Shown: in pieces, positions 1 to 64,000 of the stretch
Numbering within the stretch: the stretch's first letter is position 1
Layout of the letters: each line of letters opens with the position of its first letter
NCBI GenBank assembly: GCA_964016885.1
Contig: OZ024746.1
Location: 57,536,001-57,600,000 of the forward strand
Direction of reading: 5' to 3'
Length of the DNA: 64,000 bases
DNA from: Eledone cirrhosa
Taxonomy: Eukaryota
Program-made: the position numbers and the translations under genes
Notes under the pieces: model-generated
Seen by the model: only the letters and a program-made list of their open reading frames with translations
Told to the model about the DNA's origin: nothing
Databases searched by the model: none

Positions 1-720
1 ACTATTTCTCTACAGAACTCTAGGGTGGAATTTGCAGACTGAATTGCCCACCTGGTGGTCGACAAAGAATGCCTGGTAACATTCCAGATTCCAGGCGCCC
101 AGACTCGGTCTCTTATTGACCCAGGACTGCAGAAAGACATGACTCACAAAAGATGACCACAAATGCACACAGTTTAAGAATCTTTGAAGATGCCGTAAAC
201 ACAACGGCTCTTTGCGCATCAGCCATGATATGCTCAAAGTTCCAGGAGGATGGTGCTAGCAGCAGATGGATGCCTTACAAATGGAATCTTCACCACCCAC
301 AAAATGCGGAAGTGCAAACGTTCTAATTTGGTGAGGTACGAACGGGATCAATGCACGATGGTTCGGCGGTAATAGATGATGGACGCATTGTATGCACTCA
401 ACTACGAGGTTGTTGAACGGCATGCATTTGCCTCACCGTGTCAGGAGTATGGTCTTTACCCTAAGGCCTAGGTCTTTCTTAAACAACACTGTTACCCCAA
501 CTCCCATTCCCGGCCGTCTGAAATATCCGAATATTTTATTATCGCCGAAAATTGGGTTGAATACACGGAAACAGTAGTTTCGCTGCCGGCACTGACATCT
601 ATATCTACTGATCGGAGGTCGTTCAGCAAGTGATCCATCTTCTAGGACTATCCCAAGCCATGAAGATTCAAATATCCCACTCTATATCCCAAATATCCCA
701 ATGTTAGTTGGTTAAGTAAG
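1..720 (-). mobile_element. Decayed Tx1/L1-clade LINE ORF2 fragment (post-RT region)
   Basis: ORF 10..237(-) 'WLMRKEPLCLRHLQRFL...HVFLQSWV' aligns by eye with 'WLMMRKHALRLRHLWCFL...HVFPQL..LQSWV' of the LINE at 30701-31336. Right boundary approximate. Confidence 0.7.
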
Positions 721-1200
721 TGAGGTAGGATCTACTTTCTTCCATTTCAACACCAACCTGGCTGATTCTATGAAATAAAAACACATTTTAAAATGTTCCT
801 AATGAGATTAGAATTTTCCAACTTTATTTCATATCAGAAATGTATGTTAATTTGCTTTCTTATTAATCAAATCGTAAACAAATATACTAAATCCATTGGT
901 AAACTCAAATAGAATACATTTTATTAGAAATGCGTGCACGAAACGGTTAAATAGTTTCTAAAAGATCGGTCAATAACTGAGCAGATGGATAGAGAACGCG
1001 GGAATATAATTACGCCAGAGAAAGGCATTTAAATATTTCAATGTGTATGTGCGATAGATAAAAATGGTTAATACCGTGAGCTGGTCATTTATAAGTATCG
1101 ATTGTGATTTTAGACGGAGATAACTGGTTCATCTGTACTTTTCAGGCTAAAACTCATGTTTTTAGATGTATGCTATAAATATACTTATAATTTTATACAC

Positions 1201-1303
1201 TTCTCTCTCTCTAACACACACACACACACTCTATCTCTCTCTCTTTTTCTCTCTCTCTATCTCTCTCTCTCTATCTCTCTCTCTCTAACACACACACACT
1301 CTA

Positions 1304-1385
<82 letters not shown>

Positions 1386-1461
1386 ATCCCTCTCTCTCTC
1401 TGAATATATATATGGCAGCACCCACATATGCAAATACACACAATAAACACCTGTATGTATA

Positions 1462-1500
<39 letters not shown>

Positions 1501-1534
1501 GAATATATATTTATATATATATATATATATATAT

Positions 1535-1595
<61 letters not shown>

Positions 1596-1620
1596 GTATA
1601 TATATATATATTATATATAT
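1201..1620. repeat. Compound (CT)n/(CA)n/(TA)n microsatellite, representative of dozens in the window
   Basis: Direct reading. Explains the SL/ER/YI/HT 'ORFs'. Confidence 0.98.
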
Positions 1621-2032
1621 AAAGCCCAACTTAATGTTTGTATATTGGTATTCCTCTGGATGTTTGCAGTCAATAATTACAGACTTGCAATTGATACGAA
1701 AGATATGGCTGATGGGTCGGTGAGATATTCTTCATAAATCACTCCCAATATTCGGAATACAGCCAAGTATCCACTCGCTAATTTCTTCTACAAAACCCAA
1801 GCAATCAACCAAAACAAGAACAAGAGTAACAGACAAAACATATAACGCCAAAGATTGAGGAAATCTTAGCTTCTATAAACAAACCAAAATGTTTATTCTT
1901 TCTAATACTAAAATATAGAAATAAAAGTGAAATTTAATATGTCTTTCTGTCTGGAATATCACATGAGAGTATGCTGCATTATAAGAGGGTGAGATGGGAA
2001 GAAGTAGTATCCGTTTATGGGGATATCTGGGC

Positions 2033-2140
<108 letters not shown>

Positions 2141-2222
2141 TTGTATGTATATCTACTGATTATATGTATGAATATAAACATACATATTTATATATATATA
2201 TATATATACATATGTATAAATG

Positions 2223-2262
<40 letters not shown>

Positions 2263-2730
2263 AATATTGACGTATGTATATACACACACATACATATACA
2301 TATATATATGTGTGTGTGCGTGTGTGTGAGCTTGTTTGTGTGTGATCGTGTGTGTGTGTGTGTGTGTATGTGTGTGTATGAATATATATATATATACCAC
2401 CTTCACAAATATTACTACACGAGCCTTTCGCGCGACAGAGCGTAGGAAAAACTGTAAAAAGAATATTCCTCTATTGTTTATTTGTGATATACTTTACAGC
2501 ACGCAAAAGGGAAAACAAAATGGAAGATATGAACACGTAGCGATAGTGTCTAAATTTGTGTTGGTGCTAAAACGAGCTCCCATAAATACTAATTTCGATG
2601 ATTCTAAATTTCATTAGCTGAAATCAAACATAATTTTAGCGCAGCCACAATGAACACGTGACCTGTGAGTATTACTGACCTAAAGCGTATCACTTGAATT
2701 TCGATATCATGCATAAATTGATATGTATAG

Positions 2731-2777
<47 letters not shown>

Positions 2778-3345
2778 TGAAAATATATGTGTGTATAAAT
2801 ATATATATGTGTGTGTGTGTGTGTGTTGGTATATACATATGTACATATAGATGCATATATATATATATATATAAATGTATGTATATAATATACATATACT
2901 GAAAGATAAACCTCAGTTTTAAAATGAAGATATAAATGCTGGAACACGCATGGACATAAAATCACATGACTAATTTGATAACATAGATTGTATGATATAT
3001 GGAGCATAGATACAAGTGCCACATCGATTGATATTCTTAATCTATTCGTTCGCACGTTCAAAAACACACACTGGCATACAAACTAACACACACACACACG
3101 GAATGACATCTGTATATAAATGTATATATGTATTCACACATATATACATACGAATACATGTGGATGTATGCGTATATGTGTGTGGCTGTTGATTTGTGGT
3201 AGGCCAATCTATGTAAACGTATAAGCAATACGGAAACTAACTAATCCCGGTTTATATATTTTATCTTGTTTTTATTATACGCATGATTGATTTTCCCTAC
3301 AAATATGTACATATTGAAACAACACTGTTAATGTATATATATATA

Positions 3346-3440
<95 letters not shown>

Positions 3441-3637
3441 CTGACGATGGAAACTCCCTTCTTCCTTTCTCCTCCTGTTCCGTCCTAATCACCACCGTAA
3501 ACCTTGTTTTTAGTAACCACACAGCTCCTTTCGTTTCATAACTTTTTATATTTACCGCTGTGATCCCTACCTGCTTTTGTCTATGTGTTCCCTCCACACT
3601 TTCGCATCGACCCTCCCTTCTCTCTTCCCTTCTCTCG

Positions 3638-3710
<73 letters not shown>

Positions 3711-4383
3711 CGTTCGGTTTTGATTGTTGACATGTTTACACCCTACTGAATCATCTCCCTTTCCCTTCTCCTCCTCATTCTGGTTGCCCGTGTCTCTCAC
3801 TTTCTTCTGTCTATGTAAGAAGCAGCACGATTATAACAGCTCTGAGTTGTAGCTGACCACCAGGCTAAAATCTCCCAGGTTGCCCACAACTTACTTACTT
3901 TCCCTATTTTTCCACGGTTACTTTTTTGCATGTTTTTCACCTGTGTCTTCCCACGATGAAACCTGTACACTTTTTTTCTCATATTCCTTTTCCCTTTCCC
4001 ACTTTCTTCCTCTCTCCTCATCCTTTCCCCTGTTATTCCTCCTTTCCCTCTCTTTCCTTTTCTCTCTCCATTTTTCTCCCCCTTTTTGTTTCTCTCTTTC
4101 TCTCTCCTTACAAGAAACCTACGTTTGGTTGGCATAGAGGACCATAATTAGAAACAATTATTTGATAAACAAGCACATCAACGATTTTTAAGTCTCTCAT
4201 GGGGTTACCCCCTTGATAATTAGTTTTGAAACACAAAATATTTGAGATCATTAACTTTGCTAAGGTTAGATTCTTTTGTTAACTTAGCGATTTAATTTTC
4301 TTTCTAATGCATTGTTTGGTGTTCAAAATTATTAAAATGTTCCTATTCAACAATGCTTCAAGCAAGCTACAAAACACTGTTAG

Positions 4384-4429
<46 letters not shown>

Positions 4430-4431
<2 letters not shown>

Positions 4432-6508
4432 CAAAGGAGGTGTGGTAAGGAGCCAGATGGACCATAACGCACCAGAGTACTCAATACTTATGGTAGTATA
4501 GTGGGTAATAGGAAAATGTATGACCCCGACGGCAATGCTCAAGCCGTTTCGACGGCTATTTCTGGACTAAATTAGAATGTTTAGCCTGGTAAATAAATAG
4601 CCGAACTTTTCAAGGGGTACTTCCTTATATGGGAAGATTGTAGTTGTCAAGCGGATTGGTCAACATTTTTTTAAAACACAATTAAGCCTATCATGGCAGT
4701 GGGTGGGTGGTGGGGGTGGCTGAAGTTGCCTGTAGAGCAATGAGGGATTGGGTGGAGCCGGTCACGCATTGAAAGTGAAATCTATACAGCAAATTCTAAG
4801 GATTGTGTATGAAAGTAGGCTAGAGGAAGGAGGCGAAAAAGGGTTCTGGAGAAAATAGAGGAGAGACGTTATAGAATAGGTAAATCAATTGAGATTTGTA
4901 GACAATAAAAAAATAAGAGAAATATATATAAAAATATAAAATTTGATAGTAAGAGGTGATAAAAAACAAAATCTGTGGAGTCTAAAACAGCTGATATAAT
5001 ATGTTGTTTTTTCGGCCAATGCTATAGAATAGGTTAATAAGTTGAGAATAGAAGATACTAAATAAGAATATTTGAAGTTATAGAATTGGGTAGTAAAAAG
5101 TAATACAAAATCTTTGGAGACTATCACAGCTGCTATGATTAGTTAGTAATGCGTTTTCGACCAATGCTATCTTTAATTTACTGGGGTGGGGGTACTAAGG
5201 CTACAGAGGCCCGATGGGCTGCCCCGGGGTAGGCGAAAGGGGAAGAAAGAAAGAGGGAGAAGATCGGGAGTGGAAGGAAGTGATAGGAGGAGACAGAAAG
5301 TAGAAGAAAACAGAGAGGAAAAGAAAAGATGTACATCTACCTATGTAAGCTCTGGTTATTCGGCAAGTGGGATGTGTCAGCCATTATCTACCAACTCGGG
5401 TCATTAGGGTGATTGACGGCGAGGTAAGTCCTACGCAATCAGTGTTTCCATGCAGTTACCAGTTCGTCTTTTTTGTTTAGGAGTTGGTCCTTCGTAAACA
5501 ACATTTGTAATGTTTCCTCCGAGCATAAATTACAGGGACGGCGTCCTCCCGCGTAGGAGTTAGCACTGGACAGTAAGCTCCAAGTAAGATTGTATGTTAT
5601 GTTATTATCTTGGAGGTGCCAGATGTGGCCCGGAAGTGTAGTGGCATGTCGCCGGACCGGATTTCGGAACGTATATCGGTGTTGGTAGAGCCGGGTCTTA
5701 AAGTTGTTGGAGGTGTCTGTCTTCACGTTGCACTGGTAGATCACGTTACGTTCTCAGCATCTGTTGTTGAGCGGGCACGTAGATCTATCAGGGCAGTTAC
5801 ACGTCCTGGTCGGTTCGCCACTAATGTCTAGATTGTTTCTTCCATAGGGGATGATGTTTTTTGTTGTTTGAGGAGACGATGCTCTGTGCGAAGTTGGGTG
5901 TGGTGCTGTAGGAGAGTTTGATAGTGTTTTCGTTGATTATGTTGTGGTAGCGGTGTTTTGGTGGGAAGTGCTTTTCGACTAGCCTAAAGGTGATTTTCCC
6001 GATAGGTGTTGCCACCTCGGCATTGTGGGGAAAGTTGAACCACGTTAAATGGCGTGGGTGGCGACGTCACCCGCTCGTTCCGCTAAGGGAAGCTGGATAA
6101 AAGGATATTTCCTCCCGGAAGCCGCTTCGCTTGAGGGCCTCGTTTTAATGAGGCGCATGTTCGTCGAATATATGCTCATTAGCGGACAGACGAGATATGC
6201 GGAGGGAGATCACCAATAACCTGGTTAAAACTTCTCCCTCCGCATATCTCGTTTGTCCGCTAATGAAAAGATATTCGATGAACATGTGCTTCATTACAAC
6301 CAGGCCCTCAAGCGAAGCGGCTTCCAGGAGGAATTATCCTTTTATCCAGCTTCCCTTAGCGGAACCAGCAGGCGACGTCGCCGCCCAGCCAAGTAACGTG
6401 TTTCAACCTTCACCATAATGCCGAGGTGGCAACACCTATCGGAAAATTCTTCTTTAGGCTCCTCGAAAAACATTTCCCACCACAACACCGTTACCACAAC
6501 ATAATCAA
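4430..6508 (-). mobile_element. 5'-truncated Penelope-like element with pLTR (family A), GIY-YIG remnant and inverted 5' segment, inserted in (TA)n
   Basis: Minus-strand peptides 'FRLVEKHFPPKHRYHNIINENTIKLSYS' and 'IYQC...FKTRLYQHRYTFRN...TWSLL...CNLCSEE...LLNKKDEL'. Arm ~5934-6209 is the reverse complement of 6233-6508, which reads SLRISRLSANEKIF...YNQALKRSG. (TA)n on both sides. Confidence 0.88.
4522..4618 (-). ncRNA. Decayed type I hammerhead ribozyme in family-A pLTR
   Basis: Minus strand: ACCCC-TTGAAAA (two changes from CTGANGA)-stem II CGGCTATTT..AAATAGCCG-TC-GAAACGGC..GCCGTC-GGGGT. Stems I, II and III all pair. Confidence 0.65.
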
Positions 6509-7043
6509 CATATATATATATATATAATAAGGGTTGACGGACCCAGCATATTTATCAATGCCGGTACCGGTTGTATCTCAGCGCACTCAATGGGCAATGT
6601 AAGATACATTACCAGAGTATACACATAGTTATTTGCCTCAACACAACACACGTGACACGGGTGCCTATAAGGTTCCCGGACTCGAGTTTCTGCCGCACTA
6701 ATGCAGCAGTAAGGTGTACTGCACCATCTGCCTGCATATATTATGCAACAATGGACAGTCGGCTTATGCGGCTTCATCAGCGGGTATCGCCTAATCAATA
6801 ACCAATCGATCAACAGAATCCAAACAGCGGCCCATGCCGGCCATGACTGTTTGTGTCAACTGACAAGGTAAAGCGATTAGCTAGTGGCAACCGATAGGAA
6901 TCTATCTCTCAACCAGACACTGATTTACAAATTTTACGTGGGGATGGGAGGTAAAAAGATTCAATCTTGTAGTTCCTGTCAGAAGCCCTCAGCCAACGTG
7001 TCTCACACACAAATTATCAAGAGGTGAAAAGATGGCTATATAT

Positions 7044-7175
<132 letters not shown>

Positions 7176-7188
7176 TTATCTATATATA

Positions 7189-7266
<78 letters not shown>

Positions 7267-7270
<4 letters not shown>

Positions 7271-8024
7271 CAAGGTTTAGCAAATAAGAAAAAGTTTCAA
7301 AGTAAATTTCAAAACATTCATTGTACTCACTATGGTTACCTTTACCGAATCGGTTTCGAGTCTCAAAAATAAATGGACAGTCCTTGCGACCTTCCATTGA
7401 AAAGATAAACTCTGGTCTGAAGGTTCTTTTCACTCGGAGAATATAAAATTCCCGAGTTCAAATTACGAACTGGCGCTATTCAAAATTGTTCCCGAGATGA
7501 GAATGAATGATGTGGAAGCAATTCTGTCCAGTGCCGTGTGTAAAGATAGAAACAGAGGCAGGGATGTCAGTCTACTACCTCTATAAATAGCAGCAGTCAA
7601 AACGACAACCTTTTTTTCTCGACCAAGAGGAGTATAATAATAATAAAATATATATCCCTACACGTAGAAAGCGTCCAGGGACTCATGTATTTTCCAACCA
7701 TATGCCAATGTGGTTCAATGGCAGGTTAATAAATTAACGAGCCAGAACATATATAATCAAGGTTTAGCAAATAAGAAAAAGTTTCAAAATAAATTTCAAA
7801 AAATTCACTGTACTCACTATGGTTACTTTTACCGAATCGGTTTCGAGTCTCAAAAATAAATGGACAGTCCTTGCGGCCTTCCATTGAAAAGATAAACTCT
7901 CGTCAGAAGGCTTTACACACGGCACTGGACAGAATTGCTTCCACATCTTTCATTCTCATCTCGGGAACAATTTTGGATAGTGGCAGTTCGTAATTTGAAC
8001 TTGGGAATGTTATATTCTCCGAGT
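7267..8024 (-). mobile_element. Two copies of a pLTR-like HHR module (family F); the distal segment is inverted in copy 1
   Basis: 7267-~7423 repeats at 7754-~7910, each starting TAATCAAGG after a TA run. 7432-7545 is the reverse complement of 7911-8024. Confidence 0.8.
7825..7911 (-). ncRNA. Type I hammerhead ribozyme, intact core
   Basis: Minus strand: GCCTT-CTGACGA-GAGT...ACTC-GAAACCGATTCGGTA-AAAGT. GUA cleavage triplet. One stem I mismatch, which is paired (AAGGT) in the sister copy. Confidence 0.85.
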
Positions 8025-9718
8025 ATGGATATATAGATAGATAGAAAGATAGATATATAGACATATATATTAAAATACCTATATAATATATATATATATA
8101 TAGTTTCGTTGACAAATATATCAATATGCTTAGACATGCAGATATATTGCCCTTGGTATGACAGTGTGGTTTTAGCTCAATGTAGGATAATCGTGTGATC
8201 TAGGCGCCGCTGAATCGACCAAGCCCCAGGGGGAAGGGGTGGTTGATCGCTGGGGGCTTCGAATCAAAGAAAAGTCTCGCCCCTAGCTTCCCGTTGGATA
8301 TCTAATGAATCCGCCCTTTATGACGCGAATTGCCTCCCATACCTTTCATAGGTACACTACGACTTCCTGTGTTTATAATCGGACTACCTGTTATGTGTTA
8401 CTAGCGAGAGATTCATCTTTCAATGTTGGAGTTAGTTGAATATGAATTGTGATCCAGCTTTGATGAATTATAGAACCATACTCAAGGCAAAGTTCAGCAC
8501 TGGATATTGAACTCCCGCCGACCTAGGAGGGGTCACACCCGACTGTGAATGGATTGCAACCTCCGGAGTCAATAATCTAAACGAAAACCACGTGGCGGAC
8601 ATATAAATAACATAGCTGTCATTGACAGGTTTGGCTGTGAGTTCTCTCCTCTATATATAACTATATATTCTACAGAAATTTGCACTCAGTATAATAAACC
8701 CGCCTATTATTATAACATAACTGCTCATTCTGCCATATGTGATTCTCGGAGCGGAGTCTCCTATATACACTTTTTTCTCTATATGTAACGGGATAGCCAT
8801 CACGATTTGTATTTACTGCGGTATGGATGAACGCCAATTTGGACATACAGTGAAGTTCACCTGGCACGTTGGATTGAGCGACCGAACGTGAGGATTTGGG
8901 GGAATGCCAGTTTCTGCGGACGTGGCGTGTTTTCAATTTACTCACATCTGTGCCGGCTGTATATGTACCATACATTTCTTTAACTCGTCGTACTTTCTTT
9001 TTTTTTTTATTTTAGATTTTAGTTGTATATTCCAGACCGCCTATGGTGATAAATCCCCTGGGTATAGGTTTTGGAAAAATAGTGTTATCACACTTAACGT
9101 TCGGAACTGGAACATATCGATGTGGTTCGTAGGGTGTGGATATGATAAGGAGAATCGACCTGTTACAAGGCGATATAATTGGAGTAAACCATCCCTCATA
9201 TGGACTATCATATATGTAAGGCTGCACCACTGCTAACCAACCATTCTTTTCACAGTCTCATGCTTGCAAACTCTCTTAATCTGCCTGTACACACTGTTTT
9301 TGCACTGCTTGTGCTTTGATGTATCTATGATTTGCTTTGTCTTATATTTTGGGGGGTTTTCCAGGTTTGTTGTTCCTTTATTGTTTTGTATTTTTATATT
9401 TATCTCTTTCTTATCCCTGTATTTTTGTACTTTTTTATTATTATTTTAATTATTTTCTTATTGTTTCTGATCATGCTGAGTAATACCCTCACTCATCCCT
9501 GGCTAGCCTCTCCCAACCTCTTTATCATCTATTGCACCATTTAAGTGGTACATTTTTGTGTAATTTTTAAATTGTTAAGATATTTTATGACATGTGTATC
9601 ATGTATTCTGTCTTTTTCGATATAGCGCTGGCCTCGGGACCACACTCCTGGTCCTTTAACCTTGTTCTGGTGACGCAGATCGATGGAGCATGGAACTGCT
9701 GATATACTCTTGTTTACA

Positions 9719-9765
9719 GGCTATGATGATTCCTGCCATGGTGTATGGATGAAACACTGTTAGCT
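9719..9765 (+). ncRNA. Decayed type I hammerhead motif
   Basis: GGCT-ATGATGA (C3 changed)-TTCC...GGAT-GAAACACTGTT-AGCT, followed by AATAAA and then a TA run. Confidence 0.55.
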
Positions 9766-9887
9766 AATAAAACAATGTAATTCTAAGCACTCTTTGGTTA
9801 TTCCTATAACTATATATATATATACATATATACATATATACACGCACACTTACATATATATACAAGTACACATACATAAATATATAT

Positions 9888-9928
9888 GTCGAAAGGGCTT
9901 GAGCTCTGCCGTCGGGGTCATACTTGTT

Positions 9929-9931
<3 letters not shown>
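9888..9931 (+). mobile_element. Family-A pLTR short-arm fragment in (TA)n
   Basis: GTCGAAAGGGCTTGAGCTCTGCCGTCGGGGTCATACTTGTTCC matches the other family-A copies. Confidence 0.8.
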
Positions 9932-10003
<72 letters not shown>

Positions 10004-10008
10004 GTGCG

Positions 10009-10039
<31 letters not shown>

Positions 10040-10079
10040 GTATATATATATATGTATATATATATTCATATATATATAC

Positions 10080-10151
<72 letters not shown>

Positions 10152-10463
10152 GCAAACTTATATATATATATGTATATATGTATATATCTATCTATCCATA
10201 TATATATATATACAAGTTAATATAAATTAATATATGATAAACACTAATACAATCATATCAGTGTTTGTATTGCAAATGACCAAGTTAGCTAGATTGAAAA
10301 ATAGTAATTAGATTAATTTAGTTTGCCTGCGACCCGACCATGGGACAGGTTGTACTGGAATACATGTTACCATTAGCACCAAGTGGTGTCCTGACATATG
10401 TATATATATGTATATATACTTACATACACACATATATATATACATATACATATACATAAATAC

Positions 10464-10496
<33 letters not shown>

Positions 10497-10516
10497 ATAT
10501 ATATGTATATATAATA

Positions 10517-10610
<94 letters not shown>

Positions 10611-10614
<4 letters not shown>

Positions 10615-10954
10615 GGGCCACGTATGTCAGAAAATCAAGTAAAATAGTTTTTTATTTTTATTTTACTTTGTATTGTTATTCGTATTTTCCGGGAGATTCC
10701 AATACCCATTCGTTCAGTTTCGGCGACCCGATTTGTATTATATATATATATATATATATATAGGAACCAGTAAGACCCCGACAGCTGAGCTCAAGCCGTT
10801 TCGACGGCTAATTCTGGACTCCAGAAATAGCCGTCGAAACGGCTTAAGCTCAGCTGTCGGGGTCTTACTGGTTCCTATTACCCATTCTACTACCTCAAGT
10901 ATTGAGTACTTTGGTGCGTTATGGTCCACCTGGTTCCTTACCACATTTCCTTCG

Positions 10955-10997
<43 letters not shown>

Positions 10998-11151
10998 AGA
11001 TCTTATATGTATATATATAATACAATATATTTATAAAAACTGCACGAATGAGTATATGAATCTCCCGGAAAATACGAATAACAATACAATGTAAAAGAAA
11101 AATAATAAACTCTTTTACTTGCTTTTTCTGACATAGGCGGCCCCTCATCAG
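10611..11151. repeat. ~110-bp inverted repeat pair (10611-10719 / 11038-11147) flanking a family-A insertion
   Basis: TGAGGGGCC..TATGTCAGAAAA..GTATTGTTATTCGTATTTTCCGGGAGATTC recurs as its reverse complement. Confidence 0.8.
10761..10957 (+). mobile_element. Family-A fold-back pLTR mini-element in (TA)n
   Basis: 10761-10818 is the reverse complement of 10820-10877. The long arm continues to TTCCTTCGTTA. Confidence 0.9.
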
Positions 11152-11269
11152 AGGCGTGTATACCATCAGGATAATCACAAAGCAACACGTATTTGATGTC
11201 GTTATATACACATTCCCTCCCTACCTTATTCTGAAATAAACATACTAATTTGCACATAATTAATGTTTG

Positions 11270-12000
11270 TGATGCGTCATCTACCACCACCTGATCTCCA
11301 TGCCTTGCCTCCGTTCGCATCTCACCAAATTGGAACGATTGCTCTTCAACATTGTTTGGGAGTGATATGATTCATAGGTGAGCGAGTCCATCAGCTGCCG
11401 CCAGCCTCTTTCCGGAGAACTTCGGATCTTCAGATATTCTGAAACAGCGCACAGTTGTGTCCGCCGTTTGTATGCCACGCCTTTCTGCAGCTCGTGACTT
11501 GACCGAGCTGCAGTCCTGGGTGAAGAAGACACAGCAACAGCGGCCCTCGTAGCTGGAATGTTGCATATCTTAATTGACCTAGAATGCGAGGCTGGATTGC
11601 ACGGCTGTTAAGGAAATGCCTAGATTTCGAGGTACTGACGATCTTCATGGAGCTGGACGGTACGTTTGTGGTCTTAATGAGAGAAAAAGCGAAGGTGCTG
11701 CTTTTAGACTGGTGATCGTATATGCTATAACTTACGTAAGTCGTACCCGGACACTGCTGACTTGTGGAGACTTGTAGAACAGGTCGATTCCATCTTGCAG
11801 ATCACTCCTCCAACTTATTTGACCGCGAAGGACAGGAACTCTTTCTCCCTCTTGTGGCTGTAGCAAATGAGGATTCGTGGTGGATGCGAATGTAAATGAC
11901 TAAAGAAATGCACTTTCCCGTTCGTCTAAGCCCTGATCAACGTTTTGAGGGTGGAAAAATAGTTGCTGCACTCTGTACATTTGTTAAAATAGGAAAGGCT
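11270..12000 (+). mobile_element. Decayed Tx1/L1-clade LINE fragment
   Basis: Reads 'PCLRSHLTKLERLLFNIVW' and GAGCTGCAGTCCTGGGT (ELQSWV), homologous to 31070-31340. Confidence 0.7.
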
Positions 12001-12019
12001 TGAGTGACAACCTACTTGG

Positions 12020-13445
12020 AGCATGCATCTGAGGGAGGTGAGTTCCGAAAGGAGGGAGACAATTTCCTACAGTATTTTTGGCGATAAGGGATACATCATA
12101 GAGAGGGTAGAGACCAAATCTGGCTTCAATAGGGCTCTGATCAATTTGGACAAAACGAAAACTTTTGAACGGGTCAAACATTACACCACGGATTCGGTCC
12201 CGCCGAGGGGCTACATCATTTTAATGCATCTACTCGGTGGTGACAGTAAATTGCCACTTCTCAGAACCATTTCAGGTCATTCGCTCGGTCCGTCAAGAAT
12301 GATCTCAATTACGGAAACTACTGCTGCTAAAAATCTCGTTTCAACCTAGAGTCATCTAGTTCAAGCCGGTCCTGCAGTTGCTAAAATTAGAACGAGGTAA
12401 CAGGAAGGCTAGTCAATCGCACCCAGAAATATGCCGAAAAGAAACTATTCCTAAATATTCTGGCAGATGTGCTGAACATATGTATAACCTCCGTGATATA
12501 CTATCACCTGACCATCGCGCCTTGCTCCAGTTCGCGTCCCACCAGATTGGAACTTCTACTCTTTATGTTTTGCGGATGGAAAGGGTTCTCTACTCATATA
12601 ATGCATCTCCCCCACCACCATTTGCGCGGAGGACTCAGCAAGACATGGCACATGTTGTACAAATATGCTATGAGGGTATATTATTTGCAAATGTCCCTCA
12701 ACGTTGAATAGTTATGGGCGTCTATTGTCAAGCTTTTTTTTACCACAGCTTGTCTCTTTCACGTATCTTCAGCCTAATGTGATATGAAACCGGAATGTTA
12801 TCAGGGGCTTACACCCTTCTGATCATCGTCACATGCGGTCAGTGAAAAAAAAACACGTTAGCGTTCTACATAGAAGTAGGAATGGGCAAGGGCGAATATG
12901 TTTTCGGAGAAACTCTAGGTATTGAGCAACATGAATATTAGTCTGTTCACAGAATTTTAGCCTATACTCTATGGTCGATGTCCAGAAAAGCCTATTTTGG
13001 CAATGCTTCCAGGGAGCCTTGCCATTTCGCTACAAATTCTACGGACACAGAAGTGCTGTCGGATGGATCTGTCTGTGCAAATGCAGCGCTATGAAACTAT
13101 TCCACACACACTGGACTACTGTGATATTTTGCTCAGTTAGAAGGGAAGGGAAGGAAAGCCCACTCTCCTCTTTCTGAATGCTATGGCGAATGTTTTTGTG
13201 TGATGGACACGACAGAATGTACTGACAAATGACACATTTCTTTCCGCCTAGCCTTCATCGACTTTACAAATTGTGATTGGAAAAGAGTTGAGGGTTGAAT
13301 AAGGAGTGTAGCCCAGCAGTATTTTTCTTAAAACGTTTGTTAATATAACGAGGATAGCTTGAATGAATGGGCCTACACTATGTAAACCTCTACTGTCACT
13401 GAATATTGTATTGTTCTCTATCCTTTCTGTCCTAGTGGCCAATAA
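12020..13445 (+). mobile_element. Decayed Tx1/L1-clade LINE 3' fragment (RT remnant to 3' end)
   Basis: 'ALINLDKTKTFERVKH' (RT LD..KAFD motif), 'PCSSSRPTRLELLLF', 'QKSLFWQCFQGALPFR'. Ends GTGGCCAATAA like the copy ending near 32339. Confidence 0.7.
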
Positions 13446-13468
13446 TGAACTCACTATTACTACTACTT

Positions 13469-13469
<1 letters not shown>

Positions 13470-13499
<30 letters not shown>

Positions 13500-13651
13500 A
13501 ACTACTACTGCTACTGTTACTACTGCTGCTACTGCTACTACTACTACTACTACTACTACTAGTAGTAGTAGTAGTAGTAGTAGTAGCAGTAGCAGCAGTA
13601 GTAACAGTAGCAGTAGTAGTTGTAGTAGTAGTAGTAGTAGTAGTAGTAGTA
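13470..13651. repeat. Perfect 182-bp palindrome of (CTA)n/(TAG)n with mirrored variant units
   Basis: Checked block by block: 13561-13651 is the exact reverse complement of 13470-13560. Centre ACT|AGT, no spacer. Confidence 0.97.
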
Positions 13652-13961
13652 AGGGCATGGGCAACCTCTTTCGAGAAGCGGGCCGCATGAGATATGTCCC
13701 CTCATCAGACGAGCCGCAAGCCCTAATTTACATTCGTGCCCACATTTAAAAAAAGGGCGGTAACTTAGCTTGTTTTGATTTGCTTCTACAGAATTCGTAG
13801 ACGTTGTTTTCTTCGATCGTAAAAATGATAGAAAGATAAATTACGACTGAAAAGTTGGGGTAATAAAAATCAGAAAGATTTAACTTAGGTGACTTAGGCG
13901 AGCCATGCATATATCATCATGGGTCGCTTGCTGCCCACAGGCCATAGTTTGCCCATGACTG
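13652..13961. mobile_element. hAT (Charlie-like) MITE, ~310 bp
   Basis: Ends AGGGCATGGGCAAC ... GTTTGCCCATGACTG, subterminal GCGGGCCGC-type motifs, imperfect 8-bp flanks TAGTAGTA/TACCAGTA. Confidence 0.65.
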
Positions 13962-14536
13962 TACCAGTAGGACAACAAAGATGACGACGGCCACAACGAC
14001 GTAGCGATGACGAGAACACAACTACTAGTATAGTTATTTTGATTATGAATCATACGGAAATAATTCTATTACTGCGATGTGTATGTACGGTTCATTAGTT
14101 TCATTAACTAGAAAATTATTTCTGGAATATATTCCTAGCTTCTCATGTTTGGTAAACACGCATTACATTTTTTTAATTTTTATGTTTAATATTTCTATTA
14201 CCTTATCAACGTGTTGGTATATCCAATTTATTAGATAGTCAAGTATGAGTTTTGTAGATATTTGTGTTTGTTTTGGAAATTTCTACAAGTTTCATACTTA
14301 ACGAATGATTAGAATAATCATTGCTATAATCCATATATTCAATATTTTAAAAATTCATAAAATTATTTTCGTTGGAATGTTATGAATTATAATTTTCTTG
14401 TTGACCTTCTTTATCTGCGATGTTATAAATGTAGTTTGTGTATTTAATACATGTAAAATTTTAGAATTGAATTTCTTGTTTTTTTTTTACATTTACGCGT
14501 TATATTTATGTATGTATTGTTATGAATGCATATATA

Positions 14537-14641
<105 letters not shown>

Positions 14642-14741
14642 ATATGTATATACATTTATTTATACATACATATACACACATAAAATATAAACATATATAT
14701 TTATACGTACATATATATATATGTATGTATGTATGTATGTG

Positions 14742-14775
<34 letters not shown>

Positions 14776-14938
14776 CATTCATATATACATATGTGTACAC
14801 GCGCGAGTGCACCTCTATGCTTTTCATCACTCTGGACATCGTCAATTTTCTTTAAATATACAGTTGTTATTCAATCAAACGCACAACAATTGTTTAACCA
14901 TTACAATGAGCTCTCTCTATCTCTCTCTATTTCTCTCT

Positions 14939-14981
<43 letters not shown>

Positions 14982-16946
14982 TATATATAAATATATATAT
15001 ATATATGTATATATATTGTGTGTCTACATGTGCATGTATGTATTCATTTGCGTGTGTGTGTAGAGAGGGAGATACCAATGAGATTATGTACATTTATATA
15101 TGTAGCACTAAGAAAATAATTTAATTAACAACGGTCCTAATATAATACGACAGGTGCTTGCAAACTATTAATTCATCTGCCATTCATCCAACAAAGTTAC
15201 TTTCAATTCGGTGCAACGTAATTTTACTTGTATCATATCTCACTGAAAATAGAAATAATTTCTAGATGTTTTTCGTTTACTAAAATAGTGTAAATATTTA
15301 TTATTCGTCGATAGTGTTAGCTAAAGATAGGAAATATTAGCACTTGTAAGACGTTAAAAGTTATAAGTTAACGGGATCTTAGAGAAAATTATAATTCCTG
15401 TTGCGAAAATAGAAACGCATATTCACATATAAAATAAAGGGAAACAGCGAACGAATAAAATAACAGCACAGCAGGCAGCTACCAACTCCAAAACAAAATA
15501 ACGTAACCACTAACAACCAAAATGTTACAAAAAATTACGGAAATAAAAATAAGTTTTAAAGGAACGAAAATCTGACCAAGAAAATATTTTCATTCATTGG
15601 TCTTATATATACTGATAATGTATGCCCATCTCAGCATCTGTACAGTAGAAGGTGGGAAGTGAACGTAGAGATAGATAAGTTGCCTCAAAAAATGTTGCTC
15701 GACTTTTTACCAATTCCAACGTTTCACCCATCTTGGACCTCAGCGGGATTTGATCTTGGAGTGCAGGTATATCAGACAAATACCATGGCATTTCATCCTA
15801 TGTTCTAGCGAATCTGCCAATCCGATACATCTATGGCAATACAAAAAAGAATATATGATTTAATTTACCCGTTTTAAATGAGTAATGTTAATTGTCTCAT
15901 TCTCACAATTAGTGTAGTGATATAAAAAAAATCGTTATTGTAATCAACAATGTTAGAAGCATTTGTAGCAGGAGTCAGGCCGCGTATGTCTTAAAATGGT
16001 AATGATTACTGCTCTAGTTTTCCGCTGATTACGTTAGTCATGAAAAAATAATGAATGAATCAACAATATGATTTGTACTCAGGGTGTATTAACGAGACAT
16101 TAAGTATGAAAAATAAAACCAAAAATGAAATAATTTTAACCGATACTTCTCTGATTCTAATTTAGGCACAACATTAAAAAAATGTTGGCTTAGGGAAAGT
16201 TGATAATATCGAACTTGATACTTTCCTACTACGTATGGTAATGTTAGCCTCCGCTAGATTTCAGATTCACACGTAAAAATCGTATAGCATTTTACTGACA
16301 GCAATTCTTCAAATCTATTGTTCTGAACTAGTAATATTTGCAATACGTGACTTATATTTCGGCATAATTTTGTCCCAGATCTTTACAATTCCGAACTAAT
16401 AGCGCAATAAATAATCTCCGATGCCCTAACGCCAATAGATAACCCTGTATCAGTATGTAATTTTATAGAATCAGGAAGGGTGAAAGACTAGTTTAACTTC
16501 AATCGAATTCGATCTCAGAATATAAAGTGTCGGAACTAATAGCGAAATCCATTTTCTCCGATATCCAAATGAGTTTGCCAATCCACCTTACATTTATTAA
16601 TAATATTTTCCCCGCAATTGATTTCCACCGTTAAATGAATTTATTTTCGTTGTGATGATGAAATATATCCAGAGATCTTTTCAAAATAGAAAAGAAACAA
16701 CAACAACAAATATTATCGTTAGTCAGGAGTATATATTTGATACATTTACAGGAATGGTTATTGCCTAGAATTGAAACACATTTATATACAGTTAATAACT
16801 TAGACGTCTTGGTGCAGAATTAATGTGATAGCGACCTAAATCTGTGAAGGGTCACGGTTCCTGGTTGGTATTCTTTCACAGAGTTCACTAATAACTTTAG
16901 AAATTGTCTGCAGATCACAAAATATTTATGTGCAATATTCTTAGTT

Positions 16947-17004
<58 letters not shown>

Positions 17005-17017
17005 CTGTGTGTGTGTG

Positions 17018-17084
<67 letters not shown>

Positions 17085-17187
17085 TGAGTGTGTGTCCGTA
17101 TTTATATATATATGAATGTATGTTGAGGTATGTATGAATATATACATATGCATATTAACACACGCTGTCAAACACAGACACACATAC

Positions 17188-17258
<71 letters not shown>

Positions 17259-17494
17259 TGTGAGAGTGTATATGTGTATATATAAATGTATGCATGTATG
17301 TATGTATGTAAGTATGTATGTGTTTAAGTACAGTCTCCGACTTTGCAGTTAGCATAGATGGGAACTCTTAACTCGAGAATAATGCAATATATTTATGAAT
17401 GTTTTTTTTTCATCTTCTGCATGGTTAGCGGGATAACGTTCAATTTAGCGAAAACAACACCCAGACAATTATATAATTATATATATATATATAA

Positions 17495-17591
<97 letters not shown>

Positions 17592-17625
17592 CATATATAC
17601 ACACACGCTGCGCGCGAGCGCACAA

Positions 17626-17658
<33 letters not shown>

Positions 17659-18321
17659 AACATCTGTATATGAAGTGAAGTATGGTATGCACATTTAAAC
17701 ACGAACACACACATATACACATAAATTTACACCAACACTCATAAGCCTATATATGTATATATGTGAGTGTGCCTCTCTCCCTCCCCCTCTCTCTCTATCT
17801 CTCTATATGTGTGCATACATCTCTTCATATACAGATGACCTCTCAATATGACTAAACTCGCTGTAATCTGGAATTTTTTTATTAAGAAGAGACCATCAGG
17901 AAATTCAATATGATAAGATGCAATAAACGTTTCTTCTCCATGAGTTACAATTTTGTTTCTCAATATGATAAGCGGTTTTATTGAACGTATATAAATAATA
18001 TTAAAGGAAGAGATTGTCAAATTAAACTATACTACCGAAATGTCACATTTAGTCTATTTGGTAAGACACATTAATTATGAAGGAAATTCATGTACATGCC
18101 TGCTGTGCCGAAATGTTTTCTTGAACAAGTACGTAAATCAGTAAACGGTGATATTTGTAGATAAATGATTTTGGTAGTATGATATGCGACTCGGTTGTAA
18201 TTGCGCAAATTCGATTGTTGGTGGCAATTTTTGTCTTGACTTTTAAAAAAATGAGAAAAAATATTACACAAACACTCACACACACACACCTACGCACACA
18301 CTCTCTCTCTCTCACACACAC

Positions 18322-18351
<30 letters not shown>

Positions 18352-18352
<1 letters not shown>

Positions 18353-18520
18353 ATAGTAATAATAATAAACGTGAAGACTAAAATCCGAAGAGGGCTCGAT
18401 AAGTATAGTATATATTTCAAATATATAAAAACCACAGAGCAAATATTTATTAAAATAACAGATCAAAGTTTAAGCAAAGAATCGCTACATTCACCCTTAA
18501 CGGAATCTTCAGAAGATCAT
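18352..18520 (-). mobile_element. pLTR-like module (family D) in (TA)n with HHR-like CTGAAGA
   Basis: Shares AGTAATAATAATAAAyGTGAAGACTAAAATC and (inverted) TTAAGGGTGAA..AGCGATTCTTTGCTTAAACTT with 37277-37397. Confidence 0.55.
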
Positions 18521-18554
18521 ATATATATATATATTTGTTTATATATATGAAAGC

Positions 18555-19300
18555 ATGTTGGTCGTGGAAGGTCTGGAGATCCTTGGTGATATAGCGTTAA
18601 AAATGGACGGAGGGTGATTAGAATTTTGTTAACATATGTTAGGTTCATAATTGTTATAGAAGACTTTTAACAGATCGGAATTTTGTAGTGCAGTTACGTC
18701 AAGGACGTTGGTGCCATTACAATTGTGTTCAAATGATAATTTTAAACACATTCAATTAAAAAAATCTGATTTCTTTTCTTCTAAATTCTAGCTGTTGTCC
18801 GTTGACATTATTGCCTAGTAGGAGAATACCGTCAGCATAAATTCCACCGTGAAGATCCGTAAATTCTAGACTAAGTTAATGAGATATATAAATACCAACT
18901 AGGTGCGGAATATGAGCCGAATCATTGGATCCCATGATTATATTTAATTATAATTAGGTGTGCAATATTGATTTTCGAATTTCATTACTGAACGCCTAGC
19001 TGTTATTTCTGTTCCGGTTTCTCCCCTAATTTTACCAATGTTTTTCATTGGCATATATAGGCCTTATTGTAGAGAACGGAAAATCCATGAATAAAAATCA
19101 TCGGTGTTTGCGGAGATGGATTTTGATGTAGATTGTATCATAACCTTGTAAACCAGTCGATTACAACCTTGGTATTTCCCCAGATTTTAATTTGCAGTCT
19201 ATACTTTAGCTGATTCAATATCTATCCAATATATGTTTCCTTATAAGTCGAAATCAGAGATTTAGAAGTAAAATTAAGTCTACTCGTTGGGTTAGTTTAA
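18555..19300 (-). pseudogene. Decayed PLE reverse transcriptase fragment, missed by the ORF track
   Basis: Manual minus-strand translation: 'KIWGNTKVVIDWF', 'MGSNDSAHIPHLVGIYISH*LSLEFTDLHGGIYADGILLL', 'SNHPPSIFNAIS'. Collinear with the RT at 23426-24200. Confidence 0.85.
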
Positions 19301-19621
19301 GAGATGTTTTAAACGTTAAATATAAATTATCTAGGTTCTAACAGTTATGTGCGGTCCACTAATCCTAATCAAGTTGCTAACGTAAGCCCTTCGTTGTTGA
19401 TATTCTGGAGGATTCACGTATATACGATTCCATAATACTTATGTAATTCCTTAAATAGGAAATTCTTATAAGTGCTAAAGATGATTGAATAAATGACACC
19501 AGTTTTGAGGTCGCGGAAATGTATAACATTGGCATTGATTAATTTGAAGATTATTGATTGAAGATACTCCTAGAAATAGCTCAGGTGTTTATGTTTGTGG
19601 AACATTATTTTGTTCAGTATC

Positions 19622-20000
19622 AAGGGCGGTGAATTGGCAGTATCGGTAGAGGGTTGGACGCCATGCTTTCTAGCATAGTTACGTCCCTTACAGTCTGAGT
19701 TCAAATCCCGCCGAGGTTAACTTTGCCTTTCATCCTTACGGGGTCGATAAAATAAAGTACCAGTAATGTACTGGGTAATTGCTGGCCTTGTGCCAAAAGT
19801 AGAAACAATTATTTTGTTAAACAAGGGTGGTGTGTTAGCAGTATCGGTAGAGAGTTAGACACTATGCTTTTCAGCATAGATTTATGGCCCTTTACTTCCA
19901 AATCCCGCCGAGATTAACTTTGCCTCTCGTCCGTAAATAAAGTACCAGTAATGCAGTGGCATTATTGCTAGCCTTGTGCCAAAAGTAGATACAATTATTT
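19622..20000 (+). mobile_element. Two tandem tRNA-derived SINE copies (19622-19812, 19822-20000)
   Basis: A-box-like TGGCAGTATCGG, B box GAGTTCAAATCC, Nin-like core GCCTTTCATCCTT..GGGGTCGATAAAATAAAGTACC, shared 3' end GCCTTGTGCCAAAAGTAGA. Confidence 0.85.
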
Positions 20001-21222
20001 TGTTATACACATGCATCACTTTCAATGGTATTGGCATGCGTGTTGTGTAGTGGGTTCTTGTTAGCTTTAAATCCGTATTTGTCATATTGATTAGGGTTAC
20101 AACTGGTATTCATGTGAGCTGTTTGTTTCTCGAAGTAGTGATTTTTATGTTAAATTGCAAAATTCTATACAGATGTGTTATTAGAGTTTGGTAGATTCCT
20201 CTTTGGCTCAACTGTTTGGGAGCTGTAATATCAGGAATATATTTCAGATTCAGCTTTTTGTAATCAGTTCCCAGTCATTGCATTGACGGGTCGATGCACA
20301 TATACAAAAATGACACGGCGACATATCGGTCCATTTATTTTTTTCAACTTAAACAATTGGCGTGGGTACCTCTAAAAATGTGTAATACCAGCTTTCATAC
20401 CAAATGATATAATTAGATACGAAATGGGTAAAGAACTATATCTTAAATATGCAGAAGAAAAATTAATATGCTGATTTTCTAGTCATTATTTATTAAAAAC
20501 AGGAAAGTATTTCACGTGTGTGTATGCGTTTCATACCGGCCTGTGAAATCTACGTTATTACAAAATACATTATGCAACACTGCTCAATAGTATTTAACAT
20601 TTGTCTTCAGAGAAAGTTCAGGGGAAAATTATGCTAAATGTGTGTAGTCTGGCGTAATAGAATATCTTACATACCAAAAAACATCACCAACAATACACAT
20701 ATAAAGTAGATCCTGCATGAACCTTCCTTTATGGGCATACACATGCGAATATCTATGTACACTATCACTTGTACTTGTCACCAGGCATGTAAACACACAA
20801 TAGCAGTGTAGCGCCTAGTTGAAATGGTAATGTACTAGTGAATGGTGTACATATATCGTTAAGCTTGAGGGAGTAGGAATGTTGGGATAAACAATATAAA
20901 AATTGGTGTTAGATTATTAATGCATGTTGTAGGTGTGCAGCAAACTGGTTTGTATTTGGCCAATTAGTGGTGACATAATAAACAACATTGAAGAATTAAT
21001 AGGGAGAGGTTATTCAAATAGTGTACAAAAAGAAGTGTTATGGGTAAGGAAGTGTGATATAAGCGGAAGGGCTTAAAACAATATTAAGATAGAATAATTT
21101 ATGGGCTCTGAAGTGTAGAAAAGGATTATTATTGTATATATATATATACTATATATACACAATCAGCTACAATAGTATTATATAGAGATACCTAAGTTTC
21201 GTTCGGCTTAACGTCGATTCAT

Positions 21223-21271
<49 letters not shown>

Positions 21272-21406
21272 ATTGTGTATGTGTGTTTATCGGAATATGG
21301 CCAGTTCAAAATTGGTTAGGGCATTCATCAACATTCGATTGGTGGATTAGTTGAGACTGCTACTAGATTTTTGAAACGGCAAGGGCTCAGCTGTCGGGCC
21401 CCGAAT

Positions 21407-21435
<29 letters not shown>

Positions 21436-21437
<2 letters not shown>

Positions 21438-21619
21438 GGAGTAAGTAAGACCCCGACGGCTGAGCTCAAGCCGTTTCGACGGCTAATTCTGTACGTCGAA
21501 ACGGCTTGAGCTCAGCCGTCGGGGTCTTACTTACTCCTATTACCCACTCTACTACCCTAAGTATTGAGTACTTTGGTGCGTTATGGTCCACCTGGTTCCT
21601 TACCACTTTTCCCTCGCTA
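21436..21619 (+). mobile_element. Family-A fold-back pLTR mini-element in (TA)n
   Basis: TAGGAGTAAGTAAGACCCC..TTTCGAC is mirrored exactly across a ~14-nt loop. The long arm ends CCCTCGCTA. Confidence 0.9.
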
Positions 21620-21689
21620 TATATATATATATTCATATATATATATGAATCGGGACCCGACAGCTGAGCCTTTATATATATATATATAT

Positions 21690-24210
21690 AAAAGAGAAAA
21701 TACAGGTAAACATTAAGAGAAGGATTGTATCCAGGTATTTACGACCGTTTCATTGGTAAGTGCAAACTTATATTGCTATACTGCAAATAGCAGCCATTCA
21801 ATTATAATTGTTGTTCACAGACCACATTTTCAAAATAGTGAGTAAGTTACTCTTGAAATAGTTCTTAATATATAGAGAAAAACATTTTTTTGGAATTGTA
21901 TTTAGTAGTATAGAGAGAGAGGAATTAGAGGTGAGGGGACAAGCGGAATAGTATAGAGAGAGAGGAAGGGGGTGGAATAAGGAAGTAGAGTGACAACTGA
22001 GATGGAGGGCGGGGTAGAGGTGGAAGGATTCCTTGATCAGTTTTGATATGTAGACTTCATATCGTGGAATATAGTGAGTTAAAGAGAATTAAATTGATCA
22101 TAGTGGGAGGGATGGATAGAGAGAGAGAGGGGGGGGGGAGATATAAAGAGATAAATAAATATATAAAAAATAAAGATAAATATAATAATGACAAAATAAA
22201 AGCAAAGGAGGCGGGAGAAAGAAGAAAAGAAAAGATAGCCAAAAAGGGGAGGGAAGGAAGGAAGAAAACGAAGAAATAGAAGTGGAATGAAGGAGAAGGG
22301 AGGGATATAGGTAGTGGTTTTTATGGGGAATTAAAAGGGTTTAGATACACCAAGCGGGTATAAAGTCTAAGTATATTCAGTTTGTCAGTTGGTAGTAAGA
22401 GGTTAAGGGTTCGATTTGCACTTGTAGTGTGAAAACTTCTCTTTGAGTCTATGGTTACAATAAATTGATCTTTCGATTTTATTGTTTAGTAACTTATTCT
22501 TCGAACTCAAAATGTGGAACAGCTCAAGGTCACATAATCGACAGTTTCTCATACCACTTCGATATGGGGGCGCGTTCGATAATGTTTGCCACTTGCGGGT
22601 GTATTGATGGTTACTTTCCCTCAGTTGCCAGGTCTTGTTTGCAAGGGTAGGTACATAACAATGCTGGGAATGTTTCATTGCGTAACGGTGTGTATACCAA
22701 CGGGCTTTAAATGTATTCCCAGTCCCTCCGATGTGATACCATTTCTGGTTGTCTGATTCCACTGTACATTGGTAAACCAGGTTAGACGGCATACATTCAT
22801 TATTTAATGGACAGGTTTCAGGTAGGTGGCAGTTACAATTCTTGTCATGGGCAACTTTGGCATTATTGGTGGGCTGCGGTGCCTGTACAAGTGTGTTACC
22901 TTTTGTTTGCCTATTAGAGGGTGGTTGTGTATTAGATATTCTGTTGTGTTCAATGGTGATTGTATTGTTATTGTTGTAAATTTGTGTTCTGATGTTGTTA
23001 TGTATCTTTTTAGCGTTAAGCATCTTAATGTGTGCCTCTATATTTGGTGACGTGGAGTAAGATAGTCTAATAGATTTAGTGTTAAGGATTTTGCTGTATC
23101 TATGTGAATCAGGAAAGTGCTTATTTATTATTCTAAAGAAGGTAGAGGGTAGGTTAGTACTAATAGAGGTGTTAAATATGGGGTTATACCAAATATATTT
23201 TCTACTGCGTGACGTGTTTGATTTCGATGTTGTATTTCTATTTACCGTATACATTGTAGCTCTATGCGTAAGTGCGTGTGTGCGTGTGTTTCTGGAGCTT
23301 GTGTTATGCGTGTTCGTTAGCGCTTTGCGGAGGCTTTCATCTATATATTCTACTCTATCTAAGTGGCCTGCCTTGTCTAATGCGGTATTGTAGTATTCTG
23401 CATGTTCCTCGAAGATTTGTCGGTTTTACGAGAGGCGGGAGATCCTAAGGGATATGCTGCGTGGAATGGATTTAATAATGGATAGTGAGTGGTTTGAGTT
23501 ACAGTTGATGTATGCTAAGTTTTCATTAATCTTGTGAAAAGGTCTTATAAATCCCGTATTTAGGTTAAGCATCGCGTCTAGAAAGCTAACTGTTTTAGTG
23601 CTATACTCATACGTTTTGCTAAGGCCTAGTTTCCCGAGAGTCTTTCTAATATTCTTACGGAGTCTTTCTATGCTCTGGTTATTTAGGTTCTTAACTAGGA
23701 GAAGGGCGTCGTCTCTGTAGATTCCAACGTGAAGGTCGCTAAACTCACTCTGTAAACTATGGGCTATGTAAATACCTACTAAATCTGTGACTTGAGCCGA
23801 GTCGATAGACCCCAACGTGAAGTCAAAGTGATTTAATCTATCCTTACGCTCCCAATAGGCGTTTTCAAATTTAATTATTCTTTTCCTAGTAGCTAATATG
23901 ATTTTCATCCCGTCGTCTGTTAGGTCAGAATTGGCTTTGGTGAATGCTAAGGCTTTATCCAAGGTTTTGGGGGATATAGAGGAGTGATAGTCGTTAATGT
24001 CAAATTGTATAAATTTAGATACTTTTTTGTTAGCTATATTGTTAAATCACTTAATTGTTTCGGTAGCGTTACCCCATAGTTTAATCACAAGTTTATTCTT
24101 CATTTGTGCTATCACTCTGTCTAATATATGTTTACTAATTTTCCCGATGTCCGATTTGGACGGGCATATAAGACTAATTGTGGGGTTATAATCAAAGTTT
24201 ACCTGTATTT
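21690..24210 (-). mobile_element. Penelope-like element (RT + CxCx5C linker + GIY-YIG), 5'-truncated
   Basis: ORFs 23426..23962 and 22403..23254, purine-rich (+) 3' region, and a possible decayed HHR (GAAACGGTCGTA on minus near 21740-21751) next to a TA run. Confidence 0.92.
22403..24200 (-). pseudogene. PLE polyprotein remnant: RT (YRDD) and C-terminal GIY-YIG endonuclease
   Basis: 'LGSIDSA..LVGIY..GIYRDDALLL', 'VSFLD', 'SNH', 'WYNP', 'CNCHLPETCPLNNEC', 'LVYQC..WYHIGGT..FKARWYTH', 'CRLCDLE..LLNN'. Interrupted by stops. Confidence 0.92.
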
Positions 24211-24441
24211 TCTCTTTTATACTTTATACTCCAAGATTGAACGGAATACTTACAAACTTGTGGAGTTTCCCCTAACCGTACGTTGAAACCATCCATAAAA
24301 CTGGCTTTCTTAACCACGAACTGGAACACAATAAGCAAGTTTCTGCTTCCCTAACTATATATATATATATATATATGATGAGGGACTAATTTTATAATAT
24401 GTAATCCATGTGCAACCATGCAGTATTCTTCTCCCCTTGTT

Positions 24442-24477
<36 letters not shown>

Positions 24478-25039
24478 GCATATACTGAAATATGTGTTTG
24501 TGTAGGTATGCTAGTCTCGCGTTCATGTATATAGCTACAGTTTATTTTCTTCTACTGATATATTGGTAGGAACATAAGCTTAATTATGACAAAGTTAGCG
24601 ATTGAACTATATCACAATTCACCAAGTAAATGTTACAGCAGCTGGCAGGCAAATTTAATGATACAGACAAACAGATGTCTCATCAAATAAACACATCATA
24701 TTTCTAGACGCCGTTTATGTGACTTTAAAAACGCAACAAAGAACAATAACATTAAGAGGTACATATATTATTTATTTTACGTTTACTCCAATAACTAAGT
24801 AACATATTTTATAAGGTATCAACGTAAATTGTTTTAGCATATGTCTGCTTTTGTTAGGTTTAAAGAATATAAAATCAACTCAATACAGCATTGTGTTAAT
24901 ATCTACATAACCATAAACATAAACTCATTGAAATGATAGAGCACGTTTGTGCGTTTGCGAAAACACCTTTACATATAGATATGTATGAAGAGGAGTGTAT
25001 TTCTGTGATACCATATGTGACTGATTTGTGAGAGAACTG

Positions 25040-25130
25040 GATTCGCAATCGTGAGGTTGACAGTTCGATTCCTGGACCGGGCGATGAGTTATGTCCTTGA
25101 GCAAGACACTTTATTTCACGCTGCTCCTTC
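25040..25130 (+). mobile_element. tRNA-derived SINE fragment (second family)
   Basis: B box AGTTCGATTCC followed by TGTCCTTGAGCAAGACACTT (CORE/V-SINE-like block). Confidence 0.7.
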
Positions 25131-25339
25131 TACCCGTAGTTGCGACCGATAGATAATATTACCAATTGGAAATACCGACGGAAACATTGTTTCCTCGGTC
25201 CGATTTGATGAAAGTTGAATTACAAATTTAATTTATTCATTAATATATATATGAATGTATGTATAGTATATTTGGCAATATACAATATGTTTAATTAAAT
25301 ATATATGTATGTATATATATGTATATATATATAGATGTA

Positions 25340-26181
25340 TAAATTAATAAAATAATGAATAAACAAAGAAACAGTTCCTTATATTAAAAATATTCATCAT
25401 TTTACGATCGTTTCTAGGATATATATGTGTTAGAGTTGGTATGCATATTCTATAGATCTATGTACAATATTTATACAAACTATCAGAGGGAATATATATA
25501 CCTACACATATATATGCTGTCTTCAGAAAAAATGATATTTGTTTATTGAAAAAAACAAAGATTCAATACAATATGTCCGTTTGGGAACAGGTTTTGAATT
25601 GACCAATAGAGAGATAGTGAGGGTCCAGATAGTAATATAGTAGTAGAAGAACTTTAAATTATGGGTAGAGGAAGGTATATTTCAGTTTTGGATGGAAAAG
25701 AATATTATGAATGAAGGATTATTTTAGGGAAGAAAATAGGTCGTATGCTGACCTCAGAAATAATTTTATTTGTTCATTGAATAAAACCAACAAAGATCTA
25801 ATATATTCTGTCTGTTTGGTAAGAGGTTTAGAATTAACCAATAGAAAGTTAATAACTGGCCAAATGGTAAAATAGTAGTAATTGAAGCTTATTTTAGGGG
25901 TGAAAATAGGTCAGGTGGTCAGTAAAAGGTATACAAGCAGTTGATGTTATAAAACAGTAATACCAATGCAAATATCTAAGGAGACTAAAGTTTTACGATA
26001 AGAGTATTAGTGAAAAAAATACATCTATGAAATGAATATAAATTAATTTAATTGAAGGGTATATTTATATTGCTAAAATTATACTAATACATATAGATAT
26101 GATAAATAAGAGTTAGATGCAGTTGAAAAGTGCTGTTAAAGATGAGGGGAAATTAAAAGAATGTAAAAATAGTATATATGC

Positions 26182-26255
<74 letters not shown>

Positions 26256-26276
26256 ACACATTCACATACACACATA

Positions 26277-26354
<78 letters not shown>

Positions 26355-26970
26355 CATGCATATATACATACATACATATATATATACACACACATACACA
26401 CTTACATATACATATAATTATTGGGGGGGGGGGAATTAAGTTTATTAGTGGGAAATAATAAATATATATAGTTTTCAAGGAACATAGAGTCATAACCTGA
26501 AGTTAAAGTATTATATATGTTTACTTAATGGTATCAGTTTTAGGAAATGATAGTTGTAAGAAGGAAAGCAAACTTATGTAGTTCATCAGTAGTAGAATAT
26601 TAACTATAGGTTAACTAAATTAAAAATAGTTTATATATTAATTTCTAAAGTGTATATTAATTAGGTTTATAATATTTAAAGGTTTTTTCTCAGTTTATGA
26701 TTACACGATATTATTAATTCCTGTAGCTTATTTAATAGTATATCCTTAGATTTCATTATTTCAAAAAGTTCTTGGCAACATAATCTACATTCATATCTAC
26801 TATTTTGATAAGGGGTGGCCCTTTTGAGCACACTCCAGGTCAGGACATAATCTATATTCTTCTTTCTATAACTATTAATTATTTCAGCTAGAGATGTTGT
26901 ATTAGCTAGTGCGGCATTTTTAAAACTATATTGGACACTACCGTAAACTTTTGGTAGATTTATCTACACA
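25340..26970 (-). mobile_element. PLE 3' fragment (family E): GIY-YIG C-terminus, 3' region interrupted by a microsatellite, pLTR with HHR
   Basis: Manual translation of ~26680-26935(-): 'YSFKNAALANTTSLA..NIDYVLTWSVLKRATPY..CRLCCQELFEI..LLNKLQE..CNH'. 25340-25600 is homologous to 39662-39935. Confidence 0.85.
25396..25536 (-). ncRNA. Type I hammerhead ribozyme with long stem II
   Basis: Minus strand: ATCATTTTTT-CTGAAGA-..ATATATATGTG...CACATATATAT..-GAAACGATCGTA-AAATGAT. GUA triplet, palindromic stem III. Base of stem II imperfect. Confidence 0.75.
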
Positions 26971-27021
<51 letters not shown>

Positions 27022-27023
<2 letters not shown>

Positions 27024-27132
27024 CAAGAGGTCAAATCATATGTGGGTATGGCGTAGCGCAGTTTTAAAGAACGCTTCCTGAATCATAAGTCGACATTCAG
27101 ACACCCGGACAAACGATCTTCTACGAAACTCG

Positions 27133-27135
<3 letters not shown>
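27022..27135 (+). pseudogene. Isolated PLE GIY-YIG fragment between (TA)n runs
   Basis: Reads '[36 protein letters not shown]'. Confidence 0.85.
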
Positions 27136-27231
<96 letters not shown>

Positions 27232-29554
27232 GGAAACCGTTGATGAAAGATCAAGGAAATCAATATCGGTACATGTTGCAATAGAACGTATTTACCTATT
27301 GCCCGATGAAGGAGCAGTTTAGAAATGCCTCCTCCATTATAGAGTGGTGTGCGTAACTGGACACCGAAGCCAATTGTCGCACATACATGTCTAAGTGTAT
27401 GAAACGTTTATACACACACACAGAAGAAAGAATGGAGAAGTGAGATATATTGAGGGGACGGGTGGGTTTGAATTGGAAAAAATGTGTTTAGATAAAAATA
27501 ACAGGCCCATTCATGTTGACATAGGTGGTACGTAATAATCAACATAAGGCTGGAAATGAGATTTAAAGGAAGGTATCTTGTTGCTAGATCTAGCAATTAT
27601 GATTTACTCTCATATCCACCTTCTGTCTTTAAAATATATAAAGATTTCATTGTCAAAAATATATAAAAATATATAAAGATTTCATTGTCAAAAGAATTAA
27701 TACATATAGGCTATAACTGTATCATCAAGGATCATACGTCTCCATGATGTCATTAGCCCAGATGATAATCAACAACACACAGTTCGGAACATCAACAAAT
27801 CTATCATATTATTGCTATGAGATTAGAATGAATTACATCATTTACAAAAATCAGTTTTCTATCAATCAAAGGAACCCCCTGCTCATAAGTTTAAGTGTAC
27901 ATGAAGGACTATGGAAAACACACGTCTAACACGAACGCAATTCGCATGGAATTCCAGGTTGTTTTTTTCTTTTTTTCAAATTACAAGTACAATCCATCGC
28001 ATGGATTTCTTAACCGATTTCTTCGGCCCAATATCTATCATATGATTTGAGTCGATCTGGTTGGTATATTAAATGACACTTGCTCCATTGGAATACAGAA
28101 AGAGACTTGTTTATTATCATGCGCAATTCGAAAACATTCGGCCATGCTCTGTACTCGTAGCTATGGAATAAACAATATATAGCCCGAATGTCATTTGATT
28201 TGTTAGCGTTACCGTTCAAATATCCTCATGTCACGCACTAATGTCTGAAAAGAAACGACATTGTGGATAATGAGTTATGCGATCATGTTTGTTTACAGGA
28301 TTGGAAGAGGACTGCTCACGACAATTTTCACATTAATCTACCATCCAAGTAATTAACAGTGATATTTGAACTGAGGATTTAACGTGCCAGAAAAAAGTTG
28401 TAAGACCCCAATCTACTGATCTAACTATTACACTAATATAATCCATTGATTGCCATGATACTTCATGTGTTAACGAAACCAAAATATTTACTTCAGTAGA
28501 ACTTGAATGCAGAGCGCAGAATGATGAAGCACAACGGTGAGACATTTTGATGATTCTACCGTTTCTTCATCTTTGTATATTGGAAAAAAATATTCCATAA
28601 GTTATATTTGTACATCTGAGTGCATTGAGCCAGGGGGAATTGGGTCTATTCCATCCAATGGGTCAATAGCATTGCGAAGACAGGTCAACCAGGTATATAC
28701 ACACCTCTGACGGGGATATTGTCAGCCAGTCAGGATTCCAAAAGTACTAAGTATATAAATATGACGACAACATATTTTCTCAGTATCTAATTTGATCGTG
28801 CCGATCCACGTTTTCACCGACACAAACTTTCTATTTCAACCACTCTAATTGATTTACCACGTGGTCGCGTGGAATGGCTGGGCTAACTATGCCAGGAACA
28901 TTGTTGTTAGTTGTTGCAGGAAATCAATCCAGCTGCGATGACTAAGATGTCGTCGTAAGGATATGTAATGATAAATATATTAGTTTCGTGCTGATTTTTT
29001 GTATATTTTCCTGTAGGAAAGTATAGTAAACGACAAAAGTGAAAACAAAATCATATATGCCTTTTAACGTGAATATAGCTTCGTAGGTATGTTTTTGTTA
29101 TGATGTTTTGGGAGTAATCATTCTGGCAGCGAAGACGTCAACGATAGCCACGGATAGAACCATTGCAACTTGCGTTATGTTAGATGTAAGAAGGATTTTT
29201 GTCTAAAATGAACAGAGTTCATGACAAGAAAGCAAAAAGAAGAAAATAACCATTTGCCTTTTAGCGTAACTATAGCTACGGTACTCAAAGACGTTGGCAG
29301 TCCCACACCACACCTTTATTCTTCCGTTCTGTTAATACCATGATTCTTTTTTAAAATCTCAAGGAGAAATGTTGATGATGTTTCCGCTTCGCTTATTTTC
29401 TTGTCTTGACATCTCTGCGTGGTTCTTTGTTAACATTTATCATTGGGGAGCTATCTTGCGGCGGATATTTATTGAAAATCACTGTCAACTCCCGCAATGA
29501 TTTTCATATAAATGTCAAAAATATATCTTGAAAAATACATACATACATATATCT

Positions 29555-29657
<103 letters not shown>

Positions 29658-30663
29658 GAGAGAAAGAGATTTATATATATTTATATATACATTAAGAGAG
29701 TACTGTATTTACACATAGATGCAATAATACATACCTATGTAAGCAAACACAGAAAATGGTATGACATACTCGTGCCATCGTGCATATATGAATCTGTGTA
29801 CATGTGCGTACGCCTATACAAGCATTTACACATACATGTGAATATGTGTGTATCATTCACATACACACACCCACACACATATATATATATATACATATAT
29901 ATATGCATACAAATGTATATATATATTTATATTCATATTTTATATATATACACACACACACACATATATATATACACACATATATATACACATACATATA
30001 TATTCATTCATATATATATGTATACATACATATACATGCATATATATATATATATATATGTATATATTATGTATATATACATATTATATATATATATATA
30101 TATAGTTTTGCGAGGTTTTTAATATGAAATCGTGTGTCGAAACAAATATCGTTATACTTGTGGAGGGTCATATTTGTGTAATATTGCCAGAATTAATAAC
30201 AGAACACACTCACTGTTTGGTTGGTTTTCGCTTTTGGCTTCTGTGTCTTTTATATCGGTAATCTAATTTATTCGGTCCTCAATGTTGCCAATGTCTGACC
30301 AACGGTCAAAAATGCACATACAATATAGACACAAACACATATATATAGTTTATCAAAGTTCATTCGTTGCACATCTGCAACCTCGTCAGTGGTGCTATTG
30401 TTTCCTCCCGTTGCATTGTATTTTCTACGCCATCTTTATTTAGTCTGTTTATATATTTATTTATTTGTTTATTTTATGTTGTCTTCTTTGCGCATGCGGT
30501 TGCGTGTGTGTATAGTGATTTGTTTGATGTGTGTTCGTGATTGGGTGGCTGTGTATTGGTTAACGTATTCTATCTTTACTAGTGTGTGTTTATATGTGTT
30601 TGTTGTTTTTGTGCTTGTGTATGTATTTATTTATTTATTTATCTATTTATTTATTTATCTATG

Positions 30664-32382
30664 TTGAACTGTTCGGGAGCGTTGACGGCACGGATCGGGC
30701 ATGGACTTCAGTGCATACCTCGACGGATTACCTCTGCTCTCGATGACCGCAGCACAGTGTTGCGAAAAGCCAATAACAGCCGGTGAAATACAGGAAGCGA
30801 TGGCTAACTGCACAAGGGGTAAATCGACAGGTTTGGATGGTCTGCCCTACGAGCTTTATGCATTTATGCCAGACTTGTTCGGTGACCTCTTGGCAGACGT
30901 CTACTGCAACTGGCAGCAGAACGGGAGCATTCCCAGTTTTGTGAGCCGCGGAGCAGTGGCGCTGCTGAGAAAAGACCCTAACAAGGGAGATGTTATCGAT
31001 AATTTCAGGCCCATAACCCTGCTAAACGCAGATTTGAAGAGTTTAGCCAAGGAGTTAACAACAAGGTGTTGTTCCAGCCCAACTCTCACCAAAATGGAGC
31101 GCCTCCTCTTCCGCTTTTTGTGGAAGGGACGCGCTCCCATGGTCAGCCGATCCATCTGCTGTCAACACCCGTTGCGTGGAGGACTGGGGATGCCATGGCT
31201 GATGATGCGCAAACATGCGCTGAGGCTGCGACATCTCTGGTGCTTCCTTGATGGTGAACAGGTGTTGTTGCCGTTCGCCAGGCACGTTTTCCCACAGCTC
31301 GTCTCCTTGACGGAGCTGCAGTCCTGGGTCAGATAAAGACCGAGGGATAGCGCTTGGAAACTGGAATGTCTCCAGGCGCTCACTGCCCTCTCCCAGCTGG
31401 GCACCAGTATCGGTGGAAAATGCACCTCGGCGTTCTATACAGGACTAGTAGATGGGAAGGGCGACGACATTCTCGGAGAGATCCTGGGCGTCAAAGAAGA
31501 TCAGCTGTTTGCTCTCTGCCGCAGAACTTTCAGCCCAGGGCCTATGGATAACTTCCAAACATCTCTGGCCTGGCAGTGTTACCGGGGTGCGCTGCCGGTT
31601 CGAGATAAGCTCTACACGGAAGTGCCGTCAGCCGAGCCTGTCCGAGATCTGCGCAGAGCGACGAAACCGTCGTGCACGCAATCATTCAGTGCCTAAGCAT
31701 TGCTGACTTGTGGAGCTATGTCGAACAGTTGCTGTTGCGTGTGGGACTGATCCGGTTGTCGACTGAGTCCATTGTGCAGATGGTCTCGCCGTCTTCCTTC
31801 GAGGAGGAAGGGCAGGCGGATTTCATCTGCCTGGTGGCCATGGCGAAATAGATTGAGTGGTGGACAAGGTTAAAAGGGTTCAAGACAGACACTTTCCTCT
31901 TCGGCGAATCCCTAATTAACTTTTTCAAGTTTCACTTGAAGAGGAAAATCAGGGTCGAGAGGCAAGTGCTGCTTTCTAGCAAGTTTGTTGAAAGGTGGGT
32001 GAATGTAGCGAGAATGGTCCGCCTGTATACGTCTGTAATTTGAGAGATGGAAAAATTGAGAGAGGGCGCTTGCCCTAGTGGTCAGGGTGGCCGTGGTCTT
32101 TCGTTTGGTTTTCGCCACGAGTAACCCTCGGAGGTTTCCCCCCTATTGGGGAATTTTTCATTGTTTTAATTTTCATTTTTATTGTTTATATATATATATA
32201 TGTTTCTATGTCCTTTTTTTTTCTTTTCTTATATAAATAATAAAAATATTTACACGCATAAAACCCACATCGTAGCGTCCTGTACCGTCCTGTGCCGTCT
32301 GTAATGTTTTTCTTGATGTCAGCCCTTGTGGCCAATAAAGAAATCATTATTATTATTGTTATTATTAGTAGTATTATTTATT
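30664..32382 (+). mobile_element. Tx1/L1-clade LINE, 5'-truncated and internally deleted, with intact 3' end
   Basis: ORF 30701..31336: 'PITAGEI..GKSTGLDGLPYELY..LLRK..NFRPITLLNADLK'. Downstream 'LAWQCYRGALPVRDKL' and CPRS..ETVVHA zinc-knuckle remnant. AATAAA at 32334, (ATT)n tail. Confidence 0.9.
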
Positions 32383-33270
32383 TTCTTCTTCTTCTTCTTC
32401 TTCTTCTTCTTCTTCTTCTTCTTCTTCTTCTTCTTCTTCTTCTTCTTCTTTTTCTTCTTCTTCTTTTCTGCCCTCTTACTCATGGGGATGTCGTAGGGGC
32501 TGCGTCCTCAAACGCGCCTTCCAGCGGGTCCTGTCAGACGTAACTTCTCGAGCCTATCTGGCTGAATCCCGTAGAGGTGCAGCCGAGTTCATTATTGTGG
32601 AAACCCTGAATATACTGTCAGTAGCATATGTGGGATTCCTCCACTGGTTCCTGTACCTTGCCTTTAATGCGTGTAACGTTCCTGTTACCAATTATGAAAG
32701 TTGGCTCCTTCTCGTCCCGCTCTAGTCTCTCAGGTTACTAACATTTGTGTTTACATTCCACGCCACCCAGGAGAGGTTTCAGACATGTTGATAATTCATT
32801 AAGTACAGAAGGAAATATATTTTCTCTGAAGGTCACTTCCATTTATGCCCTGAACGCGTCCCTTGTTAATCCGCGCAAAGGACGATGCGGAATGAATGCG
32901 TTTATTCTTTCCAACCATATTACAATGTTTTGCGCATTTCATTCGCACCAGATACCGTATTTCTATAATTTCCACAGACCCGCCACGTCTACGCTCTTAA
33001 AGGCGGCCATTACTCGCCTCTTCGTAACCCCTTCACTGCATTGTGAAGAGATTTATTGAGACATAACGGTATCCCCCATTCTTCCATATTTAAAAGTTAT
33101 CAGTCTGTATTGCTGGTTCCTCTGGCAAGAGCCTGCTTATATCACAACTATCTATCATATATGATTGTAGTTTCACTATCCTCCACCTGCGACCCTTTTT
33201 TCATCTCTACCGTGAACTCACGTAACACATTATGTATAAATATTATTCATAAATTACACAAGAGTTTCTG
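32383..33270 (-). mobile_element. Old RTE-like LINE 3' fragment with (GAA)n tail
   Basis: Minus strand ends '..SDRTRWKA..' then (AAG)n. Upstream remnants such as 'KRRVMAA' resemble the RTE post-RT region. Heavily decayed. Confidence 0.5.
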
Positions 33271-33458
33271 AGTCAGGTCACTCTACCTTTTAGATCGACA
33301 TGCTGAACATAATAGTAAAAGCTACATTAACATCTCCTCGTGAAAAGAGAAATGCAAATTATTTTATTACGTCCAAGTCATATTATATATGAATCAAAAC
33401 ATGGGAGGCTCTCGTGTGTATCCATCTATCTTTAGGTCTCTCTATCTCTCTCTATCAA

Positions 33459-33541
<83 letters not shown>

Positions 33542-33543
<2 letters not shown>

Positions 33544-33931
33544 CGAAGGAAATGTGGTAAGGAACCAGGTGGACCATAACGCACCAAAGTACTTAGGGTA
33601 GTAGAGTGGGTAATAGGAACGAGTAGGACCTCGACGGCTGAGCTCAAGCCGTTTCGACGGCTAATTCTGGACTCAGTCCAGAATTAACCGTCGAAACGGC
33701 TTGAACTCAGCCGTCGGAGTTCTACTCGTTCCGAAATATATAAGAAAAGAGTCAGGACCCCATCGGCTGATCACAGGCCATTTCGACAGTTTGATTCGAA
33801 CTAGCTGTCGAAACGGTCGGAGCTCAGCCATTGGGGTCCTGAATATTTTCCTATTACCCACTCTACTACACTAAGTATCGAGTACTCTGGTGCGTTATGG
33901 TCTATCTGGTATCTTATCACAACTTCTTTGT

Positions 33932-33933
<2 letters not shown>
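33542..33933. mobile_element. Two adjacent, oppositely oriented family-A fold-back mini-elements (33542-33733, 33742-33933)
   Basis: Each has the long arm, the GTCGAAACGG..GCTCAGCC block and a mirrored short arm. Outer ends abut (TA)n. Confidence 0.88.
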
Positions 33934-33978
<45 letters not shown>

Positions 33979-36900
33979 TCAATATCCAGTAAATTAAAAG
34001 TGAGGCAGCTATGGTACATCATTATCGATCAATCCGTATTTGGCAATCAGCAAATATTAATCCTTGACTTGTAGCTAGATGGTGAAAACAGTGGACATGT
34101 TTCGATCTCGCCACATATTCTCGATGATCCATATTTGATAAACATTGACTAGCATGCAGAAATCTAGATATAGATATTGAAGCAGGAATTGTATGCTGCT
34201 TATGTATAACCTTAAAAATAAAAGTATTTTCGGTAAATGGTGTGCGTTCTCTACGTTCACATGTGATATACTGTAACGATTAGATGTAATAAACTGGGTA
34301 CTGTTTAACTACCTGAGACTTGCCTTGCAACTTGAGAAGTTTAAACTTTAGATCCAACAAACAACGAAGTTAGTCTCGTCAAATGTAACCAACAGTTTAA
34401 AGACATTAAATAACATATTAGATAAATGTACTCATACACATACCTAACTCTTTGAGAATCATGTCAATGCCTAAAATATTCATTGAATGTGATCATACTT
34501 GTTCTTTATCAAAAATCACCTGAGTCTGAACAACAATGATTCGCTATATTTGTAAACATGTCAAGTAGCTTACGTTTGATGAGCTGCTGTACATTCTGAG
34601 AATAGAGTGTTAATTCAGTTTCAAAGCCTTGCAAATAATATCACATTCATATAATCATATCCCATTCAATTATTACTATTTATTGTTGGATTCTCTTTGC
34701 CTTGCTTAGAAACTGCAAGCTGATATATTGGCGAAATAATGCTAGAATCAAGTATCCAATTCTATTGTGTAGAGCTGAATATTTCTAACAAATCAAAATA
34801 TATATAAAAGGCGATTGTAACTCGCAGCTGCGTTTATGGATTAATTTGGGTGAATTTTAATTAAGCATGTATCTAAATGAATTATATTTTGGATTAGGTT
34901 ATCTAAAACACAATCGTAGAAAATTCAATAAATGTGTTGACGATGGCGGCCTAAGGTTTACGGTGACGTAGGTTTAATACCCGAGTCGTGAGGTATGCTG
35001 TCGCCCTCTAAAAGACACTTCATTCTACGTTACTTTAATTCATTGATCTACAAGGAAATTCGTACCATCAACTTGGTACTATATCTGAGATAGACTTTAG
35101 ACTGACCTAGGTATTTATCATTCAATAATTAATACCTCTACAATCTCCAGACATCATTCACCCTTTGCAGGCATGAAAAACAAACCCAAAACACTTGTTG
35201 GTGATGATTAACCAGGTGTATGAAATTAAATTACATTAGATTCTAAAATCAGATTATTTCAGGTTTAACTTTCCGCAATTGCTTCAAATGGAAAATATAC
35301 CAAAGCTATTTGTATTTCTTTCAGAGAGAATGTACAATAAATTTGGTGTTAAATATGGATTTACATCGAACTATGTACTATATCGAAATACATAGTAAAT
35401 AAGCTTTTCATTAGTCTATCTACAAAATATTTGTTCTCTAGCCGTCAGCAAGAGGTCCTCAGCTTGAATGAAGAAAATCAAAATTCATCAAATGTATCTG
35501 TAAGGTTTCAGGTAGGATATGCGAATGTAAATCAAAATACCATAAACAACTCGCATTATAAATTATATTATAAATACTCATTTCATTCAGTTATCTAGAG
35601 ACCCAGACTCCATATCTTGGTAGGCTGAATTTCGCAAGCAGTGTCAGTACCAGCGGCTGTGCCATATTTTTAACGTTGAATCCTGAGCGGTGGAAACATA
35701 AAGTATTGTGGGTTCACGAAACACCTACCAAATTATTGCAATGATCAGAAGTTTGCTCAGCACTTGGTAGACTGGGTCTTTCAGTTAATCTCTCTTGCTA
35801 TTCTCTGGAGTATCACATTCGCCATTTGTACGTCGGAGATATGAAAATACGGCTATCTGATGAATTGCAGCCAGCCATACAGAAGACCATCTAAATGATA
35901 GAGTAATCTCTCCATATATACATTACCTCGAAGTTTAGATAACACAAATATCTGTGGGACAGAATATTTAGCATGTCTGAAGGTTAACATGAGATTTAAA
36001 AGTCATTTAATGTTATTTCATATCTGAAATTGCTTCTAGAGCGGAATACATAAACCAAATTTAATCTGTCATAAAATAGATTTATATATTGATTTTCTCA
36101 TAATTAATTATGACTGGAAATTGAAATATTTATTTGTAAGTTTAACATTGTTTACGTAAACAATCATTTTTGCAATTTCATCGCGAATTTTTCTGAGTAT
36201 CGTGAATTGGACAGTTTGCTAAAACACTCCTACGGATTTGAAAGTAAAAAAAAATTATACATTCTAAATTAACCAATTTTGAAATGGTCGAATGTATAAT
36301 AGAAGTCTATGCAATAAATTATGATACAAATGTGCACACATGTTCAATTAAAAGTAAATATGTATACAGTACAGTAATATGTTCCATGTTAAAAAGAAAG
36401 AAATTGCTAAATAGGAAATCTACCCCACAAGACTGAAATCCACGTCGAGAGTGAGAGAGAATGTGTATGTAGGGGGACAATCAATGTTTGAACGACATCG
36501 GTAAAGATCAAGTTATAATAGCTAACCTAAAAGGGCAGGTGAGAATGACTATCCCCCACGAGATATCCCTATATAAATGATTATCAATCGGGGGCTTTGA
36601 CCGGCAATTTAATCTCTGAGTCAGTGTCACCATGACCTAGGCACTGTCCTTTATCGCTGTAAAATTGAGAAGAGAGGATGTTGTCAAAAGACGGAAACTG
36701 TGGAAGAGGCCAGTCAGCGGGTTTCGCTGGTGTTGACAGAAGTAATGCTACTCAGTTCCTATCTACAAGACGCCCCAGTAAACTTTACGCACAATAAAGT
36801 CAGGTGAATGGTGTAAGGTTTCCTCCACACATATTTCTTTCATATATTTTTTTTTATTATTTATTTTCACACCATACCACTTTACCTTCTTTTGTGGTCC

Positions 36901-37115
36901 TCTTTGTAAGTATATATGACTGTGTAAAAAGTTGTTTAATAATACAAAATACCTCATTTAGCGTCGTTAATGAACATTATATAAGGTATAGCTTTTAACA
37001 TGTTAATGAAACTAGATGATAGTACATATTCCGATTCTATCAATAGCTATGAATATAAATACACTAGAAATATCTGGTACTCTTCATTGAATATAATCAT
37101 ATAGATTGTATATTA

Positions 37116-37170
<55 letters not shown>

Positions 37171-37224
37171 GAGAGAGAGCCAAGCACTGAGCAAGAAAGG
37201 AAAATGAAAGAGCAACAATAAAAG

Positions 37225-37276
<52 letters not shown>

Positions 37277-37278
<2 letters not shown>

Positions 37279-37397
37279 GTAATAATAATAAATGTGAAGA
37301 CTAAAATCTATAGAAGGTTTTTTTTTATTAGTTTCAGAAGATCCCATTAAGGGTGAAAGCAGCGATTCTTTGCTTAAACTTTAATCTGTTATTTTAG
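37277..37397. mobile_element. Family-D module, rearranged copy
   Basis: First ~35 bp are collinear with 18352; the remainder is the reverse complement of ~18451-18513. Confidence 0.6.
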
Positions 37398-37439
37398 GCT
37401 GACCAAAATCCTCTTATGTTGTGTTCTACTGCTGCAATA

Positions 37440-37860
37440 TTTGATGAATTTCATCGAAGACGTGACAATGAATGATTCCTTATTGCAATTATTTCACCAT
37501 GACTCCGATATTTGATTAATTCGGCTGTGAACAATGACTGTCAACATAACATTCCTTTGGCGCAACCTCGCTATTGTGCAGTATTTAGTATCCGGATCTC
37601 GGTGTAACAGCTGTACTCATCATTGTTTTGTGTATAAGGTCCTCATTCCACCAGGTATCACAGTACGATCAAGAAAGTTGTCGTATATACGATTTTTTTT
37701 TGCTCTCCTTCTATTCGTGTGCTCCAATTTTCATATTTCTTTGACTCTCAAATTTCAGTCAAATGTACAAACATTGTTCTATTATTTAGCTCACCTTCAA
37801 CTTCTTGAACATTTCTTCCACCAAGCCTTACATTCCAGGTTGCCAATGTCAGAAAGATTT
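37440..37860 (-). mobile_element. Old LINE AP-endonuclease remnant
   Basis: Minus strand 'FLTLATWNVRLGG...HLTEI' matches the N-terminal TWNVR/L.E motifs of LINE APE domains. Left boundary approximate. Confidence 0.45.
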
Positions 37861-38179
37861 CCGAGACATATTTAAAGAATGAACTTACCAATATAGAATG
37901 TTTGAAATCCATGAAACTGGGCATTCATAAAGAATTATTTTGCACCATATACCATAGATGTTTCTAGCCGCTTGAGGTCTGCACCACAGTCGAAATTAAT
38001 GCATTATGAATAGATTTGTCGAAAATCATGTTTTGACATCTTCAGTTCAAAGGTATGAGAATTGACTAAAATTGAATACATACAGAAATCGTATAAAATG
38101 AGTTCATATGGTTGAAGAAATTTACATGAGATATTATTCCCCCGGAATTTAAAACTATTAAAACCATCGCTCCTGAAAT

Positions 38180-38224
<45 letters not shown>

Positions 38225-38670
38225 CAAATAACGAAACGAAATTAAATTTCGTTTCGTTTGTAACTCACTTTTGTATGACTGAAATACTAGTATGTATATG
38301 ACTACACACACGTATACATATGTAGGTGTAACAAGTCTTTCACTGGTTGCTTTACTGTGAGCAACCCAGCTATTCTGTATGTAAACACACAGACAATGTA
38401 TACGTGTGTGTATTCATATACACACTAGTATTTCAGTATGCATATGTAGATGTACATTTTTAACTTAATTGTTTAAGCGTCAGTCATACAAAAGTGAGTT
38501 ACAAACGATACGAAATTTAATTTCGTTTCGTTATTTGTTTTTATCGTCTCCGCTGAACCGGTGCGTACTCACACTCTATGCAAATTAGTCTGCCCACTAC
38601 TAATTTTCATAGAAAAAGCATATAACGATATGTGCTTTTACAATTCTCCAGAAGGGCCGGTAGATAGGTA

Positions 38671-38715
38671 AATATTGCTGATGAGTTGTAACAACAACGA
38701 AACTAGTTCAATATT
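38671..38715 (+). ncRNA. Minimal type I hammerhead ribozyme
   Basis: AATATTG-CTGATGA-GTTG TAACAA CAAC-GAAACTAGTT-CAATATT. 7-bp stem I, palindromic ACTAGT stem III, predicted cut after 38708. Confidence 0.93.
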
Positions 38716-39137
38716 CCTTGTCTGGCTTTCTGTAGAATAGAGGGAAGGTGTTCCCCCGAAAACCAGTATGACTCTAAAAACCGGTTTGTCTGTGTGTATA
38801 CATACAGAATAGCTGGGTTGCTCACAGTAAAGCAACCAGTGAAAGACTTGTTACACCTACATATGTATACGTGTGTGTATTCATATACACACTAGTATTT
38901 CAGTATGCATATGTAGATGTACATTTTTAACTTAATTGTTTAAGCGTCAGTCATACAAAAGTGAGTTACAAACGAAACGAAATTTAATTTCGTTTCGTTA
39001 TTTGTTTTTATCGTCTCCGCTGAACCGGTGCGTACTCACACTCTATGCAAATTAGTCTGCCCACTACTAATTTTCATAGAAAAAGCATATAACGATATGT
39101 GCTTTTACAATTCTCCAGAAGGGCCGGTAGATAGGTA

Positions 39138-39182
39138 AATATTGCTGATGAGTTGTAACAACAACGAAACTAGTTCAATATT
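39138..39182 (+). ncRNA. Minimal type I hammerhead ribozyme (second tandem copy)
   Basis: Identical to 38671-38715, 467 bp downstream. Predicted cut after 39175. Confidence 0.93.
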
Positions 39183-39398
39183 CCTTGTCTGGCTTTCTGT
39201 AGAATAGAGGGAAGGTGTTCCCCCGAAAATCAGTATGACTCTAAAAACCGGTTTGTCTGTGTGTTTACATACAGAATAACTGGGTTGCTCACAGTAAAGC
39301 AACCAGTGAAAGACTTGTTACACCTACATATGTATACGTGTGTGTATTCATATACACACTAGTATTTCAGTATGCATATGTAGATGTACATTTTTAAC

Positions 39399-39471
<73 letters not shown>

Positions 39472-39513
39472 TATGTGGGTGTGTGGATGTGTGCGTGTGA
39501 GAGCGTGCATATA

Positions 39514-39571
<58 letters not shown>

Positions 39572-39598
39572 CATAAGTATATATATATATGTATATGC

Positions 39599-39661
<63 letters not shown>

Positions 39662-39669
<8 letters not shown>

Positions 39670-39935
39670 TAAACAAATAATGAATAAACAATTCCTTATA
39701 TTAAACAAAAAAAAAAGTTCATTATTTAACGATCGTTTCTAGGATATATATGTGTTAGAGTTGGCATGCATATTCAACAGATCTATGTACAAAATTATAC
39801 AAAATTATACAAGCTATCAAGATTAAATATACATACCAACACATATATACGCCGTCTTCAGAAATAATGAAATATATTTATTGATAATAACAACAATTCA
39901 AACTTTCAGGTCCGTTTGGGAACAAAATTGACCAA
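39662..39935 (-). mobile_element. Family-E pLTR copy
   Basis: Collinear with 25340-25600 (AATAATGAATAAACA..TTCCTTATATTAAA..ACGATCGTTTCTAGGATATATATGTGTTAGAG..GTCCGTTTGGGAACA). Confidence 0.85.
39718..39871 (-). ncRNA. Type I hammerhead ribozyme with long stem II
   Basis: Minus strand: TTCATTATTT-CTGAAGA-..GTATATATGTGTT...AACACATATATAT..-GAAACGATCGTT-AAATAATGAA. Perfect 10-bp stem I. Confidence 0.85.
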
Positions 39936-40514
39936 TGAAAATACAAAAGGTTTAATGCAGTTCGGTGTGTGTATATACATGTAACAACCCTTACACATAT
40001 TTTACAAAAATGTATGCACAACCTGTATACGCATACAAAAAGGATGGATGCAAATACAAAATTTCAAGGTTAATGTCTCTGTAAGTTTATAATGCACAGA
40101 TAAGATGCGTATAGATACATAAATATGAAATAAGTGTATACACATATTTTCATACTAACACATATCCGTACAATCACACATACACGCGCGTATATGCATA
40201 AACACACACATAAACTACGAACATACAAACACACACACACCCCCACTCACATATATATATGTGGATATAAAATCCTAAGCACATGGATATTAATTCACTC
40301 ACATAAACACTGGCACACACATTTAGATAAAGATACAGAAATTAGGTGTGAGGGGGTGGGGTGGGAGAGGTCAGTATTCAACGGTTTGGGCTGACCTGCT
40401 TAATATAGATGTATCTATAAACTAAGAAAATAAAAAATAATAAATAATAAATAAACATTAAAAAGGAAAGAAAAGAAAAAGAAAAAAGAAAAAAGAAAAA
40501 AGAAATATATCAAG

Positions 40515-40550
<36 letters not shown>

Positions 40551-40714
40551 CACACACACACACACATATATATACATACACATATACAAACACATACATA
40601 CATATACACACATCCACACTTAGAACATACATACACACACATATATAAACATATACATATACACACATACATACATATACACACATACATATAAATACAC
40701 ATATATATATACAC

Positions 40715-40753
<39 letters not shown>

Positions 40754-41044
40754 CATACACTCATACATACACATATAATCACACATACTATATAGACACA
40801 CATATATATACACTCATACACACACATATACATACACTTACATACATATATACATACAGATATACACATACATACCTATATATACACACAAATACATACA
40901 GACATATATACATACATACAGACAAATACTTACGCATCTATATATCGGTATATACATACAAACACCACTACACTCTCACACAACTCAGACATACAAAGAA
41001 AAAGGTATATACCCATACACATATACATATACAAATAGAGAAAC

Positions 41045-41125
<81 letters not shown>

Positions 41126-41325
41126 CACACATACACACATACACATACATACATATACATACATGTACACACACATAGATATATATACACACATACACAC
41201 ATACACATACATATATAGTCATACACACACATACACCTACACGAACATACACATACACATATACAAAGATATATATACACACACACACACACATACACAC
41301 ACACACATATATATAAAAAAAATAA

Positions 41326-41374
<49 letters not shown>

Positions 41375-41703
41375 CATACACATACATACACACATACATA
41401 GACATATATGTACATACATACATATACATAGATACATACACACACATACATACATATATATACACACATAGACATATACATACATACACACACAACATAC
41501 ATACACACATATATACTCATACATAGAATTAGATATATAATCATACATACATACGCACTTACATATACTCATATATACAAATACAAACGCATCCATATAT
41601 GCGTATATACATAGAAACACCACTACACCCTCACCCAACTCAGACATCCAAAGAAAAAGGCATATACATATACATATATACACGCATTAATAGAGATATA
41701 TAT

Positions 41704-41743
<40 letters not shown>

Positions 41744-41918
41744 ACTTATATACATATACCCACACACACATACAACCATAAATACACATACAAACACCCA
41801 CATATATATAATTTTTTACACATATATATACACATATATATACATATACACACCCTCACATATACACACATACACATAAGTTATATTATAATAATAAATA
41901 ATATGTATATACACATAC

Positions 41919-41970
<52 letters not shown>

Positions 41971-42246
41971 GAATATAGACATATATACACACACAGATAT
42001 ACATACATATATATATACACATACATATACACACACACACATATACACATTCACATATATATGTGTGTGCACACACACATATATATACATACACACATAT
42101 ACACATAAACACATATATGTGTATACATGCACACACACACATATATCCACATAGATACGAAGATAGACATATAAATAGAGAGACATACATATATATACAC
42201 ACACACATATATACATACATACATACACACACATATATATATATAT

Positions 42247-42301
<55 letters not shown>

Positions 42302-42420
42302 TATACACATACAGACATACACATACACATATATATACACATGCATATATACACATATACACATACATACACACATATATATATACACACACATATATAT
42401 ACATATATACATACACACAT
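40515..42420. repeat. ~1.9-kb degenerate (CA/TA)n field with an internal ~90-bp duplicated island
   Basis: ACGCATC..AAACACCACTACAC..CAACTCAGACAT.CAAAGAAAAAGG at ~40932-41010 and ~41587-41665. Confidence 0.9.
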
Positions 42421-42496
42421 ACCGTAAACTCTTGGTAGATTTATCTACATATATATATATATATATATATATAGATAGATATATAGATATATATAT

Positions 42497-43658
42497 ATAC
42501 AAATATAAATTACCGAGAATCGTATTTCGGCTATTGGAAATTAGCGAAAACAACTTCCGAGATGTGTGGCAAGCGCTCAATAGATTCTAACGGATCAGAG
42601 CTACAACATACGTTTAAGGCCGAACACACTGAGACGATGGTTAAACCATTATCCGCACAGACATAGAAACGACCAAGTAATTCGGGTCAAACAAATAAAA
42701 GAATGTGATTGAAAAATTTACCCGGACCCCTGGATGGTTGGTAAAATCCAGCGCTAATCTTTTGGTAAGATGATTGAACAAGAAAGTCACTTTCTCAACA
42801 GGTTTTAGTTCAAGTGCCAGGTCAAGGATTGACCGTTAACAATACCCGCGTGGGGCTTGGCAAGGGAGACAACCCTTATTTTTGGCGGATGAATTCAGTA
42901 TATGTAATATTGTAAAATTGCAAAATATCACAAAACGAATTAAGTTCACAACAGAATGGCTATAAAGTTAACAAAAGCTATTCATCAGTCAATAGAATCA
43001 ACTAAAAAAATCAAGAAAATTAACTGTTCAATAGCTACACTCAGGAGATTAATACAAATATAAATTAGCGAGAATCGTATTTCGGCTATTGGAAATTAGC
43101 GAAAAACAACTTCCGAGATGTGTGGCAAGCGCTCAATAGATTCTAACGAACCAGAGCTACAACATACGTTAAAGGCCAAACATACTGAGACGATGGTTAA
43201 ACCATTATCCGCACAGCCATAGAAACGACCAAGTAATTCGGGTCAACAAAAATTAAAAAATGTGATTGAAAAATTTACCCGGACCCGTGGATGGTTGGTA
43301 AAATCCAGCATTTGGTTTCTGCGACTCCTAAATCAGGTACTGTCCGCTTAGACAAATAATGCTAAGCTTTTGTAAGATGATTGAACAAGGAAATCACTTT
43401 CTCACAGGTTTTAGTTCAAGTGCCAGGCAAGGAGTGACCGTTACCAATACCCACGTGGGGCTCGGCAAGGGAGGCAACCTTTATTTTGGCGGATAAATTC
43501 AGTATGTGTAATATTGCAAAACTGCAAAATATCACAAAAACGAATTAAGTACTCAACAGAATGGTTATAAAGTTAACAAAAGCTATTCATCAGTCAATAG
43601 AATCAACTTAAAAAATCAAGAAAATTCACTGGTCAATAGCTAGACTCTGGAGATTAAT

Positions 43659-43662
<4 letters not shown>
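42497..43662. repeat. Two tandem non-coding units (555 and 605 bp) bounded by (TA)n
   Basis: ATACAAATATAAATTA.CGAGAATCG at 42497 and 43052, with a third start at 43657. Unit 2 has ~50 extra bp at 43310-43360. Confidence 0.92.
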
Positions 43663-43709
<47 letters not shown>

Positions 43710-43710
43710 G

Positions 43711-43743
<33 letters not shown>

Positions 43744-43955
43744 GTACATACATGTATGTACACGTACATACATATATGTATACAGACATACAGTAGTATG
43801 TAATATATATACATACATGCACATATATATATATATGTACGTATGGATTCACCGAACATTTATTATAATGCTCGGAGTGTTTGTAAACAAACATCCCGTA
43901 TTAAGCCGTAGTGTCCAGCAACCATCGTTGCTCGTTTGTTCAACACTGACAAAGG

Positions 43956-43998
43956 ACGTTGTACTAGTTTCAAGCTTATTAGCTATCATCAGCAACGT
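43956..43998 (-). ncRNA. Minimal type I hammerhead ribozyme (inverted copy)
   Basis: Minus strand: ACGTTG-CTGATGA-TAGC TAATAA GCTT-GAAACTAGTA-CAACGT. Confidence 0.88.
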
Positions 43999-44407
43999 AA
44001 TACCTTCCTGCCAGATTGTTGAACGTATATACTTACCTTATGCATATTAACGGCTGAGTAGCCCAATTTGCATATCGAGTGGGTTAATCGGCCGGGTGTA
44101 CCGAATACGATAAACAGGAAAAATGAAACGAAATTCGGTGAATCCATACGTACATATATATATGTGTGCATGTATGTATATATATATATACATACTACTG
44201 TATGTACGTGTACATGTATGTACGTGTATATACTTATATTAAGTAACAGCCGTACTAAGAGTGGGAAATGAAATTTCGTTTCATTTTTCCTGTTTATCGT
44301 ATTCGGTGCAGCCGGCCGATTAACCCACTCGATATGCAAATTGGGCTACTCAGCCGTTAATATGCATAAGGTAAGTATATACGTTCAACAATCTGCAGGA
44401 AGGTTAT

Positions 44408-44450
44408 ACGTTGCTGATGATAGCCAATAAGCTTGAAACTAGTACAACGT
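44408..44450 (+). ncRNA. Minimal type I hammerhead ribozyme
   Basis: ACGTTG-CTGATGA-TAGC CAATAA GCTT-GAAACTAGTA-CAACGT. 6-bp stem I, GUA triplet, U-U at the base of stem II. Confidence 0.9.
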
Positions 44451-44738
44451 TCCTTTGTCAGTGTTGAACAAACGAGCAACGATGGTTGCTGGACACTACG
44501 GCTTAATATGGGATGTTTGTTTACAAACACTCCGAGCATTATAATAAATGTTCGGTGAATCCATACGTACATATATATATGTGTGCATGTATGTATAATA
44601 TATATACATACTACTGTATGTCTGTATACATATATGTAAGTACGTGTACATACACGTATGTACGTGTACATACTTATATTTAAGTAACAGCGTACTAAGA
44701 GTGGGAAATGAAATTTCGTTTCATTTTTCCTGTTTATG

Positions 44739-44775
<37 letters not shown>

Positions 44776-44911
44776 CGTTATTCCGGTTGAATCGGAGGTA
44801 ACCACAGTAAGTAAGGTACTCAATACATAGCAGAGTATAACAGTTTTAATATAGATGAGATTTCTACAGGACTAGAACTGTTTCATTCATTTGAAATCAT
44901 CAGGAATCCTG

Positions 44912-44913
<2 letters not shown>
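44776..44913 (-). mobile_element. pLTR-like module (family C) with HHR-like core in (TA)n
   Basis: GGTAACCACAGTAAGTAAGGTACTCAATACATAG shared with 51458 and 55832. Minus strand CTGATGA-TTTC AAAT GAAT-GAAACAGTTCTAGTCCTGTA. Confidence 0.7.
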
Positions 44914-44947
<34 letters not shown>

Positions 44948-44954
44948 TGATATA

Positions 44955-45040
<86 letters not shown>

Positions 45041-45053
45041 TATATATATATAG

Positions 45054-45101
<48 letters not shown>

Positions 45102-45107
45102 ATATAC

Positions 45108-45144
<37 letters not shown>

Positions 45145-46959
45145 CAGCTATATATAGCTTAAAACAAACAAAAAACCCCTACACACTAAGCTGGAGATGC
45201 CTTACTAAGGCTCCTCCATATAGCTCGTTGAGCAGGTGTTGTAGCCTGTGCCTATCTGAATCTCATGCCATAGTATTCTCAGGGCTCATCTTGCTCAACA
45301 GGAGATCAGAAATCTTCTCGTCCTGCCCCCATACCATACTTAGCTCTTTCTTTTTCTTCAGACCGGACACATAGCCATGACACCACCCAGTCCTGCACGT
45401 GGCGGCCCCGCTGGCGTACAGGGTGCTTTGTGGTAACCCCGGCCGCATGGATGCCTCGGCTCCCCGATTGGGGATGGGGACTCTGGTGAGGAACAGACGA
45501 CCCTGTGTCCCAATTGCCAACCTGCGATTGGTGGCAACACTGTTGCTGGGCACCCTGGGGGCAGCTGATGCCTGCGATGCAGGACATCGTGATGGCCTGG
45601 AACCACGTTGACTAATCTGAGAGGGTGCCGTCGGAGATGTATGTCAACAAACTCGAGAACTGCCTAGGGAAACAGTAACAAAACACCCAATATGGCGGCC
45701 GCTCCCTGCCTATATCCACTCACCCCCACCCCCTCCCCTAGTAAACCCCCGCCCAAATAGATGCCCCCCCCCATTCTTTTGAGCTGGTTCTTTATTATCA
45801 GTGATTAGTTCTTTACTAATAGGAATTTTTTTTGTATTTCACCACGGTCGACATAATGGGCTTAGAGAGTTGACTTCCTTGAAGTCTGACCACTCGATAA
45901 GTTAGGGGTTGTGCCCCTTGAGCAGGGGTGTGTATAGCTGGTCTACCTGCTGTCTGCTACTACCCGAGACTGGACACGGTCGTAGCCACAGGCCAGCGCG
46001 TGCGCGATAGCATAGAATGTATATTTTCTGCTGGTCACCCCGTGTAATATGATACCCTAAGATTCCATGCTTGAGATTCACCGAAGCATGCGCAATCTTA
46101 ACCGGGAGATGACATGCGAACTTGAAAATACCACAAGCGAGACCCTCTGGATAACGTAGACGCAGGACCATACCCGCAAATACATACCCTGATCTGTCTT
46201 GAATATACAGGGCTGACGGAATATGGATAACACGACCACCATCTAAGCTGAGACCGACCCATACAGCAAACAAAGAGGGGACAGCCCTTCGCTTTTGACC
46301 AGTCGCGTGTGGAATTGGAGTTCGTAATATACCACCCCAGTCAAATCCACACTGGTTTTTTAACAATATAGCATGTAGACCAATACATCCTGCGTAGCGA
46401 AACCTTGGACTTAGAACCGGCAGGCTCGTCTATCGCGAAAGCGTTCAACCCCTGAAACTAAAAGATTGAACGGACCACATCCGGCAACCACTGGCTATTA
46501 GGTCCACAGGTACATCTCCCAGAGAGTCCACGCAGATAATAGTGAACCCCAGGTGATCTATGAACGTTTAAACAAGACCAGCTGCGCCTGGAGCGATGCA
46601 GATGACTGCATACGCATAATGGATATCGTGCCTGGAGCTATGCAGGGGACTGCATAGGCAGAATGGATATCGCGCCCACACGGTCACCAGTACTGTTCAT
46701 CCTGTTATATGTATGTAAATATCAGTGCGCGGGATATCCCTGAGTACATTTTCTTGACCATCAATTGTTAATCTATTGTTTGTTATTTAGGCAAGAATGT
46801 ACCATTGTGTCTGTGCTCGTCCTATGTGTTGCTGTGTGTGTGTAAAGTATCCGAGCGCGGGATATCCCTGAGCTAATTTTGCCTGACCGTTAATAGTGTT
46901 CTGATTACTTGTTGATTGGGCAGGAATATATATTGTTGTCTTTGTTGATCCTATATCAA

Positions 46960-47125
46960 TAACTTTGTGATCATTTTGTAATAATTTTATGATAATTTTG
47001 TAATAATTTTGCGATAATTTTATGATAATTTGATAATTTTGTAATGATTTTGTGGTAATTTTGTGATGATTTGATAATTTTGTAATGATTTTGTGGTAAT
47101 TTTGTAATAATTTTGTAATAATTTT
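46960..47125. repeat. AT-rich minisatellite, ~9-12-bp units (GTAATAATTTT-like)
   Basis: Direct reading. Source of the repetitive ORF 46787..47173. Confidence 0.85.
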
Positions 47126-48179
47126 TAATCCTGTATCAATAATTTTAGAATTGTTTTTCTTGTGATAATACATGGTTAGATCACTGAAGCTACCTTATAC
47201 CTTCTTAAAGATACATTTTATAATTATTGTCTTTTTGCTTATGTATTTTCTTAGTTACCACTTTCTTTAATCTTGCCCAACTTGATAAACTCCTTGAATT
47301 GCTCCCTAATTAAATTACTTAAATTGCTTAGATTATTGTATCTATTATGCCTAAGTTGTATCTGTTGAAGCAGCCCTTTGAAAATTCCTCGGATATCCCA
47401 AATACCGTAATTTTTAATTTTTAACTTTTAATGTATAATTTTCCTCAATTCGTTTTTATATTTATCCTTAAAGGCTCTCTAAAATTTTAATTCTTCGAAG
47501 GGTCTCTCGGAAGAAGTTCCTATTGGAAATATTAAAGGGGCCTTTCTGAGAGATTTATGGAAGGCTCTCTGAATTAACCTCTAATTGATTAGTTTCTTTC
47601 AACCTAGTTTTCAATTCAGTTTTCTGAATTTTGTAAACGTGATCTCGGGGGAAGAAGGTTTTTTTCTTTCTGAAAAAAAATTTTTTCTCTAGAAGAAATT
47701 TCATAGGAACTTTATATATTTTTTAGGGAAACTTTATATTTTTATTTTCTTATTTTATTAGCCTCTTAATTTTCTTCTAGTCTAATAGGTTTATTGGAGC
47801 CTGTAAGCTTTATGCACTCATTGAGGGATTTTCTAAGGTTCTTCTACGGGACCCCAAGTCTTTTAGTTTAAAGTTGATGCGTAAATTATATATTTTTGTC
47901 TAATTTTTAAACTTCAATCTCTGACTCCGACAACTAATATAAAAGAGCCCCCCCCCTCTTAGAATATTGACCCCAACTATACAAGCGGAGTTGCTGATGT
48001 ATACAACAATTTCAAACTGCTAGCCTTGAGTGATACGTTGATGTAAACAATGATCTTGCAATCACATGTTATATGCCTTGATAAGTCCAACCATGGGGTC
48101 AGACGAAATGGCTGTCGGCAATAAACTTGTTATAATGTCATAATAGTTCCTTTGTTCTTTTTCACTAATATATATATAC

Positions 48180-48216
<37 letters not shown>

Positions 48217-48218
<2 letters not shown>

Positions 48219-48392
48219 ACGAAGGAAATGTGGTAAGGAACCAGGTGGACCATAACGCACCAAAGTACTCAATACTTAGGGTAGTAGAGTGGGTAATAAG
48301 AACAAGTAAGACCCCGACGGCTGAGCTCAAGCCGTTTCGACGGCTAATTCCGTCGAAACGGGTTGAGCTCAGCCGTCGGGGTCTTACTTGTT

Positions 48393-48396
<4 letters not shown>
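48217..48396 (-). mobile_element. Family-A fold-back pLTR mini-element in (TA)n
   Basis: TAACGAAGGAAATGTGG...GTTTCGACGG-CTAATT-CCGTCGAAAC...GTTCCTA. Confidence 0.9.
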
Positions 48397-48426
<30 letters not shown>

Positions 48427-49057
48427 CCTATATATATATAAACGTATATACCTGCATAAAATATATTCATGCTTACAACATATTCAATGTTGATTAAACC
48501 AATATTCAACTTATTTTCTTATCACTTCATCCATTTTAATAGTTTGACATTATTTTTTTTTCCCTTTTAAAGTTTTATCATTTCACTCTTCCAAATTTCT
48601 TACATTTTCATTCGTTCATATAATATTCCCTTTAAAATTATATTTTTCACTTCACCATTCCAAAACAATAATCGTATTTTCAAATCTTTATGTTTACGAT
48701 CCATTAAGAAAACTTTTATTTAAATTTATTTTTCGGGCTGTTTTTTTATATTCCCACCATTTATATATCTTCTTTGGTGTTTTCTGTGGAGATTGTTTGT
48801 ACTTTTTTTTATATTTCTCTCATTTTGTTTGCTTTGTTTGTTATAGTTATATTTATATCAATGTTCTCTTCTATTTTTCTTTTGTTCGGAAATTACATTT
48901 AATTTTTGTTATTTTTGTTATTCTTCTCGCATTAAATTTCATCAAGTCACATTCTCCAAAATGCTCTTGTGTTATATTTCTTTATCTAAAAGCTGTCCAT
49001 CTTAACGGTAGCTAATATTTACAATTAAGATTACTTTATTACTTTATATATATATAT

Positions 49058-49088
<31 letters not shown>

Positions 49089-49155
49089 CATGCGAATATG
49101 CCTGTGTGTGAACTCACACTTACATACAGCTACACGTATATATAAATATAATTGA

Positions 49156-49315
<160 letters not shown>

Positions 49316-49330
49316 ATATGTATGTGTGTG

Positions 49331-49408
<78 letters not shown>

Positions 49409-50391
49409 CATATATATATATATAGATGTATATTTGTATATATATATATTAACGTGCGCGTTTTTTTATATTGTTCTCTTAATTCAATTTGCTTTAATTA
49501 GATTGACAATTGTCAATATATTTAGATTTACGACAAACAAGAAGAGATTCACTCTTTTTCCTTTTTTGTTTGTTTCTCCTATTTTTAATATCCTTACTTT
49601 TCGCACAGCAACAACCATGTTCAAGTGACAAGAAAACAACGTTTAAATCGATATCATGACGAATACACAAACACACAAACTCACGCTCACATATATATAT
49701 ACATACATTTATACATACATATATTGATACATACATATATAACATATTTATAAGCACATAGTACGTATGTATATATATATCTATATATGCATATATATAT
49801 ATATATACATATACTCACAAACATATATCATCATATGTCTCTCTGTGCAATTATTCAAAACAGTCTGACGATAACATTATCTTTTCTTGCTTTCTTTCGG
49901 AAACGATTTCATTAAAGTTTAATTACAAATCAATATTTATTACTTTTATTTTTCTTAGGAGCGCAAAATGAATATGCTAGGTGTATTGGTTCATGAATTT
50001 AAATACAAGGATTCTGTTTCGATCAATCTGTTGACAATATCTGTATGTGGGATAACATTCCAATGGTGTACACCTTTTGAAAGGAGAGCGCAATATAATT
50101 TTATTCAAATTTGGCTGCCATTTAATTTCATCGGGGCGACCGTAGAAAGTGACCGTTTTCGGCAAATGTTTTATTCTGGTTATTTGATATTGTGTATCCA
50201 TATTTCAGCACTATTGGATATATAAAATATCAGATATGTCAAATGGAGGAGCCGCCGTGGGCCACATGGATCACATATGTATTGTCTTAGGGCCACGCAC
50301 AACTAACTGCTCACACCACAACTGATTTTACGAAGATAAAACATGCACGCGCTGTAAAAACCTTTATGAGGGCCGCGGTGTGCTTGTAAAG

Positions 50392-50433
<42 letters not shown>

Positions 50434-50445
50434 ATGTGTGTGTGT

Positions 50446-50536
<91 letters not shown>

Positions 50537-51013
50537 CATATTTAGAGAGTGACAAAGGAAAACATTTGCTCTGGCAAAATAGTCCTCTGGTTCCCAGAAC
50601 ACATAATCACCACGCCCATCTTCTGTGGACTCACTAACTCAATGGAGACGACAAAGCAGAAAAGGACCCCAACAAGAATCTCAATCCCTAACCTTCCATA
50701 GGGGTGTTCCACAAACAACCGATAATAAATGATCCATACGAAAATAAAGTGGAGAGAGTATGCCAGGACATCATAAAGACCATAACACAGACAAAATCCA
50801 CCATGAAAGCTGAGAGACGGATAAAAGGTATTTCTTAGCTCAATGAAGAACAGAAGCCTAGTCTGCTATAATTAGATAAAGGAGGAGAGCCCTGCGTATT
50901 TGGAGCCTGTGGGTGGTGTGGGAACGGAGTTAATAATTAGGTTGATTAAAACAGAGAGCCTAACTGAAGAAGTTCCCTTACAGTTTTATTGCTGCAAGTT
51001 ATAAGTATATATA

Positions 51014-51175
51014 TAATTGTTTCTACTTTTGGCACAAGGCCAGCAAAACCCAGTGTATTACTGGTACTTTATTTTATCGACCCCATCATGATGAAAGGCA
51101 AAGTTAACCTTGGCGGGATTTGAATTCAGAATAGCAAGGGCCGCAACTCGATGCGTCAAAGCATGGCGTCCGACC
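51014..51175 (-). mobile_element. tRNA-derived SINE, same family as 19622
   Basis: AATTGTTTCTACTTTTGGCACAAGGCCAGC..GGTACTTTATTTTATCGACCCC..GGCGGGATTTGAATTC is the reverse complement of the 19622 copy. Confidence 0.88.
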
Positions 51176-51352
51176 CCCCCCCCCTATATATATATAATAT
51201 ATATTTAATGTATATTTAATGTATATTTAATGTATATTTAAAATGTATATTTATAATTAATTCAAACAGAACCTGTGACATAACACTGGCTTCCTAATAT
51301 AAACATATCCATATATGCATCTATATATTTATCTGTGTACATTTAAAGTAAA

Positions 51353-51406
<54 letters not shown>

Positions 51407-51457
51407 GTGTGTGTGTATGTGTGTGTGTGTGTGTTTGCGTGCGTGTGTGTGTGAGTC

Positions 51458-51605
51458 TCGGGTTCAGTCGTGGGTAACCACAGTAAGTTGAGTACTCATT
51501 TATTAGTAGAATATATACAAAATTTGGAAAGAAATCATTTGAAAAGGCCTGATGATTTCTTTCGAATGAAACAGTTCTAATCCCGTAGAAGCAAATTCTA
51601 ATTTA

Positions 51606-51612
<7 letters not shown>
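51458..51612. mobile_element. Family-C module with inverted HHR-like half
   Basis: 5' part collinear with 44776. CTGATGA at 51549 followed by GAATGAAACAGTTCTA on the plus strand. Confidence 0.7.
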
Positions 51613-51644
<32 letters not shown>

Positions 51645-52253
51645 GTAACCTTATATATATACATGTGTGTGTGTGTGTGTGTGCTTCTGTATAGAGTTGG
51701 AGGCTTATGTGTATAAGAGCCTATTTATGAATATACACTTTTTGTCTCCCTCTTTTATATCAAGCACTGCTTTAACAGAGAATTTAACTTGGGTCTCATT
51801 AGGTGCTGCTTAAATCTATGCATTTTTTTATTTTTTTGTATTACTTTGTTTTCTTTCAAATTTTATATGTATTTGTCAGTACTCCTATACATACATTCTT
51901 TTTTAAGAGTTCATGATCCATTTCTAGAATTATTTACTCCAATGCTTAACCTCTTTGACTTTGAGTCAGAATCTTTCCTTTTCACCTGCATTCAGATACC
52001 TTTGCAGCTATAAATATATTCCCTTCTTTTGGCCCAAATTCTATTTTGTCTATTCTGTTCACACCGTTTGTTACGGATTCCTTATGGTATTTATTTTATT
52101 ATTTTTATCTTTATTTCATTTATTTATTTATTTGTTCCTTTGTATTTGCTTTCGTTTCTACCTTATTTTTTTAATTCTTTGTTCGTGTCGCCTAATTGCT
52201 TCCTGAGTGAAGTCGAGAGAGTTTTCTGTCTGGAATGCAAAATATCCTTTGCT

Positions 52254-52330
<77 letters not shown>

Positions 52331-55300
52331 TTTTACGTACCTATTCCTGTATTCTGGTATTTTATTTTTATATTTGCCTCTCACATGATGAAATCTGGTA
52401 AATCGCTATCTATGCTCTACTTCAGATTTCAACTGCCATTTTCTTTTCTCATAATTTATCGTTTCTGGCTGTTTCTCTCCCCATCGTCCTTATGACGCTC
52501 TTCTCGTTCTATCATCACTATCACAACAAAAATAACAACTACAGTAAGAAACAATATCACAATCTCTCACCACCAAAACATCACGAACATCTTCACTCTC
52601 CTTTTTCATCCTCACACTCTACTATCGTCGCTATCACCACAACCACAACAACAAGAGTAACAAACAATATCACTATCAAGAACTCTAATAGAAACAACAC
52701 CTATATCTTTGCTACAAGCTCTAACCTCAGTAGCAGTTCTATCCTGTCTTCTGCAAGCAAGCTCAGCTATAAATGAATGCTTGAGCTTTGGCTTAAGTCC
52801 ACAGATTGAAATCTTTACGGGAATACAAATAACGTTATAAGTTGATTCAATCTCAACAAATCTGTTAAGGTCCCTTATTAGATATATGCACAATTCTACG
52901 GAAGCAATTGCGTGCACACACACATAAATATACTGACGCTCACACAGACACGCACCGGCGTTCACAGACCCACTGGTATACGCGCACACGCACTACAGAG
53001 ACTGACGTCCACACATTCGTACACATAAACGACCTACATTATTCATACATATACGTTTACATAAGTACACATATATTGATACACAATCACCTAAATATGC
53101 ACACACACACACACACACATACACACACACATACACACATGCACACACATATAGTCACAATAGATTCATAAACCCGAACACAATAATAGAAGCATACATT
53201 ATAGCCAAGGAGGGACTCGTTCCCCAGTTGATTGATCGATTGTATTAGCTGCCAAATGTCACTCAAAATATGAACTGCAGTTTGATGATGGAGGTATATT
53301 CCAATTTCTATTATTGTGTAATGATTTCAGTCATTTACCTAATATCTGTAACGAATCATTGCCTATCGATACCATTGCTCAATCTTTAAAACGTATTTTA
53401 TCACTATATATTTGTTTAACCGACAATTTACCGAACGTAAAATAGAAATCGTAAATATACATAGATAAACACACACATATAAATGCATGCATATGCGTCT
53501 GTGGGTATGTGTGTATGCCTGTACATTGAAATATATTAGAACAATATTTCTATGTGTGGCGATATATCGTTTATACAAACACCACTTTGTTCCTTTTACA
53601 CTCTAGAAATTACGATCAAACGTCCCTCAAATTACCCACTGCCATCTGATTAAAAACAAACAAGATACGTTTTCTGGAATAAATATGATTCAAGTAAATC
53701 CTACTTTGAAAGTATGTGAGTAATGATATTCCGCATCATGGTTGACCTATCTTTAAATAGAAAATACGCAAATCAAACACAACAGAAATAATGTTTTCTA
53801 AATTTACCACATGTCCAGCAATTTCGATCGAACTTGAAAGTGAATTATGCCGACCCTTCGTTAAAGGTAGATTATTTTATCGACGCTCAAAATATGAAAA
53901 GTTGATATTGGTAGGATTTGAAACGAGTAAGTAGATGGCCAAATAATGATTTTTATAGAAGACTCTTACTTCATAAATCGATTACACTCTAATACATTTC
54001 ATCAAACATTAACACAATTAAGAACAAGAACGGAAGAATGTATTAGCTTATGAAGTTCTATAATAACTATAATTTCACTGGAGTATGTCAGGGTGGGCAT
54101 GTATTTGTTCATATGTTCGCTTTCTTGGAAAGGATCTATACATCAACAACATAATCTGCAGCATTAGCCCCAACAAATAAAACAGAAAGCACAAGAACGA
54201 AGGGGGACTGACTGCAAAATCGATGGTCATGTCTAATTCTTCCTCAAATTTCAATGTAAATATAAAACAAAAATGCAAGATATCGAGACTGAAATGATAT
54301 AAAGTCAGACATTTATAAAAAAAAAAATTCCAATAAATGTCAACTAATTTATTATCACTCTCAAAAAGATTTTTGTGAAATATCTCACAGAAGACACTTC
54401 ATTTTAAAATTATATTAGAAAACACTGAAATTTGTGAGAGAAAACTAATTGTATTTTTAAACTTCCGTAATAAATTAATTCCAATAAAAAACAAGTTGTT
54501 GCTGTTTAGCCACAAATCAACTGGAGCTAAGCAACAACAACAATGTATTCATGCAGATTTATAAAGACAGGTATTCCAGTCGTCTCCATCCTGTTTAGCT
54601 GCAAATCAACTGGTGCTAAATAATATATGATGTTCTATTCGGTCATCAGTGACAATAGGTGTGCACCTAGAAATTAACTCTCCAGGTCGTAAGCCCCGGC
54701 AATGTTTTGACTGAAGCCCGGCATTCGTCCACGCATGCCAGACGTTTTTCTCCACGCAAATGATGCTGCCCAACATAAATTCAAAGGCCATTACAGTTTG
54801 GTACCAATGTCTCATCTTCACATTTTTTCCAACTGAATTGAGTGGACCAACGCGTAATACAGTGTCCTGCTCACAGCTCTGGTCCTTAGATGAACAATCT
54901 TACCAGTAAAACACGCGACTTCATAATAATATCAGTAACAACAATATTACATGTTTATATAGATTTACAAAAATAGTTATTTCAGATGTGAACTTCTATT
55001 TTAAAACTGGATTTCGATATCCGATAAGTCATATCATTTTTGCTTTTCAAATAGTGTGCGGAGGTATGATATACATATTTTCAATTTTTAATTTCAAAAT
55101 TCGAGGTGATTTGAGAATAAGTCCATTGTTGGATACACATTTGCTACAAGGATATCAATGTTTCATAAAATTTTTGAGAGCAAAGAGTCACAAAGAAGTA
55201 TTTAACTAGATGGAAAAAAAGAGCCATTTGAAGAATATACGTATATATGGTTGCCTAGCCACATGCACCAGCGAAATATATAACGTTCGACATAAAAGGT

Positions 55301-55759
55301 TAAATATTTATATACTACTACTTTGATTATACAAAAAAAAAATACTTTAAACATTCTGGTAATTTTTTCAGGTTTTCTATTTCTTCTGCTTTTTTTTTCT
55401 GTGAAATAAGGATATCCGAATATAGTTTTATAAACATGTTCAGCCATTTGCACTATTATTCACATTACCAGAAAACAAATTTCATCTGTTTGTTAATATG
55501 GCGTACTTGTACATTTTCCCTCCGCTTTAGTGACATGTTATTCAGATTTTCCTCTGTGCTACAGAGTACGCAAATACTTATAGACAAACCTACTAATAGA
55601 TATGCTGCTCTCTTTGAGAACGGTGCTGTGATTAAAGACAACCAAAAACATCAGTCTAACAATTGTAGCTCAAAAGGCAATAGGGTCAGCCGTTAAGAAC
55701 AATATATCTCAAATTTTCACACACATTTATACATACACACATACACACAAACACACGCC

Positions 55760-55819
<60 letters not shown>

Positions 55820-55831
55820 AGTGTGTGTGTT

Positions 55832-56025
55832 TATCCCGGGTTCAATCGGGGGTAACGTCTGTAAGTAAGGTACTCAATACATAGAATAGTATAAATATTC
55901 ATATAGAATTGGCTTCTACAGGACTAGAAGTCTTTTATTCGTAGTAAATCACCAGGATATCTTTCCTGATGATGGTACCTCCGAATGTAACAGTTCAAGC
56001 CCCGTAGAAGCCATTTATATATTAA
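55832..56025. mobile_element. Family-C fold-back module
   Basis: GGCTTCTACAGGACTAGAA...CAGGA mirrored by TCCTGATGA...TTCAAGCCCCGTAGAAGCC. Confidence 0.7.
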
Positions 56026-56074
56026 ATATATATATATGGATATATATATATGTGAGTGTATGAATATATACATG

Positions 56075-56107
<33 letters not shown>

Positions 56108-56113
56108 GTATAC

Positions 56114-56145
<32 letters not shown>

Positions 56146-56429
56146 GCATGCACACAAACATAGTTACAGACTCACTACCAGCAGGAAGGTAGACAGGCTG
56201 ACTGGCACGGAGCCATTGGCAAATACATTTCAATATGAACTACACGAAACCGCAAACATTTGGGCGAGGTTCAAGTTTACTTTCCCTGTATCAATTTCAT
56301 GATTACTGTGCGTTGTCAGATTGAGAGTTAATGGAAACTCTCTTACATCTAGACCAAAGTAGTAAATAATGAAACATATCTAACAGGCTGTTTATTTGTT
56401 GAAGATGCTATCTTTGTTGTTGGTGTTGA

Positions 56430-59400
56430 TGTCGTTGTCTATGTTCCTGGGTGGATTTGTAGCTGATGTTCTTATCGTCCATTTTTTGTGTTGTAATTAT
56501 TATTGTCTGATTTAGAAATATGGTTGTTGTAGTAATTGTTATGAGTAAGGGGCTCGATGTTCTTATTTTCCTTATAGGTTTTGTGGTTGTTGACGTAGCT
56601 GATATGTGTAACATGCTCGATGTGATTGTCTCCTTGACAATTTTGTGGTTGTTGTAGCTGATATGTGTAACGGGCTCGATGTTATCATGTCCTTGACAGG
56701 TGTGTGGTTGTGTCGTAGCTGATATATATAACGCGCTCGATGTGATTGTGTCCTTCACAGTTTTGTGGTAGTATTTGTAACTGATATGTGTAACGGGCTC
56801 GATGTGTTTCTGCCATTGTCAGTTTTGTGGTTATTGGGGCAGATAGATAATATGTGTAACGATATCGATGTGATTGTGCCCTTGACAGTTTTCTGGTTGT
56901 TGCCGTAGCTGATATGTGTAACGGGCTCGGTGTGATTGTGTACTTGACAGTTTTGTGGTTGTCGACGTAGCTGATATATGTAACGGGCTCGATGTGATTT
57001 TGTAGTTGACAGTTTTGTGGTTGTTGTCGTAGCAGATATGTGTAACGGGCTCGATGTTATCGTGTCCTTGACAATTTCGTGGTTGTGTTCGTAGCTGATA
57101 TGTGTAACGGGCTCGATGTGATTGTGTCCTTGACAGTTTTGTAGTTGTTCTCCTAGCAGATATATGTAACGGATTCGTTGTGACTGTGTCCTTGACAGTT
57201 TTGTGGTTGTTGTCGTAGCTGATATGCGTAAAGGGCTCGATGTGATCGTTTCCTTGACAGTTTTGTGGTTGTTTGTGTAGTTGTTATGTGTAACGGGCTC
57301 GATGTTATTGTGTCCTTGTCAATTTTGTGGTTGTTGTCGTAGCTGATATGTGTAACGGGCTCGATATGATTGTGTCCTTGTCAGTTTTGTGGTTGTTCTC
57401 TTAGCTGATATGTGTAACGGGCTCGATGTGATTCTATCCTTGTCGTTTCATGGTTATTCTCATAGCTAATATATCTAACGGGCTCGATGTGATTCTGTCC
57501 TTGTCAGTTTTGTGGTTATTGTTGTAGCTGATATATGTAACGGGCACGACGTGATTGTGTCCTTGTCAGTTTTGTGGTTGTTGGTGTAGTTGCTATGTGT
57601 AACGGCCTCGATATGATTGTGATCTTCACTGATTTGCGGTTGTTTTCCTTAGCTGATATATGTAACGGGCTCGATGTGATTCTGTCCTTGACAGGTGTGT
57701 GGTTGTTGTCGTAGCTGATATGTTTAACGGGCTCGAAGTGATTCTGTCCTTGACAGTTTTGTGGTTGTTGTCGTAGCTGATACGTGTAACGGCCTCGATA
57801 TGATTGTGTCCTTCACAGTTTTTTAGTAGTTTTCGTAGATGATATGTGTAACGGGCTCGAGGTGATTCTGTCCTTGTCAGTTTTGTGTTATTGTTGTATC
57901 TGATATGTGTAACGGGCTCGATGTGTTTGTGTCCTTGTCAGTTTTGTGGTTGTTGTTGTAGCTTGTATGTGTAACGGGCTCGATGTGATTGTGTCCTTGA
58001 CAGTTTTATGGTTGTTGTCGTAACTGATATGTGTAACGGGCTCGATGTTATCATGTCCTTGACAGTTTTGTGGTTGTTGTTGTAGTTGATATATATAACG
58101 GGCTCGATGTGATTGTGTCCTTGACTGTTTTGTGGTAGTATTCGTAAATGATATGTGTAACGGGCTCGATGTGTTTCTGTCCCTGTCAGTTTTGTGGTTA
58201 TTTTTGTAGATAGATAATATGTGTAACGATATCGATGTGATTGTGCCCTTGACAGTTTTGTGGTTGTCGACGTAGCTGATATGTGTAACGGGCTCGATGT
58301 GATTTTGTAGTTGACAGTTTTGTGGTTGTTGTCGTAGATGATATGTTTAACGGGCTCGAGGTGATTCTGTCCTTGTCAGTTTTGTGTTATTGTTGTATCT
58401 GATATGTGTAACGGTCTCGATGTGATTCTGTCCTTGTCAGTTTTGTGTTATTGTTGTAGCTGATATGTGTAACGGGCTCGATGTTATTGTGTCCTTGTCA
58501 GTTTTGTCGTTGTTATTGTAGCTTGTATGTGTAACGGGCTCGATGTGAATTTGTCCTTGACAGTCTTGTGGTTGTTATCATAGCTGATATGTGTAACGGG
58601 CTCGATCTTGTTGTGTCCTTGACAGTTTTGTGGTTGTTGTCGTAGCTGATATGTGTAACGGGCTAGATTTGATTGTGTCCTTGTCAGTTTTGTCTTTGTT
58701 ATCATAGCTGACATGTGTAACGGGCTAGATATGTTTGTGTCACTGACACTTTTGTGGCTGTTGTTGTATCTGATATGTGTAACGGGCTCCATGTGATTAT
58801 GTCCTTGTCAGTGTTGTGGTTGTTGACGTAGCTGACATGTGTAACGGCCTCGATGTGATTGTGTCCTAGACAGTTTTGTGGTTATTGTCGTAGCTGATAT
58901 GTGTAACGGGCTAGATGTGATTGTGTTCTTGACAGTTTTGTGGTTGTTGTCGTAGCTGATATGTGTAACGGGCTCGATGTGATTGTGTCCTTGTCAGTTT
59001 CGTGGTTGTTCTCGTAGCTAATATATCTCACGGGTTCGATGTGATTCTGTCCTTGTCAGTTTTGTGGTTATTGTTGTAGCTGATACATGTAACGGGCTCG
59101 ATGTGATTGTGTGCTTGACAATTTTGTGGTTGTTCTCGTAGTTGATATGTGTAACGGGAACGATGTGATTGTGTCCTTGTCAGTTTTGTGGTTGTTGGTG
59201 TAGTTGCTATGTGTAACGGCCTCGATGTGATTGTGATCTTCATTGTTTTTCGGTTGTTTTCCTTAGCTGATATATGTAACGGGTTCGATGTGATTGTGTC
59301 CTTGACAGTATTGTGGTTGTTGTCGTAACTGATATGTGTAACGGGCTCGATGTTATCATGTCCTTGACAGTTTTGTGGTTATTGTTGTAGCTGATATATA

Positions 59401-62400
59401 TAACGGGCTCGATGTGATTGTGTCCATGACAGTTTTGTGGTTGTCGACGTAGCTTATATGTGTAACGGGCTCGATGTGATTTTGTAGTTGACAGTTCAGT
59501 TTTGTGGTTGTTGTCGTAGCAGATATGTGTAACGGGCTCGATAGTATCGTCTCCTTGACAGTTTTTTGGTTGTTATCGTAGCTGATACGTGTAAAGTGTT
59601 CGATGTTATCGTGTCTTTGACAGTTTTGTGGTTGTTGTCGTAGCTGATATGTGTAACGGGCTCGATGTTATCGTGTCCTTGACAGTTTTGTGGTTATTGT
59701 CGTAGCAGATATGTTTAACGGGCTCGATGTTATCGTGTACTTGATAGTTTTTTGGTTGATGTCGTAACTGATATGTGTAACGGGCTTCGGGTTTCGATTG
59801 TGTCCTGAACAGTTTTGTGGTTGTTTCGTAGCTGATATGTGTAACGAGCTCGATGTGATTGTGTCCTTGACAGTCTCGTGGTTGTTTTCGTAACTGATAT
59901 GTGTAACAGGCTCGATGTGATTGTGTCCTTGACAGTTTTGTAGTTGTTGTCGTAGCTGATATATGTAACGGATTCGCTGTGATTGTGTACTTGACAATTT
60001 TGTGGTTTTTGTCGTAGCTGATATATGTAATGGGCTAGATGTGATTGTCTCCTTGTCAGTTTTGTCTTTGTTATCATAGCTGACATGTGTAACGGGCTAG
60101 ATATGTTTGTGTCACTGACACTTTTGTGGCTGTTGTTGTATCTGATATGTGTAACGGGCTCCATGTGATTATGTCCTTGTCAGTGTTGTGGTTGTTGACG
60201 TAGCTGACATGTGTAACGGGCTCGATGTGATTGTGTCCTAGACAGTTTTGTGGTTATTGTCGTAGCTGATATGTGTAACGGGCTAGATGTGATTGTGTTC
60301 TTGACAGTTTTGTGGGTGTTGTCGTAGCTGATATGTGTAACGGGCTCGATGTGATTGTGTCCTTGTTAGTTTCGTGGTTGTTCTCCTAGCTAATATATCT
60401 CACGGGTTCGACGTGATTCTATCCTTGTCAGTTTTGTGGTTATTGTTGTAGCTGATATATGTAACGGGCTCGATGTGATTGTGTGCTTGACAATTTTGTG
60501 GTTGTTCTCGTAGCTGATATATGTAACGGGCACGATGTGATTGTGTCCTTGTCAGTTTTGTGGTTGTTGGTGTAGTTGCTATGTGTAACGGCCTCGATAT
60601 GATTGTGATCTTCATTGTTTTTCGGTTGTTTTCCTTAGCTGATATATGTAACGGGTTCGATGTGATCGTGTCCTTGACAGTATTGTGGTTGTTGTCGAAA
60701 CTGATATGTGTAACGGGCTCGATGTTATCATGTCCTTGACAGTTTTGTGGTTGTTGTTGTAGCTGATATATATAACGGGCTCGATGTGATTGTGTCCTTG
60801 ACAGTTTTGTGGTTGTCGACGTAGCTTATATGTGTAACGGGCTCGATGTGATTTTGTAGTTGACAGTTCAGTTTTGTGGTTGTTGTCGTAGCAGATATGT
60901 GTAACGGGCTCGATAGTATCGTCTTCTTGACAGTTTTTTGGTTGTTATCGTAGCTGATACGTGTAAAGTGTTCGATGTTATCGTGTCTTTGACAGTTTTG
61001 TGGTTGTTGTCGTAGCTGATATGTGTAACGGACTCGATGTGATTGTGTTCTTCACAGTTTTGTGGTTGTTGTCCTAGCAGATATGTGTAACGGGCTCGAT
61101 GTTATCGTGTCCTTGACTGTTTTGTGGTTGTTGTCGTAGCTGATACGTGTAATGGGCTCGATGTTATCGTGTCTTTGACAGTTTTGTGGTTGTAGTCGTA
61201 GCTGATATGTGTAACGGACTCGATGTGATTGTGTCCTTGACAGTTTTGTGGTTGTTGTTGTAGCAGATATGTGTAACGGGCTCGATGTTATCGTGTCCTT
61301 GACTGTTTTGTGGTTATTGTCGTAGCAGATATGTTTAACGGGCTCGATGTTATCGTGTACTTGATAGTTTTTTGGTTGATGTCGTAACTGATATGTGTAA
61401 CGGGCTTCGGGTTTCGATTGTGTCCTGAACAGTTTAGTGGTTGTTTCGTAGCAGATATGTGTAACGAGCTCGATGTGATTGTGTCCTTGACAGTCTCGTG
61501 GTTGTTTTCGGAGCTGATATGTGTAACGGGCTCGATGTGATTGTGTCCTTGACAGTTTTGTAGTTGTTGTCGTAGCTGATATATGTAACGGATTCGCTGT
61601 GATTGTGTACTTGACAATTTTGTGGTTGTTGTCGTAGCTGATATATGTAATGGGCTAGATGTGATTGTGTCCTTAACAGTTTTGTGGTTGTTGTCGTCGC
61701 TGATATGTGTAACGGGCTCGATGTGATCGTGTCCTTGACAGTTGTGTGGTTGTTGCCGTAGCTGATATGTGTAAAGGGCTTGATGTGATCGTTTCCTTGA
61801 CAGTTTTGTGATTGTTGGTGTAGTTGTTATATGTAACGCGCTGGATGTTATTGTGTCCTTGTCAGTTTTGTGGTTCTGGTTGTCGTTGTTATGTGTGACG
61901 GGTTCGATGTGATTGTGTCCTTGTCAGTTTTGTGGTTGTTGGTGTAGTGGATATGCGTAACAGACTCAATGTGATTGTTTCCTTGTCATTTTTGTGGTTG
62001 TTGTCGTAGTTGATATGTGTAACGGGCTCGATCTGATTCTGTCCTTGACAGTTTTATGGTTGTTGCCGTAGTGGATATGCGTAACAGGCTCAATGTGATT
62101 GTGTCCTTGTCATTTTTGTGGTTGTTGTCGTAGCTGATATGTGTAACGGGCTCGATGTGCTTGTGTCATTGAGAGTTTTGTGGTTGTTGGTGGAGTTGTT
62201 ATGTGTAACGGGCTCGATAGGATTGTGTCCTTGATGGTTTTGTGGTTGCTGTTGTAGTTGTTATGTTTGACGGCCTCGATTTGTTTGTGTCCTTGACAGT
62301 TTTGTGGTTGTTTTCGTAGCTGATATGTGTAACGGGCTCGATGTGATTGTGTCCTTGACAGTTTTGTGATTGTTTTCGTAGATGATATGTGTAACGAACT

Positions 62401-64000
62401 CGATCTAATTCTGCCCTTGTCAGCTTTCTGTTATTGTTGTAAATGATATGTGTAATGGGCTCGATGTGAGTGTGTCCTTGTCAGTTGTGTGGTTGTTGTC
62501 GTAGCTGATATGCGTAACGGGCTCGATGTGATTGTGTCCTTGTCAGTTTTGTGGTTGTTGTCGTAGCTGATATGTGTAACCAGCTCGATGTGATTGTGTC
62601 CTTGACAGTTTTGTGGTTGTTGCCGTAGATGATATGTGTAACGGACCCTATGTGATTGTGTCCTTGTCAGTTTTATGGTTATTGTCGTAGCTGATGTGTA
62701 ACCGGCTCGATGAGATTGTGTCCTTGTCAGTTTTGTCTTTGTTATCGTAGCTGATATGTATAACAGGCTCGATGTGATTGTGTCCTTGTCAGTTTTGTGG
62801 TTGTTGTCGTATCTGATATGTGTAACGTGTCGATGTGATTCTGTCCTTGACAGTTTTGTGGTTGTTATCGTAGCTGATATGTGTAACGGGCTCGATGTGC
62901 TTGTGTCCTTGTCAGTTTTGTGGTTATTGTCGTAGCTGATATGTGTAACAGGCTCGATGTATTGTGTCCTTGTCAATTTTGTGGTTGTTGTCGTATCTGA
63001 TATGTGTAACGTGTCGATGTGATTCTGTCCTTGACAGTTTTGTGGTTGTTATCGTAGCTGATATGTGTAACGGGCTCGATGTGCTTGTGTCCTTGTCAGT
63101 TTTGTGGTTGTTCTCTTAGCTGATGTGTGAAAAGGGCTCGATGTGATTGTGTCCTTGTCAGTTTCGTGGTTGTTCTCGTAGCTGATATGTGTAGCGGGCT
63201 CGATATGATTGTGTCATTCACAGTTTTTTAGTTGTTTTCGTAGATGATATGTGTAACGGGCTCGAGGTGATTCTGTCCTTGTCAGTTTTGTGTTATTGTT
63301 GTATCTGATATGTGTAACGGGCTCGATGTGATTGTGTCCTTGTCAGTTTTGTGGTTGTTGTTGTAGCTTGTATGTGTAACGGGCTCGATGTGATTGTGTC
63401 CTTGACAGTTTTGTTGTTGTTGTCGTAGCTGTCATGTGTAACGGGCTCGATGTGATTGTGTCCTTGACAGTTTTGTGGTTGTTGTCGTAACTGATATGTG
63501 TAACGGGCTCGATGTTATCATGTCCTTGACAGTTTTGTGGTTGTTGTTGTAGCTGATATATATAACCGGCTCGATGTTATTGTGTCCTTGACAGTTTTGT
63601 GGTAGTATTCGTAACTGATATGTGTAACGGGATCGATGTGTTTCTGTCCCTGTCAGTTTTGTGGTTATTTTTGTATATAGATAATATGTGTAACGATATC
63701 GATGTGATTGTGCCCTTTACAGTTTTGTGGTTGTCGACGTAGCTGATATGTGTAACGCGCTCGGTGTGATTTTGTAGTTGACAGTTTTGTGGTTGTTGTC
63801 GTAGATGATATGTGTAACGGGCTCGAGGTGATTCTGTCCTTGTCAGTTTTGTGTTATTGTTGTATCTGATATGTGTAACGGTCTCGATGTGATTCTGTCC
63901 TTGTCAGTTTTGTGTTATTGTTGTAGCTGATATGTGTAACGAGCTCGATGTTATTGTGTCCTTGTCAGTTTTGTCGTTGTTATTGTAGCTTGTATGTGTA
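56430..64000. repeat. 62-bp satellite array (~120 units, runs off the window) with ~1.37-kb higher-order repeat
   Basis: Consensus GTGTCCTTGACAGTTTTGTGGTTGTTGTCGTAGCTGATATGTGTAACGGGCTCGATGTGATT. Near-identical variant blocks recur 1372 bp apart (58792/60164, 59243/60615). Confidence 0.97.

Follow-up and report, generated by a model that had tools for sequence, protein, structure and literature searches.

A hammerhead-bearing non-LTR retrozyme of Eledone cirrhosa that appears to work like a non-autonomous PLE

The element described here lies at positions 43736..44737 of the window, i.e., of the whole 64,000-nt stretch of Eledone cirrhosa DNA that was analysed (contig OZ024746.1, positions 57,536,001 to 57,600,000, forward strand). 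Judged from its sequence, it is a genuine element and represents one insertion of a non-coding unit of approximately 420 nt with a type I hammerhead motif. The insertion has a left arm of 400 nt (44135 to 43736, minus strand) and a right arm of 604 nt (44134 to 44737, plus strand). The first-pass annotation had placed it at these coordinates, between (TA)n flanks and with an inverted copy followed by direct units, and all of this was confirmed. The following features were recognised, together with a sister insertion in the same window:

38220..39404, plus strand: sister insertion of family A, with a 467-nt unit; the short inverted arm has the long end and the right arm the short end
43662..43735: (TA)n target, left flank
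43736..44135, minus strand: left arm, 5'-truncated and directed outward, with a short-class 3' end that lies about 10 nt before the usual site 2
43956..43998, minus strand: second hammerhead motif, in the left arm, with a 4-bp stem II (AGCT/AGCT) and the core at 43992 (minus)
44063..44074, minus strand: octamer-type block of the left arm, the same block as at 44333..44344
44134..44135: head-to-head (5'-5') junction with a 2-nt TT overlap
44134..44737, plus strand: right arm, a partial unit (44134-44297) followed by a full 440-nt unit (44298-44737), with a long-class 3' end in which TTTAT runs into (AT)n
44259..44330, plus strand: predicted helix of GAGTGGG (44259-44265) with CCCACTC (44324-44330) across the unit boundary, with a compensatory change from A-U to G-C in family B
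44333..44344, plus strand: octamer-type block TATGCAAATTGG, matching the -78 block of host U6, U6atac and MRP genes and also forming the 5' arm of a predicted hairpin
44376..44383, plus strand: TATA-like box TATATACG, 43 nt after the octamer block, with a predicted +1 at 44406 (putative start)
44408..44450, plus strand: type I hammerhead motif of the right arm, with stem I ACGTTG/CAACGT, core CTGATGA (44414-44420), U·U followed by stem II, GAAA, and the palindrome ACTAGT as stem III
44497..44695, plus strand: predicted long-range helix of TACGGCT (44497-44503) with AGC(C)GTA (44689-44695), enclosing a TA-rich palindromic hairpin
44674..44737, plus strand: tail, with a small hairpin holding site 2 (TTTA, about 44682), the tail hairpin (44705-44727) with a T5 run, and site 1 (TTTAT) at 44737
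44738..44775: (TA)n target, right flank

The unit length of about 417 nt proposed earlier had to be revised. The family B consensus, built from 11 units, is 420 nt long, a 20-nt duplication brings the full unit of this copy to 440 nt, and 417 nt is the spacing across a deleted partial unit. GC content in the kilobases around the element was 0.32–0.34, and the open frames were of low complexity only (130 and 162 codons). A different short repeat directly adjoins the element (window 44778-44895), likewise in (TA)n; it begins CGTTATTCC(G/A)GGTTGAATCGGAGGTAACC and is present too at L138, L148, and L202. Window 44239-44560 is also covered by a 533-nt contig that comes from a sequencing run recorded under another organism; 13 letters differ, and the depth is low. 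Elsewhere in the window, a 62-bp tandem array of at least 120 copies with a strong G/T strand skew occupies 56521-64000, and a 216-codon frame at 30686-31336 (plus strand) presumably resembles the start of a non-LTR retrotransposon RT.

Similarity to the insertion at 38220..39404 extends beyond the hammerhead: in the tail plus the part upstream, 119 of 168 columns were identical (score 17.5, the best of 500 shuffles reaching -15.5), which is significant and bears out the sister relationship suggested at first pass. A tail hairpin is present in both elements, in differing pairing registers. Among the ordered blocks that had been listed as shared, AATTTCGTTTC, TTTATCGT, TATGCAAATT, and the hammerhead are homologous, but CGGTGC and GGTTGCT are out of register between families A and B, are not retained in other subfamilies, and are chance matches. 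The clade comprises at least seven subfamilies; A, A1, A2 (466–469 nt), B (420 nt), B1, C (464–541 nt), D (approximately 430 nt), and F were seen. DNA searches of the genome returned 2,149 candidates for family B, 1,363 for family A, and 4,040 for the older family F, with 40 of each scored. Exact hammerhead patterns gave 9,422 and 13,512 matches (overlapping sets) in the 3.0-Gb genome, and one 20-nt promoter-block pattern gave 31,506; the reversed-pattern controls gave none in either case. The units are short, at 420–500 nt, low in GC, and non-coding, each carries a type I hammerhead motif, and they occur as dimers to multimers, with arrays of up to 31 units in one arm.

Insertions consist of two 5'-truncated arms that meet head to head and that each finish, at the 3' end, in (TA)n; the points of 5' truncation vary. 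Target duplications of approximately 8–16 nt are visible where the flanks are not pure TA (L276, L051/L039, L064). There are two fixed 3' ends: site 1 follows the tail hairpin (TTTAT), and site 2 lies in a small AU-rich hairpin 51–69 nt earlier. In a set of 56 non-redundant two-armed insertions (the ends of L031 being assigned by hand), 44 combined a long with a short end, 3 had two short ends, none had two long ends, and 9 had another end. The long/short pairing was highly significant in the 47 classable insertions (p = 2.5e-10). A tail of 51–69 nt stands at one end only in 44 of the 56. The same pairing was seen by eye in four two-armed PLE insertions of the host genome (L139, L144, L145, L148). 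PLEs are described as having partial tandems, an inverted truncated copy, and a 30–40-bp tail at one end (PMC8557442, in its accessible text); partial tandems and an inverted 5'-truncated arm are likewise present in the retrozyme insertions. In an Anolis PLE, reverse transcription is reported to start at two internal sites bounding the tail, with both target strands extended (PMC11167929, accessible text). We are highly confident that the element is mobilised by a PLE, with both strands of a staggered cut serving as primers and each strand using a different one of two internal RNA sites.

Alleles private to an insertion were used to compare the arms, after three segments belonging to unrelated neighbouring insertions were dropped. 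Such an allele was common to both arms in 15 of 36 insertions vs. 4 of 326 mismatched arm pairs; in the other 21 insertions none was common, and in family B alone one was shared in 1 of 7. At L179, all 19 segments were identical at the scored positions. Opposite arms in family B differed by 2.85% vs. 2.53% between separate insertions, figures obtained before the three unrelated segments were dropped. It is very probable that both arms were copied from one RNA or one source, and arm-to-arm gene conversion may be a source of the alleles common to both. At L005, L013, and L051, alleles alternate every second unit (unit lengths 467/480 at L051), which suggests dimeric templates or later higher-order duplication.

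A search for the mobilising partner started from 10,597 GIY-YIG candidates genome-wide. Three long ORFs that were scanned match RVT_1, two of them also GIY-YIG; most PLE ORFs inspected have a cysteine linker of the Neptune/Nematis type, and the loci sit in (TA)n. No autonomous PLE sharing terminal sequence with the retrozyme was found in the 46 loci examined out of these candidates; they represent at least four families with minimal hammerheads and tails of their own, and none share the retrozyme ends. Around 15 divergent ACTAGT motifs, there was neither a PLE ORF within 3 kb nor a terminus match. One preprint makes the case that retrozymes of animals derive from PLEs as non-autonomous elements (10.64898/2026.07.22.740005), and its accessible text reports a matching PLE terminus for 24 of 57 Xenopus retrozyme families, in contrast to none among our 46 loci. 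The PLEs of the host genome use the palindromes ACCGGT and AGTACT. Minimal hammerhead-like motifs with ACCGGT were noticed at PLE 3' ends (L133, L134, L138-L139, L145-L146, L148, L092 and kin); their cores are altered, with TTGAAAA or TTGATAA replacing CTGATGA and with GCAA in one family. The window itself holds two adjoining open frames (22403-24046, minus strand; 206 and 340 codons) that resemble a decayed PLE: they contain motifs like those of an RT as well as a Cys-rich linker, their end is GIY-YIG-like, and they gave no Pfam match at E 0.001.

The right-arm hammerhead has GAAACTAGT at 44435, 3' of the core CTGATGA (44414), and from the hammerhead consensus, cleavage is predicted after A44444. 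Stem I is predicted to extend over 44383-44469. Numbering of positions follows the usual hammerhead convention. Rfam Hammerhead_HH9 (RF02275) matched both motifs of the insertion (29.1 and 21.1 bits) and family A (38.6 bits), all below the gathering score of 52. Isolated hammerheads folded no better than shuffles (z of 0.10, -0.86, and -0.51). Relative to the sister insertion, stem I was said to change from AATATTG/CAATATT to ACGTTG/CAACGT and stem II from GTTG/CAAC to AGC/GCT; these changes are as described, but CAACGT and AGC/GCT are variants private to the copy at 43736..44737, the family B consensus having stem I ACGTTG/CAGCGT and stem II AGCT/AGCT. Stem III consists of one real pair closing a palindrome, ACTAGT or, in family F, ACATGT, so the hexamer stays palindromic. 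The U·U at the base of stem II had been considered as a possible lesion abolishing cleavage in all copies. It proved to be the commonest state, occurring in 83 of the first 100 listed of 13,512 non-G10.1 motifs beside C·A, A·A, and G-C, and an axolotl hammerhead with the same U·U is reported to cleave (PMC7229834, accessible text). According to the same source, axolotl ribozymes with a one-pair stem III cleave poorly alone and well as dimers; as a point against, only one of nine Xenopus retrozyme dimers cleaved in vitro (10.64898/2026.07.22.740005, accessible text). We regard self-cleavage, mainly through pairing of the ACTAGT palindrome between two units, as likely for the predicted ribozyme. 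Solitary ACTAGT hammerhead-like motifs with unrelated flanks, perhaps older elements, occur at L253, L254, L260, L261, and L265.

Folded as circles, consensus units were more stable than 30 shuffles each for families A, A2, and B (z of -9.8, -11.4, and -9.0, respectively) and less markedly for D (-2.9), values inflated by the TA-rich palindrome. Families A and B are predicted to fold into matching sets of helices. From these folds, 46 pairs were drawn by hand onto 14 natural copies, and 17 of them change on both sides. Only 1 of 500 shuffles reached as high, a figure that is no probability, because the 14 sequences are related and the structure was derived from them; independent events are also few. 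The covarying helices are stems I, II, and III, the hairpin after the ribozyme, the helix across the unit boundary, and the long-range helix. The latter has one C missing in the copy at 43736..44737, and its family A counterpart is TATGACT/AGTCATA. The earlier proposal of a real family of several subfamilies with compensatory change is thus upheld. Rfam miRNA matches over the TA-rich hairpin were rejected as low-complexity and below gathering scores.

It had also been supposed that the conserved blocks outside the hammerhead might be promoter or RT-recognition elements. This idea gained support for part of them: TATGCAAATT matches the block upstream of host U6, U6atac, and MRP genes, and the hairpin plus TTTAT marks the long 3' end; the two chance blocks drop out. 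In the host, TATG(C/G)(A/T)AAT(T/G)AG at -77 to -79 and a TATA at -30 characterise the best-scoring U6 genes, which lie at three unrelated loci, as well as U6atac and the only RNase MRP gene. The retrozyme block, TATGCAAAT(T/G)AG followed by the TATA-like box, matches this arrangement with a spacing 3–6 nt closer (43–44 nt from octamer to TATA in the retrozyme vs. 47–49 nt in the host genes). The block lies 43–44 nt before the TATA-like box in all nine retrozyme sequences scored, and a purine follows 30 nt later, at the start of stem I. A start at TATA+30, as predicted, would fall 47 nt ahead of the predicted cleavage site in B1, C, D, and F, 39 nt ahead of it in B, and 58 nt ahead of it in A. 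With a matrix built from the five host sites, eight of the nine scored 18.6–18.9 bits (0 of 300 shuffles) and family B 14.6 bits (2 of 300 shuffles), against a background of two sites of at least 14 bits in 54 kb. Family B combines this weakest block with an 8-nt deletion after the TATA, and family F carries the other host variant, TATGCAAATGAG. The block was absent upstream of U1 (0/8) and U2 (0/5), and a promoter of the U1/U2 type was rejected on this ground. Fifteen further U6 and eight further U6atac matches, with the same or lower Rfam scores, lack the block and are probably retrocopies or disrupted copies. Host small-RNA promoters split cleanly into two classes, U6, U6atac, and MRP with the octamer-type block at -78, and U1 and U2 with TCA(G/A)T near -57, a TATA-like box near -30 being common to the two classes (L189-L191, L217, L222 vs. 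L203-L205, L223-L230, L246-L247).

Both the octamer and the TATA lie within predicted RNA helices. None of the 12 pairs of the octamer hairpin changes on both sides and mismatches are tolerated, which points to a constraint on sequence. Mutant octamers have nevertheless spread, one triple change being found at five loci and two other haplotypes at two loci each. Weighing these data, we lean towards a working octamer-plus-TATA promoter. Pol III terminates at T runs. The first run of four or more T after the predicted +1 is the T5 in the family B tail, 9 nt before the long end, a shorter run than those at which host U6 genes end, and T5 runs in the tail could halt Pol III short of a complete unit. 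The internal T5 run of family A units (positions 379-384) has been interrupted on separate occasions in A2 and, by T380C, in the youngest lineage with long arrays; such interruptions would help Pol III to read through. T-run avoidance gave too weak a signal to serve as evidence of Pol III.

The octamer of family A bears an excess of A-to-G changes. A39G was counted in 114 units, and the first 100 of these on the list fall at 16 places, with both arms affected at 8; A34G was counted in 87 units, falling at 14 places among the matches listed. As controls, T41C was counted in 4 units, T35C in 3, and A39C/T in 4. At ten loci chosen for A>G in the octamer, the changes span both arms where both are covered, on several backgrounds, and the states can be uniform over 6–25 units of both arms. 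Further, unselected A>G changes occur at these loci (7 of the 12 differences in one L282 unit), and A39G+A40G stands on two backgrounds (L282, L283). At L282, units within one arm can differ in state. The same test in the B/B1/D group gave no excess, with 76 matches each for A39G and T41C, 18 of the controls lying in one duplicated cluster; multi-change matches in the B group were 7 of 76 for A>G vs. 1 of 76 for T>C. Among the alleles private to an insertion and common to both arms, 13 were A>G and 10 T>C. ADAR prefers double-stranded RNA. The clustered A>G in young family A copies fits adenosine deamination of a double-stranded template, and its uniformity over many units fits a monomeric circle. 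The lack of an excess in B/B1/D means that the editing reading rests on sister family A, and the spread of the triple haplotype and the two others makes descent from secondary source copies possible. On the pattern of substitutions, we find ADAR-type editing of family A templates fairly plausible.

Taken together, the element is a genuine non-LTR retrozyme that, by its sequence, works like a non-autonomous PLE. It agrees with such elements in the sequence features that were tested, save for its score in Rfam, the spacing within the promoter, and a terminus in common with a PLE, for which the 46 loci examined gave no match. We hold with good confidence that this is a high-copy, non-coding, hammerhead-bearing retrozyme that combines a host-type promoter, self-cleavage as a dimer, a circularised monomer, and PLE reverse transcription into (TA)n. 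Transcription would likely start from a promoter borrowed from host U6-type genes; the dimeric RNA would likely cleave itself to a monomer of about 420 nt, which would then be circularised; and a PLE would likely reverse-transcribe this RNA into (TA)n. That the tandem arrays arise from a circular template is a step we accept with moderate confidence.

This step has its own competitor, in which the element and its mobilisation by a PLE are the same but the template is a linear multimer, produced by host read-through or from long master arrays, the octamer is kept for an RNA hairpin, and cleavage and circles are dispensable. Insertion of the Anolis PLE in vitro indeed used uncleaved RNA, cleavage being dispensable (PMC11167929, accessible text), and a linear template would also agree with the octamer-mutant haplotypes at several loci, the octamer-to-TATA spacing unlike that of host genes, the position of the block in a hairpin arm, the variation of A>G state within one arm at L282, and the dimeric alternation at L005, L013, and L051. 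A hairpin function sits poorly with the drift seen in the arm opposite the octamer, which itself stays constant (two of the pairs are mismatched in 9 and 6 of the 14 sequences, respectively), and with the other host variant, TATGCAAATGAG, in family F; moreover, A>G states uniform over 6–25 units of both arms would not arise from a linear RNA whose units were edited one by one. We consider the linear template unlikely. Another origin, DNA-level duplication of a satellite or foldback repeat with a vestigial hammerhead, could cite the arrays of up to 31 units per arm and a hammerhead below the Rfam gathering score, but it is strongly disfavoured by the pairing of long and short ends and is at odds with dispersed copies in unrelated flanks, fixed 3' ends, variable 5' truncation, target duplications, and covariation across the whole unit; we give it hardly any credence.

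The A>G marks, in turn, could be ordinary DNA mutations or polymerase errors that became markers of sub-lineages. Haplotypes recurring at several loci leave few independent events, the B/B1/D group has no excess at the same site, and A>G and T>C are close among the shared private alleles. Against this stand the scarcity of other change types at the same block (only 3–4 units each), the recurrence of A39G+A40G on two backgrounds, the share of A>G (7 of 12) among the differences in one L282 unit, and the excess of multi-change A>G matches in the B group, and we judge such an origin rather doubtful. At the opposite extreme, the RNA circles might be A-to-I edited even inside the promoter block, persist or replicate in a viroid-like manner, and return to the germline when a PLE reverse-transcribes them in rolling-circle fashion, starting at two sites of a single molecule; the identical triple-A>G haplotype (five loci, up to 25 units, both arms) would be their genomic record. 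RNA-to-RNA replication claimed for a plant retrozyme provides a precedent (PMC9695139), and we regard this extension as improbable.

The retrozyme proposed here belongs to a kind already known. Animal non-LTR retrozymes (PMC7229834; 10.64898/2026.07.22.740005) are alike in having a type I hammerhead in every one of their non-coding units, which are a few hundred nt long and arranged in tandem, in numbering thousands of copies, and in sharing the genome with PLEs; the accessible text of these papers proposes PLE mobilisation through circles and calls the mechanism unresolved. Axolotl HHR_Amex1 has a one-pair stem III with a palindromic loop and HHR_Amex2 a U·U at the base of stem II (PMC7229834, accessible text); both weak features, separate in axolotl, are combined here in one ribozyme. 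The putative promoter, the insertion geometry, and the possible editing marks are described here and do not figure in the accessible text of the published accounts of animal retrozymes. Endonuclease-bearing PLEs (Neptune/Nematis type; Poseidon PAc of Anolis) share 5' truncation, partial tandems, an inverted truncated copy, a tail at one end, and (TA)n targets (PMC8557442, accessible text), and the two internal RT start sites of the Anolis PLE are comparable to our two 3' ends (PMC11167929). They differ from the retrozyme, which has no ORF, a tail of 51–69 instead of 30–40 nt, and a full-length stem I instead of a minimal hammerhead; furthermore, the Anolis PLE is reported to show no start-site difference between strands in vitro (PMC11167929, accessible text), whereas insertions here pair a long with a short end. 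Chlamys non-autonomous elements such as MRC1 are, like our element, non-coding PLE passengers with multicopy head-to-tail insertions, but their 3' sequence is as a rule that of an autonomous family, and canonical hammerheads are described as missing from Chlamys (PMC8557442, accessible text); here, no shared 3' end was found. Newt satellite 2 and a schistosome hammerhead satellite have internal promoters of their own, of the snRNA-type Pol II and the Pol III kind, respectively (as cited in the accessible text of PMC2220036); our block differs in matching host Pol III-type genes (U6, U6atac, MRP), not U1/U2, and in including a TATA-like box. A literature search, with most subscription journals outside it, did not find in print a host U6-type block, strict long/short pairing in a passenger, or A>G marks, and these are what is new here.

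The clade amounts to tens of thousands of insertions, some of them very young, which makes three steps of the proposed cycle testable. It offers a named promoter with a predicted start, a one-long-one-short rule that constrains how a PLE primes on the two target strands, and RNA-level marks that can distinguish circular templates from linear ones. Should the editing reading be true, edited RNA would have been written into the germline genome.
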